Positions 1 through 64,000 of a stretch of DNA of 64,000 nucleotides are shown one piece after another. How positions within the stretch are numbered: the stretch's first letter is position 1; the number at the start of each line of letters is the position of its first letter. Source of the stretch: Actinomycetota bacterium (GTDB taxonomy: Bacteria; Actinomycetota; UBA4738; CALAEC01); NCBI GenBank assembly GCA_036001425.1, contig DASYUI010000002.1:2257-66256 (forward strand). The letters are read 5' to 3'. Position numbers and translations under genes: made by a program. The notes under the pieces were generated by a model. The model saw nothing but the letters and a program-made list of their open reading frames with translations. It had not been told where the DNA came from and did no database searches.

Positions 1-617
1 ACCGCTTGCGGGTGGGCCAGCTGGTGGTGGCGGTGGGGAACCCGCTCGGCTTCTCCGGCTCCGTCACCGCCGGAGTGGTGAGCGCCCTGGGCCGAGCCCT
101 CCCGACGAGACAGGGTTCGGCCAGCCGGATCGTGGAGAACGTCATCCAGACCGACGCCGCCCTGAACCCGGGGAACTCCGGCGGCGCGCTATCGGACGGT
201 CGCGGCCGGGTCGTCGGTGTCAGCACCGCCGTGGCGGGCATCGGGCTCGGCCTGGCGGTGCCGATCAACTCGACCTCCCGCAAGATCGTGGCCACGCTGA
301 TGACCGAGGGACGGTTCCGCCGGGCGTACCTGGGGATCGCCGGCGGGCCTCGCCCGCTGCCGCCCCGGATGGCTCGCGAGGTGGAGCGACAGTCCGGCGT
401 GGAGATCGTGGAGGTGGTGCCGGGAAGCCCGGCGGCCACCGCGGGCATGCGCCCCGAGGACCTCATCCTCGACGTGGACGGGATGGCCGTGGAGAGCGCC
501 CGGGACCTCCAGCGCCTGATGGCGGCGGAGCGGATCGGGAAGCCGGTGCCGGTGCGGGTGTTCCGCGACGGCACCATCCACGAGCTCGTGGCCACGCCGA
601 GGGAGCTCCAGGGTTAG
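1..617 (+). CDS. HtrA/DegP-family serine protease, C-terminal part (5' end outside window)
   Basis: ORF 6..617 is open to the left edge. It has the trypsin-like active-site motif NPGNSGGAL followed by a PDZ-like segment (VEVVPGSPAATAGMRPEDLILDVDG). Confidence 0.85.
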   Translation, partial: RLRVGQLVVAVGNPLGFSGSVTAGVVSALGRALPTRQGSASRIVENVIQTDAALNPGNSGGALSDGRGRVVGVSTAVAGIGLGLAVPINSTSRKIVATLMTEGRFRRAYLGIAGGPRPLPPRMAREVERQSGVEIVEVVPGSPAATAGMRPEDLILDVDGMAVESARDLQRLMAAERIGKPVPVRVFRDGTIHELVATPRELQG

Positions 618-626
618 GCTCGAGGC

Positions 627-1508
627 GTGAAGCTCGGGATCGGGCTCCCGAACACGCTCGCTCACGACATCGACCGGACGCTCTTCTTGTCATGGGCCCG
701 AATGGCCGACGAGGCCGGGTTCCACACGCTGGGAACCATCGACAAGCCGAACTACGACTCGTGGGACCCGCTGACCACGCTCGCCGCGGCCGCCCCGGTG
801 ACCGAGCGGGCCCGGCTGGCCACCACCATCCTCCAGCTCCCCAACCGCAACGAGGTCCTCGTGGCCAAGCAAGCGGCGGTGATCGACCAGGTCTCGGGCG
901 GCCGACTGGACCTCGGTGTGGCCGTGGGCGGCCGGGAGGACGACTACGAGATCTTCGAGGCGCACTTCCGGGGCAAGGGGCGGAAGTTCGCCCGACAGAT
1001 CGAGCGCATCCGGGAGATCTGGACGAACGCCCGGTCCTCGGACCACGACCACGGTGTCCTGGGGCCGGCGCCGGTCCAGGATCCCGGGCCGCCGATCTGG
1101 GTCGGCGCGGCGAGCGAACCAGCCGTGAAGCGGGCCCTCGACCTCGGCGACGCGTTCATCTTCGGGACAGCGGGGGCAGCGCGCATGGCTCAAATGACAC
1201 CGATGCTCCGAGAGGAAGCGGCGAAGCGAGGAAAGCCCAACTACACGGTCGCCGGCCTGGCGTACGTGGGCGTGGGCGACGATCCCGCGAAGGCCCTGGA
1301 GGAAGCGGCTCACCACGTGGTGCGGTACTACGGCCGGCTGTGGGGTGAGCCCGGGGACCTCATCCATCACGGTCCCGGCCCGGCCATCGCCGAGGACGTC
1401 TCGAAGTACGCGGAGTCGGGGATCGACCTCCTGATCCTGTTCCCGGAGATCCCGGACCTGTCGCAGGTCGAGCGGCTGGCCGAGGACGTTCTCCCGGCGT
1501 ATCTGTGA
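627..1508 (+). CDS. LLM-class (luciferase-like) flavin/F420-dependent oxidoreductase
   Basis: 293-aa ORF. The N-terminus MKLGIGLPN and the segments FHTLGTIDK and GGRLDLGVAVGGREDDYE are typical of luciferase-like monooxygenase family proteins. Confidence 0.8.
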   Translation: MKLGIGLPNTLAHDIDRTLFLSWARMADEAGFHTLGTIDKPNYDSWDPLTTLAAAAPVTERARLATTILQLPNRNEVLVAKQAAVIDQVSGGRLDLGVAVGGREDDYEIFEAHFRGKGRKFARQIERIREIWTNARSSDHDHGVLGPAPVQDPGPPIWVGAASEPAVKRALDLGDAFIFGTAGAARMAQMTPMLREEAAKRGKPNYTVAGLAYVGVGDDPAKALEEAAHHVVRYYGRLWGEPGDLIHHGPGPAIAEDVSKYAESGIDLLILFPEIPDLSQVERLAEDVLPAYL

Positions 1509-1522
1509 CCGGGGGCGTTTCC

Positions 1523-2467
1523 CTACTTGTACGGCGAGGCCTGACTCAGGAGCGAGAAGCGAAGCGCCACGAACTCTGACGTTCTCAGGCGCGCGACCCA
1601 GATCCAGTCCATCATCGCCTCAGTGGAAGCCGACTCGATCCGCATCTGAAAGTCACCCTTTCGCCCGACAAAGTAATCGGTACGGTACCTGCCTTCCGTC
1701 ACGACCCAGCCCATCTGCCGTATGGTCCGCACATATTCGCGGACGGGATCTCGGACATCGCTGGGGGGCTTGAGCACGTAGAGCCAGGTAAGCCAGCGCG
1801 GTTCCACGATGAGGTGCTGGAATGGCTCACTCTCGGCCCGGGCAACTCTCCATCCGGGGGGTACCGGTGCTGCCGCCGGAGGCTGGTTGGACTTCACTAT
1901 GGACTCCTGGCGGGGAGTGACGCTCACGGAGGCCAACCCAACGGCACCAAGGAAGAGGGCGGGAGACGCAACTACTCCTATTCCGAGAGCGAGCCATCGC
2001 CGAGAGGGCGACCGGAGAACGAAGGATCCCACCGAAGCGGCGACGAGGATCACGGCTTCGAGAACGAGGAGCCCACGCGTGGCACCGCTGTCAAACTCCC
2101 GGCACATTCCACGGCCGCACTCGTGTAACCAGATGAGGAACATCGAAGTGAACAACCAGTAGCCCATCCAGGCGATGACCGGCGCTTGGACGACCCCGCT
2201 TGGCGAGCGTCCTCGACGGGCAGCAACGCCACCGATCACGGCGCTGGCGATGCCACCCCCGACCATACCCCATAAGGCGCCCAGGCCCACGAATGCAGTC
2301 CCGGAGTCCTCAAGATGTCCGATGCGCTCCCAGATCCACGCGCCGACGAAGAAGCCCGCGACTATTCCGGCGAACACCGCGAGGACGAGGACGGCGCACC
2401 CGATGAGGAACGTCCGGGCCCTGTGCGTCCGGGAGACGTCAGGAACGAGATCAGGCCTAATTCTCAT
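1523..2467 (-). CDS. Hypothetical multi-pass membrane protein
   Basis: This is the C-terminal 314 aa of ORF 1523..3037, starting at the internal ATG at 2467 (MRIRPDLV). Several hydrophobic helices are present. The N-terminal 190 aa of the long ORF are antisense to the LLM gene at 2573 and were discarded. No recognisable family. Confidence 0.45.
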   Translation of the reverse strand: MRIRPDLVPDVSRTHRARTFLIGCAVLVLAVFAGIVAGFFVGAWIWERIGHLEDSGTAFVGLGALWGMVGGGIASAVIGGVAARRGRSPSGVVQAPVIAWMGYWLFTSMFLIWLHECGRGMCREFDSGATRGLLVLEAVILVAASVGSFVLRSPSRRWLALGIGVVASPALFLGAVGLASVSVTPRQESIVKSNQPPAAAPVPPGWRVARAESEPFQHLIVEPRWLTWLYVLKPPSDVRDPVREYVRTIRQMGWVVTEGRYRTDYFVGRKGDFQMRIESASTEAMMDWIWVARLRTSEFVALRFSLLSQASPYK

Positions 2468-2572
2468 GCCGCTCAGCTGAGCAAGCGAGCCACCAAAGCA
2501 TAGGCGCCTGCACCCTCGGGCGCAACGCATCGCTTCGCCGGGTAGCCAGTCGTTGGAGCCCGTTGGCATAGA

Positions 2573-3454
2573 GTGAGCGACATGGACCTCCAGTTCGGGA
2601 CGACGGTCATCCCCACCGTTGGCGGACGGACCGATCCGGTCGAGGACGCGCTGCACGCCGAGGAGCTCGGGTTCGACCTCGTGACGTGCTGGGACCACCT
2701 CCACGGCGACACACCGTCGTTCGAGACGTGGACCCTGCTCACGTGGATCGCCTCCCGCACCGAGCGCATCCGCATCGGCACCAACGTGCTGGGCCTCCCC
2801 TACCGCCACCCCACCGTCATCGCGAAGACGGCCGAGACGCTGCACCGGCTGTCCGGCGGCCGGCTCGTCCTGGGCCTGGGGGCCGGCGGGAACAACGCGG
2901 AGTTCCGGGCGTGGGGCCTCGACGCGCGCACCCCGAGCGAGAAGGTGGAGGCCACGCAGGAGGCCATCGAGCTGATCCGGGCGATGTGGACGCAAGGCGA
3001 GGTGATGTACGAGGGGTTCCACTTCCGGACGGATCACGCCCAGATGGAGCCGAAGCCGGAGACGCCCATCCCCATCTGGGTGGGCGCCTACGGGCCGCGG
3101 ATGATCGAGCTCATCGGGAAAGTCGCCGACGGCTGGATCCCGTCCATGACGTACGCCCCGCCCGATCGCGCGGTGCAGATGCGGGAGCGACTGCGCAGAG
3201 CCGCGGAAGGCGCGGGCCGAGACCCGGACGACATCACCTGCGCGTACAACGTCGTCGTCTTGGTGCAGGAGGGTGCGCAGGACCCGAGCGGAAGGGTGCT
3301 CGCAGGGTCACCCGACGAGGTGGCCCGGCGGCTGTCCGAGATCGCCAAGCGGGGCTTCACGTTCTTGAACCTGTGGCCTCGCGGCGACCGCATCGGGGGC
3401 CGCGAGCGTCTGGCGAAAGAGGTCTTGCCCGCGGTCCGGGACATGGTCGCCTAG
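2573..3454 (+). CDS. LLM-class F420-dependent oxidoreductase
   Basis: 293-aa ORF with GFDLVTCWDHL, RIRIGTNVLGLPYRHP and SGGRLVLGLGAGG, the standard LLM family pattern. Confidence 0.8.
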   Translation: MSDMDLQFGTTVIPTVGGRTDPVEDALHAEELGFDLVTCWDHLHGDTPSFETWTLLTWIASRTERIRIGTNVLGLPYRHPTVIAKTAETLHRLSGGRLVLGLGAGGNNAEFRAWGLDARTPSEKVEATQEAIELIRAMWTQGEVMYEGFHFRTDHAQMEPKPETPIPIWVGAYGPRMIELIGKVADGWIPSMTYAPPDRAVQMRERLRRAAEGAGRDPDDITCAYNVVVLVQEGAQDPSGRVLAGSPDEVARRLSEIAKRGFTFLNLWPRGDRIGGRERLAKEVLPAVRDMVA

Positions 3455-3846
3455 CTCGCATCCCGCGTCGAACCGGCCGAGTGCCCCGCGGGGTCCTCGA
3501 CCACGGCCCGTGCGGTCGCCGGGACCGTCCGGGTGACGCCGAGCCCGGCGAGGACGACTTTCACCTCCACGACGACCACCGCTTCCAGTCCGCCTTCCGG
3601 GCACCTGCAGGCTACAAGCCTGGCTCCGTTCCGCTCCGCATACTCGGCGGCTGCGTTCGCCGGGCCGCCTGCGGACGGAAGGACCTGCTCCTGGGCCGCG
3701 GCGAGCGCGGCGGCGTCCGCCGCGGCTTGCGCGCGCGCCTTCGCTGCGGACGCCCCAGCGACATCGACGATGAACGATCCGAGGATCACCGAGAAGCCCA
3801 TTGCGGCAACGAGAACGAGCGAGACACTTCCCCGTTCCTGGTTCAA
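3451..3846 (-). CDS. TadE-like pilus-assembly/pseudopilin protein (Rv3654c-type)
   Basis: N-terminus ERGSVSLVLVAAMGFSVILGSFIVDVAGA followed by the Ala-rich helix AKARAQAAADAAALAAA. The proposed TTG start at 3846 overlaps the upstream stop codon (TTGA at 3843-3846). The start is uncertain; the ORF extends to 3906. Confidence 0.6.
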   Translation of the reverse strand: MNQERGSVSLVLVAAMGFSVILGSFIVDVAGASAAKARAQAAADAAALAAAQEQVLPSAGGPANAAAEYAERNGARLVACRCPEGGLEAVVVVEVKVVLAGLGVTRTVPATARAVVEDPAGHSAGSTRDAS

Positions 3847-4226
3847 TCGGTCTCCTGTCGCATGGTCACCGTGGATTGAAGAGCGACCTCTTCGGGGAAG
3901 AGCCATTCCACGAACGGGACCACCACCTGAGATCGGTATCGAACGCTCACCGTCACCGGAACCCCCACACCTCCCCGCCGCTGTACCGACACGACCGTGC
4001 GTTCGCTCGAGAGACCGGAGCGCAATACGGCGTCCCTGACCCGGTCCTCGTCACTGGACACGGCGGCCTCGCGGGCGCCTTCCCTGGCCGCGTTGGCCAC
4101 GGCCAGGGACTCCTTGGCCAGAAGCCCGACCTGTACGAGGGCGAGGGCTGCGAACAGCGCCAGCGGAAGAACAAGCGCCAGCTCGACCGTGGCGCTTCCC
4201 GTGTGACGCGACCGAATGCAGCTCAT
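3843..4226 (-). CDS. TadE family pilus-assembly protein
   Basis: 127-aa ORF. GSATVELALVLPLALFAALALVQVG is the TadE/TadG N-terminal signature. Confidence 0.7.
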   Translation of the reverse strand: MSCIRSRHTGSATVELALVLPLALFAALALVQVGLLAKESLAVANAAREGAREAAVSSDEDRVRDAVLRSGLSSERTVVSVQRRGGVGVPVTVSVRYRSQVVVPFVEWLFPEEVALQSTVTMRQETD

Positions 4227-4264
4227 TCCTCGGCTCGGTCAATCGCAGATTGGCCGAGCGACTC

Positions 4265-4531
4265 TCACTCCGCGCTTCCCACGATCCGGTCGATGACCCG
4301 ATCGAAGAAGGCGGGAAGTTTTCCCGACGACCTCGCCCAGGCCAGGAGGACGAGAGCGATGGCCGCGGCAGCGAGCATCACGAGCGCGTACTCGGCCGTG
4401 CTCTGTCCATCCTCTCGGCCGAAGGCTTCCGTCGAATCCCGAGGTCGGAGCCAAGACCACCCCTGCCTCGGAAGGTGGGACCACCACCACTGTAGGTACG
4501 CAAGGATCCTGACTATCGCGTCTCCTATCAA
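4265..4531 (-). CDS. Flp-type pilin-like small protein (DUF4244-like)
   Basis: The motif GQSTAEYALVMLAAAAIALVLLAW (G/xxTAEY followed by a hydrophobic helix) resembles a Flp prepilin. The true start may lie downstream of 4531. Confidence 0.55.
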   Translation of the reverse strand: MIGDAIVRILAYLQWWWSHLPRQGWSWLRPRDSTEAFGREDGQSTAEYALVMLAAAAIALVLLAWARSSGKLPAFFDRVIDRIVGSAE

Positions 4532-4543
4532 TTCAGCCTCCGA

Positions 4544-5386
4544 TCACGGGATGCCCCGCGTGGCCACGACGACCGCGGGGATCACTGCTGCGAGCACAAA
4601 TGCGGGAAGGATGAGGAACACCAACGGGAAGAGCATCAATACCGGCGCCCGGCGGGCCCGTTCCTCCGCAAGGGCCCTCCGCTCGTCACGGACGTCCCGC
4701 GCCAGCCGCCGAAGTTGATCGGCCAGGGGAGCGCCGAGGCGTTGCCCCCGCTCCAGGGCCATCGCGAGGCGGCGCACCTCTCGGAGTTCGAGCCGGTCGG
4801 CCAGGCCCCGCAGGGCCGATCTCCATGAGCCACCCAGGCTCACCTCTTTCCTTGCCCGGTCCAAAGGCTGCCGCAGTGGGCCTCGAATAGATTCGGCCGC
4901 GCGTTCCAGGGCAGCCGAGGGGGAAAGGCCTGCCGTCACGCATACGGACAGCAGATCGAGGAGGTTCGGGACATCGTTAGCGACCCGGCGCCTGAGGGCG
5001 GCGGCCCGGCGAACCAGCAGAAACTCGGGCAGACCGAAACCCCCCCAGGCGAGGGCCGCGGCAGCACAGCCTGCGGCCACCTCCCCCATGGGCCATGCGG
5101 TCAGCCCGATCAGTCCCCCGGTGGCGAACAGGATCACCTTGGCTCCCATGACTCGGTCGGCCTGTGCGCCCTGGACCGCCGCGGCGTGAAGGCGCGCGTC
5201 GAGCGGGCGGCGGATCCGCGGAAGGGCGACCCGCCTGCCGATCCACACCAGCGGGTCTTGACTCGGCAACCCCTCGCTCGCGGTTCCCCCCAGCCGCCAC
5301 CGGATCACCCGATCCGTCCGCCGCACCGATCCGGCGAGGAGCAAGAGGGCGGCCGTGGCATAGGCCGCGGAGATGAGCCAGGTCAC
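4544..5386 (-). CDS. tadC: Type II secretion system F-family membrane protein (TadC)
   Basis: T2SSF domain (LLDLLSVCVTAGLSPSAALERAA ... ERARRAPVLMLFPLVFLILPAF). The GTG start at 5386 overlaps the tadB stop codon (GTGA). Confidence 0.75.
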   Translation of the reverse strand: MTWLISAAYATAALLLLAGSVRRTDRVIRWRLGGTASEGLPSQDPLVWIGRRVALPRIRRPLDARLHAAAVQGAQADRVMGAKVILFATGGLIGLTAWPMGEVAAGCAAAALAWGGFGLPEFLLVRRAAALRRRVANDVPNLLDLLSVCVTAGLSPSAALERAAESIRGPLRQPLDRARKEVSLGGSWRSALRGLADRLELREVRRLAMALERGQRLGAPLADQLRRLARDVRDERRALAEERARRAPVLMLFPLVFLILPAFVLAAVIPAVVVATRGIP

Positions 5387-6240
5387 GGGGCGTCTTCCGT
5401 CCGAACGATGCGGCTGATCCAGGCGAATCCCATGAGCTCGCAAACCAGCCCCGCCATGAGAAGCCCTGCTCCGGGGAGAGATCTGTAGAACGCGCCGAGG
5501 CCGTCGCCGCTCGTTCCGGAGAGGAGGCCGACGAAGGCGATGGGTAGAACGGCGAGGACGGCCCCGGACGCGCGTCCCTGGGCGGTGAGGGCGCGAACTT
5601 GTCGACGGGTATCGGTTCGTTGGCTCACGACGCCGGTCACCTCGTCGAGGAGTGCCGGCAGGTCACCACCGGTTCGGCGGTGCACCGTAAGCAGGGTCAC
5701 CAAGAGCGCCGCATCGGGGGAGTCGACCTGCCGAGCAAACAGCTTGAGGGCGGTATCGATCGGCTGCCCCACACGGAGCCGGGCCACGAGAGCGGCCAGC
5801 TCATCGCGTAGGGGTGGATCGGATCCGGCGTGCGCTTCTTCGATCGCTCGACGGACCGACAGGCCGGCCCGGACCGACGCCGAAAGCGTGGCCATCACCT
5901 CTCGTAGTTGCTGGTCGACAAGATCGCGTGCTCTTCGCCGGCTCCGTGATCGCGCCCCCCGCAGCACTATCTCGGCGGCCACGACCCCGGCGAGCCCACC
6001 AACGGGGCCGGCGAGCCAGAAGCCGACCGCGGCTCCGGTCGACGCCGTCGTGACTGGATTCAGCAGAGCGACAAAGAGACTGCGTCCCGCTTTGAGACCG
6101 ATGCGCCCCGCCTCTCCGCCCGTCCCGGCCCGAAGACGCGCCTCGATTCGTTCGCGATTGGCCGTGGTCACCGCGCGGGCCAAGACGAGGCAGGTCATCG
6201 AGACGCCGATGCCGGCCGAGACCACGTCGGCGGCCATCAT
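5383..6240 (-). CDS. tadB: Type II secretion system F-family membrane protein (TadB)
   Basis: 285-aa ORF with a T2SSF domain (LATLSASVRAGLSVRRAIEEA ... ALTAQGRASGAVLAVLPIAF). The ATG overlaps the cpaF stop codon (ATGA at 6237-6240). Confidence 0.75.
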   Translation of the reverse strand: MMAADVVSAGIGVSMTCLVLARAVTTANRERIEARLRAGTGGEAGRIGLKAGRSLFVALLNPVTTASTGAAVGFWLAGPVGGLAGVVAAEIVLRGARSRSRRRARDLVDQQLREVMATLSASVRAGLSVRRAIEEAHAGSDPPLRDELAALVARLRVGQPIDTALKLFARQVDSPDAALLVTLLTVHRRTGGDLPALLDEVTGVVSQRTDTRRQVRALTAQGRASGAVLAVLPIAFVGLLSGTSGDGLGAFYRSLPGAGLLMAGLVCELMGFAWISRIVRTEDAP

Positions 6241-7568
6241 CCGGGGTCACCTCCGACCAAAGACGGGGAGGGTACACCTTCGCGCTCGGGTTCACGCGGC
6301 CGAAACAGCGTCGGATCGATCCACTCCCCTGCCCCACGAACGGCGGCCACCACCCTCGGGACGTGCCCGGTCGCCTCGAGCGAACCGAAGTCCCCGCGCC
6401 TGCGGAAGACGAATACGTCTCGCAGCACGACCCGGCCCTCGGCGCACCCTTCGACGGAGGTGACTCGGGACAGGAACCGCCGGCCGTCGGGCTGTCGGGC
6501 CGTGTGCACCACGAGATGGATCGTCGTCGCGATCTGCTCCCGCACGTGTGATACGGGGAGGTCGACGTCGGACATCAGCGCCATCGTCTCGAGTCGGCCC
6601 ATCAGCTCGTACGGCGAGTTCGCGTGGGCCGTGGACATGGAGCCCTCGTGCCCGGTGTTCATGGCCTGAAGCATGTCCAGTGCTTCTCCGCCCCGGACCT
6701 CCCCGACGACGATCCGGTCGGGTCGCATCCGAAGGGCCGTTCGGACCAGGTCGCGAACCGTAACCGCTCCTCGTCCCTCCACGTTGGGAGGACGGGCTTC
6801 GAGCCGGATCACATGGGGCTGCGCCAGTCGCAGCTCAGCCGCGTCCTCGATGGTGACGATGCGCTCGGTCTCAGGGATCGATGCGGACAACACGCCGAGC
6901 AGGGTCGTCTTACCTGAGGCGGCGCCGCCGGAGACGAGGAGATTCGCTCGCCCACGAACGCAAGTCCCGAGGAACTCGAGAGCCTGCCGGGACGCCGTAC
7001 CGAGCCGTACCAGATCGTCGAGACGCAGTGGGTTGATCCCGAACTTGCGGACGGTGACCACGGGTCCGCAGAGCGAAAGGGGCGGGATGACGGCATGGAA
7101 CCGGGAACCGTCGGGCAACCGGGCGTCGACGTACGGGCAGGACTCGTCGACGCGTAGCCCGAGCGGTCCGACCACCCGCTCGATCAGGTGGTACACGCCG
7201 TCCTCCCCCTCAAACACGGCGTGCTGGACCTTCTCGAGCCGCCCCCTTCGCTCCACGTAGACGTCGTCGGCCCCGTTCACCATGACCTCGCTGACCTCCG
7301 GGTCTTTCAGCAGGAACTCGATGGGCCCGAGGCCGACGACTTCATCGGACACTTCGTTGATGAGCGCGGTCAGATCGCGCACCGGAAGCACCACACGATG
7401 CTCGCCGAGGATCTTCAGAGCCTCCTCGCGCACATGCAGCCTTCGCTCAGCTGCGGAGGACGATCCGAGCATCGTCGCGTCCACCCGTTCGCGGACCCGC
7501 GACGCGACAAGGCCCTTGAGTCGCCTCCACGACCCAGCCGGGTGCGCTCGGACGTGCGACACGTTCAC
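6237..7568 (-). CDS. tadA: CpaF/TadA-family pilus-assembly ATPase
   Basis: 443 aa. Walker A motif GGAASGKTT, followed by TIEDAAELRL and the VGEVRGGEALDMLQAMNTGHEGSMSTAHAN box characteristic of CpaF/VirB11-type secretion ATPases. Confidence 0.9.
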   Translation of the reverse strand: MNVSHVRAHPAGSWRRLKGLVASRVRERVDATMLGSSSAAERRLHVREEALKILGEHRVVLPVRDLTALINEVSDEVVGLGPIEFLLKDPEVSEVMVNGADDVYVERRGRLEKVQHAVFEGEDGVYHLIERVVGPLGLRVDESCPYVDARLPDGSRFHAVIPPLSLCGPVVTVRKFGINPLRLDDLVRLGTASRQALEFLGTCVRGRANLLVSGGAASGKTTLLGVLSASIPETERIVTIEDAAELRLAQPHVIRLEARPPNVEGRGAVTVRDLVRTALRMRPDRIVVGEVRGGEALDMLQAMNTGHEGSMSTAHANSPYELMGRLETMALMSDVDLPVSHVREQIATTIHLVVHTARQPDGRRFLSRVTSVEGCAEGRVVLRDVFVFRRRGDFGSLEATGHVPRVVAAVRGAGEWIDPTLFRPREPEREGVPSPSLVGGDPG

Positions 7569-8728
7569 CGCCCCTCGCCGGCGGAAACGCTCGCGGGCTG
7601 TGAATCGTCCCGGCCCGCGACCTGGCCCACCTCTGCGATATGACGAGCCAGCCCCGCGAGGCAGCGGCCGACGTGACCCGATCGTCCAGCCACGAGCTCA
7701 CCGCGGTTCATCGCCCGAGGGATCGCCCGGTCATGCTTGAGGACTGCCAGAGGCCTTAGGCCGAAGACCCGCTCGACATCGTCAGGAATGACCTCCCCCG
7801 GGGCGGCCCGGTTCACGATCAGCCTGCACCGTGCCGTGAGCCCGAGTCCGGCCAGGTACGTGAGCGATCGGTGGGCCGCTCGGAACGACAGGACGTCGAG
7901 GGATACGACCAGCAACACCTCGTCGGCGAGCTCCAACGCTCCTCGGCAGGCCTCGTCGAGGGCTCGGGGAAGGTGCAGGATGACGACGTCGCGCTCCGTC
8001 CTGAGCAGATCGACCACCGTGGCCGCGTAGTCGGGAGGCAGGGCCGCCGCCAGCGAGGGCTCCGGCGGACCCAACAGGACTCTGAATCCCGTGGGATGCG
8101 TGTACAGCACACGGCCAAGGTGATCCTGGGTCAGCTCGTCGAGTACCGGGACGAGGTCTGCCACTGTGGCGATCTCCGACGCGGGTGGGACCCCGATCGC
8201 ACAGGTCACGTCGGCGAAGAAGGGATCGAGATCCACCAGGACCGTGGACGCTCCTCGCGCTGCACTGGCGGCGGCGAGGTTCGTCGCCAGGAAGGTAACG
8301 CCCGCGCCTCCCCTCGGCCCGTAGACGGCGACCACCCTTCCGGGGGTTCCAGGCGCCGGCTCGACAGCCCTGGCGGCACTCCGCGCGTCGCGAGCCAGCG
8401 CTTCCCGCTCCTCGGGCCACAGGTAGAAGCCGCGGGCTCCCGACTCCAGCGCAGCGCGAAGCGCCCCCGTGGTTTCCTTCTCCGCCACCACCAGGATCGC
8501 CGAATGACCGTCCAGACCCTCCAAGGAGCCGATGATGCCGGGGGAGACGACGGCCGCATCGGGGCGCGCCTCACGAGCGCGCCCGACCAGGCTCTCGCCG
8601 TCCGGGGCGGCCCCGGCGACGCTTATCGTCGGGAGCCGGTCGAGAAAGTGCAGGACTTCCTCCTGCAGCGCCTGATCCTCGATCCCCAGGACCACCGTCG
8701 CCTGTCGCACGACCCCTCCCTTCGCCAC
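7565..8728 (-). CDS. CpaE/Ssd-like ParA-family ATPase with N-terminal receiver-like domain
   Basis: 387 aa. The receiver-like N-terminus is followed by the deviant Walker A region VVAVYGPRGGAGVTFLATNLA. It sits directly upstream of, and is translationally coupled to, the CpaF gene (GTGA overlap). Confidence 0.75.
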   Translation of the reverse strand: MAKGGVVRQATVVLGIEDQALQEEVLHFLDRLPTISVAGAAPDGESLVGRAREARPDAAVVSPGIIGSLEGLDGHSAILVVAEKETTGALRAALESGARGFYLWPEEREALARDARSAARAVEPAPGTPGRVVAVYGPRGGAGVTFLATNLAAASAARGASTVLVDLDPFFADVTCAIGVPPASEIATVADLVPVLDELTQDHLGRVLYTHPTGFRVLLGPPEPSLAAALPPDYAATVVDLLRTERDVVILHLPRALDEACRGALELADEVLLVVSLDVLSFRAAHRSLTYLAGLGLTARCRLIVNRAAPGEVIPDDVERVFGLRPLAVLKHDRAIPRAMNRGELVAGRSGHVGRCLAGLARHIAEVGQVAGRDDSQPASVSAGEGR

Positions 8729-8966
8729 CGGACGCTCGAACCACTCGTTCTTCAGGGGAAGCTCGGGGGGAAACCTTGCGGGGAGGCTCCGCGGGGTCTA
8801 CCCGCGGGCGAGCCCGAACGTTAGGACCGTGAAGGCACGCGCGCATCGCCATATCGGGGGTTTCTCCGGGGGATTCCAGTCCCCTAACCGGGGAACCGAG
8901 CATCGGCCGAAGCGGGCCGGCACTGCGAGCCGTATCCCTGGGCGATGAATGCGCTCCGGGCCGGCT

Positions 8967-9605
8967 TCAGTCGACCAGCTCGATGCCCAGCCGATCGAGG
9001 CGTTCCCGGTGCCTTTCGAGGAGGTCGAGGAGGGCCCGCTTCTCCCCCTCCTCCCCGCCGAGGAGCCCGCGGAGGGTTCCCGTGGCGACGACGGCCCGCC
9101 GGGTCTGGGTCAGGGCCTCCCCCACGATCCGCCGCGCGTACGCGGCCACCCGGTCCCGCTCCGAGGGGTCGTCCTCCAGCAACCGGGTGAGCTCGTCGAG
9201 GGCGTAGGTCTCCTGCTCGTCCCGCTCGAGGAGGGTCCGGCGGACGATCTCCGCCGACACCGGGTCGAGGGCTGGCAGCAGGACGTCGGCGAAGTCGCGC
9301 ACCAGGGCGTCCCCCATGTAGTGCCAGGCCTGGGCCTCCAGCCAGTCCCGGGGCTCGGTGTCCTCGAAGAACGCGTCGAAGAAGGGGGCGAACGCGGCCT
9401 CGCGCTCGGGGCTCCCGAGCTCCCGGGCCCGGGCCTCGAGGAGCGCGGCGTTGTCCCGCTCCAGGGCGGCCACGTGCCGCTGCTGCTTGCGGGCCCGGCC
9501 GCTGGGCGCCCGGGCCACGTTCTCCTCGGCCCGGCGCAGCGCCGCCCGCTCCCCGTAGGAGAGCGCGGCCAGCAGGTCCCCGATCGCCTCGCCGACGTTC
9601 ACCAA
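8967..9605 (-). CDS. Conserved hypothetical helical protein (ferritin-like-fold type)
   Basis: 212-aa all-helical ORF with high third-position GC. The family assignment comes only from recalled similarity to actinobacterial ferritin-like fold proteins. Confidence 0.45.
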   Translation of the reverse strand: MVNVGEAIGDLLAALSYGERAALRRAEENVARAPSGRARKQQRHVAALERDNAALLEARARELGSPEREAAFAPFFDAFFEDTEPRDWLEAQAWHYMGDALVRDFADVLLPALDPVSAEIVRRTLLERDEQETYALDELTRLLEDDPSERDRVAAYARRIVGEALTQTRRAVVATGTLRGLLGGEEGEKRALLDLLERHRERLDRLGIELVD

Positions 9606-9676
9606 CAGGGATTTTACGGGCCGGACGAGGGAATCCGGCGTTCGTGTCAGACCCCCCCGCTACCCTGCTGTTCATC

Positions 9677-9928
9677 ATGGGAGCGGTGATCGATCTCGGC
9701 GCGTGGCGGCAGGAGCGCGAGCCGGAGGCCCGTCTCCAGCGGGCCCTCGACGGCCTGGACGATGCCCTGGCCGCAAGGGGCGAGGAACCGCCGGAGTGGC
9801 TCCGGACCGAGATGCTGGCCGCCCTGGGGAGCCGGCACCTGGGGATGATCGAGGAGGCGGCCGGACGGCTGGAGCGGGCCGCGGAGCGCCTGGTGCGTGA
9901 GGAGCGGCGGCGGGCGCGACGCCGCTGA
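9677..9928 (+). CDS. Hypothetical small protein
   Basis: 83-aa ORF starting at the ATG at 9677, with GC-rich third codon positions and an Arg-rich tail. No recognised family. Confidence 0.3.
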   Translation: MGAVIDLGAWRQEREPEARLQRALDGLDDALAARGEEPPEWLRTEMLAALGSRHLGMIEEAAGRLERAAERLVREERRRARRR

Positions 9929-10166
9929 GTCGGAGCGCAAGACGAAGGGGGCAGCTACCAAGCGCTCTTCGCTCTGCTCCGCTCGGACTCGCCACCTGAG
10001 GCGGCGGCCCGAGCTTGCCTCCCGCGGCAGACCGAGCGTGGGTTCTGCCCCCTTCGGAGGCACCCGAAGATGCCTCTTCCCGATTCTATGCCCGTTGGCC
10101 GGCCGGTTGGCAAGCGCTCGGGAGCGTAGAAGGCGCCGGTCGAGCTGCCCCGACGGGAGCGATTCT

Positions 10167-10988
10167 TCAGGCGGCCCGGCGGCCGGCGAGGCGGGCCAGG
10201 CGGGGACGGAGGTACACCCAGCCGAACACCGCCGCGACCACCGCCGCGGCGGCCATGGCCGTGACCGACGGCGTCGGACGGCCGACCGGGATCCGCTGGC
10301 GCATCCGCACCGGCCGACGGAAGTCGCGGATCTGCCAGCCGCGCTTGACCGCGACCTTGCGGAGCTCCCGGTCCGGGTTGACCGCGACCGGGTGACCGAC
10401 GGCCTCGAGCATGGGAAGGTCGGTTGCGGAATCGGAGTACGCATACGACTCGGCGAGATCGATGCCGGTGCTCTCGGCGAGCTCGCGGAGAGCCTCGGGC
10501 TTTCCCGGCCCATAGCAGTAGAACTCGAGCTGGCCCGTGTACTTTCCGTCGACGATCTCGGCTCGGGTGGCCACAACACCGTCGGCGCCGAGCCGCTCGG
10601 CCAGCGGCCGGACGATCTCCTCCGGCGAGGAGGACACCACGTACACCTTCCTGCCGAGGGCGCGGTGGAGGGCCATGAGGTCGAGGGCCTCCTGGTAGAT
10701 GTAGGGATCGACGACCTCCTCGATGGCCTCCCGCACGAGGTCCTCGACCTGCTGGCGATCCCACCCCTTGGTCAGCGCCAGCAGCCCGTCCTTGACCCGG
10801 TCCATCCGTTTCTCATCCGCGCCGAGCAGGATGTACACCATCTGCGCGTAGGCACCTCGCAGGAGCTGTGACCGGGTCACCAGGCCGGCCCGGTACATGG
10901 GGCGACCCAGCGCGAGCGAGCTCGACTTCGAGATGATCGTCTTGTCGAGGTCGAAGAAGGCTGCTTCCACGAAGTCATGGTACGGCAC
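10167..10988 (-). CDS. HAD-IB family hydrolase (SerB-like) with C-terminal membrane anchor
   Basis: Motif I FFDLDKTII, followed by YVVSSSPEEIV and YSDSATDLPMLEAVGHPVAVNPD. The C-terminus has the hydrophobic segment AMAAAAVVAAVFGWVYL. Confidence 0.8.
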   Translation of the reverse strand: MPYHDFVEAAFFDLDKTIISKSSSLALGRPMYRAGLVTRSQLLRGAYAQMVYILLGADEKRMDRVKDGLLALTKGWDRQQVEDLVREAIEEVVDPYIYQEALDLMALHRALGRKVYVVSSSPEEIVRPLAERLGADGVVATRAEIVDGKYTGQLEFYCYGPGKPEALRELAESTGIDLAESYAYSDSATDLPMLEAVGHPVAVNPDRELRKVAVKRGWQIRDFRRPVRMRQRIPVGRPTPSVTAMAAAAVVAAVFGWVYLRPRLARLAGRRAA

Positions 10989-11093
10989 GGCCGGGGCCTG
11001 TCCCCGAGAGGAGCCAGGGAATGGAGTCGACTCAGGATGCCTCGCGCATGGAGAGTGGGGCGGGCCGAGCGGGACGAGGTCGAGGGGGAGAGG

Positions 11094-11330
11094 CTACTCC
11101 TCCATCCCCGCCGGGCTTTCGGAGAGGAGCTTCCGGACGTCGGAGAGCCGGTACCGCCGGTGGCCACCGAGGGTTCGGATGAAACCCAGCCGGCGCCCCT
11201 TGGCCCACCGGGTCACGGTCTTGGGGTGGACACCGAACAGCGCCGCCACCTCCGCGGGGGTGAGCCACTGCTCCGGGTCGGGTGTGGGGCCGCCGGTGGC
11301 TGCCCCATCGTCCCTGTCCTTTTGGGGCAT
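11094..11330 (-). CDS. Excisionase/MerR-type helix-turn-helix DNA-binding protein (BldC-like)
   Basis: HTH segment LTPAEVAALFGVHPKTVTRWAKGRRLGFIRTLGGHRRYRLSDVRKLL. The start was placed at the ATG at 11330 (MPQKDRDD); the ORF extends to 11456. Confidence 0.7.
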   Translation of the reverse strand: MPQKDRDDGAATGGPTPDPEQWLTPAEVAALFGVHPKTVTRWAKGRRLGFIRTLGGHRRYRLSDVRKLLSESPAGMEE

Positions 11331-11500
11331 ATCCCCGCGAAAATACCGATTTTCGGAGTCGAGTTCCACCGGCGGCCTCTGACCATGGGATTCGCCTCCG
11401 ATTAAGGAAGTCCCACCTTCCCGATAGCGATTCGCATCGGGCTCGCGGTTGATCAATCGTCTCGAGCCGCGGAGTCTCGCGCTTCCCCTATCCTTGTCGA

Positions 11501-11592
11501 GGAGGCGTCAGGGCGCCTGGTGGGCCCCCCGGTCTTCAAAACCGGTGTGCCGGCGAAAGCTGGCAGGCGGGTTCGATTCCCGTCCGCCTCCG
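11501..11592 (+). tRNA. selC: tRNA-Sec (anticodon UCA), selC
   Basis: Folded by hand:
- Acceptor stem GGAGGCG/CGCCTCC (7 bp) plus a 6-bp T stem, 13 bp in total, which is the tRNA-Sec hallmark.
- T loop TTCGATT.
- Anticodon stem CCGGT/ACCGG with loop CTTCAAA (anticodon UCA).
- Long variable arm GCCGGC-GAAA-GCTGGC.
- Discriminator G; no encoded CCA. Confidence 0.8.
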
Positions 11593-11595
11593 CTC
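11534..11595 (+). repeat. Direct repeat copy 1 (tRNA-Sec from anticodon loop to 3 nt past the 3' end), att-like
   Basis: The 62-bp sequence cttcaaaaccggtgtgccggcgaaagctggcaggcgggTtcgattcccgtccgcctccgctc recurs at 16639..16700 with a single T/C difference. Confidence 0.9.
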
Positions 11596-11599
11596 ATGC

Positions 11600-14500
11600 G
11601 TGGAGGCAACGCTGCTACTGGCGTGCCCGATCCACTCGGCCGTACCTCTGCGCGTGCCCACCTGCGTGAAATGCGGTCGGGGGAATCCGGAGGATGCCCG
11701 GTTCTGCAACTCCTGTGGGTCTGCACTGACCCCCGCGATCCGCGATCGCGAGGTGCGAAAGACCGTCACCGTGGTCTTCTCCGACGTGACCGGGTCGACC
11801 TCTCTGGGAGAGCATTTGGATCCGGAGTCGATGCGCAAGGTGATGGGCCGCTACTTCGAGGAAATGCGATCCGACCTCGAGCGTCACGGCGGGACGGTCG
11901 AGATGTTCATAGGCGACGCGGTGATGGCGGTCTTCGGCATCCCTCGGCTGCACGAGGACGACGCGCTCCGGGCGGTCCGAGCGGTGAGTGAGATGCGGGA
12001 GTCGCTCGCGGCCCTCAACAAGGAGCTCGAACGAGACCACGGGGTGACCATCGGGGTTCGGACAGGGGTGAACACGGGGGAAGTGGTGGCCGGAGATCCC
12101 TCGGCCGGCCAGACGCTCGTGACGGGGACGCGGTGAACGTGGCAGCCCGCCTCGAGCAGGCAGCAGCACCGGGAGAGATCCTGATCGGAGAAGAGACCTT
12201 CCGACTCGTCCGGGACGCTGTGGTCGCGGAACCCGTGGAGCCGCTCGGCGTGAAGGGGAAGCTGGAACCGGTCTCCGCCCTCCGTCTCGTCTCGGTCACT
12301 CCTGGGGTTGCCGGCGTGGCCCGAAGGCTCGACTCGCCCCTAGTGGGGCGGGCGAACGAGCTCGCCCTTCTCCGCCAGGCCTTCGACGGTGCCGTCCGCG
12401 GGGGGGCCTGCTACTTGTTCACGATCCTCGGGCCCGCGGGCGCCGGGAAGTCGCGCCTGGTTGAGGAGCTCTGCGGACAGGTCGGCCTCGCCGCCACGGT
12501 CCTGCATGGCCGTTGCCTCCCCTATGGGGAGGGGATCACCTTCTGGCCGGTGGCCGAGGCGGTTCGAGAGGCCGCGGACCTCTCCGCGATAGATCCGCCC
12601 TCTGCCGTCCTTGCCAAGCTGGAGGCACACCTCCCGGACGAGGCCGACCGGGCGGAGATCGCCCGCAGGGTCGCGCTGGCTGTCAGCGGTGAGGGCGAGG
12701 CCGCCACCGCCGTGGAGGAGACTCTGTGGGCCCTGCGGAAGCTGTTCGAGGCCATCGCCCGCCGACGGCCGCTGATCCTGGTGTTCGACGACCTCCAGTG
12801 GGCGGAGCCGACCTTCCTCGACCTGGTGGACCACGTGGCCGAATGGAGCCGGGACGCCCCGATCCTGCTGGTGTGTCTGGCCCGGCCGGAATTGCTGGAG
12901 ATCCGACCGGGGTGGGGCGGGGGCAAGCTCCACGCTACTGCAGTGGCGCTGGATCCACTGAGCAAGCCCGAGTCCCTGGAGCTGGTGGCCAACCTGCTCG
13001 GAGGGGGCGATCTCGCCTCCGACGTGCGCGATCGGATCCTCCAAGCCGCGGAGGGAAATCCCCTGTTCGTCGAGACACTCGCGATGCTGGTGGACGAGGG
13101 CCTGCTGCGCCGGGAGGAGGGGCGATGGCTCCCGGCAGCCGACCTCTCCGAGGTTGCCGTGCCTCCCACCATCCAAGCGCTACTGCAGGCCCGCCTCGAT
13201 CGGCTGTCCGAGGAGGAACGGGCGGTCCTCGGTCGGGCAGCGGTAGTCGGCAAGGTGTTCTACCGAGGCGCCATGGAGGCCCTCTATTCGACAGAAGCCC
13301 CGCACGGGGTCCGGACCCAGCTGATGTCGCTCGTGCGCAAGGACCTGATCCGCCCAGAGCGTTCGGACCTCCCGGGTGAGGAAGCCTTCCGCTTCCACCA
13401 CATCTTGCTCCGCGATACGGCCTATCAGGCCTTGCCGAAGGAGACCCGGTCGGACCTCCACCGGCTATTCGCAGCCTGGCTCGGTGAGGTCCTAGACCCC
13501 ACCGCCGCCGAAGCCGACGAGTTGGTCGGCTACCATCTCGAGCAGGCCTACCGCCTGCGCGCCGAGCTCGGACCCCCTGACGACCGCGCCCGCGAGCTTG
13601 GGACGGAAGCCTCGATTCGGCTCGCCGCCGCCGGCAGGAAGACGAGCCTCAGGTTCGACATGCCCGCGGCGGTCAGCCTGCTGAGCCGGGCGGTCACGCT
13701 CTCGGATGAAGGCGACCCCGGCCGAAGCGCACTTCTGTACGAGCTGGCCGGCGCGCTGGAGGAGATCGGGGAGCTCCGGCGAGCCGACAAGGCCTACGCC
13801 GAGGCGGTGGACGCGGCGAGCCGAGCAGGCGATAGCCGGACCGAGGCGTACGCCATCCTCAGCCGGGCCAACAACCTCATGCAGCTCGCGCCGGAGGGCG
13901 CGGCCGAGCGGATGCGGGCCGAGGCCGAGCGGCTCATCCCGGTGTTCGAGGCCCAGGGCGATGAGCGCGGCCTGACCATCGCCTTCCATACTCGGGGCCA
14001 GGCCCACTGGATGCATCTGCAAGACGAGCCCGCCGGAGAGGACCTGCTCCTCGCCGCGGATCACGCGGCGGCAGCCGGCGACAGGAGGCTCGAGCTCCAG
14101 AGCCTGCTGTGGGCCGGGGGCACCCTGGTGTTCGGACCCACCCCCGCGAGTCGGGGGCTCGAGTTGCTCGACGAGATCGGCGCTCGAGGTGGGGGGGAGC
14201 GGTACCTGGAGGCCGGCATCCTCAAGGCCCGAGCTCACCTGCTCGCGATGCTCGGCCGCATCGAGGAGGCCCGGCCCCTTCCCCGGGCAGGAGAGGAGAT
14301 CAGCCTCGAGCTCGGCCTCCGCTTTGACGCGGCGTCGATGGGCGAAGCCGCAGGGGAGATCGAGATGCTGGCCGGCGACCCCGCGGCTGCGGAGGAGCAC
14401 TACCGTCGCGGGATCGACTTCCTCGAGTCGATCGGGGACCTTGGGCACCTCTCCACTTGGTTCGGCTACCTGGCGCGCGCGACGTATGAGCTCGGCCGCC

Positions 14501-14844
14501 TCGAGGAGGCGGAAGGGTTCAGCGAGCGGTGCGAGCAAACGTCCGCGAGCGACGACATCATCAACCACTGGCTATGGCGGGGCGTGCGGGCCACGGTCCA
14601 CGCCCGCCGGGGCCGGTTCGACCAGGCCGAGCGCCTGGCCCGGGAGGGCATCATGGCGCTCGAGCCCACCGACAACATCAATTGGCAGGCGTACGCACGG
14701 GCCGACCTCGGCGAAGTCCTTGCTCTCGCCGGCCGTTCCGCGGAGACCGCGAGGGTCATGGAGCAGGCGCTCGCGCTGTACGAACGGAAGGAGAACCTAG
14801 TCGAGGCAGCCCGAATCCGGGCCAAGCTCTCGTCGCCTGGTTGA
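11600..14844 (+). pseudogene. Zinc-ribbon / class III adenylate-guanylate cyclase / AAA ATPase / TPR signalling protein, interrupted by a -1 frameshift
   Basis: ORF 11600..12136 carries a zinc ribbon (CVKCGRGNPEDARFCNSCG) and the cyclase N-terminal half (VTVVFSDVTGST..FIGDAVMAVFG). It stops at LVTGTR*. ORF 12133..14844 continues in the next frame with (GDA)VNVAARLEQ, then the Walker A motif GPAGAGKSRL and TPR-like helices. The frames switch in the run GGGG at 12124-12127. Confidence 0.7.
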
Positions 14845-14886
14845 CCACGGAGCCGACGAGCCGAACGCCCTGCCCGTACCGATGCG

Positions 14887-15126
14887 TTGAGTCGTGCGGG
14901 TGTGCTCCTGGCCAGAGAGGGAGACACGACCCACGCTACCCAGATCCTCCTGTGCTCGCTCAACCATCCCGGCCTTCCTCCGGCGTACCGCATGGTGGCT
15001 CAGCCGAATCTCGACGCCCTCGAGGCCCAGCTGCCTCCCGATGACTTCGCCGCCGCCAAGCAATCTGCGGCGACGGCCGAAGTCGAGGAGCTCGTCGCGG
15101 CAGTGCGGCACGATCTCGCCAGCTAG
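14887..15126 (+). pseudogene. Orphan C-terminal fragment resembling the tail of a TPR/ATPase regulator
   Basis: 79-aa ORF with no domain of its own. It ends LPPDDFAAAKQSAATAEVEELVAAVRHDLAS, like the C-terminal tails of large actinobacterial TPR regulators. It lies directly after the cyclase-ATPase gene. Confidence 0.3.
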
Positions 15127-15474
15127 GCCGCGCGCCTGCTCGGTCCCCCGGTTGTCGGCCCCGACCACGGCCTGGATCTGGGCAGCGAGCCCGTCGATCC
15201 ACGCCTTTGATTCACGGACAGACCTGCCAGTTCGCCTCCACGGCGCCGGGCCAGGCGCGTGCGCGAACAAAAGTCGCCCCTCAGTGCTCGCCTCGCTTGC
15301 AAACACGTTGCAAACGTCCAGGACATGACCAGACGGCACAGGGCAGCACCAAAAGGCACGAAGAGGCCCGCTGACGTGGACTGGATAGCATCAGGCAACA
15401 CTAGATCACACTCGGCAACACGACCGTCACCGAACTTCAAACCGAAGGGGCCCGCGGTACCCTCGACGCCATCC

Positions 15475-15531
15475 GGAGGGGTCTGGGCGCCTGGTGCCGC
15501 CGACGACAAGCCGCTGCGGGTCGATGCCGAC
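15475..15531 (+). other. Degenerate tRNA-Sec-like relic (5' half plus T-arm-like piece)
   Basis: 15475-15496 (ggaggggtctgggcgcctggtg) matches tRNA-Sec positions 1-22 (ggaggcgtcagggcgcctggtg) at 20 of 22 positions. 15516-15531 (gcgggtcgatgccgac) resembles the T arm gcgggttcgattcccgtc. The anticodon and variable arms are missing. Confidence 0.4.
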
Positions 15532-16050
15532 GAGCCCGAGGCTCGCGCTCCGAGAGGCCGATCGCCTCGTCGGTCACGCGCTCCCCCGCCACAGCGCGGG
15601 CAGCGCGCGGCAGCTCGCCTCAAGGCGAGCCATCCGGTCTGCGAACGGGGGAAACGGAATCGCGAGAGCTTCGTCGTGGTGGCGGGCCAGCCGGAACGAG
15701 CCGGCGCCGAGACCCACGTCGAGCCGGCGGCCGCTGGTGGGTTGGGCCACCGCGAGCCGCTCGGCGAGGAGGAACAGGTGGCGAAGGCAGACGTTCAGGA
15801 CCCGGACGGCTTCGCCGCGATGGCTGCTCGGACGGAGCGGATCACCGTCCACCATCGCGCAAGCTCCTCGAACGACCATCCCCACTGCCCGGGCTTCACG
15901 CCGATCCGCATCATGCAGGAGCGTACCAGCAGGGCCGCCAGGTGAGTCGGGACTTTGCGGGACGCCGACTGCCGTCGATGGAGCTAACACGCGGCGACTC
16001 CATGGCCTACCCTTCCCTCCGTCGGCCCAGCGAGGAAGGAGGCGCGAACG

Positions 16051-16428
16051 ATGGCTCGAGGTGTGCGGCGGATCGCCCCCGAGAAGCGGACCGAGGGCGT
16101 GGGGACGCCAGGGATGATCAGGGAAGAGGCCGTGGCCACCGACAGGATGTGGGCGGGCCTGGTTAGGACTGGGGCCGGCATGGTCTCCGGGTGGCACCAC
16201 CACGGCGACTACGAATCGACGATCTACGTGCTCTCTGGAGCCCTGCGAATGGAGTTCGGGCTGGGCGGTAGCGAATTGCTCGAGGCGGGCCCGGGGGACT
16301 TCTTGTACGTGGCCCCGGAGGCGATCCACCGGGAGAGCAACCCAACGGACCAGGAGTCACAGATCGTGGTGGTGCGGTCAGGGTCCGGCGAGCCGGTCAT
16401 CAACGTGGAGGGGCCGGAAGTAGCGTAG
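16051..16428 (+). CDS. Cupin domain protein
   Basis: 125 aa. The cupin motifs GWHHHGDYESTIYVLSG and GDFLYVAPEAIHRESN are present. Confidence 0.75.
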   Translation: MARGVRRIAPEKRTEGVGTPGMIREEAVATDRMWAGLVRTGAGMVSGWHHHGDYESTIYVLSGALRMEFGLGGSELLEAGPGDFLYVAPEAIHRESNPTDQESQIVVVRSGSGEPVINVEGPEVA

Positions 16429-16638
16429 GGTGCCGGTCTATTCGACTCTCGTCACGATGGGGCCGCCGGGGCCATGCTGATGGCTTCATCAATGTGTGCG
16501 CCTGCTGCAAACTCGCCGCAAACGGACGCATCAACACCGGGCGGCTCCAGATGAACCAGACAACACAAGGGTTCGCCAAAGCCGTACTCCGCAGCACCAG
16601 CTGGACTGGGGGCACGGGTCACCACGAACGTCGACGAA

Positions 16639-16700
16639 CTTCAAAACCGGTGTGCCGGCGAAAGCTGGCAGGCGGGCTCGATTCCCGTCCGCCTCCGCTC
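16639..16700 (+). repeat. Direct repeat copy 2 (displaced 3' half of tRNA-Sec), att-like
   Basis: 61 of 62 positions are identical to 11534..11595. It is not preceded by a tRNA 5' half. Confidence 0.9.
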
Positions 16701-16774
16701 TTACATCGATGTAATTCAGCCCCAGGAGAGGACGGACCTGCGAGGTGCCCATGACCCATGACCAGTGATCGGGG

Positions 16775-17218
16775 CTATTCGTCTCCCGGGCTCTGCTGCA
16801 GAATCCACCCGTTGCCGTCGGGGTCGTTGAAGAAGGCGTAAGCGTTCCAGCCGCTTGGTTCGCCCGTCACAGCGCGGTAAACGGACCCGCTCTCTTCATG
16901 GACTACCTCCATGACTTCACTGACTTCCACGCCCTTCTCGATGAGTTTGGCCCGCGCCGCGTTGATGTCAGGAACAACGATCTGTAGCCCATTCACGGAT
17001 CCTGGTTCCATGTCTCGAGACCCCGGCCGCCCCGCCGCCATGCCGGTCAGCAGCGCGATCGAGCATCCAGAGCCAGGAGGTGTCAGCTGGACCATGCGGA
17101 CATGGTTGCCGAATTGACTGTCGAAGTCCTCGTTGAATCCGACCTGGTCTCTGTAGAAGACCTTCGCTCGGTCCACGTCTGAGACTGGCACGAACACGAG
17201 CTCGAGGCGCCACTCCAC
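16775..17218 (-). CDS. VOC (glyoxalase/bleomycin-resistance/dioxygenase) family protein
   Basis: 147 aa. LELVFVPVSDVDRAKVFYRDQVGF ... AFFNDPDGNGWILQQ is a typical VOC fold. Confidence 0.8.
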   Translation of the reverse strand: MEWRLELVFVPVSDVDRAKVFYRDQVGFNEDFDSQFGNHVRMVQLTPPGSGCSIALLTGMAAGRPGSRDMEPGSVNGLQIVVPDINAARAKLIEKGVEVSEVMEVVHEESGSVYRAVTGEPSGWNAYAFFNDPDGNGWILQQSPGDE

Positions 17219-17637
17219 GAACCGATCCTAGTGGGGCCCATCACCGACGTCATTCGAAGAAGTGGGAAGTCATCCTCGCGTAGCGGGACCCCGCGGGGAC
17301 ATGCTCGACATCAGAGGGCCCGGAGACTGGAACTTCTCCCGATCAGGCGCCGGCATGAGGTCCCTGCTCGTGCCTGGCGCACCTGGAATTCACCATTAGG
17401 ACGGCGGGCAGAATCGCGGAGTCGTCGGTCGGTGGAGAGCGAGTGAGCTCGGTGCCCTGACAGGCACGCTTCTATAGCGTGTTCACGAAGCTCGTCCCCA
17501 GGCACGCGGGCTCACCCAAATCCTCTCCCCGGCGGTGCCGGTGTTCGTACGCTGTGACCTCCGCCTCCGCTAACGAGAAATTGAGGAGTTCTTGGAGAGG
17601 AGCGGAGGGCGGCTGGATTCGACCTGCGACGAATGGA

Positions 17638-18072
17638 TTATGAGTGCGGTTCCCGGCCCCTAACTTCGTTACGTTCAAGGATGACTACCGGGATCTGTCG
17701 CGGCGTTTTCTTCTCATAGTCGGCGAATCCCGGCATGACTTGCTTCTGGCGAGCCCATATCCTCTCGCGCTCTTCTCCCTCGGCGACGCGCGCCCTGACG
17801 GGAGCGACCTCCGTTCCGATTTCGATGGTGGCATCGGGATTGGCCAGGAGGTTGTGAAACCAGTCCGGGTTTGTTGGTGCGCCTCCTTTGGAGGCGAAGA
17901 TCGCCCACGCGCCATCGCCGAGACCCTGACAGGCGACCGGGTTGACTCGCTCGATCCCACTCTTGGCACCGCGATGATGCAGGAGCAGCAGGGAATGGCC
18001 TTCAAATGGCCCCCCAACTCGTCCCTCGTTGGCTCTGAATTCCTCGATGATCTTGTCGTTCCAGTTGGCCAT
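17638..18072 (-). CDS. Deazaflavin(F420)-dependent nitroreductase family protein (DDN-like)
   Basis: MANWNDKIIEEFRANEGRVGGPFEG..LLLLHHRGAKSG..RVNPV..ASKGGAPTNPDWFHNL is the DDN/PNPOx-like signature. An alternative ATG lies at 18090. Confidence 0.8.
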   Translation of the reverse strand: MANWNDKIIEEFRANEGRVGGPFEGHSLLLLHHRGAKSGIERVNPVACQGLGDGAWAIFASKGGAPTNPDWFHNLLANPDATIEIGTEVAPVRARVAEGEERERIWARQKQVMPGFADYEKKTPRQIPVVILERNEVRGREPHS

Positions 18073-18326
18073 GTCTAGGGGAACGCTCAATCAAGCTTCT
18101 TCATTCCGGGGGACTTAGGACCCTACCCCTCGTACCCGACGAACGCAGCTCCACCCACATTAGGTTTCCAGGGCCTGCATGGGTTCGTACGCCTATCGGT
18201 CCGAACCGGGAATTGGTGTGGGCACGTCGGCTGGGTGGACGGCTCCGACTAAGGGACGACGGCGGCGGATGAGCGTAGTGTGGGGGAAGTCCAACTCATG
18301 AAAGTCGCGGAGAGAGGCGGGGATCG

Positions 18327-18512
18327 ATGAAGGCGAGGACCAGGAGCGCCGCACTGCCGGCTGGGCCGGTCCACCCCATCCAGACCTACGGGAAGGATCG
18401 CACCTGCCTCGTCTGCCAGACGCGACTGTCGCGCTATAACGAGAGCGGTCGGTGCGGGGCGCACCGTGGCTGGGGAGACGGGCCCCGCCGTCGCGACGAG
18501 CCTGGGCGATAA
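18327..18512 (+). CDS. Hypothetical small zinc-ribbon-like protein
   Basis: 61 aa. CLVCQTRLSRYNESGRCGAH forms a C-x2-C ... C-x2-H pattern. GC-rich third codon positions. Confidence 0.4.
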   Translation: MKARTRSAALPAGPVHPIQTYGKDRTCLVCQTRLSRYNESGRCGAHRGWGDGPRRRDEPGR

Positions 18513-18547
18513 CCACTTCCAGCAGAACCAGCCGGGAAGGAGTCACC

Positions 18548-18652
18548 GTGGCGAACAAAGACAAGGGCGGCAGCAAGAGCAGCAAGAAAGATGCCCAGAA
18601 GAACCTGAAGGAGAAGCGCAAAGCCAAGAAGCAGAAGAAGGCCGGCAAGTAA
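18548..18652 (+). CDS. Small lysine-rich basic peptide (34 aa)
   Basis: GTG start at 18548, seven nt after a GGAAGGAG Shine-Dalgarno sequence. Product: (M)ANKDKGGSKSSKKDAQKNLKEKRKAKKQKKAGK. It forms the tail of ORF 18452..18652. Confidence 0.45.
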   Translation: MANKDKGGSKSSKKDAQKNLKEKRKAKKQKKAGK

Positions 18653-18799
18653 AACGGTCCGCTCGACCTGTATACTGTTTGTGAGGGTTCAGTATCGCGG
18701 GTCAAACTTCGAGCAGTTCCCTCGCCGGCGATCCAGCCGGAAAGGCTGCCGCTGAACGAAAAGCAGGTTCGGCTCGGCCAAGGAAGGAGGGAATTGCAC

Positions 18800-19018
18800 A
18801 TGACCACCGGAACCGTGAAGTGGTTCTCCGCCGAGAAGGGCTTCGGCTTCATCACCCCGGACGACGGTGGCCCCGACGTGTTCGTGCACTTCAGCGCGAT
18901 CCAGGGCGAGGGCTACCGGAATCTGGACGAGAACATCAAGGTCGAATTCGACCTCACTCAGGGACAGAAGGGGCCGCAGGCCTCGAACGTCCGTCCCAGC
19001 GTGACCCAGAACGCGTAA
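18800..19018 (+). CDS. cspA: Cold-shock protein CspA family
   Basis: [31 protein letters not shown] contains the RNP1/RNP2 motifs. The ATG at 18800 is preceded by AGGAAGGAGGG. Confidence 0.92.
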
Positions 19019-19033
19019 GTGGCCTGGGCGAGA

Positions 19034-19059
19034 GAGAGCGCGCCAGTCGGCGCGCTCTC
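19034..19059 (+). terminator. GC-rich hairpin after cspA
   Basis: Perfect 11-bp stem gagagcgcgcc / ggcgcgctctc with loop agtc, beginning 16 nt after the cspA stop codon. There is no U-tract. Confidence 0.55.
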
Positions 19060-19095
19060 CCCGCCCTCCGAAGCTGTGCGGCGGATGGGAGAGCG

Positions 19096-19293
19096 ATGGG
19101 AACTGCCTCGGACGTTTACCGAACGGAGCGAGGAACGGTGTGGCGCATCATCCACTCGGCTGAGGGTGGCCTGCACGTCGAGCTTCTGAAGAACGAGGAG
19201 TGGGTTCGCGGTCCGATCGGGATGGCCGGCCTCCGCCTGTCACCGTCGACCACGCAGCTCACCGCGGCCGCCGTCCGCGAGCTTCCGGCCTGA
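19096..19293 (+). CDS. Hypothetical small protein
   Basis: 65-aa ORF (MGTASDVYRTERGTVWRIIHSAEGG...) inside ORF 18820..19293. No recognised family. Confidence 0.3.
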   Translation: MGTASDVYRTERGTVWRIIHSAEGGLHVELLKNEEWVRGPIGMAGLRLSPSTTQLTAAAVRELPA

Positions 19294-19376
19294 CTCATCC
19301 GATCGATCGAATGAGCGCCCGCAAGTTGCGTCTTCGATCCTGACGCCTCGCGGATAACGGCTCTTTCCGGGCTTCC

Positions 19377-19571
19377 CTACTCCCCATCAGGGAGTCGGAT
19401 GTGGAGCCGGACCGTGGTGCCGGCCGGGGCTGCAACCCCATGCCCGTCGATGAACGAAAGCTCGGTCAGATCGAGGACGACCTTTCCCTCCGACCGGGAA
19501 TCGACGGCCTTGCGGAGCACGTCCGACAGCGCGGCCCACGTGGCCACGTCGACATCCCCCGAGACGGACAT
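19377..19571 (-). pseudogene. Truncated STAS-domain (anti-sigma-factor antagonist) fragment
   Basis: 64 aa. GDVDVATWAALSDVLRKAV...VVLDLTELSFIDGHGV matches the central part of STAS domains only; the N- and C-terminal parts are missing. Confidence 0.35.
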
Positions 19572-19623
19572 TTCCTCCCCATCGGAGCCATCCTACGCCC
19601 GGAGATGCCGCCCCCAGCGTCGA

Positions 19624-20574
19624 TCAGCCCCGTACGAAGAGGGGGGACCCACAGAGCTGGTCCGTGTTCTCCAGGCGATCGGTGGGGACGGGGGCCTGGT
19701 CCGTCATGACCACCTCGAGCGACGTTCCGTCCACCCGGAACACCGTGGTGTGGACGTCGTAGAGACCGGGGTCCTCCCCTGTCCTCAGGGCCGTGGCCGC
19801 CACCAGGAAGTGCTCCCCCTCCTGCTGGAAGCACGCCCCCCAGTGGATGTGGGTGACCGACCCGTACGCCGCGAAAACCGCCGGCCCGGGAGGGAACCCG
19901 TACTCCTGGTGCCATGGGTCGCCCGGGGGCTCGACGGTGAAGCGGATCAGCGCTTGATCCCCTGAGGCCCGGCCCGGGTCGAACCGGTAGAGCTCGTAGA
20001 AGGCGGCAGGGCCGCCCGGGGCGATGGCGATGGCCACTTCCTCTTTGCCGTCACCGTCGACGTCGGGCGCCCCGAAGGCCTTGCACCCCGTGACCGGTGT
20101 CTCGCACTCCGGGAGGTCCTGCGGCTCGAGGGCGACGGCATCCGGCGTCCCGGCCGAGATCACCACTCGGGCCTGGTAGTGGACTCCTTCCGGTATCGGG
20201 TCGCACGCGGTCTCGGAGGGCCAGTACACGATCACCTCATCGAGCACCGCGTCGCCGTTCACGTCGGCTTCCAGGGTGCTGGCGTCGCACTCCGTGAAGG
20301 TCGGGCTGAACGTCCCCCCGGGCGACGGTCCAATCACGTTCGGACTCCTGTCACCGAGAGGGGTCTCTTCCCGGGAACCGAACACCTTCACGAGGCCGTA
20401 CAGCCCGGCCATGCTCCCGACCACCACCCAGACGGCAAGGATGCCCACCCGCGCCCGGCGAACCACGCGGCGACGCGCCTTCCGCCGGGAGACCTCGTCC
20501 GCCACACCCCTCAGGTCCACCGGGCGGGCCAGGCCTTTCAACTCCCGCCCGATCCGCTCATCGATCCCCGACAT
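19624..20574 (-). CDS. Putative anti-sigma factor / membrane-anchored extracytoplasmic protein
   Basis: The ATG at 20574 overlaps the end of the ECF sigma gene. A short cytoplasmic N-terminus is followed by one TM helix (VGILAVWVVVGSMAGLYGLV) and a roughly 250-aa Cys-containing external domain. Confidence 0.6.
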   Translation of the reverse strand: MSGIDERIGRELKGLARPVDLRGVADEVSRRKARRRVVRRARVGILAVWVVVGSMAGLYGLVKVFGSREETPLGDRSPNVIGPSPGGTFSPTFTECDASTLEADVNGDAVLDEVIVYWPSETACDPIPEGVHYQARVVISAGTPDAVALEPQDLPECETPVTGCKAFGAPDVDGDGKEEVAIAIAPGGPAAFYELYRFDPGRASGDQALIRFTVEPPGDPWHQEYGFPPGPAVFAAYGSVTHIHWGACFQQEGEHFLVAATALRTGEDPGLYDVHTTVFRVDGTSLEVVMTDQAPVPTDRLENTDQLCGSPLFVRG

Positions 20575-21076
20575 CGCCCACCTCCAGCTGGTCCGCGTCC
20601 TCCCCGAGAGCTCCGGCCAGGGACCGCCTCGCCCGGTGGAGTGCACTCTTCACCGTGCCTTCCGGGACCCGGAGGACGCCGGCGATCTCCGTCACGTCGA
20701 GATCGAGGAAGTAACGGAACACGGCGACCTCGCGTTGTCGCCGCGGCAGCGCCGCCAGTGCACGCTCAACGTCCGCCCGCCGCTCCACCTGGGCCGTGCC
20801 CGAGGGTGCCTCGGGCCGGGCGGCCAGACGGCGCCGGGCCCGGGCCTCAGCCATCGCTCGGCGGAACCGGTCGCGAAGCAGGTTCCTGGCCACGGTGGCG
20901 ACCCAGCCCGCGACGGATCCGATGTACTGGCCCCGCTCCGACCGCTCCCAGGCCCGTGCCAGCGCCTCTTGCACAGCGTCCTCCGCAGCGGGGAAGCTCC
21001 CGCACACGAGAGCCATCGCGTTCACCAGCCGCGGGTAGTCCGTGTCCAGGAAGCGCCTGATCTCCGCCTCGTTCAG
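20558..21076 (-). CDS. ECF-type RNA polymerase sigma-70 family factor
   Basis: Region 2 (AEDAVQEALARAWER) and region 4 (LPRRQREVAVFRYFLDLDVTEIAGVLRVPEGTVKSALHRAR) are present. The listed ORF starts at the ATG at 21025. Homologous N-terminal sequence (NEAEIRRFLDTDYPRLV) continues upstream to a CTG at 21076, which lies 6 nt after GGGAGG. Confidence 0.8.
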   Translation of the reverse strand: MNEAEIRRFLDTDYPRLVNAMALVCGSFPAAEDAVQEALARAWERSERGQYIGSVAGWVATVARNLLRDRFRRAMAEARARRRLAARPEAPSGTAQVERRADVERALAALPRRQREVAVFRYFLDLDVTEIAGVLRVPEGTVKSALHRARRSLAGALGEDADQLEVGDVGDR

Positions 21077-21146
21077 CCCTTACCTCCCGCGACGCTTCTC
21101 CCTCTGGACGAAGAAGAACGCTCCAGGGTTCGCCTCCGAGGGCGAT

Positions 21147-22085
21147 TCAGCCGGACGCCGGTGAGCGACGGGGGCGAGGCCGCACCTGTCGTTTCTTCGC
21201 CTCGTCGAGGGCCGCCCGTAGGCGGGAAACAGGGCCGGTGAGGCTCAACGCGCTCGCGAGCGCATCGAGCCGCCCGTCATCCCGCTCGCCCCTCACGGTC
21301 TCCACATCGAGATCGGTGCGGATGGGCACCACCTCCCGCATCGCGGCCAGATAGTCAGCCGCCTCGCGGATCCGGGACTTGAGGTGCCGCCCCCCGCGCA
21401 GGGGTCCGGGCCGGGACCGCTCGGCCCGGGCGTCCTCCTCCATGTCCTCGAGGGTGGAATAGGTCGCCACCAGGGCCCGGGCCATCACCTCGCCGACACC
21501 CCGGATCCCCGGAAGGCCGTCCGAGGGATCGCCCCGAAGGGTCGCGAAGTCCGCGTAGCGGCTCGGGTGAACGCCGTACCGGATCTCGACGCCTGCCTCG
21601 TCCAGGACGTCGAGCTGTGAAACCCCCCGTCTGGTGAACAGGACCCGGACCCCTGGATCGCGAACCAGCTGGATCAGGTCACGATCTCCGGTGACGATGT
21701 CCAGACGGTCGCCCCCCCGGGCCTGGGCACACAGCGATCCGATGGCGTCCTCCGCCTCCCACCCCACAGCCTCGGCGTGGGTCATGCCCGTGGCGACGAT
21801 GATCTCCCGGAGGGCGGGGAACTGCTCCGGGAGCCCTTCCGGGTCCGGAAGGCGCTGCGCCTTGTATCCCGCGTACACCGCCACCCGGGGCGCGGGCCTC
21901 CAGTGGTGGTCGAAGCAGTGCACGACCTCGTCGGGCCGCCGATCCTGGATCAGCCGGGCGCACATGTCCAGGTACCCGTGGAGGGCGTTGACCGGATGGC
22001 CGTGCCGGTCCGCGATCGAGGCCGGCAAGGCGAAGAAGGCCCGATACATCAGGCTGGACGTGTCGAGCAGCAGCCGTCTGGTCAT
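21147..22085 (-). CDS. 5'-3' exonuclease (FEN/Pol I N-terminal domain family)
   Basis: 312 aa. LLLDTSSLMYRAFFAL, VVHCFD, YKAQR, IVTGDRDLIQLV and the H3TH region GDPSDGLPGIRGVG are present. Confidence 0.85.
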   Translation of the reverse strand: MTRRLLLDTSSLMYRAFFALPASIADRHGHPVNALHGYLDMCARLIQDRRPDEVVHCFDHHWRPAPRVAVYAGYKAQRLPDPEGLPEQFPALREIIVATGMTHAEAVGWEAEDAIGSLCAQARGGDRLDIVTGDRDLIQLVRDPGVRVLFTRRGVSQLDVLDEAGVEIRYGVHPSRYADFATLRGDPSDGLPGIRGVGEVMARALVATYSTLEDMEEDARAERSRPGPLRGGRHLKSRIREAADYLAAMREVVPIRTDLDVETVRGERDDGRLDALASALSLTGPVSRLRAALDEAKKRQVRPRPRRSPASG

Positions 22086-22117
22086 GCGCGTCCCGTATCG
22101 AGCGCCGCCGCCATCAG

Positions 22118-22495
22118 CTAGCCGGCCTGACTGATCTCAAAGAGGTGGCCATCGGGATCGTGGAAGAACGCTCGCACCTCGAAACCGCGGTCCACCGGCG
22201 GGGTAACGAATTCGGCACCGCGCGCCGACAGCGTGTCGTACGCCTCCCGGCAATCGGGCACCCGGAAGATCAGTTCCGCGCTCACGCGATCAGGGTCGTC
22301 GGGTGGGGCGAAGGTCACGGTCGGCTTGTCTTCGGTCGGGCCTCCGCCCGTGACCAGGAGCAGCCAATTCCCCAGCAGCTGAAAGACGCACGAGGTCCCG
22401 CCGTATTCGCGGTACAGGGTCGCCCCGAGCACGTTCGTGTACCAGTCACGCGATCGCTCCATGTCGGAGACGACGAGCAGCCGAGTCAACTCCAT
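22118..22495 (-). CDS. VOC family protein
   Basis: This is the C-terminal 125 aa of ORF 22118..23302, from the ATG at 22495 (MELTRLLVVSDMERSRDWYTNVLG ... AFFHDPDGHLFEISQ). The rest of the long ORF is antisense to msrB and the methyltransferase gene. Confidence 0.75.
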   Translation of the reverse strand: MELTRLLVVSDMERSRDWYTNVLGATLYREYGGTSCVFQLLGNWLLLVTGGGPTEDKPTVTFAPPDDPDRVSAELIFRVPDCREAYDTLSARGAEFVTPPVDRGFEVRAFFHDPDGHLFEISQAG

Positions 22496-22579
22496 GTCCT
22501 CGGTTGGGAACGTCCCCACCGGTCCACCTCCCCTCCCGTCCTGGATCGTGCTCCCGTCATCAGGGACGATAATGGAGTC

Positions 22580-22975
22580 ATGGCGGAGATCACGAAGACC
22601 GAGCAGGAGTGGCGCAAGGAGCTCACGCCTGAGCAGTTCCGCGTGCTTCGCGAGCAAGGGACGGAGCGCGCGTTCAGCCACGAGTACGCCATGACGAAAG
22701 ACCACGGCGTCTTCCGGTGTGCGGGATGCGGTGCCGAGCTCTTTCGATCCGACGCGAAGTTCGACTCCGGCACGGGCTGGCCGAGCTTCACCGAGCCGGC
22801 CATGGCGGAGGCCGTGGACCTCCGGACCGACGTCTCCCTCGGTATGGTCCGAACCGAGGTCGTGTGCCGCCGGTGCGGCGGCCACCTGGGGCACGTGTTC
22901 GACGACGGTCCGGCCCCGACCGGGCTGCGCTATTGCATCAACGGCGTCTGTCTGGTGCTCGACCGGGAGGAGTGA
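22580..22975 (+). CDS. msrB: Peptide-methionine (R)-S-oxide reductase MsrB (Cys form)
   Basis: FRCAGCGAELF, GWPSF, VCRRCGGHLGHVFDDGP and TGLRYCING are present, giving the complete zinc-site and catalytic-Cys signature. ATG at 22580. Confidence 0.9.
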   Translation: MAEITKTEQEWRKELTPEQFRVLREQGTERAFSHEYAMTKDHGVFRCAGCGAELFRSDAKFDSGTGWPSFTEPAMAEAVDLRTDVSLGMVRTEVVCRRCGGHLGHVFDDGPAPTGLRYCINGVCLVLDREE

Positions 22976-23021
22976 GCCACCGCCCCGACCCGGGTCCACG
23001 GGGGCCGTCTCGGCTCTGGCC

Positions 23022-23471
23022 GTGAGCGATGCAGCGTGGCGATGGAGGAACGTGCCCCTCCCCGAAGCGCATCTGGCGCTCATGGGGGCGGGGATCGTGC
23101 TTGGGTTCTTCTTCCCGTGGAGGCTATTCCCCACGCCGTGGCTAGGACCGGTCCTTGGAGGGCCACTGGTGGTGGCGGGGGTGACTCTCGCGGCGTGGGC
23201 CGTGAGGGCCGCGGGCGAGGTCGATCTAGACAGATCCGACAGCCTGGTCGCTCGGGGACCGTACGCGTTCAGCCGGAATCCCATGTATCTGGCGTGGACC
23301 ATCCTCTATCTCGGGATCGCCTTCGTTCTGAGCTCTGGCTGGCTGATGGCCCTCCTTCCTGCGGTGATCCTCCTGACCCACCTGGTGATCCTGCGAGAGG
23401 AGGCGCACATGGATGCCCGCCTCGGCGAGGTGTATCGCGAGTACAGGGCCCGCGTACGGCGCTACCTCTAG
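23022..23471 (+). CDS. Isoprenylcysteine carboxyl methyltransferase (ICMT)/phospholipid methyltransferase-family membrane protein
   Basis: LVARGPYAFSRNPMYLAWTILYLGIAF ... REEAHMDARLGEVYREYRARVRRYL is the family signature. The GTG start at 23022 is inferred. Confidence 0.7.
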   Translation: MSDAAWRWRNVPLPEAHLALMGAGIVLGFFFPWRLFPTPWLGPVLGGPLVVAGVTLAAWAVRAAGEVDLDRSDSLVARGPYAFSRNPMYLAWTILYLGIAFVLSSGWLMALLPAVILLTHLVILREEAHMDARLGEVYREYRARVRRYL

Positions 23472-23603
23472 CCCTCTCCCTCCCGCGGCCGGTTGGCTCT
23501 CATGGGAGGAGAACCGGGCGTGAAGCCGGAGCTCTCGGCCCCGAGAGCGCTCAGGGATGCGTTCCTCCGCGCTCGCACATACCATGCGAACCTCGGAGAC
23601 TCC

Positions 23604-24617
23604 ATGGACCTGCGCCCCCTATCAAAGGCCGACCTGCACCGGCACCTCGAAGGGGCCATCCGCCTGTCCACCATCATCGACATCTACCGGGAGGCAGGGG
23701 AGCCCCTCCCGGCCGATACCCCCGACGAGCTGGCTTCCGCGGCGCAGGTCCTCCAGCCCATGGACAGCCTGGAGGAAGTCCTGTCCTTCTTCCGCATCGC
23801 CCAGGGAGCGCTCCGAAGCTACGTGGACATCGAGCGGATCACGTACGAGGCCGTGGACGACCTGGCCTCGGACAACGTCCGCTTGGCCGAGCTGCGGTTC
23901 TCCCCCGACTTCATGTCCCGCCCGGCCGGCCTCGACTGGGACGGCGTCATGGAGGCCGTCCTCGCCGGGCTGGAGCGTGCCCGATCCGAACACGAGGTCG
24001 CGGTGGGGCTCATCGCCATCGTCAGCCGGTCCTACGGGATGGAGTCGGCCCGACGCACGGTGGAGTTCGCCGTGCGGCATCGTGAGCACTTGGTGGGATT
24101 CGACCTCGCCGACGACGAGCTCGCCTGGCCCGCCGGGCGGTTCGTCGAGGTGCTGGAACCGCTTCGCCATACCGGCCTCCCGCTCACGGCCCACTACGGT
24201 GAATCCGGCGGCCCCGAGTATCCGAAGGAGGCTATCGAGCGGCTGGGCGTTCGCCGGCTGGGCCATGGTGTGAGCGTGGGACGAAGCGCGGAGGTCACAG
24301 TGCTGGCCATCGAGCGTGGCGTGGCGCTCGAGATGTGCCCGACGTCCAACGTGCGGACCCGCGCCGTGCCGAGCATCGAGGAGCATCCGGCCCGGAGGCT
24401 GCTTCACCAGGGGGCCCTGGTCACCATCAACACGGACGACCCCGGTCTGTTTGGGATCGATCTCACCCACGAATTCGACGTCGCCCGAAACAACCTGGGG
24501 TTCGAGGAGAGCGACTTCCGCGCGGTGACGGAGAATGCCATCGCGGCGAGCTTCCTCCCCGAGAGCGTCAAGGCCGAGGTCCGCCGGCGGCACTTCGGCT
24601 GGCTGACGGATGGGTGA
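23604..24617 (+). CDS. add: Adenosine deaminase
   Basis: SKADLHRHLEGAIR, LAELRFSP, HYGESGG and VTINTDDPGLF are the metal-ligand and catalytic motifs of adenosine deaminase. ATG at 23604 within ORF 23493..24617. Confidence 0.85.
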   Translation: MDLRPLSKADLHRHLEGAIRLSTIIDIYREAGEPLPADTPDELASAAQVLQPMDSLEEVLSFFRIAQGALRSYVDIERITYEAVDDLASDNVRLAELRFSPDFMSRPAGLDWDGVMEAVLAGLERARSEHEVAVGLIAIVSRSYGMESARRTVEFAVRHREHLVGFDLADDELAWPAGRFVEVLEPLRHTGLPLTAHYGESGGPEYPKEAIERLGVRRLGHGVSVGRSAEVTVLAIERGVALEMCPTSNVRTRAVPSIEEHPARRLLHQGALVTINTDDPGLFGIDLTHEFDVARNNLGFEESDFRAVTENAIAASFLPESVKAEVRRRHFGWLTDG

Positions 24618-24735
24618 GGCTCGTGACGACCCGAAGAAAGTCAGGCCGGCAGCGGACCGTGGAAGCGGACGGCGCCTATGCCATCTGCGAGCGCCGCACC
24701 CGATGGCGGATCCCCCGTTGCGGTGCTCGGGCCGG

Positions 24736-25512
24736 TCAGCTCCGCTGGGACGGCTTGACGATGCTGAACGTCCCGCCCTGCGGGTCGGCGACCACGGCGA
24801 ACTTGCCGAAGGGGCTGTCGGTCGGGGGGACCGAGATCTTTCCGCTCAGCTCCTCGATCCTCTTGGCCGCCGCATCGGCGTCCTCGACCGCGAAGTAGAC
24901 CATCCAGTGAGCGGGGATCTCCTGAGGCCAGTTCTCGTCCATGGCGAACATGCCGCCCACGTCCAACTCATCGAGCCTGAACGTCGTGTACCGGAACCCG
25001 TCGAAGTCCTGCTCCACGGCCTGCCACGGGAGCAGCGTCGTGTAGAACTCTCTGGCCTTGTTGGTGTCCCGAGTGCTCAGCTCGTTCCAGGTCATGCTCC
25101 CGGGCTCGTCGAGCAGCTCGGCACCTCCCATGGTCTTGGGCTGCCAGAACCCGATCCCGGCCCCGGTGGGGTCGAATAGGAAGGCGATCCTCCCCGTGTC
25201 CATGACGTCCGCGGGCGCCATCGCCACGCTGGCGCCCAGCTCGGCGCCGTGCGCGGCGATCTTGTCCACGTCGTCGACGTACACGTAGGGGACCCACATC
25301 GGCGGGACCCCCGCCTGCTGCTGCTCAGGCGGCTGTGTCCCCATCCCGGCCACCTGCCGCCCGTCCTTGCGGAACAAGAAGTAGGTCCCGCCCTCACCTG
25401 TGGGCACCGGTTCGGCCTCCCACCCGAACAGCTCGCTGTAGAACCTACGACCCGCCTCCGGGTCGGGAAGCTGAAGGTCGGTCCAAGAGATCTTTCCGTG
25501 CGGGTGTTCCAT
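24736..25512 (-). CDS. Two-domain VOC family protein
   Basis: 258 aa with two glyoxalase-like halves (ISWTDLQLPDPEAGRRFYSELFGW and MTWNELSTRDTNKAREFYTTLLPW). Confidence 0.8.
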   Translation of the reverse strand: MEHPHGKISWTDLQLPDPEAGRRFYSELFGWEAEPVPTGEGGTYFLFRKDGRQVAGMGTQPPEQQQAGVPPMWVPYVYVDDVDKIAAHGAELGASVAMAPADVMDTGRIAFLFDPTGAGIGFWQPKTMGGAELLDEPGSMTWNELSTRDTNKAREFYTTLLPWQAVEQDFDGFRYTTFRLDELDVGGMFAMDENWPQEIPAHWMVYFAVEDADAAAKRIEELSGKISVPPTDSPFGKFAVVADPQGGTFSIVKPSQRS

Positions 25513-25538
25513 GGCTCCTCCCCTCGAACAGTGGGGTC

Positions 25539-25985
25539 ATGCCCACCCTAGCAGGGATCAGAAATCCGCCCTACCGAGGCAACCCCGCCGTCGGGCATGA
25601 TGGCCTGGTGACCCTGCTCGGATCCCTCATCTACCTCTACGTCGGCTCCGACGACGTGCCGAGCGACGTGGCCTTCTACCGCGACCACCTCGGAGCGGAG
25701 GTCGTCTGGCACCATCGCGCGATGGGGACGGAGGTGGCCGCGGTCCGCCTGGGCGAGGGGCCGTTGGTGCTGCTCGCCGACCACCGGGAGGCTCCGAGCA
25801 TCCTGCCGATCTGGAGCGTCGAAGATATCGACGCCGCGCAGGAAGCGCTGGAGCGATCGGGATGGAGCGGTCCGGCGGATCGGGTCGAAGTTCCCGACGG
25901 CCCGTGCCTCTTGCTCCGCGACTCCAGTGGGAACCAGATCGGGTTGCTCCAACAGGTCCGCCCGGGCGTGATGGATCACCGCTGA
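25539..25985 (+). CDS. VOC family protein
   Basis: LIYLYVGSDDVPSDVAFYRDHLGAEVVW ... LLLRDSSGNQIGLLQ. The start is either the ATG at 25539 or the GTG at 25608. Confidence 0.6.
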   Translation: MPTLAGIRNPPYRGNPAVGHDGLVTLLGSLIYLYVGSDDVPSDVAFYRDHLGAEVVWHHRAMGTEVAAVRLGEGPLVLLADHREAPSILPIWSVEDIDAAQEALERSGWSGPADRVEVPDGPCLLLRDSSGNQIGLLQQVRPGVMDHR

Positions 25986-26097
25986 CCCGGCACGACCGGC
26001 TCCTATCCCGACTACCCGCCGACCAGTGGCACCCCACTGGGTGAGCGCAATCCTCGTACCGCCCGCGACCGAACGTTCCGGCTTATGCTCGCGAGCG

Positions 26098-27114
26098 ATG
26101 GGAACTGGGAAGTCACTGTCCGTCACCTGCGTCGACTACCACACCGCGGGCGAGCCGTTCCGGATCGTCAGCGGCGGAGTGCCCCCGCTCCGCGGGAAGA
26201 CCATCCTCGACCGGCGGTCGTACGCGGCGGAGCACCTCGACGACTTCCGCCGGCTCCTGGTCCAGGAACCGCGGGGCCACGCCGACATGTACGGCTGTTT
26301 CGTGACCGAGCCCGAGGACGATGGCGCCGACCTCGGCGTGGTGTTCTTCCACAACGACGGCTACAGCACGGCGTGCGGACACGGCACGATCGCCCTGGCG
26401 ACCTGGGCCATCGAGTCGGGACTCGTCGCCGCGGAGGGCGGCGAGATACCGGTGGTCGTGGACGTGCCAAGCGGCAGAGTCCGAGCTATCTGCGGCGTTG
26501 TGGACGATCGCGTGACCTGGGTCCGCTTTCGGAACGTCCCCGCGTTCGTTCAGGATCGCCCCGTCGCGCTGGACACGTCCTCTGGCCCGGTCACAGCCGA
26601 GGTCTCGTACGGCGGGGCCTACTACGCGTCGGTTCGCGCTTCCGATGTCGGGCTCGGGGTGGAGCCGCCCAATGTGAACGCCTTCATCGCCCTCGGCCGC
26701 GAGATCAAGCGACTCCTGAACGAGGGCGAGGCCGCCGCCCACCCGGAAGATGCGCGACTGAGTGGCGTCTACGGCGTGATGTTCTTCGAGGACATCGCCG
26801 ACGACACGGTGCCCCTCCGCCAGCGCAGCGTGACGGTCTTCGCCGACGGCGAGGTCGACCGGTCGCCCTGCGGAAGCGGGACGTCGGCCCGCCTGGCCCT
26901 CCTTCACCGCGACGGCCGACTTCGTACGGGACAGCGGATGGCGCACGAGAGCATCATCGGCACGGAGTTCACGGCCGCGGTCGTGGAGGAGACGGAGGCG
27001 TACGGGCAGCCGGCGGTCGTCACGGAGATCGAAGGTCGGGCCCACCGGACCGGCTATCACCAGTTCGTCCTCGAGGCCGGCGACGATCTGGGGACGGGGT
27101 TCCTCTTGCGCTGA
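26098..27114 (+). CDS. Proline racemase / 4-hydroxyproline epimerase family protein (Cys/Cys type)
   Basis: VDYHTAGEPFRIV, GYSTACGHGTIA and DRSPCGSGTSARLA are present, so both catalytic Cys positions are occupied. ATG at 26098. Confidence 0.85.
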   Translation: MGTGKSLSVTCVDYHTAGEPFRIVSGGVPPLRGKTILDRRSYAAEHLDDFRRLLVQEPRGHADMYGCFVTEPEDDGADLGVVFFHNDGYSTACGHGTIALATWAIESGLVAAEGGEIPVVVDVPSGRVRAICGVVDDRVTWVRFRNVPAFVQDRPVALDTSSGPVTAEVSYGGAYYASVRASDVGLGVEPPNVNAFIALGREIKRLLNEGEAAAHPEDARLSGVYGVMFFEDIADDTVPLRQRSVTVFADGEVDRSPCGSGTSARLALLHRDGRLRTGQRMAHESIIGTEFTAAVVEETEAYGQPAVVTEIEGRAHRTGYHQFVLEAGDDLGTGFLLR

Positions 27115-27173
27115 TTGCTTGTTCTGCCCGCGACCTCCTCCTATCATCGGCTCGACCGGAGGAGAGGGGGCAC

Positions 27174-27563
27174 ATGAATCCCAGGCAGTTCCTCATCATC
27201 GGTGGAGCCGTGCTCGTGCTCGTCGGGATCCTCGGGTTCGTCGGGGTGATCGGCCCGACGCTGAGCGACAGTATCTTCGGCGACCCGTGGTGGTTCGACA
27301 ACGGCGAGAACTGGGCGCACACCTTGCTCGGGGTCGCTGGCATCGCCGCGGCGTTCGTGCTGCCGGCGGGGGCACAGCGAGGGCTGGTCCTTCTGCTCGG
27401 GGCGGTCGGGATCTTCTTCGCCGTCTACAACATCTTCACGGAGGAGTTCCTGGGCACGAACCTTGAGCGGCCGGCGGACACCCTGCTGCACCTCGCTGTT
27501 GGGGCGTGGGCCCTCTTCGCGGGTGTGGCCGGGCGGCGAGCCGCGACGGGCATGCGGGCCTGA
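27174..27563 (+). CDS. Small integral membrane protein (DUF4383-like)
   Basis: 129 aa starting at the ATG at 27174, after GGAGGAGAGGGGG. It has four hydrophobic helices and the segment WWFDNGENWAHTLLG. Confidence 0.55.
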   Translation: MNPRQFLIIGGAVLVLVGILGFVGVIGPTLSDSIFGDPWWFDNGENWAHTLLGVAGIAAAFVLPAGAQRGLVLLLGAVGIFFAVYNIFTEEFLGTNLERPADTLLHLAVGAWALFAGVAGRRAATGMRA

Positions 27564-27787
27564 CGAGCCCAGCGAAGCCTTTCGTGGGGACGGGAGACGT
27601 TGGAGCACTCGCGACCGTAGGCCGCGTTCGCTGTGTAGGCTGACCTCGCCCGCCGGCGCTGATCCACCAGATGTCGGGCGGCGAATACCCATGAGCCGTG
27701 AATACAACGCACGTCCTGCCCGCCCGCGCCGCGATGGCCGCTGGACCCCCCCACCCGCCGGCCGCCCAGGAGGAGGATCGCGTCCTG

Positions 27788-28360
27788 ATGGGCGCCGCTG
27801 ACCTGAGCGACCTCCGGGATCGAGAGCTCCTGCGGCGGATCAGCCGTGGGGACGAGGAGGCCTTCCGCAGCTTGTTCGGCCGGTACGCCCCCACGGCGCG
27901 AGCGCTCGCCCTAAGGATCCTCCGGCAGCGGTTCCTCGCCGACGAGACGGTGCAGGAGGCATTCCTTTCCGTGTGGCGAAACCCGGACCGGTACGACGCC
28001 AGCCGTGGGTCGGTCAGGGCGTGGCTCATGTCAGCGGTGCACCACCGGGCCGTCGACCTGGTCCGCCGAGAGGAGGCCCACCGCCGCCGCTCCGACAGCG
28101 CGGTGGCGGACCTCCCAGCGGAGGACCCGGCGGAGCAGGCCGTCGAAGCGGTCGGCGTTCCGGAGGAGCGGGCTGCCGTCCGGGCTGCGCTTGCGGAACT
28201 TCCGGCCGAGCAGCGGGAGGTCATCGAGCTCATGTACTTCGAGGGACTCTCGCAATCGAAGGTGGCGGAGCGGACCGGGATCCCGTTGGGGACGGTCAAG
28301 TCCCGCGCCGTCCTGGCCATGCGGCGGATGCGCGCGTCACTGGGAGCGTTGGAGCGATGA
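27788..28360 (+). CDS. sigK: ECF sigma factor, SigK-like
   Basis: Region 2 (FGRYAPTARALALRILRQRFLADETVQEAFLSVWRNPDRYD) and region 4 (LPAEQREVIELMYFEGLSQSKVAERTGIPLGTVKSRAVLAMRRMR) are present. It is coupled to an RskA-like gene by an ATGA overlap. Confidence 0.8.
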   Translation: MGAADLSDLRDRELLRRISRGDEEAFRSLFGRYAPTARALALRILRQRFLADETVQEAFLSVWRNPDRYDASRGSVRAWLMSAVHHRAVDLVRREEAHRRRSDSAVADLPAEDPAEQAVEAVGVPEERAAVRAALAELPAEQREVIELMYFEGLSQSKVAERTGIPLGTVKSRAVLAMRRMRASLGALER

Positions 28361-29046
28361 CGGATCACGACCAGATCGAGGAGCTGCTGGCCCTGGAGGC
28401 ACTGAGCGCCCTCGAGAGCGAGGACGCGGAGACCCTGGCGCGGGCCCTCGAAGACCACGGCCCGGACTGCCCGGAGTGCGCTGGGCTCCGGCGGGAGCTC
28501 GGGGACGTCGCGGGACGGCTGGCGTTTGCGCTCGATCCGGTCGCCGTGAGGGATGAGATCCGGGAGGACATCCTCAGAGCAGGACCCGAGAGGCAGCTTC
28601 GCCGGGCCCTCATTCTGCGACCGAGGCTCGTGGCTGCCGCAGCGGCCGTCCTGGTGGCCGTGGGCGCGTTGGGGGGGTTCCTACTGGCCCCCCGTCAGCA
28701 GCCGGACGTGGCGGCGCTCGCCGAGTTCCTGTCCCGACAGGACGTCCGGGTGGTCCGGTTCGAAGGAGCTGCCGGCCACGTCGCCGCGGCCGTGGCTCCG
28801 CGGGAGGGCTTCCTGTTCGCATCCGACCTGCCCCCCATCCCGGCCGGTCGCGTGTACGAGCTCTGGATGATCCGGGGAGAGACCCCCGTGCGAGGGCTGT
28901 GCGTCGAACCGCGCGACGGGACGGTCGTGGCGCGCTTCGAGGGCGCCGTCGGCGCAAGCGACGTCCTGGCGGTGACGGTCGAGTCGGAATCCTGCCCCAC
29001 CAGCCCCACCACCGAGCCGATCTTCGTCGCCACGCTCCAGGTCTAG
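28357..29046 (+). CDS. rskA: Anti-sigma-K factor RskA-like
   Basis: N-terminal anti-sigma region with the Cys pair CPECAGL, one TM helix (LVAAAAAVLVAVGALGGFLL), and a C-terminal RskA domain with RVYELWMIRGETPVRG. Confidence 0.75.
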   Translation: MTDHDQIEELLALEALSALESEDAETLARALEDHGPDCPECAGLRRELGDVAGRLAFALDPVAVRDEIREDILRAGPERQLRRALILRPRLVAAAAAVLVAVGALGGFLLAPRQQPDVAALAEFLSRQDVRVVRFEGAAGHVAAAVAPREGFLFASDLPPIPAGRVYELWMIRGETPVRGLCVEPRDGTVVARFEGAVGASDVLAVTVESESCPTSPTTEPIFVATLQV

Positions 29047-29248
29047 GCAGCCCCGGCTCCGGATCGAACATCCGAAGAATCCCCACCACCGCCCGCACTC
29101 GGCAGTGCGAAGTGATCCAACCGAGGAGATCTCGCGAATACGCGTTGGTCGTCGCGGAAGGGGGGGTGGTGGAGGCCCCCGCGGAGCGTCCGCGCGGGAC
29201 CCACGGCGGCCCCACGACATGCCCGCACCGAACGATAGGAGGTGCTCC

Positions 29249-30748
29249 TTGACCCTGAAGCGTTTTCGCTCAGCCGCGGTCGCCGCGGTATCGGCGATCC
29301 TCGGCGTGGCCGCCTATACGGGGCTCGCCCCGGTTCCCGGAGGCACGGCGAGCCACCGGGAGGCGCCACTCATCTCACTCGACCCGGCGGCGGACATCAC
29401 CGACTTCTTCATGTTCCGCAGCTACGAACCCGGGAAGGACGACAAGGTCGTCATGATCATGAACGTCTTCCCGGGCGGCGAGCCGAGCTCCGGGCCCAAC
29501 TACCTCACCTTCGACCAGAACGTGCTCTACGCGTTCTACGTCGACAACGACATGGACGGAAAGGCCAACGATGTTCGGTTCGAGTTCCGGTTCAAGAGCG
29601 AGGTGCGGGGGCTCGTCGACCAGTTCGACCTCTTCGTCTCCTACCTTGGCTGTGGTCCTCGCGACCTTCCCTGTGCCACCCCGCTTCCTCCCATCACCGC
29701 CTTGGATGGGCCGGGTTCGGAGGGCCTGGGCCTGCGCCAGAAGTACACCGTGGCCATGGTTCGCAACGGCCACCGGGAGCAGCTGGGCGAGGGCCTGATC
29801 GCCGTCCCGTCCAACGTCGGGCCCAGCACCACGCCCACCTATGACTCGCTGGCCGATCAGGGCGTCTACACGCTGGACAGCGGCATCCGAACCTTCGCCG
29901 GTCAGCGCAGCGACCCCTTCTACATCGACCTCGGGGCGGTCTTCGACACCCTGAACCTTCGGAGGCTTCCGCCTCTCCTGACTCCCGCGGAAGATGCCAA
30001 CGACGACGTCAATCCGTTCGGCATCGACTCGATCGGCACGTTCAACGTGCAGACGATCGCTCTGGAGGTCCCCGCGAGCCTGCTCACCGTGGACGGTATG
30101 GGGCCGGACGAGACCGAGAGCTCGAAGCTCGGGAGCTACGCGGCCACCAGCCGGCCGAAGGTCACGGTGTTGCGTGTTCCGAAGTCCGAGGACGACGACC
30201 GAGGTGACGTTGAATCCGGGAAATGGGTCCAGGTTCAGCGCCTGGCCAACCCCCTGATCAACGAGACGATCATCGGCACCGAGGACAAGGACTTCTGGAA
30301 CGCGCTCAGACCGCAGAAAGAGGAAGCGTTCCTCGACTACTACCTCAACCCGCGCCTGGCGCTGGCTCTCCAGTTGATCTTCGGTGTTCCCGCGGAGACG
30401 ACTGGCCGCCAGGATCTCGTCGACCTGCTCTTGAAGTACCAGGCGGCCGACGAACAGCTCTCCGAGCTGCTGCGCCTGGACATCAGCGTGGCGCCCACGG
30501 CCCTCGCGGCCCAGCGCCGGATGACCGTCCTGGCGACGCCGGCGGACCCGGCCGGCTGGCCCAACGGGCGTCGCCCTCGGGATGACGTCCTCGACATCGC
30601 CGTGCGCGTCGTCGGCGGGCCGAATTACGTCGCCGCTCGGGCAGGGGATGGCGTCAACAGGAACTTCCGGCCGTTGTCCGGCGAGTTCCCGTTCCTGGCG
30701 ACGCCGCAGAACGGGCGGGATCGGGTCCACGAGAACCCGGCTCCGTAA
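29249..30748 (+). CDS. Secreted DUF4331-family protein
   Basis: Signal peptide followed by ASHREAPLISLDPAADITDFFMFRSYEPG, the DUF4331 N-terminal signature as recalled. The TTG start at 29249 lies 6 nt after AGGAGG; an ATG at 29219 is an alternative. Confidence 0.7.
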   Translation: MTLKRFRSAAVAAVSAILGVAAYTGLAPVPGGTASHREAPLISLDPAADITDFFMFRSYEPGKDDKVVMIMNVFPGGEPSSGPNYLTFDQNVLYAFYVDNDMDGKANDVRFEFRFKSEVRGLVDQFDLFVSYLGCGPRDLPCATPLPPITALDGPGSEGLGLRQKYTVAMVRNGHREQLGEGLIAVPSNVGPSTTPTYDSLADQGVYTLDSGIRTFAGQRSDPFYIDLGAVFDTLNLRRLPPLLTPAEDANDDVNPFGIDSIGTFNVQTIALEVPASLLTVDGMGPDETESSKLGSYAATSRPKVTVLRVPKSEDDDRGDVESGKWVQVQRLANPLINETIIGTEDKDFWNALRPQKEEAFLDYYLNPRLALALQLIFGVPAETTGRQDLVDLLLKYQAADEQLSELLRLDISVAPTALAAQRRMTVLATPADPAGWPNGRRPRDDVLDIAVRVVGGPNYVAARAGDGVNRNFRPLSGEFPFLATPQNGRDRVHENPAP

Positions 30749-30809
30749 CCGGTCGCGGAGGGGCTCGGTTCCCCGGCCGAGCCCCTCCGCCTCCACCGGA
30801 GGGACGGGA

Positions 30810-32123
30810 ATGGGAGCAGCGCTCAAGATCGGCGGAGCAGGGATGGTCGCCGCGGCCGTGTTCGTCGTCGGCGCGGTGCGTCCAGTGACGCCGATCCGTC
30901 GGGACGCGGTGCCCTCCCTGACGTCGGGCCTGTCCGCCCGTGCCGGCGCGGGGTCCACCGCGGCGAGGATCGCGTCCCTTCAGGATGGCCTTCGGGCGCA
31001 GCCCTCGGACTGGCGCGCCGCGGCCGCGCTGGGGCTCGCATACGTTAACCAGGCCCGGATCACGGCGGATCCGCGGTCGTACCCTCGGGCCGAGGAGGTA
31101 CTCCGTCTTTCCCTCAGCCTTCGGCGGGAGAACGTCGAAGCGCTGGCGGGCATGGGTTTCCTGGCCCTGGCTCGCCACGACTTCAGGGCGGCCCTGGCGT
31201 GGGGCCGGCGGGTCGTCTCAACGAATCCCCACGGCGTGGCCGGGTACGGGGTCCTGGGCGACGCCCTCGTGGAGCTGGGGCGGTACCGGGAGGGGTTCCG
31301 GGCGTTCCAGCGCATGGCGGACATCCACCCCGGCCTCCTGGCGTACGCCCGAGCCTCCTACGCCAGGGAGCTCCAGGGAGACGTTCCCGGTGCCATCGGC
31401 CTGATGCGCATGGCGGAGGAGGCCGCCGGCTCACCGGAGGACGCCGCCTGGGCGGACTTCGAGCTGGGCGAGTTGTTCTGGTCGATCGGGCGCCTCCAGG
31501 AGGCGGAAGCGTCCTACCGGCGAGCAATCGGTCGCGCGCCTTTGTTCGTCGCGCCTCTGGCCGGGCTCGCTCGGGTCAGCTGGGCCCGCGGACGGCTGAA
31601 CGAAGCGATCCGCCGATACCGGCGCGTGGTGGCCCGGTTCCCGGCACCGGAACACGTCGCAGCCCTCGGCGACCTCTACGCGCTGACCGGGCGGCATGCG
31701 CTCGCGGAGGATCAGTTTGCGCTGGTCAGCGCGGAGCAGGCTCTGTTCCAGGCCAACGGCGTCAACGTGGACCTGGAGCTGGCTCTGTTCGACGCGGACC
31801 ACGGTCGCCCGCGCGAGGCGCTGCGATCGGCTCGGGGGGCGTGGGCCGATCGCAAGAGCATCCACGCGGCCGACGCTCTGGCGTGGGCCCTGTACCGAAA
31901 CGGCAGGAGCCGCGAGGCCGCCCTCTTCGCGAGGAGAGCCCTCGCCCTGGGGACCCGGAACGCGCTGTTCCACTTCCACGCGGCGATGATCGAGGTGCGC
32001 CTGGGACACGAGGACCGCGCCCGGGCTCTCCTCTCGGAGGCACTGCGAACGAACCCCAACTTCTCGATCATCCACTCGCCTGAAGCCCGACGCGCGATCG
32101 CGGGGCTGGAGGCGCCGGCATGA
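30810..32123 (+). CDS. Membrane-anchored tetratricopeptide-repeat protein
   Basis: N-terminal hydrophobic anchor (AGMVAAAVFVVGAV) followed by repeated TPR-like helices (ALGLAYVNQA, GYGVLGDALVELGRYREGFRAFQRMADI, LGDLYALTGRHALAE). Confidence 0.7.
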   Translation: MGAALKIGGAGMVAAAVFVVGAVRPVTPIRRDAVPSLTSGLSARAGAGSTAARIASLQDGLRAQPSDWRAAAALGLAYVNQARITADPRSYPRAEEVLRLSLSLRRENVEALAGMGFLALARHDFRAALAWGRRVVSTNPHGVAGYGVLGDALVELGRYREGFRAFQRMADIHPGLLAYARASYARELQGDVPGAIGLMRMAEEAAGSPEDAAWADFELGELFWSIGRLQEAEASYRRAIGRAPLFVAPLAGLARVSWARGRLNEAIRRYRRVVARFPAPEHVAALGDLYALTGRHALAEDQFALVSAEQALFQANGVNVDLELALFDADHGRPREALRSARGAWADRKSIHAADALAWALYRNGRSREAALFARRALALGTRNALFHFHAAMIEVRLGHEDRARALLSEALRTNPNFSIIHSPEARRAIAGLEAPA

Positions 32124-33496
32124 TCGCTCTCCGCCGCTTGCTCGCCCTCGGCGCTGCCGTTTCAGCTCTCATCCTCTCGCCGGCGGCCGCGCACGCGCAT
32201 CCGCTTGGGAACTTCACGGTCAACGTGTACGACGGCCTCGTCCTGTCACCGGGCCGGATCCGTGTGCTCCACGTGGTGGACATGGCCGAGATCCCGACCT
32301 TCCAAGAGCTCCGACGGCTCCCGGGGAACGGCGAACCGAGCGACGCGGAGCTCGCCGCGTGGGCCGCGGGAGCGGCTCGCCGGGCGATCCAGCAGCTCTC
32401 CCTCACGGTAGCGAGTCGCCCCGTCGCCCTTCGTCTCGAGGACGCGGCGGCCGAGCTGCGACCAGGGCAGGGCGGCCTGCCCACGCTCCGGCTCGAGACC
32501 ACGTTCGTGGGCGATCTCCCCGCCGCGGGCACCGTGGCGTTCCGCGATGGAACGTATTCCGGCCGGATCGGATGGCGTGAGATGACAGCCATCGGCACGG
32601 GTGGCACTGCGCTGCGCCGTGCATCCGTCCCCTCGGTGAGCGCGAGCAACGCCCTCCGCGCCTACCCGAATGATCTCCGCTCGAGCCCGCCGCACGTGGT
32701 CCGGGCAGCTGTGTCGTTCGGACCGGTCGGGGCCGGGTACTCGGAGATGGGAGCCGACCCCGTCACGACGGCGACCGCAGAACGGACCGGTGTGTCGGGC
32801 GGTGGCTTTGCCGATCTGGCGACCCGCCCGCTGACCCCCGCGGCGGTGACGATGGGCCTCGTCCTCGCCCTGGGGTTCGGCGCGCTCCATGCCATGGGGC
32901 CGGGGCATGGCAAGACGATCATGGCCGCGTACCTCGTCGGTTCGGGTGGGGCGATCCGACAGGTCGTGGGTGTGGCCGCGGCGGTAGCGGGGATGCACAC
33001 CGCGTCCGTCCTGGCGCTCGGGGCGGTCATCCTCTCGGCGGAGCGGGCGTTCCCGGCGGAGCGGATCTACCCATGGCTCGGTCTCGTCTCCGGAGGGCTG
33101 GCGATGGCACTCGGCGCCACGCTGCTGGCGACCCGCCTCCGGGGACGGACGGCCCATCACGACCACGATCACTCGGGTGGGGTGAGCCGGCCGCTCTCCC
33201 GTCGAGGGCTGGCCGTCCTGGCGGCCTCTGGAGGGCTTCTCCCCTCACCCACGGCGATCATCGTCCTGCTCGCCTCGATCGCCCTCGGCCGGGCAGGATT
33301 CGGCATGGCCCTGGTGGGCGCGTTCAGCCTCGGCCTCGCGGCATCGCTGGCGCTGGTCGGGGTGCTCGCGGTGCGGGCCCGAATGCACCTGGCGCCCCGC
33401 CTCGGGCGATTGACCCGGCTGCTCCCGCTGGGAAGCGCGTCTGCGATCGCCGCCTTCGGTGCGTTGTTGATGGTCCGTGCCGCCGCGCAGCTCTGA
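32120..33496 (+). CDS. Nickel/cobalt-type (NicO/RcnA-like) metal transporter with N-terminal periplasmic domain
   Basis: Signal peptide ending AAAHAHPLGNFTVN, followed by a membrane domain with HAMGPGHGKTIMAAYLVG and a His-rich loop (RTAHHDHDHSGG). ATGA overlap with the TPR gene. Confidence 0.65.
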   Translation: MIALRRLLALGAAVSALILSPAAAHAHPLGNFTVNVYDGLVLSPGRIRVLHVVDMAEIPTFQELRRLPGNGEPSDAELAAWAAGAARRAIQQLSLTVASRPVALRLEDAAAELRPGQGGLPTLRLETTFVGDLPAAGTVAFRDGTYSGRIGWREMTAIGTGGTALRRASVPSVSASNALRAYPNDLRSSPPHVVRAAVSFGPVGAGYSEMGADPVTTATAERTGVSGGGFADLATRPLTPAAVTMGLVLALGFGALHAMGPGHGKTIMAAYLVGSGGAIRQVVGVAAAVAGMHTASVLALGAVILSAERAFPAERIYPWLGLVSGGLAMALGATLLATRLRGRTAHHDHDHSGGVSRPLSRRGLAVLAASGGLLPSPTAIIVLLASIALGRAGFGMALVGAFSLGLAASLALVGVLAVRARMHLAPRLGRLTRLLPLGSASAIAAFGALLMVRAAAQL

Positions 33497-33648
33497 CCCC
33501 CTTCTATCCGGGGGGACCGCTCGCTGTCCCGCTCTGGGCTTCGGCATCTCCGGGTGAGCTACTCCCCCCGGACCCCCCTTCTCCCCGGGGGGACCGCTCG
33601 CCGTCCCGCTCTGGGCTTCGGCATCTCGGGGCGTTCTACCCCCCCGGC
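33497..33648 (+). repeat. Tandem duplication of a 76-nt G-run/C-run structured unit
   Basis: Unit 1 (33497-33572) and unit 2 (33573-33648) share ggggggaccgctcgc(t/c)gtcccgctctgggcttcggcatctc. In each unit, CCGGGGGG pairs with a downstream CCCCCCGG about 50 nt away. Confidence 0.8.
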
Positions 33649-33650
33649 GT

Positions 33651-33679
33651 TGACACCGTTCGAGCGACTGGCCTAGGTT
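33651..33679 (+). promoter_or_regulatory. Candidate sigma-A-type promoter for lutABC
   Basis: TTGACA (33651-33656), a 17-nt spacer, then TAGGTT (33674-33679, which fits TANNNT). It lies about 90 nt upstream of the lutA start. Confidence 0.5.
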
Positions 33680-33770
33680 CGGCGCGGACGCCTTCCCGGA
33701 GGTCCCGCTGACCGACGCCAGCACGCCACGAACCGCAGGGGCGAGGCGGCCCGAGCGGGCGAGCCTGTTC

Positions 33771-34505
33771 GTGACCTGTCTCGTCGACTTGCTCCACCCA
33801 GAGGTCGGGCTGGCCACCGTGGCTCTCCTCGAACGCTACGGCGTCGCCGTGGACTTCCCCGACGGCCAGACCTGCTGCGGGCAACCGGCGTTCAACTCCG
33901 GGTTTGAGGCGGAGGCGAGGTCGGTGGGCCGTGGCCTGCTGGACGCGTTCCCCGGCCCCGACCCGGTGGTCGCTCCATCGGGATCGTGCACGGCCATGGT
34001 TCGCACCTACTTCCCTCACCTGTTCCGGGGAACGCCGGACGAAGAGCGCGCTCGGGACCTGGCCGGTCGGACCTTCGAGCTGTCCGAGTTCCTGGTGGAT
34101 GTCCTCGGCGTCAGCCGCGCCGAGGGCCGGTGGCCCGGACGGGTTACCTTCCACGACTCCTGCCATGGCCTGCGGGAGCTCGGCCTGTCGGGCCAGGGTC
34201 GCCAGCTCCTCGGTGGGGTGGAGGACCTCGAGCTCGTGGAGATGGACCGACCCGAGGCGTGCTGCGGCTTCGGCGGGACCTTCTCGGTTCGCCTGCCCGA
34301 CCTGGCCACGGCCATGGCCGACGACAAGGTCGTCCAGGCCGAGGCCACCAAGGCCGACGCGCTCGTCGCTGGAGACACCGGCTGCCTCATGCACCTGGCC
34401 GGACGGCTCTCTCGAAGGAGAAGCCCGGTCCAAGCCGTGCACCTGGCCACCGTCCTGGCCGAAGCGCAGGGACTGCTCACGAGACCGAAACAGAGGCGTC
34501 GGTGA
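33771..34505 (+). CDS. lutA: Lactate utilization protein A (CCG-domain Fe-S oxidoreductase)
   Basis: VTCLVDLLHPEVGLATVALLERYGVAVDFPDGQTCCGQPAFNSG and a second CCG motif (EACCGFGG) are present. The GTG start at 33771 may clip a few N-terminal residues. Confidence 0.85.
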   Translation: MTCLVDLLHPEVGLATVALLERYGVAVDFPDGQTCCGQPAFNSGFEAEARSVGRGLLDAFPGPDPVVAPSGSCTAMVRTYFPHLFRGTPDEERARDLAGRTFELSEFLVDVLGVSRAEGRWPGRVTFHDSCHGLRELGLSGQGRQLLGGVEDLELVEMDRPEACCGFGGTFSVRLPDLATAMADDKVVQAEATKADALVAGDTGCLMHLAGRLSRRRSPVQAVHLATVLAEAQGLLTRPKQRRR

Positions 34506-35926
34506 CCGACGCCATCCTCGATGCTCACGGACGTGGGCGGTTCGAGGATCGGGCGGCCGTTGAGCTGGCAAAGCCCAGGCTTGCTCGAGCGATCGGTCGC
34601 GCCGTCGATACGGTGCAGGAGCGGCGCGACGCGGCGTTCGCCGGGTACGACCTGGAGGCGATGCGTAGGGCCGGCGAGGGCATCCGGGCGCACACCGTGG
34701 CCCGGCTCGACGAGTATCTCGACCGCTTCGCCGACCATGCCGAAGCCCGCGGTACGAACGTCTTCTTCGCCGAGACCGCCGCCGAGGCCGCCGGGTACGT
34801 GCGAGAGGTGTTGGAGCACCGAGGCGTTCGGGTCGTCGTGAAGGGGAAGTCCATGATCTCCGAGGAGATCGGGCTCAACCACACGCTCGAGGCCGCAGGG
34901 ATGGAGGTCGTGGAGACGGACCTCGGCGAGTACATCGTTCAGCTGGCGGGCGAGGCTCCCTCGCACATCATCATGCCGGCCATGCACAAGGCCCGGGCGG
35001 AGGTCGCCGAGACGCTCCGTCCCGTCGCCGGCGAGGTCCTCCCGGACGACCCTCCAGTGCTCACCGCGTTCGCCCGGCGGGTCCTCCGCGAGCGGTTCCT
35101 GGCCGCCGGCGCCGGCATCACCGGAGCGAATTTCGGCGTGGCCGACAGCGGGACCGTCGTACTGGTGACCAACGAAGGCAATGGGCGGATGTGCAGCACG
35201 CTGCCGCCGGTGCATGTCGCGTTGATGGGCATGGAGCGCGTGGTCCCTTCCATGCGAGAGCTGTCGGTGCTCCTCCCGCTGCTCACCGGGAGCGGCACCG
35301 GCCAGCGCGTCTCCACCTACGTTTCGTTCCTGGGTGGACCGCGACGGGCCGGCGAGCTCGACGGTCCCGAGGAGGTGCACGTGGTCGTGGTGGACAACGG
35401 GCGGGCGGCCATCCTGCCCACCGAGTTCCGTTCCGCTCTCCACTGCATCCGCTGTGGTGCGTGCCAGAACGTGTGCCCGGTGTTCCGTCAGGTCGGAGGC
35501 CACGCCTACGGGGGTACCTACGGCGGGCCCATCGGCGCGGTGCTCACGCCGCTGCTCGCGGGGTTCGAACGGGCCGGCGACCTCCCGCATGCTTCTTCCC
35601 TGTGCGCGGCGTGCACAGACGTCTGCCCCGTGCGCATCCCGCTCCACGACCATCTGCTGGCGCTGCGGCGGGAGGTGGTCCGGGCGCAGGCACCACGCGG
35701 CGAGCGGCTGGCCTTCGGGCTGTGGGCGGCGGCCTGGAAGACGCCGAGACGTTTCCTGTGGTTCGCTCGGGCGAGTCGGGTCCTCCAGGCCCCCTTGGCG
35801 CTGGGACGCCGGCAGATCCGCACCGCACCCTTCCCGCTGTCGCGGTGGACGCGCGGCCGTGACCTTCCGAGAGTGGCTCGACGCACCTTCCGCGAGCGGT
35901 GGCGAGCCGCGCACCGGGTGCGCTGA
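34502..35926 (+). CDS. lutB: Lactate utilization protein B (4Fe-4S, LUD domain)
   Basis: The GTG at 34502 overlaps the lutA stop codon (GTGA). VKGKSMISEEIGLN and the ferredoxin motifs CIRCGACQNVCP and CAACTDVCP are present. Confidence 0.9.
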   Translation: MTDAILDAHGRGRFEDRAAVELAKPRLARAIGRAVDTVQERRDAAFAGYDLEAMRRAGEGIRAHTVARLDEYLDRFADHAEARGTNVFFAETAAEAAGYVREVLEHRGVRVVVKGKSMISEEIGLNHTLEAAGMEVVETDLGEYIVQLAGEAPSHIIMPAMHKARAEVAETLRPVAGEVLPDDPPVLTAFARRVLRERFLAAGAGITGANFGVADSGTVVLVTNEGNGRMCSTLPPVHVALMGMERVVPSMRELSVLLPLLTGSGTGQRVSTYVSFLGGPRRAGELDGPEEVHVVVVDNGRAAILPTEFRSALHCIRCGACQNVCPVFRQVGGHAYGGTYGGPIGAVLTPLLAGFERAGDLPHASSLCAACTDVCPVRIPLHDHLLALRREVVRAQAPRGERLAFGLWAAAWKTPRRFLWFARASRVLQAPLALGRRQIRTAPFPLSRWTRGRDLPRVARRTFRERWRAAHRVR

Positions 35927-36651
35927 TGGAGCGAGAGACGTTCCTGGCGAGGGTTCGCCGCGGGCTGTCCGGGGTGGAGGCTCCACCCTTGCCGGGGGAA
36001 CTTCCCGTCACGCCGGCCTCTGACGACGGGCGTCCGCTTCCCCAACGATTCTCGGAGGAGCTGCGCGCGGTCGGCGGCGTGGTCGAGCTGGTGTCCCGGG
36101 CCGACCTGGCGGGGGCGGTGGCCGCCGCCGCGGAGAGTGTGGAGGTCGCCACGGCGGTGATCGGACCCGATGTGGAACGCTTTGCCGAGCCGGTTCGGGA
36201 GGGACTGCGCCGGGCCGGCGTCGAGATCCTGCAGCCGGAGGGACCGGAGGCCTGGCGCGAGGCCGGTGTCCGGGCCGACCTGGGGGTGACCGGCGCCCTC
36301 GCCGGGGTGGCCTCCTCCGGGTCGATCCTCGCCTCGGCCGGACCGGCCTCCTCCCGCCTGGCGAGCCTGCTCCCACCGAACCACCTCGTGGTGCTCCCGG
36401 CCGAGCGGCTCGTCCCCGGCTTCGAGGAACTGTTCGCCGAACTTCCGGGTAACGTCGAGGGAGCGTCCTCGAGCGTCCTGATCACGGGGCCATCGCGGAC
36501 CGCGGACATCGAGATGGTGCTGGTGCGGGGGGTCCATGGCCCGCGGCACGTACACGTCCTCCTGGTAGAGGAACCGCGCCGATCATCCACTAGAAGGGGA
36601 CGGCCCGCGAAACGAGCCGGCCCTCCAGGAGCCTCCAGCCTCAGACCGTGA
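35926..36651 (+). CDS. lutC: Lactate utilization protein C (LUD domain)
   Basis: The ATG at 35926 shares one nt with the lutB stop codon. MERETFLARVRRGL...SGSILASAGPASSRLASLLPPNHLVVL...TGPSRTADIE. Confidence 0.8.
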   Translation: MERETFLARVRRGLSGVEAPPLPGELPVTPASDDGRPLPQRFSEELRAVGGVVELVSRADLAGAVAAAAESVEVATAVIGPDVERFAEPVREGLRRAGVEILQPEGPEAWREAGVRADLGVTGALAGVASSGSILASAGPASSRLASLLPPNHLVVLPAERLVPGFEELFAELPGNVEGASSSVLITGPSRTADIEMVLVRGVHGPRHVHVLLVEEPRRSSTRRGRPAKRAGPPGASSLRP

Positions 36652-36730
36652 TCAGGGCCGTCCCGGTCAGCTCCTTGAAGACGAAGTTGAGGAAGAAGAA
36701 CCCGAAGAACAGGAAGTTCAACACCAGCCC

Positions 36731-36923
36731 GCACGATGCCACGCACCTCGTCGGCCGTGTCAGCAAGCACGACGACCCGAGGAATCACTCGGTATTGGAG
36801 AAGACCGTCCGACTCGTAGGTCTCCAGGGCGTGGCGGTTCGTGATGACGCGGTCGGAAGCGTAGATGTGGGTGAGTGTTTCGACGAACCGCTCCATGACG
36901 GTTCCTTCGGCCCAACCTAGCAC
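36731..36923 (-). pseudogene. 5' fragment of an FAD-linked oxidase (GlcD/D-lactate dehydrogenase-like) gene
   Basis: MERFVETLTHIYASDRVITNRHALETYESDGLLQYRVIPRVVVLADTADEVRGIVRAG is the N-terminal roughly 60 aa of FAD-binding PCMH-type oxidases. The similarity then stops, and the remainder of the 459-aa ORF is antisense to lutC. Confidence 0.5.
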
Positions 36924-36948
36924 AGACCGTCAGCTGCAGAGACTCCGG

Positions 36949-37110
36949 TTAGCCCCCGTGCTCGTGCGGTTCGCGAAGCGACACATGAAGCTCAACGACG
37001 AGACACGAGTAGCAGATGCCGCCGGCTGGGCAGTCCGCGCGGTCGCAGCACGAACAGTAGTCGAGCCGCTTCTCGCACCCCGAGCAGATCAGCATCGTGA
37101 CGGGCTCCAT
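36949..37110 (-). CDS. Unlisted Cys-rich small protein (53 aa)
   Basis: Hand-translated: MEPVTMLICSGCEKRLDYCSCCDRADCPAGGICYSCLVVELHVSLREPHEHGG. It has 8 Cys residues. The ATG at 37110 lies about 10 nt after GAGGAGAG, and 24 nt downstream of the rhodanese-CBS stop codon. It is below the 60-aa cutoff of the ORF track. Confidence 0.5.
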   Translation of the reverse strand: MEPVTMLICSGCEKRLDYCSCCDRADCPAGGICYSCLVVELHVSLREPHEHGG

Positions 37111-37134
37111 TTTCGGTTCACTCTCCTCGACCCC

Positions 37135-37857
37135 CTAGCCCTGCTCGTGCTCCGCCCCGAATTGCTGGTGGAGACGATGGGCAGCCGCCTCCGCGTCCTT
37201 CCTCAGAAGCATGCCCACGAGCACCCCATCGGAGGTGGTGACGGGTGAGCTGTCGAGGTCGTGCCGGGACATGAACCGAGCCATCTCCTCGACGTGGACG
37301 TGCGGGCGGAAGGTGCTCGGTCCCGGCCGCATCACGTCCTCCACTACCTCATCGTCGCGCGCTTCCCCCAGCTCCTCCGCCCGAAGGAGCCCCAGCACGA
37401 TCCGCTCGTCGTTCACTACCACACACTCTTCCCACCCGGCCTCGTGGACCCGCTCCCGCACCTTTCCGACCCGCTCATCCAGGCGGCATGTGGGAACGTC
37501 CGAGCGGGCTATGTCCGCGGCCCGCGGCAGCCCGGCGATCTCGCCTTCACGGGGCAATCCGGCCGCGAGCCAGTCCTGCTTGCCGGCGACGTAGTCGTAC
37601 ACCTCAGTGAACCCGAGGCTCTCGAGCCGCCACGCGGCCCGTGGGCTCATGTCTCAGGCCGAGTCCCAGCAATAGACGATGACCGGACGAGAAGGGTCCA
37701 GCCGATGGGGAGCCTCGCCGTCGATGCTCCGAAGCGGAATGTTCACGGCCCCCGGGAGGTGCTCCTCCTCGTACTCCTCGCGTGGAAGGACCTCCACGAG
37801 CTGTCCCCCATCATCGAGGAGGCGCTGCACCTCCCGACGACCGATCTCCTTCGGCAT
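37135..37857 (-). CDS. Rhodanese-CBS protein with in-frame TGA (candidate selenocysteine codon at 37654-37656)
   Basis: ORFs 37654..37857 and 37135..37650 share one frame. The upstream part is a rhodanese N-terminal portion ending PVIVYCWDSA. The TGA codon follows, and then DMSPRAAWRLESLGFTEVYDYVAGKQDWLAAGLP (the rest of the rhodanese fold) plus two CBS motifs. Confidence 0.6.
37625..37647 (-). promoter_or_regulatory. Candidate bacterial SECIS hairpin
   Basis: The mRNA 5'-AGCCCACG(GGCCG)CGUGGCGGCU-3' starts 6 nt after the UGA. It forms about 8 bp with a small bulge, and the apical loop begins with GG. Confidence 0.4.
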
Positions 37858-37886
37858 CCCCCGTCCTTACCTGGGAGGATTTCCTG

Positions 37887-38498
37887 CTACCCGCGTCGTT
37901 CCCACCAGGGCCTGCCCGCCGGCCGCTCTGATGGCAGTTCCGAAGCCGGCCTGGGCGTCGGCGACGGCGGTGGCGGCGCCATGGGCGCCGGGCCGGCGGC
38001 CGGCATGGCCGGTCGCCCACCCGCCGGTTGCGCTCCGGCCCTCCGCGCCGCGGTCTTCCTCCTCGCGGTGGTCTTCTTCCGTCCGGTGGTCTTGCGCGCG
38101 GTGGTCTTCCTTCGGGCCGTGGTCTTCTTCCGGGCCGTGGTCTTCTTCCGGCCAGCGGTCTTCCGCGCCGCGGTCTTCTTCCGGCCAGTGGTCTTCCGCG
38201 CCGCGGTCTTCCTCCGCGCGGTGGTCTTCTTCCGTCCGGTGGTCTTGCGCGCGGTGATCTTCCTTCGGGCCGCGGTCTTCTTCCGCGTGGTGGTCTTCCT
38301 TCGGCCGGCGGTCTTCCGCGCCGCGGTCTTCTTCCGCCCGGTGGTCTTGCGCGCGGCGGTCTTCCTTCGGGCCGTGGTCCGCTTCCGCGTGGTGGTCTTC
38401 CTCGCCGCGGTCTTCTTTCTGGCCGTGGTCTTCTTGCGAGCGGCCGGTTTCCTCGCCGCGGACTTCTTCCGCGTCGTCCTCCTTCTCGCCGGTGGCAT
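37887..38498 (-). CDS. Lys/Arg/Thr/Ala-repeat basic protein (histone H1/AlgP-like low-complexity) with Pro-rich tail
   Basis: 203 aa (MPPARRRTTRKKSAARKPAARKKTTARKKTAARK...). The ATG at 38498 is preceded by GGGGAAGGAGGGGGAAGG. This frame has G/C at nearly every third codon position (aag, acc, gcg, cgg), unlike the two overlapping frames. Confidence 0.6.
   Translation of the reverse strand: MPPARRRTTRKKSAARKPAARKKTTARKKTAARKTTTRKRTTARRKTAARKTTGRKKTAARKTAGRRKTTTRKKTAARRKITARKTTGRKKTTARRKTAARKTTGRKKTAARKTAGRKKTTARKKTTARRKTTARKTTGRKKTTARRKTAARRAGAQPAGGRPAMPAAGPAPMAPPPPSPTPRPASELPSERPAGRPWWERRG
38018..38474. repeat. Coding tandem repeat (about 33-bp subunits nested in a unit of roughly 150 bp)
   Basis: The block TARRKTAARKTTGRKKTAARKTAGR(R/K)KTT...TARKTTGRKKT occurs twice in the protein. 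All three minus-strand frames and two plus-strand frames stay open across it. Confidence 0.8.
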
Positions 38499-38634
38499 CC
38501 TTCCCCCTCCTTCCCCACTCCGACACTCAGGTGAAACTCATAGAACCATCGGGCTCCGCTCGCAAGTCCGAAATCGAGATTCTCTCGGCCATCATCTTGC
38601 CGGTTCGGAGCGTTGACAGATCTGGGACTAGGCT

Positions 38635-39387
38635 GTGTCAGTGACGGATCGCCTGCTCGAAGCCGCCCGGGCCAAGCAGGAAGTGCGCGAACGCATGTGG
38701 TCCCTTCTGGAGCAAGAAGGCGTCGCTCGGTTTCCGGGGGCTCGGGGGCGGATCCCCAACTTCGCCGGGGCCGAGGCCGCGGCGGAGCGTCTGGCCGGGC
38801 TGCCCGAATGGCGGAGGGCAGCCGTGATCAAGGCGAATCCCGACGCCCCGCAGCTGTCTGTCCGGGCCCGGGCCCGGGCCCTCGAGGACGGCAAACGCCT
38901 CTGCATGGCGGTTCCACGGCTCCGCGCGGAGAACCCTTTCCTCCGCATCGACCCCGACCGTCTGTCCCGCCCATCGCGTCGAGCGGCCTCGATCAAGGGT
39001 GCGGCCAAGTCGGGGCGTCCCGTCGCGGTCGGGGACATGGAACCGATCGATATGGTCGTGTGCGGAAGCGTGGCCGTCGGCCGGAACGGCGTGCGGGTCG
39101 GCAAGGGAGGGGGATGTTCGGATCTCGAGCTCGGTCTCCTGGCCGAGGCGGGACTAGTCCATCAAGAGACGGTGTTCATCACCACCGTTCACCCACTGCA
39201 GGTCCTCGAGGAGGAGCTACCCGAGACGGGGCATGACTTCCGAGTGCATCGAATCGTGACTCCGCAGGACGTCATCCGGACGGGAGCTCGTCGATCCCCG
39301 GCAGGCATCCTCTGGGATCACCTGGACGAGGAGAAGATCGCCGCGGTCCCGGCGCTGGCCGGGTTGGCGGAGCAGCGCCTGTCATGA
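38635..39387 (+). CDS. 5-formyltetrahydrofolate cyclo-ligase family protein
   Basis: 250 aa. KQEVRERMWSLLEQEGVARFPGARGRIPNFAGAEAAAERLAGLPEWRRAAVIKANPDAPQ ... GKGGGCSDLELGLL. The family assignment is from memory of the COG0212-type pattern. Confidence 0.65.
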   Translation: MSVTDRLLEAARAKQEVRERMWSLLEQEGVARFPGARGRIPNFAGAEAAAERLAGLPEWRRAAVIKANPDAPQLSVRARARALEDGKRLCMAVPRLRAENPFLRIDPDRLSRPSRRAASIKGAAKSGRPVAVGDMEPIDMVVCGSVAVGRNGVRVGKGGGCSDLELGLLAEAGLVHQETVFITTVHPLQVLEEELPETGHDFRVHRIVTPQDVIRTGARRSPAGILWDHLDEEKIAAVPALAGLAEQRLS

Positions 39388-39421
39388 CCGCCCTCGTCCT
39401 GTCCCTCGGAACGGCCTGGAC

Positions 39422-41314
39422 CTAGTCCTTGCCGCCTCCGAGTCCTGGGGTGGCCCCATCCTGGCCTGACGATGCCTGCCCGGATCCGTTGCCGCCCGAT
39501 CGGCCGGATCCCGAACCGCCCGTGGTGCCCCCTCGGTCGGCGTCCCGTTCGGGTGAGCCCTTCTCGGACGGGACCTTGCGGTCCCTGCGGTGACCGGTGC
39601 TCTTCTTTCCGTTCTGTCGCTTCGCCGGCCCGCTGTTTCCGCGCCGGCCCCGATCGGTGGGGTTGCCCCCACGCCCATCAGTCTGGCCACCGGTCTGGTG
39701 CGCGACGGGCTGGATGGGGCGTACACCGGCAAGGGCCCGGGCGGAGTCCCTGAAGGCGCGGCCCAGATCCTCGCAAGCCTCCGCAGGACCGCCGGACACC
39801 CGGCCGGCCGGTACGGCGTCGGTCACGGCCCCACACGATCCCTCGAAGAGGTCGGCCAAGCTCTCGACCTGACGGGAGAGGACCGACTCGACCTGCGAAC
39901 GGAGAGCCTCCCCCTGGATGGTTCCCCGAACCTCGTCGAGGCCGGCGACGGACGAGGCCGTGTGCAGGCGCAGGTTCTCCGTGACCGTTCCCACGAACGC
40001 GAGGCGTTCCTCGGCGAAGAGCGGGCGCAGCTCCCACAGCCGCTTGGTGGCGAACTCCAGATGCAGCTGCACCTCTCGGGCCGGATCCCCGTTGGCTAGG
40101 AGCCGGGCCTCCTCAACACCGAGCTTGAGTGAATACAGCGAGTCGCCGGGAGCGGAGTTCTCCGCGAGGACGATGGCCGTCGGTCCCATCACCAAGGCCA
40201 GAACGAGCAGGGCCACCCCCGCGCCGGCGATGTAACCGCGAACCAGGCGATGGCGGCGGGCGCCGACCCGCCGGGACCGGCCCACCGGCGCCAGGCCCAC
40301 CAGGCGAGCGGCGAGGTCCCCGCCGGCCCGGCGATCCACCGCAACGGCATTCCCTTCCTTCCGCTTGGCGAACTCCTTCATCTCCGTGGCGATATCCACG
40401 AGGGCCCGGTGATCGTGCACCTCCCGGCCCAGGTTGGTGGCCACGCCGATCGACAGCGTCAGCAGAGGGATCCGGCGCCTCCGTCCCTGGCGGTCCACGA
40501 TCTCGATGTAGCCCCGGGCGGCGTCCTCCCGCTCGTACAGGTGCTCGACGCGCGTCTCGAAGCCGGTGATGACGTCCTGGACGAACATCTCCGCGATGTC
40601 GGGGTGGGTTAGCACGATGAAGTCGTCGCCGCCGACGTGTCCGAGGAAGGTATCTGGTCTGTCCTCGGCGGCGCTCCACAGCACCTCCGCCAGAGCCTCG
40701 ATGGCCTCGTCGCCGCGCAGGAACCCGTAATGGTCGTTGTACGCCTTGAACTGGTCCAGGTCGATGTAGAGCAGGGCCACCTCCTCCCCGGCGGCAACCC
40801 GCATCTGCAGCTCACGTTGGATCTGGAGGTTGCCGGGGAGACCGGTGAGGGGTGACGCCGAGCGGACCTGCTCCAGTCGCCGAAGGACCAGGTTTACTCG
40901 GGAGACCAGCTCCACCGGATCGAACGGTTTGACGATGAAGTCGTCCGCTCCCGCGGCGAGCCCGATGTTCCGATCCGCCGGAAGGGACCGGCCGGTGAGC
41001 AGGATCACGCTCGGGTCGCCGAATCGCCAGTCCGACCGCAGCCGGCGGCACACCTCGTACCCGTCGACGCCAGGGATCACGATGTCGAGGAGTACCAGCG
41101 CGGGCCGGTACTCCAACGCGAGCGCGAGCGCAGTCTCGCCGTCGCGTGCCGTGACGACGGCGTGACCCTGAGACCTGAGGTTCACCTCGATGAACTTCAG
41201 GATGTCTTCGTCATCGTCTGCGACGAGGATGATCGGCCGCCCGGTGTGGGGAGCCTCGGGCGCGGCTCCGACACCGGGCCGCTTAGCGGATGTCGATGCT
41301 CTCATGGCCCGCAC
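39422..41314 (-). CDS. Response-regulator receiver - GGDEF (GGDDF variant) - TM - DUF5667-like extracytoplasmic domain protein
   Basis: REC domain (ILVADDDEDILKFIEVNL...LLDIVIPGVDGYEV...KPF), GGDEF domain (LLYIDLDQFKAYNDHYGFLRGD...GHVGGDDFIVL), a TM helix (AGAGVALLVLALVMGPTAIVL), a helical domain resembling DUF5667, and a Gly/Arg/Ser-rich tail. Confidence 0.8.
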   Translation of the reverse strand: MRAMRASTSAKRPGVGAAPEAPHTGRPIILVADDDEDILKFIEVNLRSQGHAVVTARDGETALALALEYRPALVLLDIVIPGVDGYEVCRRLRSDWRFGDPSVILLTGRSLPADRNIGLAAGADDFIVKPFDPVELVSRVNLVLRRLEQVRSASPLTGLPGNLQIQRELQMRVAAGEEVALLYIDLDQFKAYNDHYGFLRGDEAIEALAEVLWSAAEDRPDTFLGHVGGDDFIVLTHPDIAEMFVQDVITGFETRVEHLYEREDAARGYIEIVDRQGRRRRIPLLTLSIGVATNLGREVHDHRALVDIATEMKEFAKRKEGNAVAVDRRAGGDLAARLVGLAPVGRSRRVGARRHRLVRGYIAGAGVALLVLALVMGPTAIVLAENSAPGDSLYSLKLGVEEARLLANGDPAREVQLHLEFATKRLWELRPLFAEERLAFVGTVTENLRLHTASSVAGLDEVRGTIQGEALRSQVESVLSRQVESLADLFEGSCGAVTDAVPAGRVSGGPAEACEDLGRAFRDSARALAGVRPIQPVAHQTGGQTDGRGGNPTDRGRRGNSGPAKRQNGKKSTGHRRDRKVPSEKGSPERDADRGGTTGGSGSGRSGGNGSGQASSGQDGATPGLGGGKD

Positions 41315-41428
41315 GGTCCCCCGGTCCTCGCTTCGGTTATCGGCATTCTGGGGGACGGCTCTAGAGCCGGTTGGCTAGGTACTTGTGCGGAAACCGGGTC
41401 GGCAGAGGGAAGGATGTCCCGGATGCGG

Positions 41429-42298
41429 TCATCTGCCCTTTCGGCGGGCCGTGAGGCGGCTCCGGGACCTCCTCGCCTCCTCCTCCTTCATCGTCCGGGC
41501 GGCTTCCTCCCAACCCACACCGCCGCGCTCGGGAAAGAGATCCCTCTGCCGCTCGTAGACGCAGAGGAACAGGTCGCCCTCGTGGGCACGTGGGTACAGA
41601 CCCTCGTTCCTGATGGCCTGGAGCGCCGGCGCGTACACCCGGTCGTACCAATCGGCGGCGATCTCCTCGGACGGGAGGACCTCACCTCGTTCCTGCATCA
41701 GGTGGTAGCCGTGGATCTTCACCAGCTCCAGGAGCTCCACATATCCCTGGGGGCGGCTGAACTCGATCCGGGCCTCCGGGCGAGCCCGCTCGAGGCCGCT
41801 CTCTTCCATGAACATCCGCTGTTGCTCGAGCATGATGAGCCGGGCGATGTCGGCGTCAGGCGGAAGCGGCCATCGGGTCCGCAGCCGGGTGACCTCCGCG
41901 TCGATGAAGTCGATCCCCTGTTGCCGGGCGACGGCCACACGATGGTGCCCGTCGACCACGAAGTACCGGCCGTCGAGCTCGTAGACCTGGATCGGAGGGA
42001 ACCCCCCGTCTCCGAAGGCACGCTCGACGCGACGCCACCGCTCCCCGACCTCCCGGCGGCGGGGCAGGAAGTCGCGGTCGAAGTCCCGGGTCCGCCCGAC
42101 GGTGCCCACGATGTCCTTGACCGGGATGGGACGAATCCCCACGTAGCTCTGCTGGAACAGGCGTAGGCGCCGAGTTACCTCGTCGAGCGGGAGCAGATCC
42201 CGGTCGGTCCCTGACTTCCGCTGAACGAACCGGGCCAGCCGCCGGAAGCGGTCGCGACGGCGGGCCTTGTCGAACGTCGACCGGTTCGGAACCATCAT
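41429..42298 (-). CDS. ParB/sulfiredoxin-like nuclease-domain protein
   Basis: IPVKDIVGTVGR...PPIQVYELDGRYFVVDGHHRVAVARQQG is the ParB-like N-terminal domain core. Confidence 0.6.
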   Translation of the reverse strand: MMVPNRSTFDKARRRDRFRRLARFVQRKSGTDRDLLPLDEVTRRLRLFQQSYVGIRPIPVKDIVGTVGRTRDFDRDFLPRRREVGERWRRVERAFGDGGFPPIQVYELDGRYFVVDGHHRVAVARQQGIDFIDAEVTRLRTRWPLPPDADIARLIMLEQQRMFMEESGLERARPEARIEFSRPQGYVELLELVKIHGYHLMQERGEVLPSEEIAADWYDRVYAPALQAIRNEGLYPRAHEGDLFLCVYERQRDLFPERGGVGWEEAARTMKEEEARRSRSRLTARRKGR

Positions 42299-42428
42299 GG
42301 AGCTTCCTCTGCCCTCCTCCTCAGTCCGCTGCCTTCGGCAGCGTTTTCGGCCAGGGGGAATGCAGCAGCCTCATTCCGCTCGGCTTCGCCTCGCGGGGCT
42401 GCTGGGCACCCCACGGATCTCGCTCGCT

Positions 42429-43172
42429 TCACTCGCTGCGATCCGCGGGGACCCCGCCACTTTCCCCCTGGACCCCCTCGACCTCCAGCACTCGGTACGG
42501 CACCACGTTGACCACTCTCGTCTCATTCAACCAGCGGTCCGGCCGCGGTGTTCCGTGCGGATGGACATGTCCGTGGAGCAGCAGGCGCGGCCGAAGCCTC
42601 CTCACGAGGGCATGGAATGCTGCGAAGCCCACGTGGGCCGGGTCGTCCGGTTCGTCCCCGAGCCCCTTGGGCGGGGAGTGGGTGACCAGGACGTCGACTG
42701 CTCGCCGCCGCAGCGGCCTGCGCAGGCGGGCCCGTGCCTGGAGCCGCAGGGCTCGCCGCCGCATCTGGCCCTGTGTGTATCGGTTCGGGCCATCCGTGTA
42801 GTTGATCGATCCGCCCAGGCCGGCGACCAGGAGCCCCGCCGCTTCCGCAACTCGCCCGTCGACGTTCACGCAGCCCTCGGGTCCCGGGGGCGGCGCCAAG
42901 CTTCTCACCACCAGGCGACCGGAAGCGTCCCCGGAGCCGATCAGGAGGCCCGGCTGGAACTCCTCTCGCTCCTCGGCAAGCCTGATCGAGAGGTCGGGGT
43001 CGTGGTTCCCGGGGACGTAGAGCAGCGGGACGGACAATACGGTCACGATGTACTCGAGGTAGTCGAACGGCAGGTCGCCGCAGGACACGACCAGGTCGGG
43101 CTGCAGCCTGCCCAGGGTCCGGCCGTACAGCATCTCCTCGACCTCGTCGGAGACGGCCAGGATCCTGGTCAT
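42429..43172 (-). CDS. Metallophosphoesterase
   Basis: ILAVSDEV, SCGDL, VPGNHD, LVTHSPP and LLHGHVH are the five calcineurin-like phosphoesterase motifs. Confidence 0.8.
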   Translation of the reverse strand: MTRILAVSDEVEEMLYGRTLGRLQPDLVVSCGDLPFDYLEYIVTVLSVPLLYVPGNHDPDLSIRLAEEREEFQPGLLIGSGDASGRLVVRSLAPPPGPEGCVNVDGRVAEAAGLLVAGLGGSINYTDGPNRYTQGQMRRRALRLQARARLRRPLRRRAVDVLVTHSPPKGLGDEPDDPAHVGFAAFHALVRRLRPRLLLHGHVHPHGTPRPDRWLNETRVVNVVPYRVLEVEGVQGESGGVPADRSE

Positions 43173-43437
43173 ACTCCATCCAAGAGTACCCGTGCTGCTT
43201 TCCTGCGACTGACGCGCCCACCGTTGAATGAGTGAACAAGGGTTAAGTTTCGCGCCACTCCTCCCGATACTTCCTCCTGGAGCCCGGTGAGGCCGGACGG
43301 GAGCGGCTCGGCAGGACTCGCTCCCCGGTGCTTCCGTTGCCGTCCGGCCCCGCCGGGTCCCGCAGTTCGTTTGTACGTCCGGAGACGCCGGCCCGAGAAG
43401 CGGGCGCGGCCCCAGAAGGTTCGAAGGGGGGCCTTCG

Positions 43438-44346
43438 ATGTTCGGGAACAGTCCCCGGCTCCGCCGGAGCTTCGTGGGTTACAGCAAGAAGGACGTCCTG
43501 CACACGCTGGACGAGCAGGAGACCATGGTCAGGCAGGCCCAGCAGTCCGCGGAGGCTGCCCGCGCCGCGGCCGCCCGCCTCGAGACGGAGATCGGGCAGC
43601 TCCGGGAAGACGCGGAGACCAGAGGCCGGGAGGCCCAGGTTCTGCAGGCCCAGGTCCAGCAGGCCGCCACCGACGCCCAGGAGCACCGTCAGCTCGCAGA
43701 GCGGTATCGGGCCGAGGCGAATCAGTACCGCGCGGAGGCCGACCGCCTCCGAGGCGAGGCCGAGAGGGAACGGGCTGAGGCCGAGCGCGCTCGCCAGGAG
43801 GCCGAGGCCGCTCAGGCGCCCGACCGACTGGCCGAGCTGCTCAACGAAGAGCTTGCCCAGGTATTGGCCGCGGCGAAGGAGTCGGCCCAGCGCATCGTTC
43901 AGCGAGCCGAGGAATCCGGCCGCGGGCGTGAGGCTCGCGCGGAAGAGGTGTGGGAAGAGGTGCAGGCCGAGCTCGATCGGTTCACCACCTGGTGGGAGCG
44001 GGTCGAGCCCGTGATCCGTGAGGTCCAGAAGCGGATCGAGGAAGCGCGGCACCGCGCCGACGAGGTGGCCGACCGTATCCGGCAGGCGCTGGGCCCAACC
44101 CTCCAGGCGATGATCGACGTCGACACGGACCTCGGTCGCCTCCAGGACTCGGCGATGCCGCCCCAGATCAAGCCGCCCAGCGGTGCCCAGGACGACGAGG
44201 ACGAGCCCGCCCCGTATGAGGCGGCCGTGAACGGAGGGGACCCATCCGCAAACGGCGAGGACCCTTCCTCGGTCGTCCAGGTCGACGAGCCGGTCGGCTC
44301 GGAGCGCCGGTCCGAGGGTCAGTACGACCCGGAATACTGGGGATAG
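43438..44346 (+). CDS. DivIVA-domain coiled-coil protein
   Basis: N-terminus RRSFVGYSKKDVLHTLDE (a DivIVA-type F..GY...V motif), followed by about 200 aa of heptad-rich coiled coil and an acidic tail. Confidence 0.65.
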   Translation: MFGNSPRLRRSFVGYSKKDVLHTLDEQETMVRQAQQSAEAARAAAARLETEIGQLREDAETRGREAQVLQAQVQQAATDAQEHRQLAERYRAEANQYRAEADRLRGEAERERAEAERARQEAEAAQAPDRLAELLNEELAQVLAAAKESAQRIVQRAEESGRGREARAEEVWEEVQAELDRFTTWWERVEPVIREVQKRIEEARHRADEVADRIRQALGPTLQAMIDVDTDLGRLQDSAMPPQIKPPSGAQDDEDEPAPYEAAVNGGDPSANGEDPSSVVQVDEPVGSERRSEGQYDPEYWG

Positions 44347-44534
44347 GCTCCAGCAAGCCAGGTCGGCGCGCGGCTCCTGACGTCCAGGGCTTTCCCGCAC
44401 AGTTTTCGGAGGCGCACACTGACGTCATGGCGCGGGGTCTGGGGACCCGCGGGGAGACCTGGCCACGACATCAGGGTGGACGAGGACGAGGACGTGATCT
44501 GGGTGACGATCTCTTAGGGGGGCTGGAGGGCGCT

Positions 44535-45137
44535 CTAGGAATAGTACTCGACGATCAGCCGCTCGTTGACCTCGACAGGCAACGGGATCTCATGGCGCTC
44601 TGGCCACCGCGTGAGCGTCCCGCCGAGCCCGTCCCCCTCGCGTTCGAGGTAGGGCGGTGGCTCCGGGGTGATCTCCAGGGCCTCGCGCACCGAGATCAGA
44701 TTGCGACCCTTGTCGTCGAGCTCGATGTTGTCCCCGGGACGAGCCGCGGCGCTAGGGACATCGATCCGGCGACCGTTCAGCTTCACGTGGCCGTGGGACA
44801 CCAGCTGGCGGGCGGCTCGCATCGACAGCGCGAACCCCAGCCTGAGCGCCAGGGCGTCCACCCTGGTCTCGAGCAGCTTCAGCAGCTCGGCACCGGTGAC
44901 ACCCTTCCTCCGGGTCGCGCGCTCGAAGTACCGGCGGAACTGCCGCTCACCGATGCCGTAGATCGCTCGGAGCTTCTGCTTCTCGAGCAGCCGGAGCTGG
45001 TACTCGGTCAGGCGCCGGCGCCCGCGCCCGTGCTGGCCGGGCGGGTACGGCCTTCGTCCAGACGGGCAGTTGGGACGGCCGCAAACCGCGGCGCCCACCC
45101 GTCGGCAGATCCGGTGGCGTGGTCCGACCTTCAGCAT
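44535..45137 (-). CDS. rpsD: 30S ribosomal protein S4
   Basis: PGQHGRGRRRLTEYQLRLLEKQKLRAIYGIGERQFRRYF...RVDALALRLGFALSMRAARQLVSHGHVKLNGRRIDVPS includes the S4 domain. ATG at 45137 within the longer ORF. Confidence 0.9.
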   Translation of the reverse strand: MLKVGPRHRICRRVGAAVCGRPNCPSGRRPYPPGQHGRGRRRLTEYQLRLLEKQKLRAIYGIGERQFRRYFERATRRKGVTGAELLKLLETRVDALALRLGFALSMRAARQLVSHGHVKLNGRRIDVPSAAARPGDNIELDDKGRNLISVREALEITPEPPPYLEREGDGLGGTLTRWPERHEIPLPVEVNERLIVEYYS

Positions 45138-45268
45138 CTCAGGGTTCCGCCGCCGAACAGGCAGCGGACTTTGAGGATACACGCTCCGAGTGTCCCGCGA
45201 CAGCGCGGGTGCAGCAGCGCAAGGACCGGCCAGGCTGGCCCGAGGGCGAAGCCCGGGCCAGAGGCGAC

Positions 45269-46573
45269 CTAGATCAGGCGGACCGCCAGCCCGTGCGGAT
45301 CGGCTCGCTCCACGCTCCCGACCACGTGGGAGATGGGAGCCCGGGCATGGAGCGTTCCGGCCATCCCGTTCCGCTCCACCCGGATCACCCCCACCCCGGG
45401 AGTGCTCCCCACCGCGTTGTTCACACCAGGAGCGTTCCCGGTGAGCGGGTTTGGGCCGCGCAGGGTTACGAAGACCCGGCCCCCGCTGGGCGCGATCCCC
45501 ATGAGGTCTGGAGCCGGATCGTCGCTCACCTCGCCGGCCAAAGAGAACTCGTTCACCACCGAGTCGGTGGCGGTATCGACCACCACGATCCGGTTGGCTG
45601 CCCGGTCGGCGGCCCACAGGAACCGCCCCTGCTTGGTCAGCGTGGCGCCGTGGGAGTCGACGAAGCCCCTGGCGTCATGGCTGAAGACGAGGACGGGAGC
45701 CGGAGTGTTCGGCGGGTTGGGGCTGGTAGAGAAGCCCGACATTGGGAAGGTGTACAGGTCGGACTCGAGCGGATTGGCTGGGGTCCCACCGCCCGAGTTC
45801 ACGTACATCTTCCCTCCCGATTCCAGGCCACCGCACCCGTTCGGGTGAACAGTGATTCGGTCGTACTCCGCGACGATGGCCATCGGCGTGGCCGTGCTGT
45901 CCACGACGAACAACCCACCACCCCGGAGGGTGACGAAGGTGAACTGGCTCGTGGCGTCGATGACTGGGCAGATCGGGGCGTTGTCGGGGCGGAGGATGGG
46001 ATCCTCGCAGAGGAAGCCGTTCGGGGTGATACAGGTCGCCAGGTTGAGTGTGGCCGCGGCGTCCAGAGTGAAGGTCCCGGTCGCATAGTCGGTGGTGATC
46101 CTCTGGAGGAGCTTGCCGTTCTGGTTGGCGACCACGACATAGCTTTCGTCATCCGAGGGGAACGCCGCGTGCGCCTGGGCGCCCACGTCGATGCACTCGA
46201 CGGGGGTCCGGCTGGCCGCGTCCATGAACAGCACGTGGCCCGTAGCGACGAACGCGATCACGGCGTGGGACTGAGCTGCATTGAACATCTGCATGTGCGG
46301 CCTTCGCGGGGCGGTTCCCGTCCGCGCCAGGCACAGGTCACGGGCGGCACCACCCAGATCGATGACCTCTGGGGTGGCCGTGGCCGCGTCCCGGCCGGAG
46401 AGACTGTCTCCGGGATAGATGTAGAGCGTGCCCCCGCCGTCCGCAGTCGTGTCCGACTGGTCGATGGCCCAGACCTCGAAGGCGGCCTCATCGGCGGCTG
46501 CGGGGCCCTGAGCTGACAAGCCGGCAGCCACCAGAAGCGAGACCAGGAATCCATGGAGAGCCTTGCGCACCAT
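45269..46573 (-). CDS. Secreted beta-propeller-like protein, function unknown
   Basis: Signal peptide (FLVSLLVAAGLSAQGPAAA). Repeated strand-rich segments (VVVANQNG, FVTLRGGGLFVVD, RIVVVDTATD, RVFVTLRG) suggest a YVTN/YncE-like propeller. Confidence 0.55.
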   Translation of the reverse strand: MVRKALHGFLVSLLVAAGLSAQGPAAADEAAFEVWAIDQSDTTADGGGTLYIYPGDSLSGRDAATATPEVIDLGGAARDLCLARTGTAPRRPHMQMFNAAQSHAVIAFVATGHVLFMDAASRTPVECIDVGAQAHAAFPSDDESYVVVANQNGKLLQRITTDYATGTFTLDAAATLNLATCITPNGFLCEDPILRPDNAPICPVIDATSQFTFVTLRGGGLFVVDSTATPMAIVAEYDRITVHPNGCGGLESGGKMYVNSGGGTPANPLESDLYTFPMSGFSTSPNPPNTPAPVLVFSHDARGFVDSHGATLTKQGRFLWAADRAANRIVVVDTATDSVVNEFSLAGEVSDDPAPDLMGIAPSGGRVFVTLRGPNPLTGNAPGVNNAVGSTPGVGVIRVERNGMAGTLHARAPISHVVGSVERADPHGLAVRLI

Positions 46574-46719
46574 CGTTCCTCCCCGGTCCGTGAGGGCCGC
46601 GAGGCTACTCTTCGGCCTATGGCTTGTAAAGGTCCATCCTCCGTAGCGCCCTCCGTCCCTTTTCGGACTGGGAGGTGCCTTGAGGCGGAGCCGAACCCCG
46701 CGCTAGGCTCGCTCGCACT

Positions 46720-47175
46720 GTGGAGGAGACGCGCCACAAGACGCTCATCCTGATCCTCGCCCGGGAGCTCGCCACCAACCTGGCCACACCGGTGTTCGTG
46801 GTCGACCCCGAGGGCACGCTGGTCTTCTACAACGAGGCCGCCGAGGGCATCCTCGGTGAGCCGTTCGGCGTCGTTGGTGAGCTCACCAGGGACCAGTGGG
46901 TCGCCATGTTCCCGCCCGAGGCTCCCGACGGAACACCCCTCTCCCTCGAGCAGCTTCCGCTGATCCGCGCGCTCGGAGATCACACCCCCGTGCACGACCA
47001 CATCCGGATCAAGGGACGGGACGGGATCGTTCGGGATATCGCCGTGACCGCTTTTCCCCTCCTCGTCGGAGGAGAGGAGTTCGCGGGAGCGGTGGCCATC
47101 TTCTGGGAGCACTCGCCTGCTGAAAGCCCCCCGGGACCCGCCGGCGCCGGGCCGGGCGGGGACGAAGTGGACTGA
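46720..47175 (+). CDS. PAS-domain protein
   Basis: TPVFVVDPEGTLVFYNEAAEGILGEPF...RDGIVRDIAVTAFPLLVGGEEFAGAVAIFWE has a PAS-fold pattern. GTG start. Confidence 0.65.
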   Translation: MEETRHKTLILILARELATNLATPVFVVDPEGTLVFYNEAAEGILGEPFGVVGELTRDQWVAMFPPEAPDGTPLSLEQLPLIRALGDHTPVHDHIRIKGRDGIVRDIAVTAFPLLVGGEEFAGAVAIFWEHSPAESPPGPAGAGPGGDEVD

Positions 47176-47178
47176 GCC

Positions 47179-48033
47179 GTGCACATCCGGGTGTGGGGCT
47201 GTCGCGGGTCGCTGGCGTCACCCGGCCCCGAGACCATCCGGTACGGGGGAAACACATCCTGCGTCGAGGTTCGGCTCGACGACGACACACTCATCATCCT
47301 CGACGCGGGGACGGGGATCCGCCCGCTGGGACTATCCCTCCTGTCGGACCCGCCGCCGACGGTGCACCTGTTCCTCAGCCATCTCCACCTCGACCACCTG
47401 GAAGGATTGGGCTTCTTTCTTCCCGTATGGCAACCGGGGGCGGACCTTCACATCTGGGGCCCGCCCTCCCCCGTGCGAACCCTGGAGCAGCGGGTGGCCC
47501 AGTACTTCTCCCCGCCCCTGTTCCCCGTGCACCTCAGCGAGATCCCGGCCCACCCAAAGTTCCACGACGCACCCGAATCAGAGGTACGCATCGGGAGCGG
47601 AACCGTCCTGTCGGAGCCCATCGCCCACCGCGGGCCGACCGTCGGCTGGCGGATCTCGGAGAACGGCCGATCCTTCGCCTACCTCACCGACCACGAGCCG
47701 GCGCAAGGAGTGGACCTGGGTTCGATGAGCCCGGAATGGATCTCCGGCTATCAGGTGGCCCGGGAGGCCGATGTCCTCTTCCACGATGCGCAGTACACGG
47801 CCGAGGAGTACCTGGAGCGGCAGGGATGGGGGCACTCCAGCGTGGACGACATGGTCGCCTTCGCCCTGGCCTGCGGCGTGAGGCGACCGGTGATGTTCCA
47901 TCACGACCCCCTGCACACCGACGAAAACCTAGAAGCGATGCGGGCACACGCCCGGGCCCTGTGGGAGGGCGACGGCGGCCCGGGCGAGGGGCCGGATCTC
48001 GCCCATGAGGGGATGGAGCTCGACCTGAGCTAA
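47179..48033 (+). CDS. MBL-fold metallo-hydrolase
   Basis: IRVWGCRGS..YGGNTSC..ILDAGTG..LFLSHLHLDHLEGLGFF contains the HxHxDH motif. The start is 4 nt after the PAS gene. Confidence 0.8.
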   Translation: MHIRVWGCRGSLASPGPETIRYGGNTSCVEVRLDDDTLIILDAGTGIRPLGLSLLSDPPPTVHLFLSHLHLDHLEGLGFFLPVWQPGADLHIWGPPSPVRTLEQRVAQYFSPPLFPVHLSEIPAHPKFHDAPESEVRIGSGTVLSEPIAHRGPTVGWRISENGRSFAYLTDHEPAQGVDLGSMSPEWISGYQVAREADVLFHDAQYTAEEYLERQGWGHSSVDDMVAFALACGVRRPVMFHHDPLHTDENLEAMRAHARALWEGDGGPGEGPDLAHEGMELDLS

Positions 48034-48072
48034 CCCGCTCTCTCGAGCCCGAGTCGCGCCCGCGCGCCGCGC

Positions 48073-49758
48073 CTACACCCGCGCCCCGTAGATGTTCTGG
48101 TCCAGCCCTCCCTGGTCGAGGCAGGTGTTGCCGATGGTCGGAGACGAGTAGGAGGGGGCGTCGATATCGTTTGGCACGTACGTGCACGGTTGGTAGACGT
48201 CGAACTCATCCCCATCGTCGTCGTCACCGACCTCTCGCGGATCGTCACCGCGCACGAGGTCCCGCGAGTCCGTCCACACCACGTGCACCGCCCCGGGGAC
48301 CGCGGAGACGTACAGGTAGTCTCCCCAGAACCCGACCCTGCGGGAGCCATGCGTCTCCCAGCCGAAGTTGCTTCCGTGGCTGGAAACCTGGGTCTCGGTC
48401 CAGCTCACGCCTCCCGACGAGCGGGCGATGAAGGCGTTCACTCCGTCCCCCGAGTTCACACCGTCGGCGTCGTTGCCCGGCGGACGGTCGGGCGAGTAGG
48501 CGTCGTCCGCCCGGGAGTCGTAGAAGATCGCCGTCAGGATTCCTCCGGCCGAGGCCACGTCCGGAAACCACTGGTGCCCCCGGGGCTCCGAGTCGATCGT
48601 CGTGGGAGCGGTCGGCCAGCTCACTCCGTCGGGGGAGTTGCGGACGAAGATCTTCGCCTGGCCGCCGGCCCTCTCGGCCGCGTACACGACGTGGACGCCG
48701 GTCGCATCTGCGGCCACGGCCGACGAGCTGAAGAACCGCGAGTACGTGAACCCCGTGGGGCAGGCGAAAGGACCGTCCCCGCAGTCGTAGAACCCATTCC
48801 CGGAGAACTGATTCGAGTCGAACGACTGGATGGTGGCCACGTGGGCGGGGGCTCCGAACGACACGCCTCCGTTGGTCGACTTGAGCAGCCAGATGTCCCA
48901 GGTGGGGCGGGACGAGGACGGGTAGGTGAGATACGTGAGATACACCGCTCCGTTCGGCCCCACCGCCAGGTCGGCGAAGGAGGCGGTCCCGTGCTCCTTC
49001 GGGGTGACCTTGTACGGGCGGGAGAAGCTCAGTCCGTGGTCGGTGGACCGTGAGAAGAGCACCGCGTTGGTCGGGGCGAAGCCGTCGTACTGCGACCAGG
49101 CCACGTAGACGTTGCCCGATGTCGCGGGGCCGCTCGTCTGATCCACGGTCAAGTTGATCTTGTCCTGGAAGAGGCCGGTCAGGAACAGCCCCGAAGGCGT
49201 CCCGTCCTTGACCAGGACGGTTCGGTCGTACGCCGCTCCGTGGTTCAGGTATCGGGCCACGTACACCCCGCCGTTCACCGGGCTCGATCGGTTGAAGCAG
49301 ATGAACGCGTAGAACAGACGCCCGGAGGTATCGAAAGACTGGGACGGGTCTCCCGCCGCCGCGCACTTGCCGTGAAGCGGTGAGGCCCGTCCGGCGGCGG
49401 ACGAGTCGTTGGGGTATCCGGGAAGGAGGCTGAGCGACCAGGTCCGGCCGGCGTTCGTCGAGCGGTAGTACCCCGCCCACACCTCGCCGTTCACGATGGC
49501 CGCGCAGTAGTCGTTGGCGCCGGCAACGACGATGTCCGTGTTCGCCGGATCCACGGCCACGGTGGGCTCGTTCTGCTGCCTGCGACCGGTGCTGCAGCGA
49601 GCCATCGTCGTATCCGTGCCGCCGTCGGAACGGCGGTACGCCCCGGCATGGTCGTCCGCGGTGATGAGCCTGTCTCCCGAGGGCGGGGCCGCCGATCCAG
49701 GGGACGAGAGGACCGTCAAGAAGAGAACGAGGGGCAAGCCAAGGAGCCGAAACTTCAT
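48073..49758 (-). CDS. Secreted BNR/Asp-box repeat (sialidase-fold) protein
   Basis: The ATG at 49758 follows GAGGAGGAGG. Signal peptide MKFRLLGLPLVLFLTVLSSPGSA. Four Asp-box motifs are present: STNAGRTWS, STDHGLSFS, STNGGVSFG and SSGGVSWT. Confidence 0.7.
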   Translation of the reverse strand: MKFRLLGLPLVLFLTVLSSPGSAAPPSGDRLITADDHAGAYRRSDGGTDTTMARCSTGRRQQNEPTVAVDPANTDIVVAGANDYCAAIVNGEVWAGYYRSTNAGRTWSLSLLPGYPNDSSAAGRASPLHGKCAAAGDPSQSFDTSGRLFYAFICFNRSSPVNGGVYVARYLNHGAAYDRTVLVKDGTPSGLFLTGLFQDKINLTVDQTSGPATSGNVYVAWSQYDGFAPTNAVLFSRSTDHGLSFSRPYKVTPKEHGTASFADLAVGPNGAVYLTYLTYPSSSRPTWDIWLLKSTNGGVSFGAPAHVATIQSFDSNQFSGNGFYDCGDGPFACPTGFTYSRFFSSSAVAADATGVHVVYAAERAGGQAKIFVRNSPDGVSWPTAPTTIDSEPRGHQWFPDVASAGGILTAIFYDSRADDAYSPDRPPGNDADGVNSGDGVNAFIARSSGGVSWTETQVSSHGSNFGWETHGSRRVGFWGDYLYVSAVPGAVHVVWTDSRDLVRGDDPREVGDDDDGDEFDVYQPCTYVPNDIDAPSYSSPTIGNTCLDQGGLDQNIYGARV

Positions 49759-49963
49759 CGGGACCTCCTCCTCTTGGGGAACAGTGGCTCGACCGTACCG
49801 CTCTGAACGGGACCAGCACAAGGCGGCCGGGCCGGCCGTAGCGGGCCCCGACCAGGCGAGAGCGGTATCGTGCCGGATCCGCTTCTGCATCGCGGACCAG
49901 GAGCGCGCGGAGCGCGAAGCTTCATGACGGCGCCCCGCCTTCCCGCAAGATAGAGTCCGGCGG

Positions 49964-51001
49964 ATGACTCTCCCCATCCGCCCGCCGCTCGAGCCGATGC
50001 TGGCTCGGTCGGAAGAGGAGATCCCCAAGGGCGACGGGTGGCGGTACGAACCGAAGTGGGACGGCTTCCGCGCCATCGCGTTCCGGGATGGCGCCCACAT
50101 GACCATCGGGAGCCGGGGGGGCAAGACCCTCGAACGCTACTTCCCTGAGCTCGTGGCGGCCCTGGCTGAGGCGCTGCCCCGGCGCTGCGTCGTCGATGGG
50201 GAGATCGTGGTGGCCTGGGATGGCGTGCTCGACTTCGAGGTGCTCCAGCAGCGCATCCATCCCGCCGACTCGCGTGTCCGGAAGCTGGCCAAGGAGACGC
50301 CCTCCTCCTATGTCGCCTTCGACCTCCTCGCGGAGGGGTCCCGCGACCTCCGAGCAGAGCCGCTCTTCAGGCGGTGGGACCGACTCACCAGGATCCTCGA
50401 GCCCAAGCCGACCGGGCGAACCATGCGGGCCATCTTGGCCCCCCATACCCGCGTGGTCCTCACGCCCCAAACCACGCACGCTCTGGAGGCCACTCGGTGG
50501 TTCGACGAGCTGGAGGAGGCCGGGCTGGACGGCGTGATCGCCAAGCGCGACGACCTCACCTACCAACCGGGCAAGCGGGTGATGGTGAAGGTGAAACACC
50601 AGCGGACCATCGACTGCGTGGTCGGCGGGTACCGGATCCACAAGTCCGGCCGGGGGGTTGGCTCACTCCTGCTGGGGCTCTACGACGAGAACGGCATCCT
50701 CCACCAGGTGGGGGCCTCCGGAGCGTTCTCGATGGCGGACCGCCTGGCCATGCTGGACATGTTGCGTCCCCTGGAGGGGGGCCAGGCATTCGAGGGCGGG
50801 GCGACGCTCGGCGGCCCCAGCCGGTGGCGGGCACAGGAGAAGGACTGGATCCCGGTGGAGCCGGCCCTCGTCTGCGAGGTCGCGTACGACCATTTCCAGG
50901 GGGGACGCCGGTTCCGTCACCTCGCGCAGTTCCTGCGGTGGCGACCGGACCGGAAGCCCCGGTCCTGCACCTTCGACCAGGTCTCTGAACGCCGGGGCTA
51001 G
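49964..51001 (+). CDS. ligC: ATP-dependent DNA ligase (LigC type, ligase-only)
   Basis: EPKWDGFRA is adenylation motif I with the catalytic Lys. GEIV, FDLL, LDGVIAK and VKVK are also present. At 345 aa it has no primase or nuclease domains. Confidence 0.85.
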   Translation: MTLPIRPPLEPMLARSEEEIPKGDGWRYEPKWDGFRAIAFRDGAHMTIGSRGGKTLERYFPELVAALAEALPRRCVVDGEIVVAWDGVLDFEVLQQRIHPADSRVRKLAKETPSSYVAFDLLAEGSRDLRAEPLFRRWDRLTRILEPKPTGRTMRAILAPHTRVVLTPQTTHALEATRWFDELEEAGLDGVIAKRDDLTYQPGKRVMVKVKHQRTIDCVVGGYRIHKSGRGVGSLLLGLYDENGILHQVGASGAFSMADRLAMLDMLRPLEGGQAFEGGATLGGPSRWRAQEKDWIPVEPALVCEVAYDHFQGGRRFRHLAQFLRWRPDRKPRSCTFDQVSERRG

Positions 51002-51129
51002 CGCCGGGCGATCAGTCTCCCAGGGAGTAGGTGTCACCCTCGCTCGTGCGGTCCAGTCTGGGGGTTCGCTCGCTGCCCACCCCGGACCCCGCCATGGTTC
51101 CCGGGCTGGCTGCCCGCAAACCCCCGCGG

Positions 51130-51588
51130 TCACCCGAGGAAGATCTCCGTGACCCATACTCGGCCTCCGGATCGCACCACTCCCACCCCAATCTTCGTGA
51201 ACGCTCGGCTCAGGATGTTTCGCCGGTGGGGCCGGCTGTCCATGAGCGCCCGGTGAACTGACCGGACCGTCCCCCCCACGCCGACGTTCTCACCGATCGC
51301 ATCCCACTCCCACGACGAGAGAAGGCACGACAGGCAGGAGTGATGGAAGATCCACCCTTCCTCGGCCATCCGCGCGCTATGGCGGTGCGCCTTCCGAGAG
51401 AGGGATTGGCTGAGCAGGAGCCGGGGACGGTCCCGCCTCTCCCGAGCCTGATTGACGAGGAGGAAGAGGCTCTCCTCCGAGCTCGTGGTGGCTTGCGCGG
51501 GCGAGGCGGCGGGCCCTCCTGCAATGAGGAGCGCGGCCACCATCGCCACCACGGCGGTGCGGGCGGAGCGGGAACGCGACGCATCCAC
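51130..51588 (-). CDS. Secreted CAP/SCP-domain protein
   Basis: Signal peptide followed by LVNQARERRDRPRLLLSQSLSRKAHRHSARMA...GENVG...ALMDSRPHRRNIL...IGVGV. Confidence 0.75.
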   Translation of the reverse strand: MDASRSRSARTAVVAMVAALLIAGGPAASPAQATTSSEESLFLLVNQARERRDRPRLLLSQSLSRKAHRHSARMAEEGWIFHHSCLSCLLSSWEWDAIGENVGVGGTVRSVHRALMDSRPHRRNILSRAFTKIGVGVVRSGGRVWVTEIFLG

Positions 51589-51761
51589 GGCGGCCTCCCT
51601 TGTCGGAGGGGGCCACCGAAGCTAGCGGGGGGTCCTGGAACCCGGTAGTCGTCTTTTCCTCTCCGGTGGACCGGGCACTGGCGAGCGCGCGACAGACCAG
51701 AGAGCCACGGCTGGTGCGGGAGGTCTGGAAGCCTAGCTCAGCCGGGGGTCGGCCGGGTGGG

Positions 51762-52397
51762 TCAGCCGTCCAAGCGCCGGGCCACCCGGGTCAGATCACG
51801 AACGAAGAGCCGGTGCTGCTCCCGGCGCTCCTCGTCCGGCGCCCTGATCACGGCGGAAGGATGGACCGTGGCCGTGATCTCCGGGCCCAGGTCGGACGGG
51901 AAGAAATCCCCGCGTTGCCTGGTGATCCGGAACCCCCGGCCGAGGAGGGCCTGTGCCGCCGTCGCCCCCAGGGCCACGATGAGGGCCGGCTTCACCACGG
52001 CGACCTCGGCTTCCAGCCAGGGGCGGCAGGCGGCGATCTCCTCTGCGTTCGGTGTCTTGTGGATCCGCCGCTTCCCCCGAGGAGTGAACTTGAAGTGCTT
52101 GACCACGTTGGTCACGTACACCGTCTCCCTGTCGATACCGGCCTCCTCGAGAGCCCGGTCGAGCTCCCGCCCGGCCGGCCCCACGAACGGCGTGCCGCGG
52201 CGGTCCTCCTGGTCACCTGGCTGCTCGCCGACCAACATGACCTCGGCCCGAGTGAGCCCCTCCCCGAACACGGTCTGGGTGGCGTTCCGGTAGAGACCGC
52301 ACCCCCGGCACCCCGCGGCGGCCTCCCGGAGGCCGGCCAGCGACGGGCGGGCCGGGATGAGCGATCGGGCGTCGGTAGGGTCCTCCGTCTTGGGCAC
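51762..52397 (-). CDS. udgX: Family-4-related uracil-DNA glycosylase of the UdgX type
   Basis: CRGCGLY, GEQPGDQEDRRGTPFVGPAG, the insertion FTPRGKRRIHKTP (KRRIH loop) and VHPSAVIR are present. The GTG start at 52397 lies 6 nt after GGGGAGG and gives 211 aa. Confidence 0.75.
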   Translation of the reverse strand: MPKTEDPTDARSLIPARPSLAGLREAAAGCRGCGLYRNATQTVFGEGLTRAEVMLVGEQPGDQEDRRGTPFVGPAGRELDRALEEAGIDRETVYVTNVVKHFKFTPRGKRRIHKTPNAEEIAACRPWLEAEVAVVKPALIVALGATAAQALLGRGFRITRQRGDFFPSDLGPEITATVHPSAVIRAPDEERREQHRLFVRDLTRVARRLDG

Positions 52398-52760
52398 CAC
52401 CCACCTCCCCCGGACGGGCCCAACTTCCACCCTACCCGCCCGACAGGGTTCCGCTTTCGGCCGCCCCGGTCCTCGCTCCCCCCCGCCGCACGGAGAAGGG
52501 CAGGACACCGGCCCCTCCGTCCCCGGTGCTCTCGCGCCCCCCCGAACGTAGTGCTGGCGCACTAGAACAGTTCGGGAGGAATCCGGACGCTTCGGGACAT
52601 AGGACTACCAGGGGCTAGTCAGTCCGAGGGGGGGCGGAAATCCCCTGACCGGGCTATCCGCTCGGCCGTCCAGCCGACCGATTCCTCTATCGACAAGCGA
52701 GGGAAGCAACCCGCGAGCGGTCGGAGGGACGACCAGCTCCCCTCGGAAGGAAGGAAGATC

Positions 52761-53411
52761 ATGACAGCATCGAGCTTCGGCTTCGGCGAGCGGAAGCACG
52801 AGCGGGTGCGCGAACCGAAGAGTGCGCGCATCGGCTCGAGGCTCGCGCTCACGGCCCTGGTGCTCGGACTCCTCGGCACGATCGCCGGGGTCGGCACGTG
52901 GTCGGCATTCAGTGCGACGACCGATAACTCCGCCAACTCCTTCGCCTCCGGCACCGTTGTCATCGGGGACGACGACAGCGGTTCGGCAATGTTGTCGCTC
53001 TCGAACGCCAAGCCCGGTGACTCCGACGCCGCGTGCATCGTGGTGGACTACACCGGAAGCCTGCCCGCCTCCGTCAAGCTGTACGGCTCGACCGGTGGCA
53101 CGGGACTCGACCAGTACCTGGACCTGACGGTCATTAGGGGGACCAAGTCGAGCGGCTTCGACTCGTGCGGCGACTTCAACCCCGATGGGGCGGACTACAT
53201 CGGCTCGGGCGCAGGTGTCATCTACAGCGGCACGCTTCAAGGATACCCCGGCGGCTACGGCGGAGGCATCGACGACGCGCCCGGTACTGTGGAGACCTGG
53301 ACGACCGGTGAGAACCACGCGTACAAACTCGTGGTCTCGGTCCAGAACAACGGGGCCGCACAGGGCCTCACTGCGAGCCAGGTCTTTACCTGGGAGGCAA
53401 GGAACAACTGA
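52761..53411 (+). CDS. TasA/camelysin-like protein with SipW-dependent-type signal peptide
   Basis: ALVLGLLGTIAGVGTWSAFSATTDNSANSFASGTV is a SipW-cognate signal pattern. It is followed by a beta-rich domain ending VFTWEARNN. Confidence 0.7.
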   Translation: MTASSFGFGERKHERVREPKSARIGSRLALTALVLGLLGTIAGVGTWSAFSATTDNSANSFASGTVVIGDDDSGSAMLSLSNAKPGDSDAACIVVDYTGSLPASVKLYGSTGGTGLDQYLDLTVIRGTKSSGFDSCGDFNPDGADYIGSGAGVIYSGTLQGYPGGYGGGIDDAPGTVETWTTGENHAYKLVVSVQNNGAAQGLTASQVFTWEARNN

Positions 53412-53412
53412 C

Positions 53413-53934
53413 GTGACGGTCGTCGCCCTCCCGACCGTCCGAGGGTCGGCGCGGCGCTGGATCGGGAACGCCGCGCTGACCCTTCTTATCGCGGGCGCCG
53501 TCGTCCTGCTCTCGGTGGGGGTCGGCGCCGCGCTGGGATTCCGCGCTCTGATCGTTCGGAGCGGGAGCATGGCTCCCGCCATCGAGAGCGGGGACATCGT
53601 GGTCACCAGGCTCGTCCGGCCCGATGCTGTCGAGCCCGGCGACGTCGTCTCGTTCCGGGACAGCTCACGCCAGGGTGAGCTCGTGACCCATCGAGTTGTC
53701 GAGGTCCGCCGGGAGGGAGATCGCATTTCCTTCGTCACTCGGGGCGACGCGAACACGGGAGAGGAGCGCTGGTCGATCGATTCGCGCGGGACCATCGGGG
53801 CCACAGTCTTCCGCGTGCCGGGCGGCGGGCACGTGTTGGCTTGGCTCAGGATGCCGTCCGTTCGGACGGCGCTCCTGGTGAGCTCGGCACTGGCCCTCGC
53901 GGTGCTTGCCCTCCGTCGCATCTGGAGCGGATGA
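53413..53934 (+). CDS. sipW: Signal peptidase I, SipW (archaeal/ER-type S26) family
   Basis: VRSGSMAPAIESGDIVV contains the catalytic Ser box. THRVV, FVTRGDAN and a C-terminal TM anchor are also present. The GTG at 53413 lies 2 nt after the upstream stop codon. Confidence 0.8.
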   Translation: MTVVALPTVRGSARRWIGNAALTLLIAGAVVLLSVGVGAALGFRALIVRSGSMAPAIESGDIVVTRLVRPDAVEPGDVVSFRDSSRQGELVTHRVVEVRREGDRISFVTRGDANTGEERWSIDSRGTIGATVFRVPGGGHVLAWLRMPSVRTALLVSSALALAVLALRRIWSG

Positions 53935-53943
53935 GAGGGAATC

Positions 53944-54753
53944 GTGCGCCGCCCGCGTCGCTTGCTTATCGCCACACTCGTGGCCATCGTTGCGTTGGGG
54001 GTCCTCCTCCCTTCCATCGCGGAGGCAGCCGTCGCCGTGGCGGCACCACCGAAATCCATCTGCTTGGGAAAGAAGATCCGCGTGGGTGTCCGCCGGCGCT
54101 TGCCGGGAAAGCGCTGGTTCACCATCAACATCCTCGACCCCTCCAATCGGAAGGTGTGGTCGAAGACCGGCACCGCCACATCCAGGTGGCGGTATTGGAA
54201 GTTCCGGCCCGGGCGGCTCGGGACGTTCAAGACCGTCTACAAGCGGCCCGGCCGGGACAGGACCTTCCGGACAAAGGTCGTGCCGTGCACCACGAGCTCG
54301 GTCCTCCTCGACGACGATTACGGCTCGGCCATGCTCAGATTGTCGAACGCCAGCCCCGGTGACACCGACGAGGGGTGCCTGCGAGTGACCTACGGGGGGA
54401 GCTACGCGCCCACCGTGCGCTTGTACGGCTCCACCAGCGGGACCGGCCTCGACGAGTTCCTGGATCTCACAGTGGTGCGAGGGACGCTCCCGGGGAGCTC
54501 TGCGTCGTGCGCCGCTTTCAGCCCGGACTCCACCGCCTACATCGGCGCCGGCCCTGGGGTCATCTTCCAGGATTCCCTCGAGGAGTTCCCCGACGGCTAC
54601 GAGGAGGGACTGGTGGATCCGGTCCAGGGATCCGAGGAGACGTGGACCAATGGTGAGTCCCACGCCTACAGGTTCGTCGTCACCGTTGCCGACGAGAACG
54701 AGGCCCAGGGCCTGACCGCCGGCCAGAGGTTCGTCTGGGAGGCGAGAGCGTGA
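53944..54753 (+). CDS. Secreted protein with C-terminal TasA-like domain (paralogue of 52761..53411)
   Basis: Ordinary Sec-type signal peptide (LIATLVAIVALGVLLPSIAEA) and a basic domain of about 85 aa. The following segment, LDDDYGSAMLRLSNASPGDTDEGCLRVTYGGSYAPTVRLYGSTSGTGLDEFLDLTVVRGT, closely parallels the upstream gene. Confidence 0.65.
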   Translation: MRRPRRLLIATLVAIVALGVLLPSIAEAAVAVAAPPKSICLGKKIRVGVRRRLPGKRWFTINILDPSNRKVWSKTGTATSRWRYWKFRPGRLGTFKTVYKRPGRDRTFRTKVVPCTTSSVLLDDDYGSAMLRLSNASPGDTDEGCLRVTYGGSYAPTVRLYGSTSGTGLDEFLDLTVVRGTLPGSSASCAAFSPDSTAYIGAGPGVIFQDSLEEFPDGYEEGLVDPVQGSEETWTNGESHAYRFVVTVADENEAQGLTAGQRFVWEARA

Positions 54754-55394
54754 TCCTGCGGCGAGATGCGTTGATGGGCATCGTGGCCGCCCTGGCGGTC
54801 TTGACGGCGAGCTGGGCCACCGGCGCGACCTTGGCGGCCTTCTCCGACACCACGAACAACCCCGGGAACAGCTTCTCCGCGGCCGCGTCGTTCTGCTCGA
54901 ACCCAGGGACTCAGACCCTGATCGCCGACGCGGACGCCTACGTCGACGAGAACGCGGCCCTGAGCAACTACGGCGCTTCCTCGTCGCTCCACGTCCAGTC
55001 CCGAGCAGGTGGGCGCAACCGCAGGACCCTGGTCCACTTCCCCGCCCCCGCCGGACTGTTCTGCACGGTTACCTCCGCCACCCTCCGCCTGTGGGCTACC
55101 AGCGCCGACGGAGGGCGGACCCTCCAGGTCTACGAGCTGGCTACGGTCTGGACCGAGGGCACCGTGACGTGGGCCACACAGCCCCTCGCCATCGGGACGC
55201 CGTCGACCGTGATCTCCGCCGCGGGGTGGGTCCAGTTCGACGTCACCGCCCAGGCACAGAGCCTGTTCGGCAGCCTGAACACGGGCCTGCTCGTGAAGGA
55301 CAGCATGGAGGATCAGAATCCTCCCCGAACTCAGCAGTTTTCCAGCAGGGAAGCGGGAGCTTACCCACCCGAGCTGACCATCACACAGGCCTGA
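54750..55394 (+). CDS. SipW-type-signal protein with DNRLRE-like domain
   Basis: ASWATGATLAAFSDTTNNPGNSFSAA is a SipW-cognate signal. The body (ADAYVDENAALSNYG...TLVHF...ATLRLWA...VYELATVWTEGTVTWATQP) matches the DNRLRE domain pattern. GTGA overlap with the upstream gene. Confidence 0.6.
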   Translation: MILRRDALMGIVAALAVLTASWATGATLAAFSDTTNNPGNSFSAAASFCSNPGTQTLIADADAYVDENAALSNYGASSSLHVQSRAGGRNRRTLVHFPAPAGLFCTVTSATLRLWATSADGGRTLQVYELATVWTEGTVTWATQPLAIGTPSTVISAAGWVQFDVTAQAQSLFGSLNTGLLVKDSMEDQNPPRTQQFSSREAGAYPPELTITQA

Positions 55395-55417
55395 GGCGAG
55401 CCGGTAGGCTCTCCGGC

Positions 55418-56206
55418 GTGGCTGAGGCAGCAGCCATCGGAGGCGTCCTCCTCGACCTCGACGGGGCACTCGTCGTGTCCTGGCAGCCCCTTCGGGGAGC
55501 GGTGGAAGCCCTCCTCGCGCTCCGGGATCGGCAGATCCCGTTCGCCCTGGTGACCAACACGACGACGCTGAGTCGGCGAAGCCTCGCCCAGCGGCTCGGT
55601 GAGGCCGGGATCGAGGTGGAGCCGGGTCGGGTCGTCACCGCCGCGACCGCCACCGCGGCGTACCTGCGGAGCCATCATCCGGGAGCCAAGTGCTTCCTCC
55701 TGGCCACGGGCGACGTGGCCGAGGATCTCGATGGGATCGACCTGGTCGAGGAGGCGGCCGACGTCGTCGTGGTGGCGGGCGCCGAGGACGCCATGACGTA
55801 CGACGCCATGAACCGGGCCTTCCGGATGCTTCGAGAGGGCGCTGCGCTGGTGGCCATGCACCGCAACGTGTGGTGGATGACCTCAGAGGGCCCGAAGCTC
55901 GACGCGGGGCCGTACGTGACGGCCCTGGAGGAAGCGGCCGGGGTCCGTGCGGTCGTGGTGGGGAAGCCATCGACCGAGATCTTCCGCGAGTCGGTGGCCC
56001 TCCTCGGAGTCGAGCCCGAGCGGGCGGTGATGGTGGGGGACGATCTGGAGGCCGACGTGCTTCCCGCGCAGGCGATCGGGCTGACCGGGGTCCTGGTCCG
56101 GACGGGAAAGTTCCGGCAGGAGACGTTGCAGGCGGCTCGGCGCCGGCCCGACCACGTCATCGACTCGGTGGCCGACCTGCCGGAGCTGCTGGACCGGCTG
56201 GGCTAG
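55418..56206 (+). CDS. HAD-IIA family hydrolase (NagD-like)
   Basis: VLLDLDGAL, VTNTTT, GKP and MVGDDLEADV are the four HAD motifs. GTG start at 55418. Confidence 0.8.
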   Translation: MAEAAAIGGVLLDLDGALVVSWQPLRGAVEALLALRDRQIPFALVTNTTTLSRRSLAQRLGEAGIEVEPGRVVTAATATAAYLRSHHPGAKCFLLATGDVAEDLDGIDLVEEAADVVVVAGAEDAMTYDAMNRAFRMLREGAALVAMHRNVWWMTSEGPKLDAGPYVTALEEAAGVRAVVVGKPSTEIFRESVALLGVEPERAVMVGDDLEADVLPAQAIGLTGVLVRTGKFRQETLQAARRRPDHVIDSVADLPELLDRLG

Positions 56207-56212
56207 CGGTCG

Positions 56213-56542
56213 CTATCCGGCCGCTTCCCAGGCCGCGACCTTGGGGTGGTCCTTGTCGACCGGGCCCACCTGGGCAGCCCCGCCGGGGGACACGTAGCCG
56301 GCGATCTCCTCGGTGAAGAACTCCGCGTTGATCGCGGTGAACTCCTTCCATTCCGACGGGACGTCGTCCTCGGCGAAGATGGCGGTCACCGGGCACACCG
56401 GCTCGCAGGCCGCGCAGTCCACACACTCGTCGGGCTGGATGTACAGCATCCGGCCGCCCTCGTAGATGCAGTCCACCGGGCACTCGTCGACGCAGGCCAG
56501 GTCCTTCACGTCGATGCAGGGTTCCGCGATCACGTACGTCAT
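56213..56542 (-). CDS. fdxA: 7Fe ferredoxin FdxA
   Basis: MTYVIAEPCIDVKDLACVDECPVDCIYEG...DECVDCAACEPVCPVTAIF carries the 3Fe-4S plus 4Fe-4S cluster motifs. Confidence 0.9.
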   Translation of the reverse strand: MTYVIAEPCIDVKDLACVDECPVDCIYEGGRMLYIQPDECVDCAACEPVCPVTAIFAEDDVPSEWKEFTAINAEFFTEEIAGYVSPGGAAQVGPVDKDHPKVAAWEAAG

Positions 56543-56649
56543 CTCGGGCTCCCCCTTTTCCCTGTTTCCACCGTGCTGACCTTGTGAATGACAGTCTACC
56601 CCGGACGGGGCCGCCATGAAGCAAGTCCCCGCTCCGGTAGGGTGGCCCC

Positions 56650-57243
56650 GTGAGATCGGGGCCCGGCACGCTGGAGATCCATCCCGTCACCCCGGAGCGC
56701 TGGGAAGACCTCGTCGAGCTCTTCGGCGATCGGGGGGCGTACGCCAACTGCTGGTGCATGTGGTGGCGGGTGAGCGGCGTCGATTTCGATCGGGGGATCC
56801 GGAACCGAGGAACGGGCAATCGTCGTGCCATCAGGAGCCTCGTGGCGGAGGCCCGTGTCCCCGGGCTCCTGGCGTATCGGGACGGCCGGCCGGTGGGCTG
56901 GGTCTCCCTCGCTCCCCGGGAGGAGTTCGGGCGCCTCCAGCGGTCCCCTACCCTGAAACCGGTGGACGAGCGGCCCGTATGGTCGATCGTGTGCTTCTTC
57001 ATGGATCGGGCAGAGCGCGGGAAAAAGGTTGGCACGGCACTGCTCGACGCCGCGGTCCGGTACGCGTCCGAGCGCGGCGCGACCCTCGTTGAGGGGTACC
57101 CGGTCGATCCGACCGCCCGCGCGATCAGCAACGCGGACGCCTACACAGGCGTCGTGTCGATGTTCCTACGGGCGGGGTTCCAAGAGGTCGCCCGGCGGGG
57201 GAGCCGGCCGATCATGCGGAGGAGGCTGCGGCCGCGCCGCTGA
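56650..57243 (+). CDS. GNAT family N-acetyltransferase
   Basis: PVGWVSLAP...VCFFMDRAERGKKVGTALLDAAVRYASERGATLVEGYP is the acetyl-CoA binding core. Confidence 0.75.
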   Translation: MRSGPGTLEIHPVTPERWEDLVELFGDRGAYANCWCMWWRVSGVDFDRGIRNRGTGNRRAIRSLVAEARVPGLLAYRDGRPVGWVSLAPREEFGRLQRSPTLKPVDERPVWSIVCFFMDRAERGKKVGTALLDAAVRYASERGATLVEGYPVDPTARAISNADAYTGVVSMFLRAGFQEVARRGSRPIMRRRLRPRR

Positions 57244-57244
57244 T

Positions 57245-58234
57245 TCAGTGCTCCACCTCATCCCCATCCCCCGCAGGGGTCGGTGCCGCGGCCAGCACGG
57301 TACCCATGATCGAGGACAGGGGCTCCAGCACCGGGACCGGGTACACGACAACGAGATCGGCGCCCGCCTCGCGCCACGCCGCGAGCCGCGACAGACCGTC
57401 GTTCCGAGCCCCCCAGACGCACAGGGCCCGCGCCAGCGCCTCCCCACCGCGCGGGTCCCCGCCCGCGGCTGCCCGTGCTTGGTCCCCGAGCCCCATCATG
57501 TCGAGCTGCCGCGCATAGTTCGGGAGCGTCGCGTACTCGGCAGCCGCCGGTGCCAGTGCGTCCAGGGCGTGGCTCTCCTCGGGACCCAGGCTGGCTCGAA
57601 CGTAGACGGCCACGGTGAGCTCGGCAGGGTCCCTGCCGGAGCGCTCGGCGCCCCGCTTCAGCTCGTCCCGTGCCTTCGCCACCCGCTCGGGCGTGCACCA
57701 GTTCAGGAGGACCCCGTCGCCGACCTCGCCCGCCAGCTCGACCATCCGCGGACCCAGGGCGGCCAGCCATATGGGCGGGGGAGCCGTCCCGGACTCGAAG
57801 CCCAGCCGGAACCGCTCCACGGCGAAGGGACCGCCCGAGCTGACGACCTCTCCGCGAAGGGCAGCCCGCACCTGGCGAACGAACTCCCGAACGAGGTCCA
57901 GGGCTCCCGACCTCGCGCGTCCGGACCCGAGCCCCAGGACGAACCGTCCTCCGCTGGCCTCGTGCACGGTGGCCGCTCCCATGGCCGCCAGCGTGGGAGG
58001 GCGCGACGTGACGGGCAGCACGCCCGGGCCCAAGCGGATCCGGGCGGTCGCCGCGGCGAACCCCGCCAGTGTGGCGAAGGCCTCGCGGCCCTGGGTCTCG
58101 GGGACCAGCGCGATCTCGTAGCCGACCTCCTCGGCCGTCTCCACGACCTGCAAGAGGTCGTGCCATGGGAGGGCCTCGCGCAACGCCACCCCCGTCCGGC
58201 CGGATGCCGGCTCGCCTGGCTTCTCGCGCTCCAT
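57245..58234 (-). CDS. LLM-class F420-dependent oxidoreductase
   Basis: Starts at the ATG at 58234 (MEREKPG). GYEIALVPETQGREAF, IRLGPGVLPVTSRPP and SGGRFVLGLGSG are present. Confidence 0.8.
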   Translation of the reverse strand: MEREKPGEPASGRTGVALREALPWHDLLQVVETAEEVGYEIALVPETQGREAFATLAGFAAATARIRLGPGVLPVTSRPPTLAAMGAATVHEASGGRFVLGLGSGRARSGALDLVREFVRQVRAALRGEVVSSGGPFAVERFRLGFESGTAPPPIWLAALGPRMVELAGEVGDGVLLNWCTPERVAKARDELKRGAERSGRDPAELTVAVYVRASLGPEESHALDALAPAAAEYATLPNYARQLDMMGLGDQARAAAGGDPRGGEALARALCVWGARNDGLSRLAAWREAGADLVVVYPVPVLEPLSSIMGTVLAAAPTPAGDGDEVEH

Positions 58235-58280
58235 CCCCCTCCTCTTCCTCCCCCTGTCATGTTGAATCTTCCCCGCGTCC

Positions 58281-58955
58281 ATGACCACGATCAGGTTCCG
58301 CACTCCCGACGGCGTGCTCTTGGAGGGAGACCTCCGGGAGGCCGACGGCCCGGCCAGGGGCACTGCGGTCATCTGCCACGCCCACCCTTCGTTCGGAGGG
58401 AGCAAGGACCATCCCGTCCTGTGGGCGATCCGGAACGACCTGGCCGCACGGCGCGGGCTTCACGTCCTGGCTTTCAACTTCCGAGGCACGATGGGCTCGG
58501 AGGGATCACACGGCGGCGGCATCCTGGAGCTCGCCGACGTCGACGCGGCCGTCACCCGAATCCGTGAGGAGGCGGAGGGACCCACCGTTGTGGCCGGATG
58601 GTCGTTTGGGGCGAGCGTGGCGCTCCGGCACGCCGTTAACGACGCCCGGGTCGCCGCCCTCGCCCTGGTGGCCCTGCCGGTCGGGCCCGGCGCGGTGACC
58701 GACCTCCCTCCTCCGCCGCCGGAGGACCTCGAGCGACTGACCGCCCCGGTGCTCTTCGTGGTCGGTTCGTTGGACCGGCTCACGTCCGTAAACGACCTCC
58801 AGGCCCTCGTCGACCGGACCCCTCGCGCCGAGCTGCTGATCCTTCCGGGAACCGGCCACTACTTCGAGCGACGAGAAGCCGAGCTGGCCGCGGCCGTCGG
58901 AGAGTTCCTGGAGCCGGTGCTGCGGAGGGAGGGCGGCGGCCCTCGGCGTCAGTAA
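58281..58955 (+). CDS. Alpha/beta hydrolase
   Basis: VICHAHPSFGGS and the nucleophile elbow AGWSFGA are present. LPGTGHYF lies near the C-terminus. Confidence 0.75.
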   Translation: MTTIRFRTPDGVLLEGDLREADGPARGTAVICHAHPSFGGSKDHPVLWAIRNDLAARRGLHVLAFNFRGTMGSEGSHGGGILELADVDAAVTRIREEAEGPTVVAGWSFGASVALRHAVNDARVAALALVALPVGPGAVTDLPPPPPEDLERLTAPVLFVVGSLDRLTSVNDLQALVDRTPRAELLILPGTGHYFERREAELAAAVGEFLEPVLRREGGGPRRQ

Positions 58956-59164
58956 CGAGGGCGCCGGCTGGGGTGCCGTTCCCCGTACCACTCACGACGG
59001 AACCTCCGGACGCGATAGCGGATCATGAGGTACCCGGCCACCGCGAGGAGCGCAACGAACAGGAACAGGCCCAGGGCCACGCCGGCGGCGATCTCCAAGA
59101 CCTGCCACAGGACACCGGCCGCAGCCGCCGCGATCAGCAGGATGATGAGAAGCAGGAGCACCAT
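58949..59164 (-). CDS. Small two-helix membrane protein
   Basis: 71 aa (MVLLLLIILLIAAAAAGVLWQVLEIAAGVALGLFLFVALLAVAGYLMIRYRVRRFRREWYG...). The ATG at 59164 follows GGGGGAG. It forms the tail of a longer spurious ORF. Confidence 0.45.
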   Translation of the reverse strand: MVLLLLIILLIAAAAAGVLWQVLEIAAGVALGLFLFVALLAVAGYLMIRYRVRRFRREWYGERHPSRRPRY

Positions 59165-59245
59165 CCGATTCTCCCCCGGCCGGGAGGATGCTGCACCTCC
59201 GAACGGAGCGTTTCCGTCCCCCCGGCGAAGAGCACAATCGAAGAC

Positions 59246-60013
59246 GTGAGGGTCCTCGTGGGCACGAGCGGGTGGCAGTACCGCGACTGGCGCGGACGGT
59301 TCTACCCGGAGGACCTGACTCAGCGGAAATGGCTCCCCTATTTCTCCGAACGGTTCCCCACGGTCGAGGTGAACAACACGTTCTACAACCTGCCCAAGGA
59401 GGAGACGTTTGTGGCGTGGCGTGAAGGATCCGCCGCCGGATTCCTCATCGGCGTCAAGGCCAGCCGGTACATCACCCACATCAAGCGCCTCCGGGAGCCC
59501 CGCGACCCGGTGGAGCTGCTCTGGTCGCGGTGCCGGCTGCTGGGGCGGAAGCTGGGTCCCGTGCTTTTCCAGCTCCCACCGAACTTCGCTGCCGACCTCG
59601 AGCGGCTGGAGGCCCTTCTCGGCGTCCTGCCCGAGCGGATGCGAGCCGCCTTCGAGTTCCGTCACCCGTCGTGGGAGGACGAGAAGGTCCACCACCTCCT
59701 GGACGGGGCGGGATGCGCCCTGGTCCTGGCCGACCGCCCGGACGCGCGCGTCCCCGCCACGGTCACCGGTGGCTGGTCCTACGTGCGGTTCCACCAGGGA
59801 AGCCGGACGGGGCCGGACTACCCGCGGGACAAGCTTCGCCGGTGGGCCGGGAAGATCGCCGGCCTGGACGCTGACGATGTGTATCTCTACTTCAACAACG
59901 ACGCCGGCGGGGCGGCCATCCGCGATGCCCGGACACTCACCGAGCTCCTGGCCGACCGCGGCGTCGACGTTCGCGGACCGCGACCGGACGAGGGCGGGCA
60001 GGACGCCGGATGA
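59246..60013 (+). CDS. DUF72 family protein
   Basis: VLVGTSGWQYRDWRGRFYPEDL...FPTVEVNNTFY...VLFQLPPNF...FEFRHPSW is the canonical DUF72 pattern. GTG start at 59246. Confidence 0.85.
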   Translation: MRVLVGTSGWQYRDWRGRFYPEDLTQRKWLPYFSERFPTVEVNNTFYNLPKEETFVAWREGSAAGFLIGVKASRYITHIKRLREPRDPVELLWSRCRLLGRKLGPVLFQLPPNFAADLERLEALLGVLPERMRAAFEFRHPSWEDEKVHHLLDGAGCALVLADRPDARVPATVTGGWSYVRFHQGSRTGPDYPRDKLRRWAGKIAGLDADDVYLYFNNDAGGAAIRDARTLTELLADRGVDVRGPRPDEGGQDAG

Positions 60014-60978
60014 GAGCGTTCGTCACCGGCGCGACGGGGTTCATCGGCGGACACCTGGTCCGGAAGCTCCGGGCGCGCGGCGACGACGTCGTCGCTCTGG
60101 TGCGCTCGCCCCTCCGAGCCGCGACGCTCGGAGCGATGGGGGTGGAGCTCGCGGAGGGCAGCCTGACCGAGGCGAGCGCGGTCAGGCGCGCCGCGGACGG
60201 ATGCGACGCGGCCTTCCACGTGGCCGGTGTCTATCGGGTGGGGATCCGTCAGAGAGACCGCCTGCCGATGTTCGAGGCCAACGTGCGGGGGACCGAGGTG
60301 GCCCTCGATGCCGCTGTCGACGGAGGCGTTCCACGGATCGTGTACGTCTCCACCTGCAACGTGTTCGGCAACACGCGCGGTCGAATCGTAGACGAGAGCT
60401 ACGAGCGGCCGTCGGCGGAAGGGTTCCTCTCCTACTACGACGAGACGAAATACCTCGCCCATCGCGCCGCGGTCGATCGGGTCCGGCGTGGCGCTCCGAT
60501 CGTGATCGTCGAACCGGGCGGGGTCTACGGGCCGGAGGACCATTCGGAGATCGGGTGGATGATCGAGCAGCTGCGCGCGGGGCGCTTGTGGTTCCGCTTG
60601 TTCCCCGATCTTGGGATGAACTTCGTATACGTGGACGACGTCGCCGAGGGCATCGTCTTGGCGAATGATCGAGGGGCCCTCGGGGATTCGTACGTCCTTG
60701 GCGGGGAGATCGCCAGGATGGGCGACCTCCTCGATCGAGCGGCGGCCATCATCGGGCGCCGGCCGCCGCGACTGGTTATTCCCCCCGCCCTGATCAGGAT
60801 GAGCGCCCCCCTCGGACCGCTGGCCGCACGGCTCATCGGCACGCCGCCCAACATCGCGGAGGCCGCGCGAGCCGCCCACGGAGTGACGTACTGGGCCACC
60901 GACGCGAAGGCCCGGCGGGAGCTCGCGTATGCACCGCGCTCCCTGGACGTCGGCCTTCGGCAGACCCTCTCCGGGTAA
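60010..60978 (+). CDS. NAD-dependent epimerase/dehydratase (extended SDR)
   Basis: MRAFVTGATGFIGGHLV is a Rossmann TGxxGxxG motif, and YDETK is a YxxxK motif. ATGA overlap with the DUF72 gene. Confidence 0.85.
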   Translation: MRAFVTGATGFIGGHLVRKLRARGDDVVALVRSPLRAATLGAMGVELAEGSLTEASAVRRAADGCDAAFHVAGVYRVGIRQRDRLPMFEANVRGTEVALDAAVDGGVPRIVYVSTCNVFGNTRGRIVDESYERPSAEGFLSYYDETKYLAHRAAVDRVRRGAPIVIVEPGGVYGPEDHSEIGWMIEQLRAGRLWFRLFPDLGMNFVYVDDVAEGIVLANDRGALGDSYVLGGEIARMGDLLDRAAAIIGRRPPRLVIPPALIRMSAPLGPLAARLIGTPPNIAEAARAAHGVTYWATDAKARRELAYAPRSLDVGLRQTLSG

Positions 60979-61164
60979 GGGAGAACCTCAGCCGGCGCCC
61001 TGGGCGATGTGACCGCTCGCCTGCGTGGCCCCGTCGGCCCGGTCGCCGGGAAGGAACGCGCGAAAGGAGGCGCCGCCGCCCGCACGGCGCGCCGGAGACG
61101 CGGTTGAGCATCGGGGATCCGGGCCGCCACGCAAACCTCGGATCTGACAGCGGGCCGGCACCGA

Positions 61165-62616
61165 CTACAGCGGGATGTGCGAGACGACCATGATCCGGGG
61201 CTCGGTCATCTCCTCCATGGCGTACCGGAGCCCCTCTCGACCGTAACCGGAGTCCTTGGTCCCGCCGTAGGGCATCTGATCGGCCCGGAACGCGGAGACG
61301 TCGTTCAGGATCAGGCCCCCGACCCGGATCTCGCGATGGGCCAGGAAGGCCCGCTCGACGTCCCGGGTGAAGATGCCGGCCTGCAGCCCGTACGGGGTCG
61401 CATTGACCTCCTCGAGGGCTTCGTCGAACGTCTCGTACCGGCTGACGGTGGTCACCGGCCCGAAGATCTCCTCCTTGCACACCTTCATGTTCCGCCGCAC
61501 GTTCGCCAGCACCGTCGGTGTGAAGAAGGGATCCTTCCGCTCCCCACCCACGAGCACCTCGGCCCCCTGGGAGACGGCCTCGTCCACCCACTCGGCGATC
61601 CGCTCGAGGGACCCCTGGTCGATCACGGGGCCCACGTCGGTGTCGGGATCCATCGGGTCGCCGACCTTCAGCGACTCGACCTGTTTCACGAGCCGGGTGA
61701 TGAAGTCCTCGTACACGGGGGCGTGGACGAGGATCCGCTGGACGGCGATGCACGACTGTCCGGCCTGGTAGTAGCCGCCGTAGGCGATCCGCGCAGCGGC
61801 GTGGTCGAGATCCGCGTCTGAGTGGACGATCACCCCGGCGTTCCCGCCGAGCTCCAGCGTCACGTGCTTCCGGGGGTCTAGGGACTTGAGCTTCCATCCT
61901 ACCGGGCTCGATCCCGTGAACGAGATCTTCTTGAACCGGGGATCCGTGGCCAGGCGCTCGGCCCTGGAGCTGGCGACCGGCAGGACCGAGAGCATCCCCT
62001 TCGGCAGTGCCGTCTCGGAGAAGAGCTCCCCCAGGACGAGCGCGCCGATGGGTGTGGCCGTGGCCGGCTTGAGGACGATGGGGGCCCCAACCCCGAGGGC
62101 CGGAGCCATCTTGTGTGCAACCAGGTTCACCGGGAAGTTGAATGGCGATATCCCCAGCACCGGCCCGTACGGGAATCGACGGACCAGCCCCAGCCGGCTC
62201 CCCAGGGCGGGGTCGGTGTCCAGCCTGATGAGCTCCCCCTGCGACGAACGCACGAGCTCCGAGGCCCATCGAAAGGTGGAGACAGCCCGGTTGGCTTCCA
62301 CCGTGGCCCACTTGAGAGGCTTGCCACCTTCCCGAGCGATGTGCCGGGCAATCTCGTCGGCGCGCGCTTTGATGCGCGTCGAGATGTGGAGCAGCGCCTC
62401 CGCCCTGGCATGGACCGGGAGGACGCGCGACTCCTTCTCGAACGTCTTGTCGGCCGCGTCGACCGCCTCTTCGACGTCCGCATCCGTCGGTATGCCGACC
62501 TCCGCGACCACCGAGCCGTCGTAGGGACTCTTCACCTCGAACCGCTCGTCGCCGGTGCGCCACTCCCCGGCTACCAGGAAGGGTCTCGCCTCAGGCACCG
62601 CGGCCACCTCAGTCAT
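61165..62616 (-). CDS. Aldehyde dehydrogenase family protein
   Basis: 483 aa. FTGSSPVG, LELGGNAG, GQSCIAVQR (catalytic Cys) and EEIFGPV are present. Confidence 0.9.
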   Translation of the reverse strand: MTEVAAVPEARPFLVAGEWRTGDERFEVKSPYDGSVVAEVGIPTDADVEEAVDAADKTFEKESRVLPVHARAEALLHISTRIKARADEIARHIAREGGKPLKWATVEANRAVSTFRWASELVRSSQGELIRLDTDPALGSRLGLVRRFPYGPVLGISPFNFPVNLVAHKMAPALGVGAPIVLKPATATPIGALVLGELFSETALPKGMLSVLPVASSRAERLATDPRFKKISFTGSSPVGWKLKSLDPRKHVTLELGGNAGVIVHSDADLDHAAARIAYGGYYQAGQSCIAVQRILVHAPVYEDFITRLVKQVESLKVGDPMDPDTDVGPVIDQGSLERIAEWVDEAVSQGAEVLVGGERKDPFFTPTVLANVRRNMKVCKEEIFGPVTTVSRYETFDEALEEVNATPYGLQAGIFTRDVERAFLAHREIRVGGLILNDVSAFRADQMPYGGTKDSGYGREGLRYAMEEMTEPRIMVVSHIPL

Positions 62617-62622
62617 TCCCCC

Positions 62623-64000
62623 TCAATCGATCGCCGCCATCACGTGCTTCAGCTCGGTGTAGTGCTCGAGAGAGTAGATGCTCATGTCCTTGCCGTACCC
62701 GCTCTGCTTGTAGCCTCCATGTGGCATCTCCGGCGTGAGGGGGATGTGGGTGTTGATCCACACCGTTCCGAACCGGAGCTTCCGGGAGGCGTTCAGGGCC
62801 CGCCCGATGTCGCGGGTCCACACCGAGGCGGCGAGCCCGTAGTCCACGTCGTTGGCCCAGGCGATGGCCTGGTCGTCGTTCTCGAACCGCTGGACCGTGA
62901 CCACCGGGCCGAACACCTCGCTCTTCACGATCTCGAAGTCCTGCCCCACGTCCGCGATTACGGTCGGGCGGTAGAAGAACCCCCTGTCCCCGATCCGCTC
63001 CCCCCCGGTGAGGACCTTGGCGCCCTCCTCCCGGGCCCGCTCGACGAACCCCGTCACCCGATCGAGCTGTTGCTCCGCCACCACGGGCCCCATCTCGGTG
63101 TCGTCGCTCGAGGGATCCCCGACCTTGAGCGATTCCACCGCCGGCACGAGCTCAGACAGAAGGTTGTCGTAGATGGCCGGCCCGGCCAGGACCCGGCACG
63201 CCGCGGTGCAGTCCTGCCCGGAGTTGAAGTACCCCGCGATCTTGATCCACTCCACCGAGGACTGGAGATTGGCGTCGTCGAACACCACCACGGGTGCCTT
63301 GCCGCCCAGCTCCAGGTGCACGCGCTTGAGGGAGTCCGCCGCGGCCCGGGCCACCTCCTTCCCCGTGGTGACCTCACCGGTCAGCGAAACCATGGCCACA
63401 CCGGGATGCTTCACGATGGCCTGGCCGGTGGGGATCCCGTCCCCGGTCACCACGTTGAAGACACCGGGCGGGAAGATGTCGGCGGCGAGCTCCGCCGCGC
63501 GAAGGAGCGAGAGAGGCGTCCACTCCGACGGCTTGACCACGACGGCGTTCCCCGCGGCCAGCGCCGGACCGAACTTCCAGATGGCCATCCACAGGGGGTA
63601 GTTCCACGGAGCGATGAGGCCGACCACGCCGATCGGCTCGCGCCGGAGCATGCTCGTGTAGAGCGTGCCGTCGGACTTGAAGTACTCCCCGACTGGGAGG
63701 CCGGTCATGGTCCGGGCTGCGCCGGCAAAGAACCGCAGGTGGTCCACCATGACCGGCATCTCGTCGGTCATCACCGAGGAGAACGGCTTCCCGACGTTCT
63801 GGGACTCGATCCGTCCGATCGCCTCGGCGTTCTGCTCGATGGCGTCGGCCCACTTGAGGAGCATTCCCGCCCGCTCACCGGGCGTGGTATCGAACCACAC
63901 CTCGTCGAAGGCTTTCTGCGCGGCCCTCACCGCCCGGTCCACGTCCTCCTCAGAGCCCCTGGGGGTCTCGGCGATGGTCTCCCCCGTGGCGGGATTGACC
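62623..64000 (-). CDS. Aldehyde dehydrogenase family protein (N-terminus beyond right edge)
   Basis: [26 protein letters not shown] and SEVFGPV are present. The frame stays open upstream of the listed start (..[23 protein letters not shown]) to the window edge. Confidence 0.9.

Follow-up and report, generated by a model that had tools for sequence, protein, structure and literature searches.

Two open reading frames on the minus strand of the 64-kb stretch of DNA analysed here (the window) lie in frame with each other: one of 67 aa (37654..37857) that ends in RPVIVYCWDSA, and one of 171 aa (37135..37650) that opens with MSPRAAWRL. According to the open reading frame listing, the gap between them consists of a TGA (37656..37654) and one codon, GAC, within the local sequence TCG GCC TGA GAC ATG AGC. 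One-frame translation of 37857..37135 gave a read-through product of 240 aa in which codon 68 was the sole internal stop. A preliminary annotation of the window (the sequence-only reading) had described two same-frame pieces split by TGA and one codon, with coordinates that we confirmed, and had placed the UGA five residues after the catalytic Cys of a single 240-aa protein; both our translation and the alignment of Cys63 to rhodaneses in the PDB bear this out. In the NCBI and JGI records the two pieces are entered as separate genes, and the NCBI product name for the window's gene is "CBS domain-containing protein" (171 aa). The features of the locus are listed in Table 1.

Table 1. Features of the rhodanese-CBS locus and the tRNA-Sec gene, in window coordinates.
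Feature	Position	Strand	Details
tRNA-Sec gene (selC), anticodon UCA	11501..11593	+	ARAGORN; Rfam RF01852, 73.7 bits vs gathering score of 47
53-aa seven-Cys protein ending HEHGG	36949..37110	-	Adjoins the predicted selenoprotein gene, 24 nt downstream
Rhodanese-CBS gene (predicted selenoprotein), complete	37135..37857	-	240 codons plus TAG stop; ATG start at 37857; single frame
CBS pair (Bateman module), approximately residues 107-224	37186..37539	-	Pfam PF00571, 48 bits vs 24
Rhodanese homology domain, residues 9-98	37564..37833	-	Pfam PF00581 (U replaced by C), model positions 4-101 of 102, 58.1 bits vs cut-off of 22.2
Candidate bacterial SECIS hairpin	37623..37641	-	8-bp stem CGGGCCGC/GCGGCUCG; apical loop GUG (37633..37631); begins 12 nt after UGA
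UGA codon 68, predicted selenocysteine U68	37654..37656	-	TGA at this codon in 159 of the 160 loci compared; Cys at the aligned column in 62 of 74 full-length homologues
Cys63 codon, canonical rhodanese catalytic Cys	37669..37671	-	End of VIVY strand; HMMER vs PDB rhodaneses
Shine-Dalgarno-like AAGGA, putative role	37864..37868	-	6 nt 5' of the ATG at 37857; sequence inspection

The match to the Pfam Rhodanese model covers residues 9-98, and the domain therefore spans the TGA, in agreement with the earlier claim that neither piece is a complete domain. The fold was modelled with AF2 on P0004, a 64%-identical Cys form with the identical loop CWDSAC, and consisted of one rhodanese domain and a CBS pair (pLDDT 96.8, pTM 0.88). 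The model has a strand at residues 59-62, a loop at residues 63-69 that holds both C63 and residue 68, and a helix at residues 70-80, and its CBS half is built of two beta-alpha-beta-beta-alpha units; Foldseek matched the C-terminal half to the CBS pairs of MgtE, CBSX2, MJ0100 and AcuB. HMMER alignments to solved rhodaneses placed Cys63 at the canonical catalytic position and revealed a two-residue insertion after residue 68. This placement and a match to the loop of the solved rhodanese BH2092 (described below) place the predicted Sec68 sixth among the seven residues of the active-site loop, C63-W-D-S-A-U68-D. The loop also bears D65 and D69, both near-invariant in an alignment of 74 homologues, and is followed by the invariant S71 and R73. 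Its acidic character (D65, D69) argues against a thiosulfate:cyanide sulfurtransferase of the classical type as the probable activity.

Homologues found by searching 5.8 billion proteins fell into two groups, full-length rhodanese plus CBS proteins of approximately 230 aa and "CBS-only" proteins of approximately 170 aa. The second kind made up approximately 35 of the best 120 matches; these proteins start exactly at [ML]SPRAAWRL, the same cut point as in the window's gene, and are its closest relatives, with 67-84% identity. Among 74 aligned full-length homologues Cys63 was retained in 73, and the column of the UGA was occupied by Cys in 62, by "W" in 11 and by Arg in one (P0012). Two of the "W" homologues were checked at the DNA level and both were found to carry TGA at this position, in records that fail to translate under table 11; the "W" is thus an artefact of a gene caller that uses a code in which TGA encodes Trp. 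The aligned column, which the sequence-only reading had proposed to inspect for Cys or Sec, accordingly came out as that reading had anticipated. Public records present these genes either as a 67-aa "rhodanese" and an approximately 170-aa "CBS domain protein", or as one protein with the UGA rendered as Trp.

At the DNA level, 160 related loci with 58-73% protein identity were compared, 80 of them from metagenomes and 80 from MAGs sampled at one genome per species. The codon at the UGA column was TGA in 159 loci and TGC in one (L041). Protein matches in these loci covered residues 1 to approximately 230, with both flanks kept in frame around the local motif VYC-W-D-x-x-U-D-[LMI]-S-P-R-A-A-W-R-L, and the recurrence of the same TGA in 159 of 160 diverged relatives takes the pattern far beyond chance. 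The sequence-only reading had named homologues that truly stop at the UGA as evidence that would count against it; none genuinely ends there, and the two halves are conserved in one frame across the 160 loci. Most of the MAG labels were Actinomycetota, and the others included Dormiibacterota, Rokubacteria/Methylomirabilota, Chloroflexi and Bacillota. Three JGI samples independently yielded assemblies of the window's own contig, with an identical TGA in all three, which makes a base-call error unlikely.

Conservation at the RNA level was assessed in 144 distinct sequences of 84 nt that surround the TGA. The segment from +16 to +34 (CGR GCC GCG UGG CGG CUC G; 37641..37623) was near-invariant, and RNAalifold returned a single consensus structure, a hairpin with a stem of 7-8 bp and a GUG loop that lies 12-13 nt 3' of the UGA and follows the layout CGR-GCC-GC / GUG / GC-GGC-UCG, with 98.8% of cells paired across the 144 sequences. 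The isolated window hairpin has an MFE of -13.1 kcal/mol (z = -3.6), and folding of the wider 81-nt context was unexceptional relative to shuffles (z = -1.13). The bacterial SECIS model, as quoted in PMC13188914, allows a loop of 3-9 nt, a stem of 4-16 bp, a UGA-to-loop distance of 16-37 nt and an MFE of at most -7.5 kcal/mol, with G[G/U] at the loop start (G within the first two loop positions). With a GUG loop, 8 bp, a UGA-to-loop distance of 20 nt and the MFE given above, the hairpin at 37641..37623 lies within all four published limits, so that the comparison with a SECIS model suggested by the sequence-only reading agreed with it, although for a different hairpin. The structure drawn in that reading (37647..37625, AGCCCACG) can indeed form in the window sequence, but is not what the relatives conserve: across them it is 90.7% paired, and in 25% the outer 4 bp are disrupted because a Ser codon alternates between AGY and TCN, whereas the hairpin at 37641..37623 is conserved and more stable.

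Several features of the alignment concern the nucleotides themselves. The four-fold-degenerate third positions of two Ala codons, an Arg codon and a Leu codon within the hairpin are fixed at 1.00, 1.00, 0.99 and 0.99, compared with 0.50-0.57 at equivalent sites in the rest of these sequences. At the Arg codon CGR, whose third position pairs with U41 of the alignment, every one of the 144 sequences has a purine in that position, though C or U would be synonymous and CGA is a codon rarely expected in DNA of 69% GC. A natural W-to-A variant in L037 and L118 leaves the stem intact and gives a GGC loop, still in line with the G[G/U] rule. The sole variable pair, R27-U41 in alignment numbering, is AU in 90 sequences and GU in 54, and no double compensatory substitutions in the stem were found among the 144 sequences. 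Classical covariation is absent because the stem is almost invariant, and the case for an RNA element is therefore one of conservation specific to TGA forms together with one-sided AU/GU variation, not of covariation. A 15-nt core was identical in 144 of 150 TGA forms versus three of seven Cys forms (Fisher p = 2.7e-4). The close Cys forms L041, L165 and L166 retain a "fossil" hairpin; the more distant L164, L167, L168 and L169 carry core substitutions that are mostly synonymous for SPRAAWRL, and L168 and L169 can form only five of the eight hairpin pairs. Together these comparisons show that the candidate SECIS hairpin is under RNA-level selection in TGA-bearing genes.

The tRNA-Sec(UCA) reported by the sequence-only reading was recovered in the window by both ARAGORN and Rfam. 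A tblastn search with the E. coli proteins found no selA, selB or selD within the 64-kb window; at the related locus L138, selD lies 1.5 kb from the rhodanese-CBS orthologue. A scan of 60 related loci with ARAGORN detected no tRNA-Sec. Genuine stops in the window are most often TGA, which ends 12 of 17 long high-GC3 frames, and the genetic code is therefore not reassigned. Other same-frame pairs of open reading frames split by TGA in the window were also considered as candidates and rejected. The strongest (62625..62623) separates two tandem aldehyde dehydrogenase genes, and the remaining pairs are wrong-frame artefacts of high GC.

Directly downstream of the rhodanese-CBS gene is a small open reading frame encoding a protein rich in Cys, whose family consensus is CxxC-x6-CxFC-x4-C-x4-CxxC...pHxHGG-COOH. 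Among the 141 Sec-form loci whose flank extends for 220 nt or more, tblastn located this frame immediately 3' of the rhodanese-CBS gene, in the same orientation, in at least 100; in 40 loci there is a 4-nt overlap between its start and the stop of the gene before it, and a C-terminal HGG is present in 72 of 92 members. It was not found beside seven Cys-form genes, a small sample with short flanks. No Pfam or NCBIfam family matches the protein. A word-based homologue search returned one relative, and an exhaustive HMMER search yielded 53 representative clusters, nearly all of stand-alone proteins of 47-66 aa and none containing an informative fusion; the AF2 model of the protein had a pLDDT of 67. 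When open reading frames that have 90 or more codons and lie up to 5 kb to either side were clustered, no other family occurred in more than eight of 78 loci. Since the seven-Cys frame is linked to the rhodanese-CBS gene and no other neighbour is conserved, the unit appears to be a mobile two-gene cassette. The seven-Cys HxHGG protein is likely to be a translationally coupled partner or substrate of the predicted rhodanese-CBS selenoprotein.

Taken at face value, the two-gene annotation at NCBI and JGI implies that the UGA is a true stop followed by reinitiation, yielding a 67-aa rhodanese fragment and a 171-aa CBS protein from the ATG at 37650, and the presence of this ATG two codons after the UGA would suit such a reading. 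That codon is poorly conserved, however, which argues against reinitiation: of 144 distinct relatives, 43 have ATG there, seven have GTG or TTG, and 94 have a non-start codon (CTC, CTG, ATC, CTT or ATA). The sequence-only reading had raised reinitiation at this ATG as a possible objection, and the outcome favours Sec. Separate translation would also cut a single fold in two, given that both the rhodanese HMM and the AF2 domain run across the junction, and would leave unexplained both the Cys at the exact stop column in homologues and an invariant hairpin confined to the TGA forms. We therefore consider termination with reinitiation very unlikely.

Insertion of one of the standard amino acids (Trp, Cys, Gly or Arg) at the UGA, whether by near-cognate suppression or through a reassigned code, has in its favour that gene callers assigned Trp to 11 of the 74 aligned homologues and to P0002, and that P0012 has Arg. 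Yet the "W" entries that were checked turned out to carry TGA and do not translate under table 11, homologues with a true sense codon have Cys at the column, and TGA is the usual stop of the long frames in the window, whose code is not reassigned. Neither the RNA-selected SECIS-type hairpin nor the tRNA-Sec gene would be expected on such a reading, which we regard as highly improbable. A pseudogene created by a recent nonsense mutation, or a miscalled TGC or TGT, would require a change of only one base, and the close relative L041 does have TGC; but the agreement of three independent sample assemblies and the presence of TGA in all but one of the 160 diverged loci, drawn from many studies and with flanks conserved in frame, leave this explanation scarcely credible and, as far as comparative evidence can go, effectively refuted. 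Every check for refutation that was run supported the assignment of Sec.

We conclude that 37857..37135 on the minus strand very probably encodes one 240-residue selenoprotein in which UGA codon 68 is decoded as selenocysteine. The hairpin at 37641..37623 would act as a bacterial SECIS element, to which SelB carrying Sec-tRNA(Sec) from selC (Table 1) would bind, and the delivery of Sec to the ribosome by SelB would compete with release factor 2. The predicted Sec68 would stand where Cys-type homologues, BH2092 among them, conserve a second Cys, and the canonical Cys63 is kept. Established rhodanese chemistry, with a persulfide on the loop Cys, and the usual role of Sec/Cys pairs in selenoproteins suggest that Cys63 and Sec68 most likely work together as a thiol/selenol pair in sulfur transfer or thiol-redox reactions, with a selenenylsulfide or an S-S-Se species as a conceivable intermediate, and the CBS pair may confer regulation of the adenine-nucleotide type. 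We infer both the incorporation of selenium and the enzymatic role of the rhodanese-CBS protein from comparative sequence analysis.

Gly-Gly-tailed sulfur carriers served by rhodanese domains offer an analogy for a role of the small protein as an acceptor. One speculative extension, which we think rather unlikely as a whole, is that the predicted selenoprotein and the seven-Cys protein form a previously unrecognised two-gene cassette, widespread among soil bacteria, that traffics sulfur, selenium or a metal, in which the small protein would be a dedicated acceptor, on its Cys cluster or its C-terminal Gly-Gly, and the CBS pair would gate the process according to nucleotide status.

The window's gene appears to belong to a large and systematically mis-annotated family of rhodanese-CBS selenoproteins, characterised by a C-x4-U loop, a compact candidate SECIS and a Cys-rich partner. 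Current pipelines seem to overlook this family, either by splitting its members or by reading the UGA as Trp, and as a result of this mis-annotation the domains are probably undercounted, and selenoproteome size and selenium use underestimated, in soil Actinomycetota, Dormiibacterota and Methylomirabilota. The predicted Sec lies beside the canonical rhodanese Cys instead of replacing it, which would make a loop that handles persulfides the site of a naturally occurring Cys/Sec pair and thereby provide a testable model for the tuning of sulfur-transfer chemistry by selenium. The near-invariant hairpin would provide a clean and very short SECIS for these phyla, and the conserved seven-Cys HxHGG partner points to an uncharacterised pathway.

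Like the E. coli fdhF-type SECIS and the bSECISearch consensus, the predicted element is a hairpin within the coding sequence just 3' of the UGA with a small loop, here beginning with G-U; unlike the fdhF type it has an unrelated sequence and a minimal 3-nt GUG loop. GlpE and PspE, to which weak NCBIfam and PDB matches were found, share the fold and the catalytic Cys at the end of a central strand, but the window protein scored approximately 20 bits against 102, far below the level of an equivalog, and in place of their cationic six-residue loop it has an acidic loop (D65, D69) of seven residues with a second chalcogen residue. Its C-terminal half superposes on the CBS pairs of MgtE, CBSX1/2, MJ0100 and AcuB, which bind adenine nucleotides or SAM, and ligand binding is putative here. 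To our knowledge, no CBS pair fused to a Sec-containing rhodanese has been described. The best solved match to the rhodanese half was BH2092 of Bacillus halodurans (PDB 3NHV/3O3W; E = 1e-10, rmsd 1.8 A over approximately 109 residues), a structural-genomics rhodanese for which we know of no reported function and on which a literature search returned nothing relevant. It has the same Y-C-W-x-x-x-C loop (YCWGPAC) followed by a helix, and differs in having Cys at the second position and in consisting of one domain, with no CBS pair.

Rhodanese-like proteins that contain Sec have been predicted before (PMC1088965, PMC2398784). As stated in the sequence-only reading, rhodaneses are among the predicted prokaryotic selenoprotein families, and five forms of them appear in a 2026 inventory that covers 119 families or subfamilies of prokaryotic selenoproteins (PMC13188914, Table 1), with the motifs UxxS, UxxG, CxU (NF041203), UxxG and, in TsoB, UxxxxU (NF045694). 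The inventory mentions neither a CBS fusion nor a C-x4-U motif; a rhodanese-CBS selenoprotein is likewise missing from the deep-Sep and BSepDB papers, a full-text literature search found no paper that joins rhodanese, CBS domain and selenocysteine or selenoprotein, and no NCBIfam model scored above its cut-off with the rhodanese-CBS protein. Against NF041203 (LYCAU type, C-x-U) the window protein, with its C-x4-U motif, reached 19.4 bits versus a cut-off of 115, and against NF045694 it reached 26 bits versus 805, with one predicted Sec and without the DsbD part. Form 1 (Geobacter WP_010941598.1) has the motif UxxS, and the rhodanese half of the window protein may be related to it. With all five forms the window's gene shares a rhodanese domain, a predicted Sec in or near the active-site loop, a UGA with a downstream candidate SECIS, and Cys homologues; it is distinguished from them by a canonical Cys that is kept, a predicted Sec five residues later (C-x4-U, then D-[LMI]-S) and fusion to a CBS pair.

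The sequence of the SECIS hairpin was found to be still intact in three related genes that carry TGC in place of the Sec codon (L041, L165 and L166), which suggests that these Cys forms are recent Sec-to-Cys conversions; the hairpin was lost in the remoter Cys forms L164 and L167-L169. We also found that public gene calls render the Sec-UGA as Trp at two related loci (L172:301-984 and L173:301-1032), and the same call appears in homologous proteins P0002, P0024, P0031, P0037, P0051, P0052, P0063, P0078, P0092, P0098, P0101 and P0120, apparently because a model reading TGA as Trp was picked for short contigs; the resulting translations run to full length and show a spurious W where Sec should stand. 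In one Actinomycetota MAG (L138), the rhodanese-CBS orthologue is preceded, at a distance of approximately 1.5 kb, by a selD homologue. Elsewhere in the window, the TGA separating two aldehyde dehydrogenase reading frames was rejected as a Sec codon, as these look like ordinary adjacent genes.

Features in the window and at locus L138.
Feature	Location	Strand	Remarks
Seven-Cys protein gene, C-terminus HxHGG	window 36949..37110	-	directly 3′ of selenoprotein gene
selD homologue	L138:7561-8487	-	42.6% identity to E. coli SelD, E = 1e-71
TGA between tandem aldehyde dehydrogenase genes	window 62623..62625	-	458 + 485 codons, same frame, single TGA
Lys/Arg/Thr/Ala-rich repeat ORF (TTARKKTAARK...)	window 37887..38498	-	~200 aa, immediately upstream of selenoprotein gene
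LutABC-like cluster	window ~33000..36900	-	CCG domain, LUD domain + 4Fe-4S, LUD domain; genes seen in L001/L002
5-formyltetrahydrofolate cyclo-ligase gene	window 38635..39387	+	upstream of cassette

The LutABC-like cluster downstream of the cassette in the source organism and the cyclo-ligase gene are not kept beside the cassette in other loci. The basic-repeat ORF, which is similar to histone-like basic repeat proteins and occupies a region open in all three frames, adjoins the rhodanese-CBS gene in only four related loci. A tRNA-Thr(CGU) gene was noted approximately 100-250 nt 5′ of the rhodanese-CBS gene in the related loci L090, L098, L103, L108 and L136.

The seven-Cys HxHGG gene is kept in at least 100 related loci, frequently with a 4-nt overlap between its start and the selenoprotein stop, and its product matched no known family. 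Its C-terminal Gly-Gly appears to resemble that of sulfur carriers served by rhodanese domains, a likeness that lies in the tail of a protein whose predicted structure reaches a pLDDT of only 67 (AF2).
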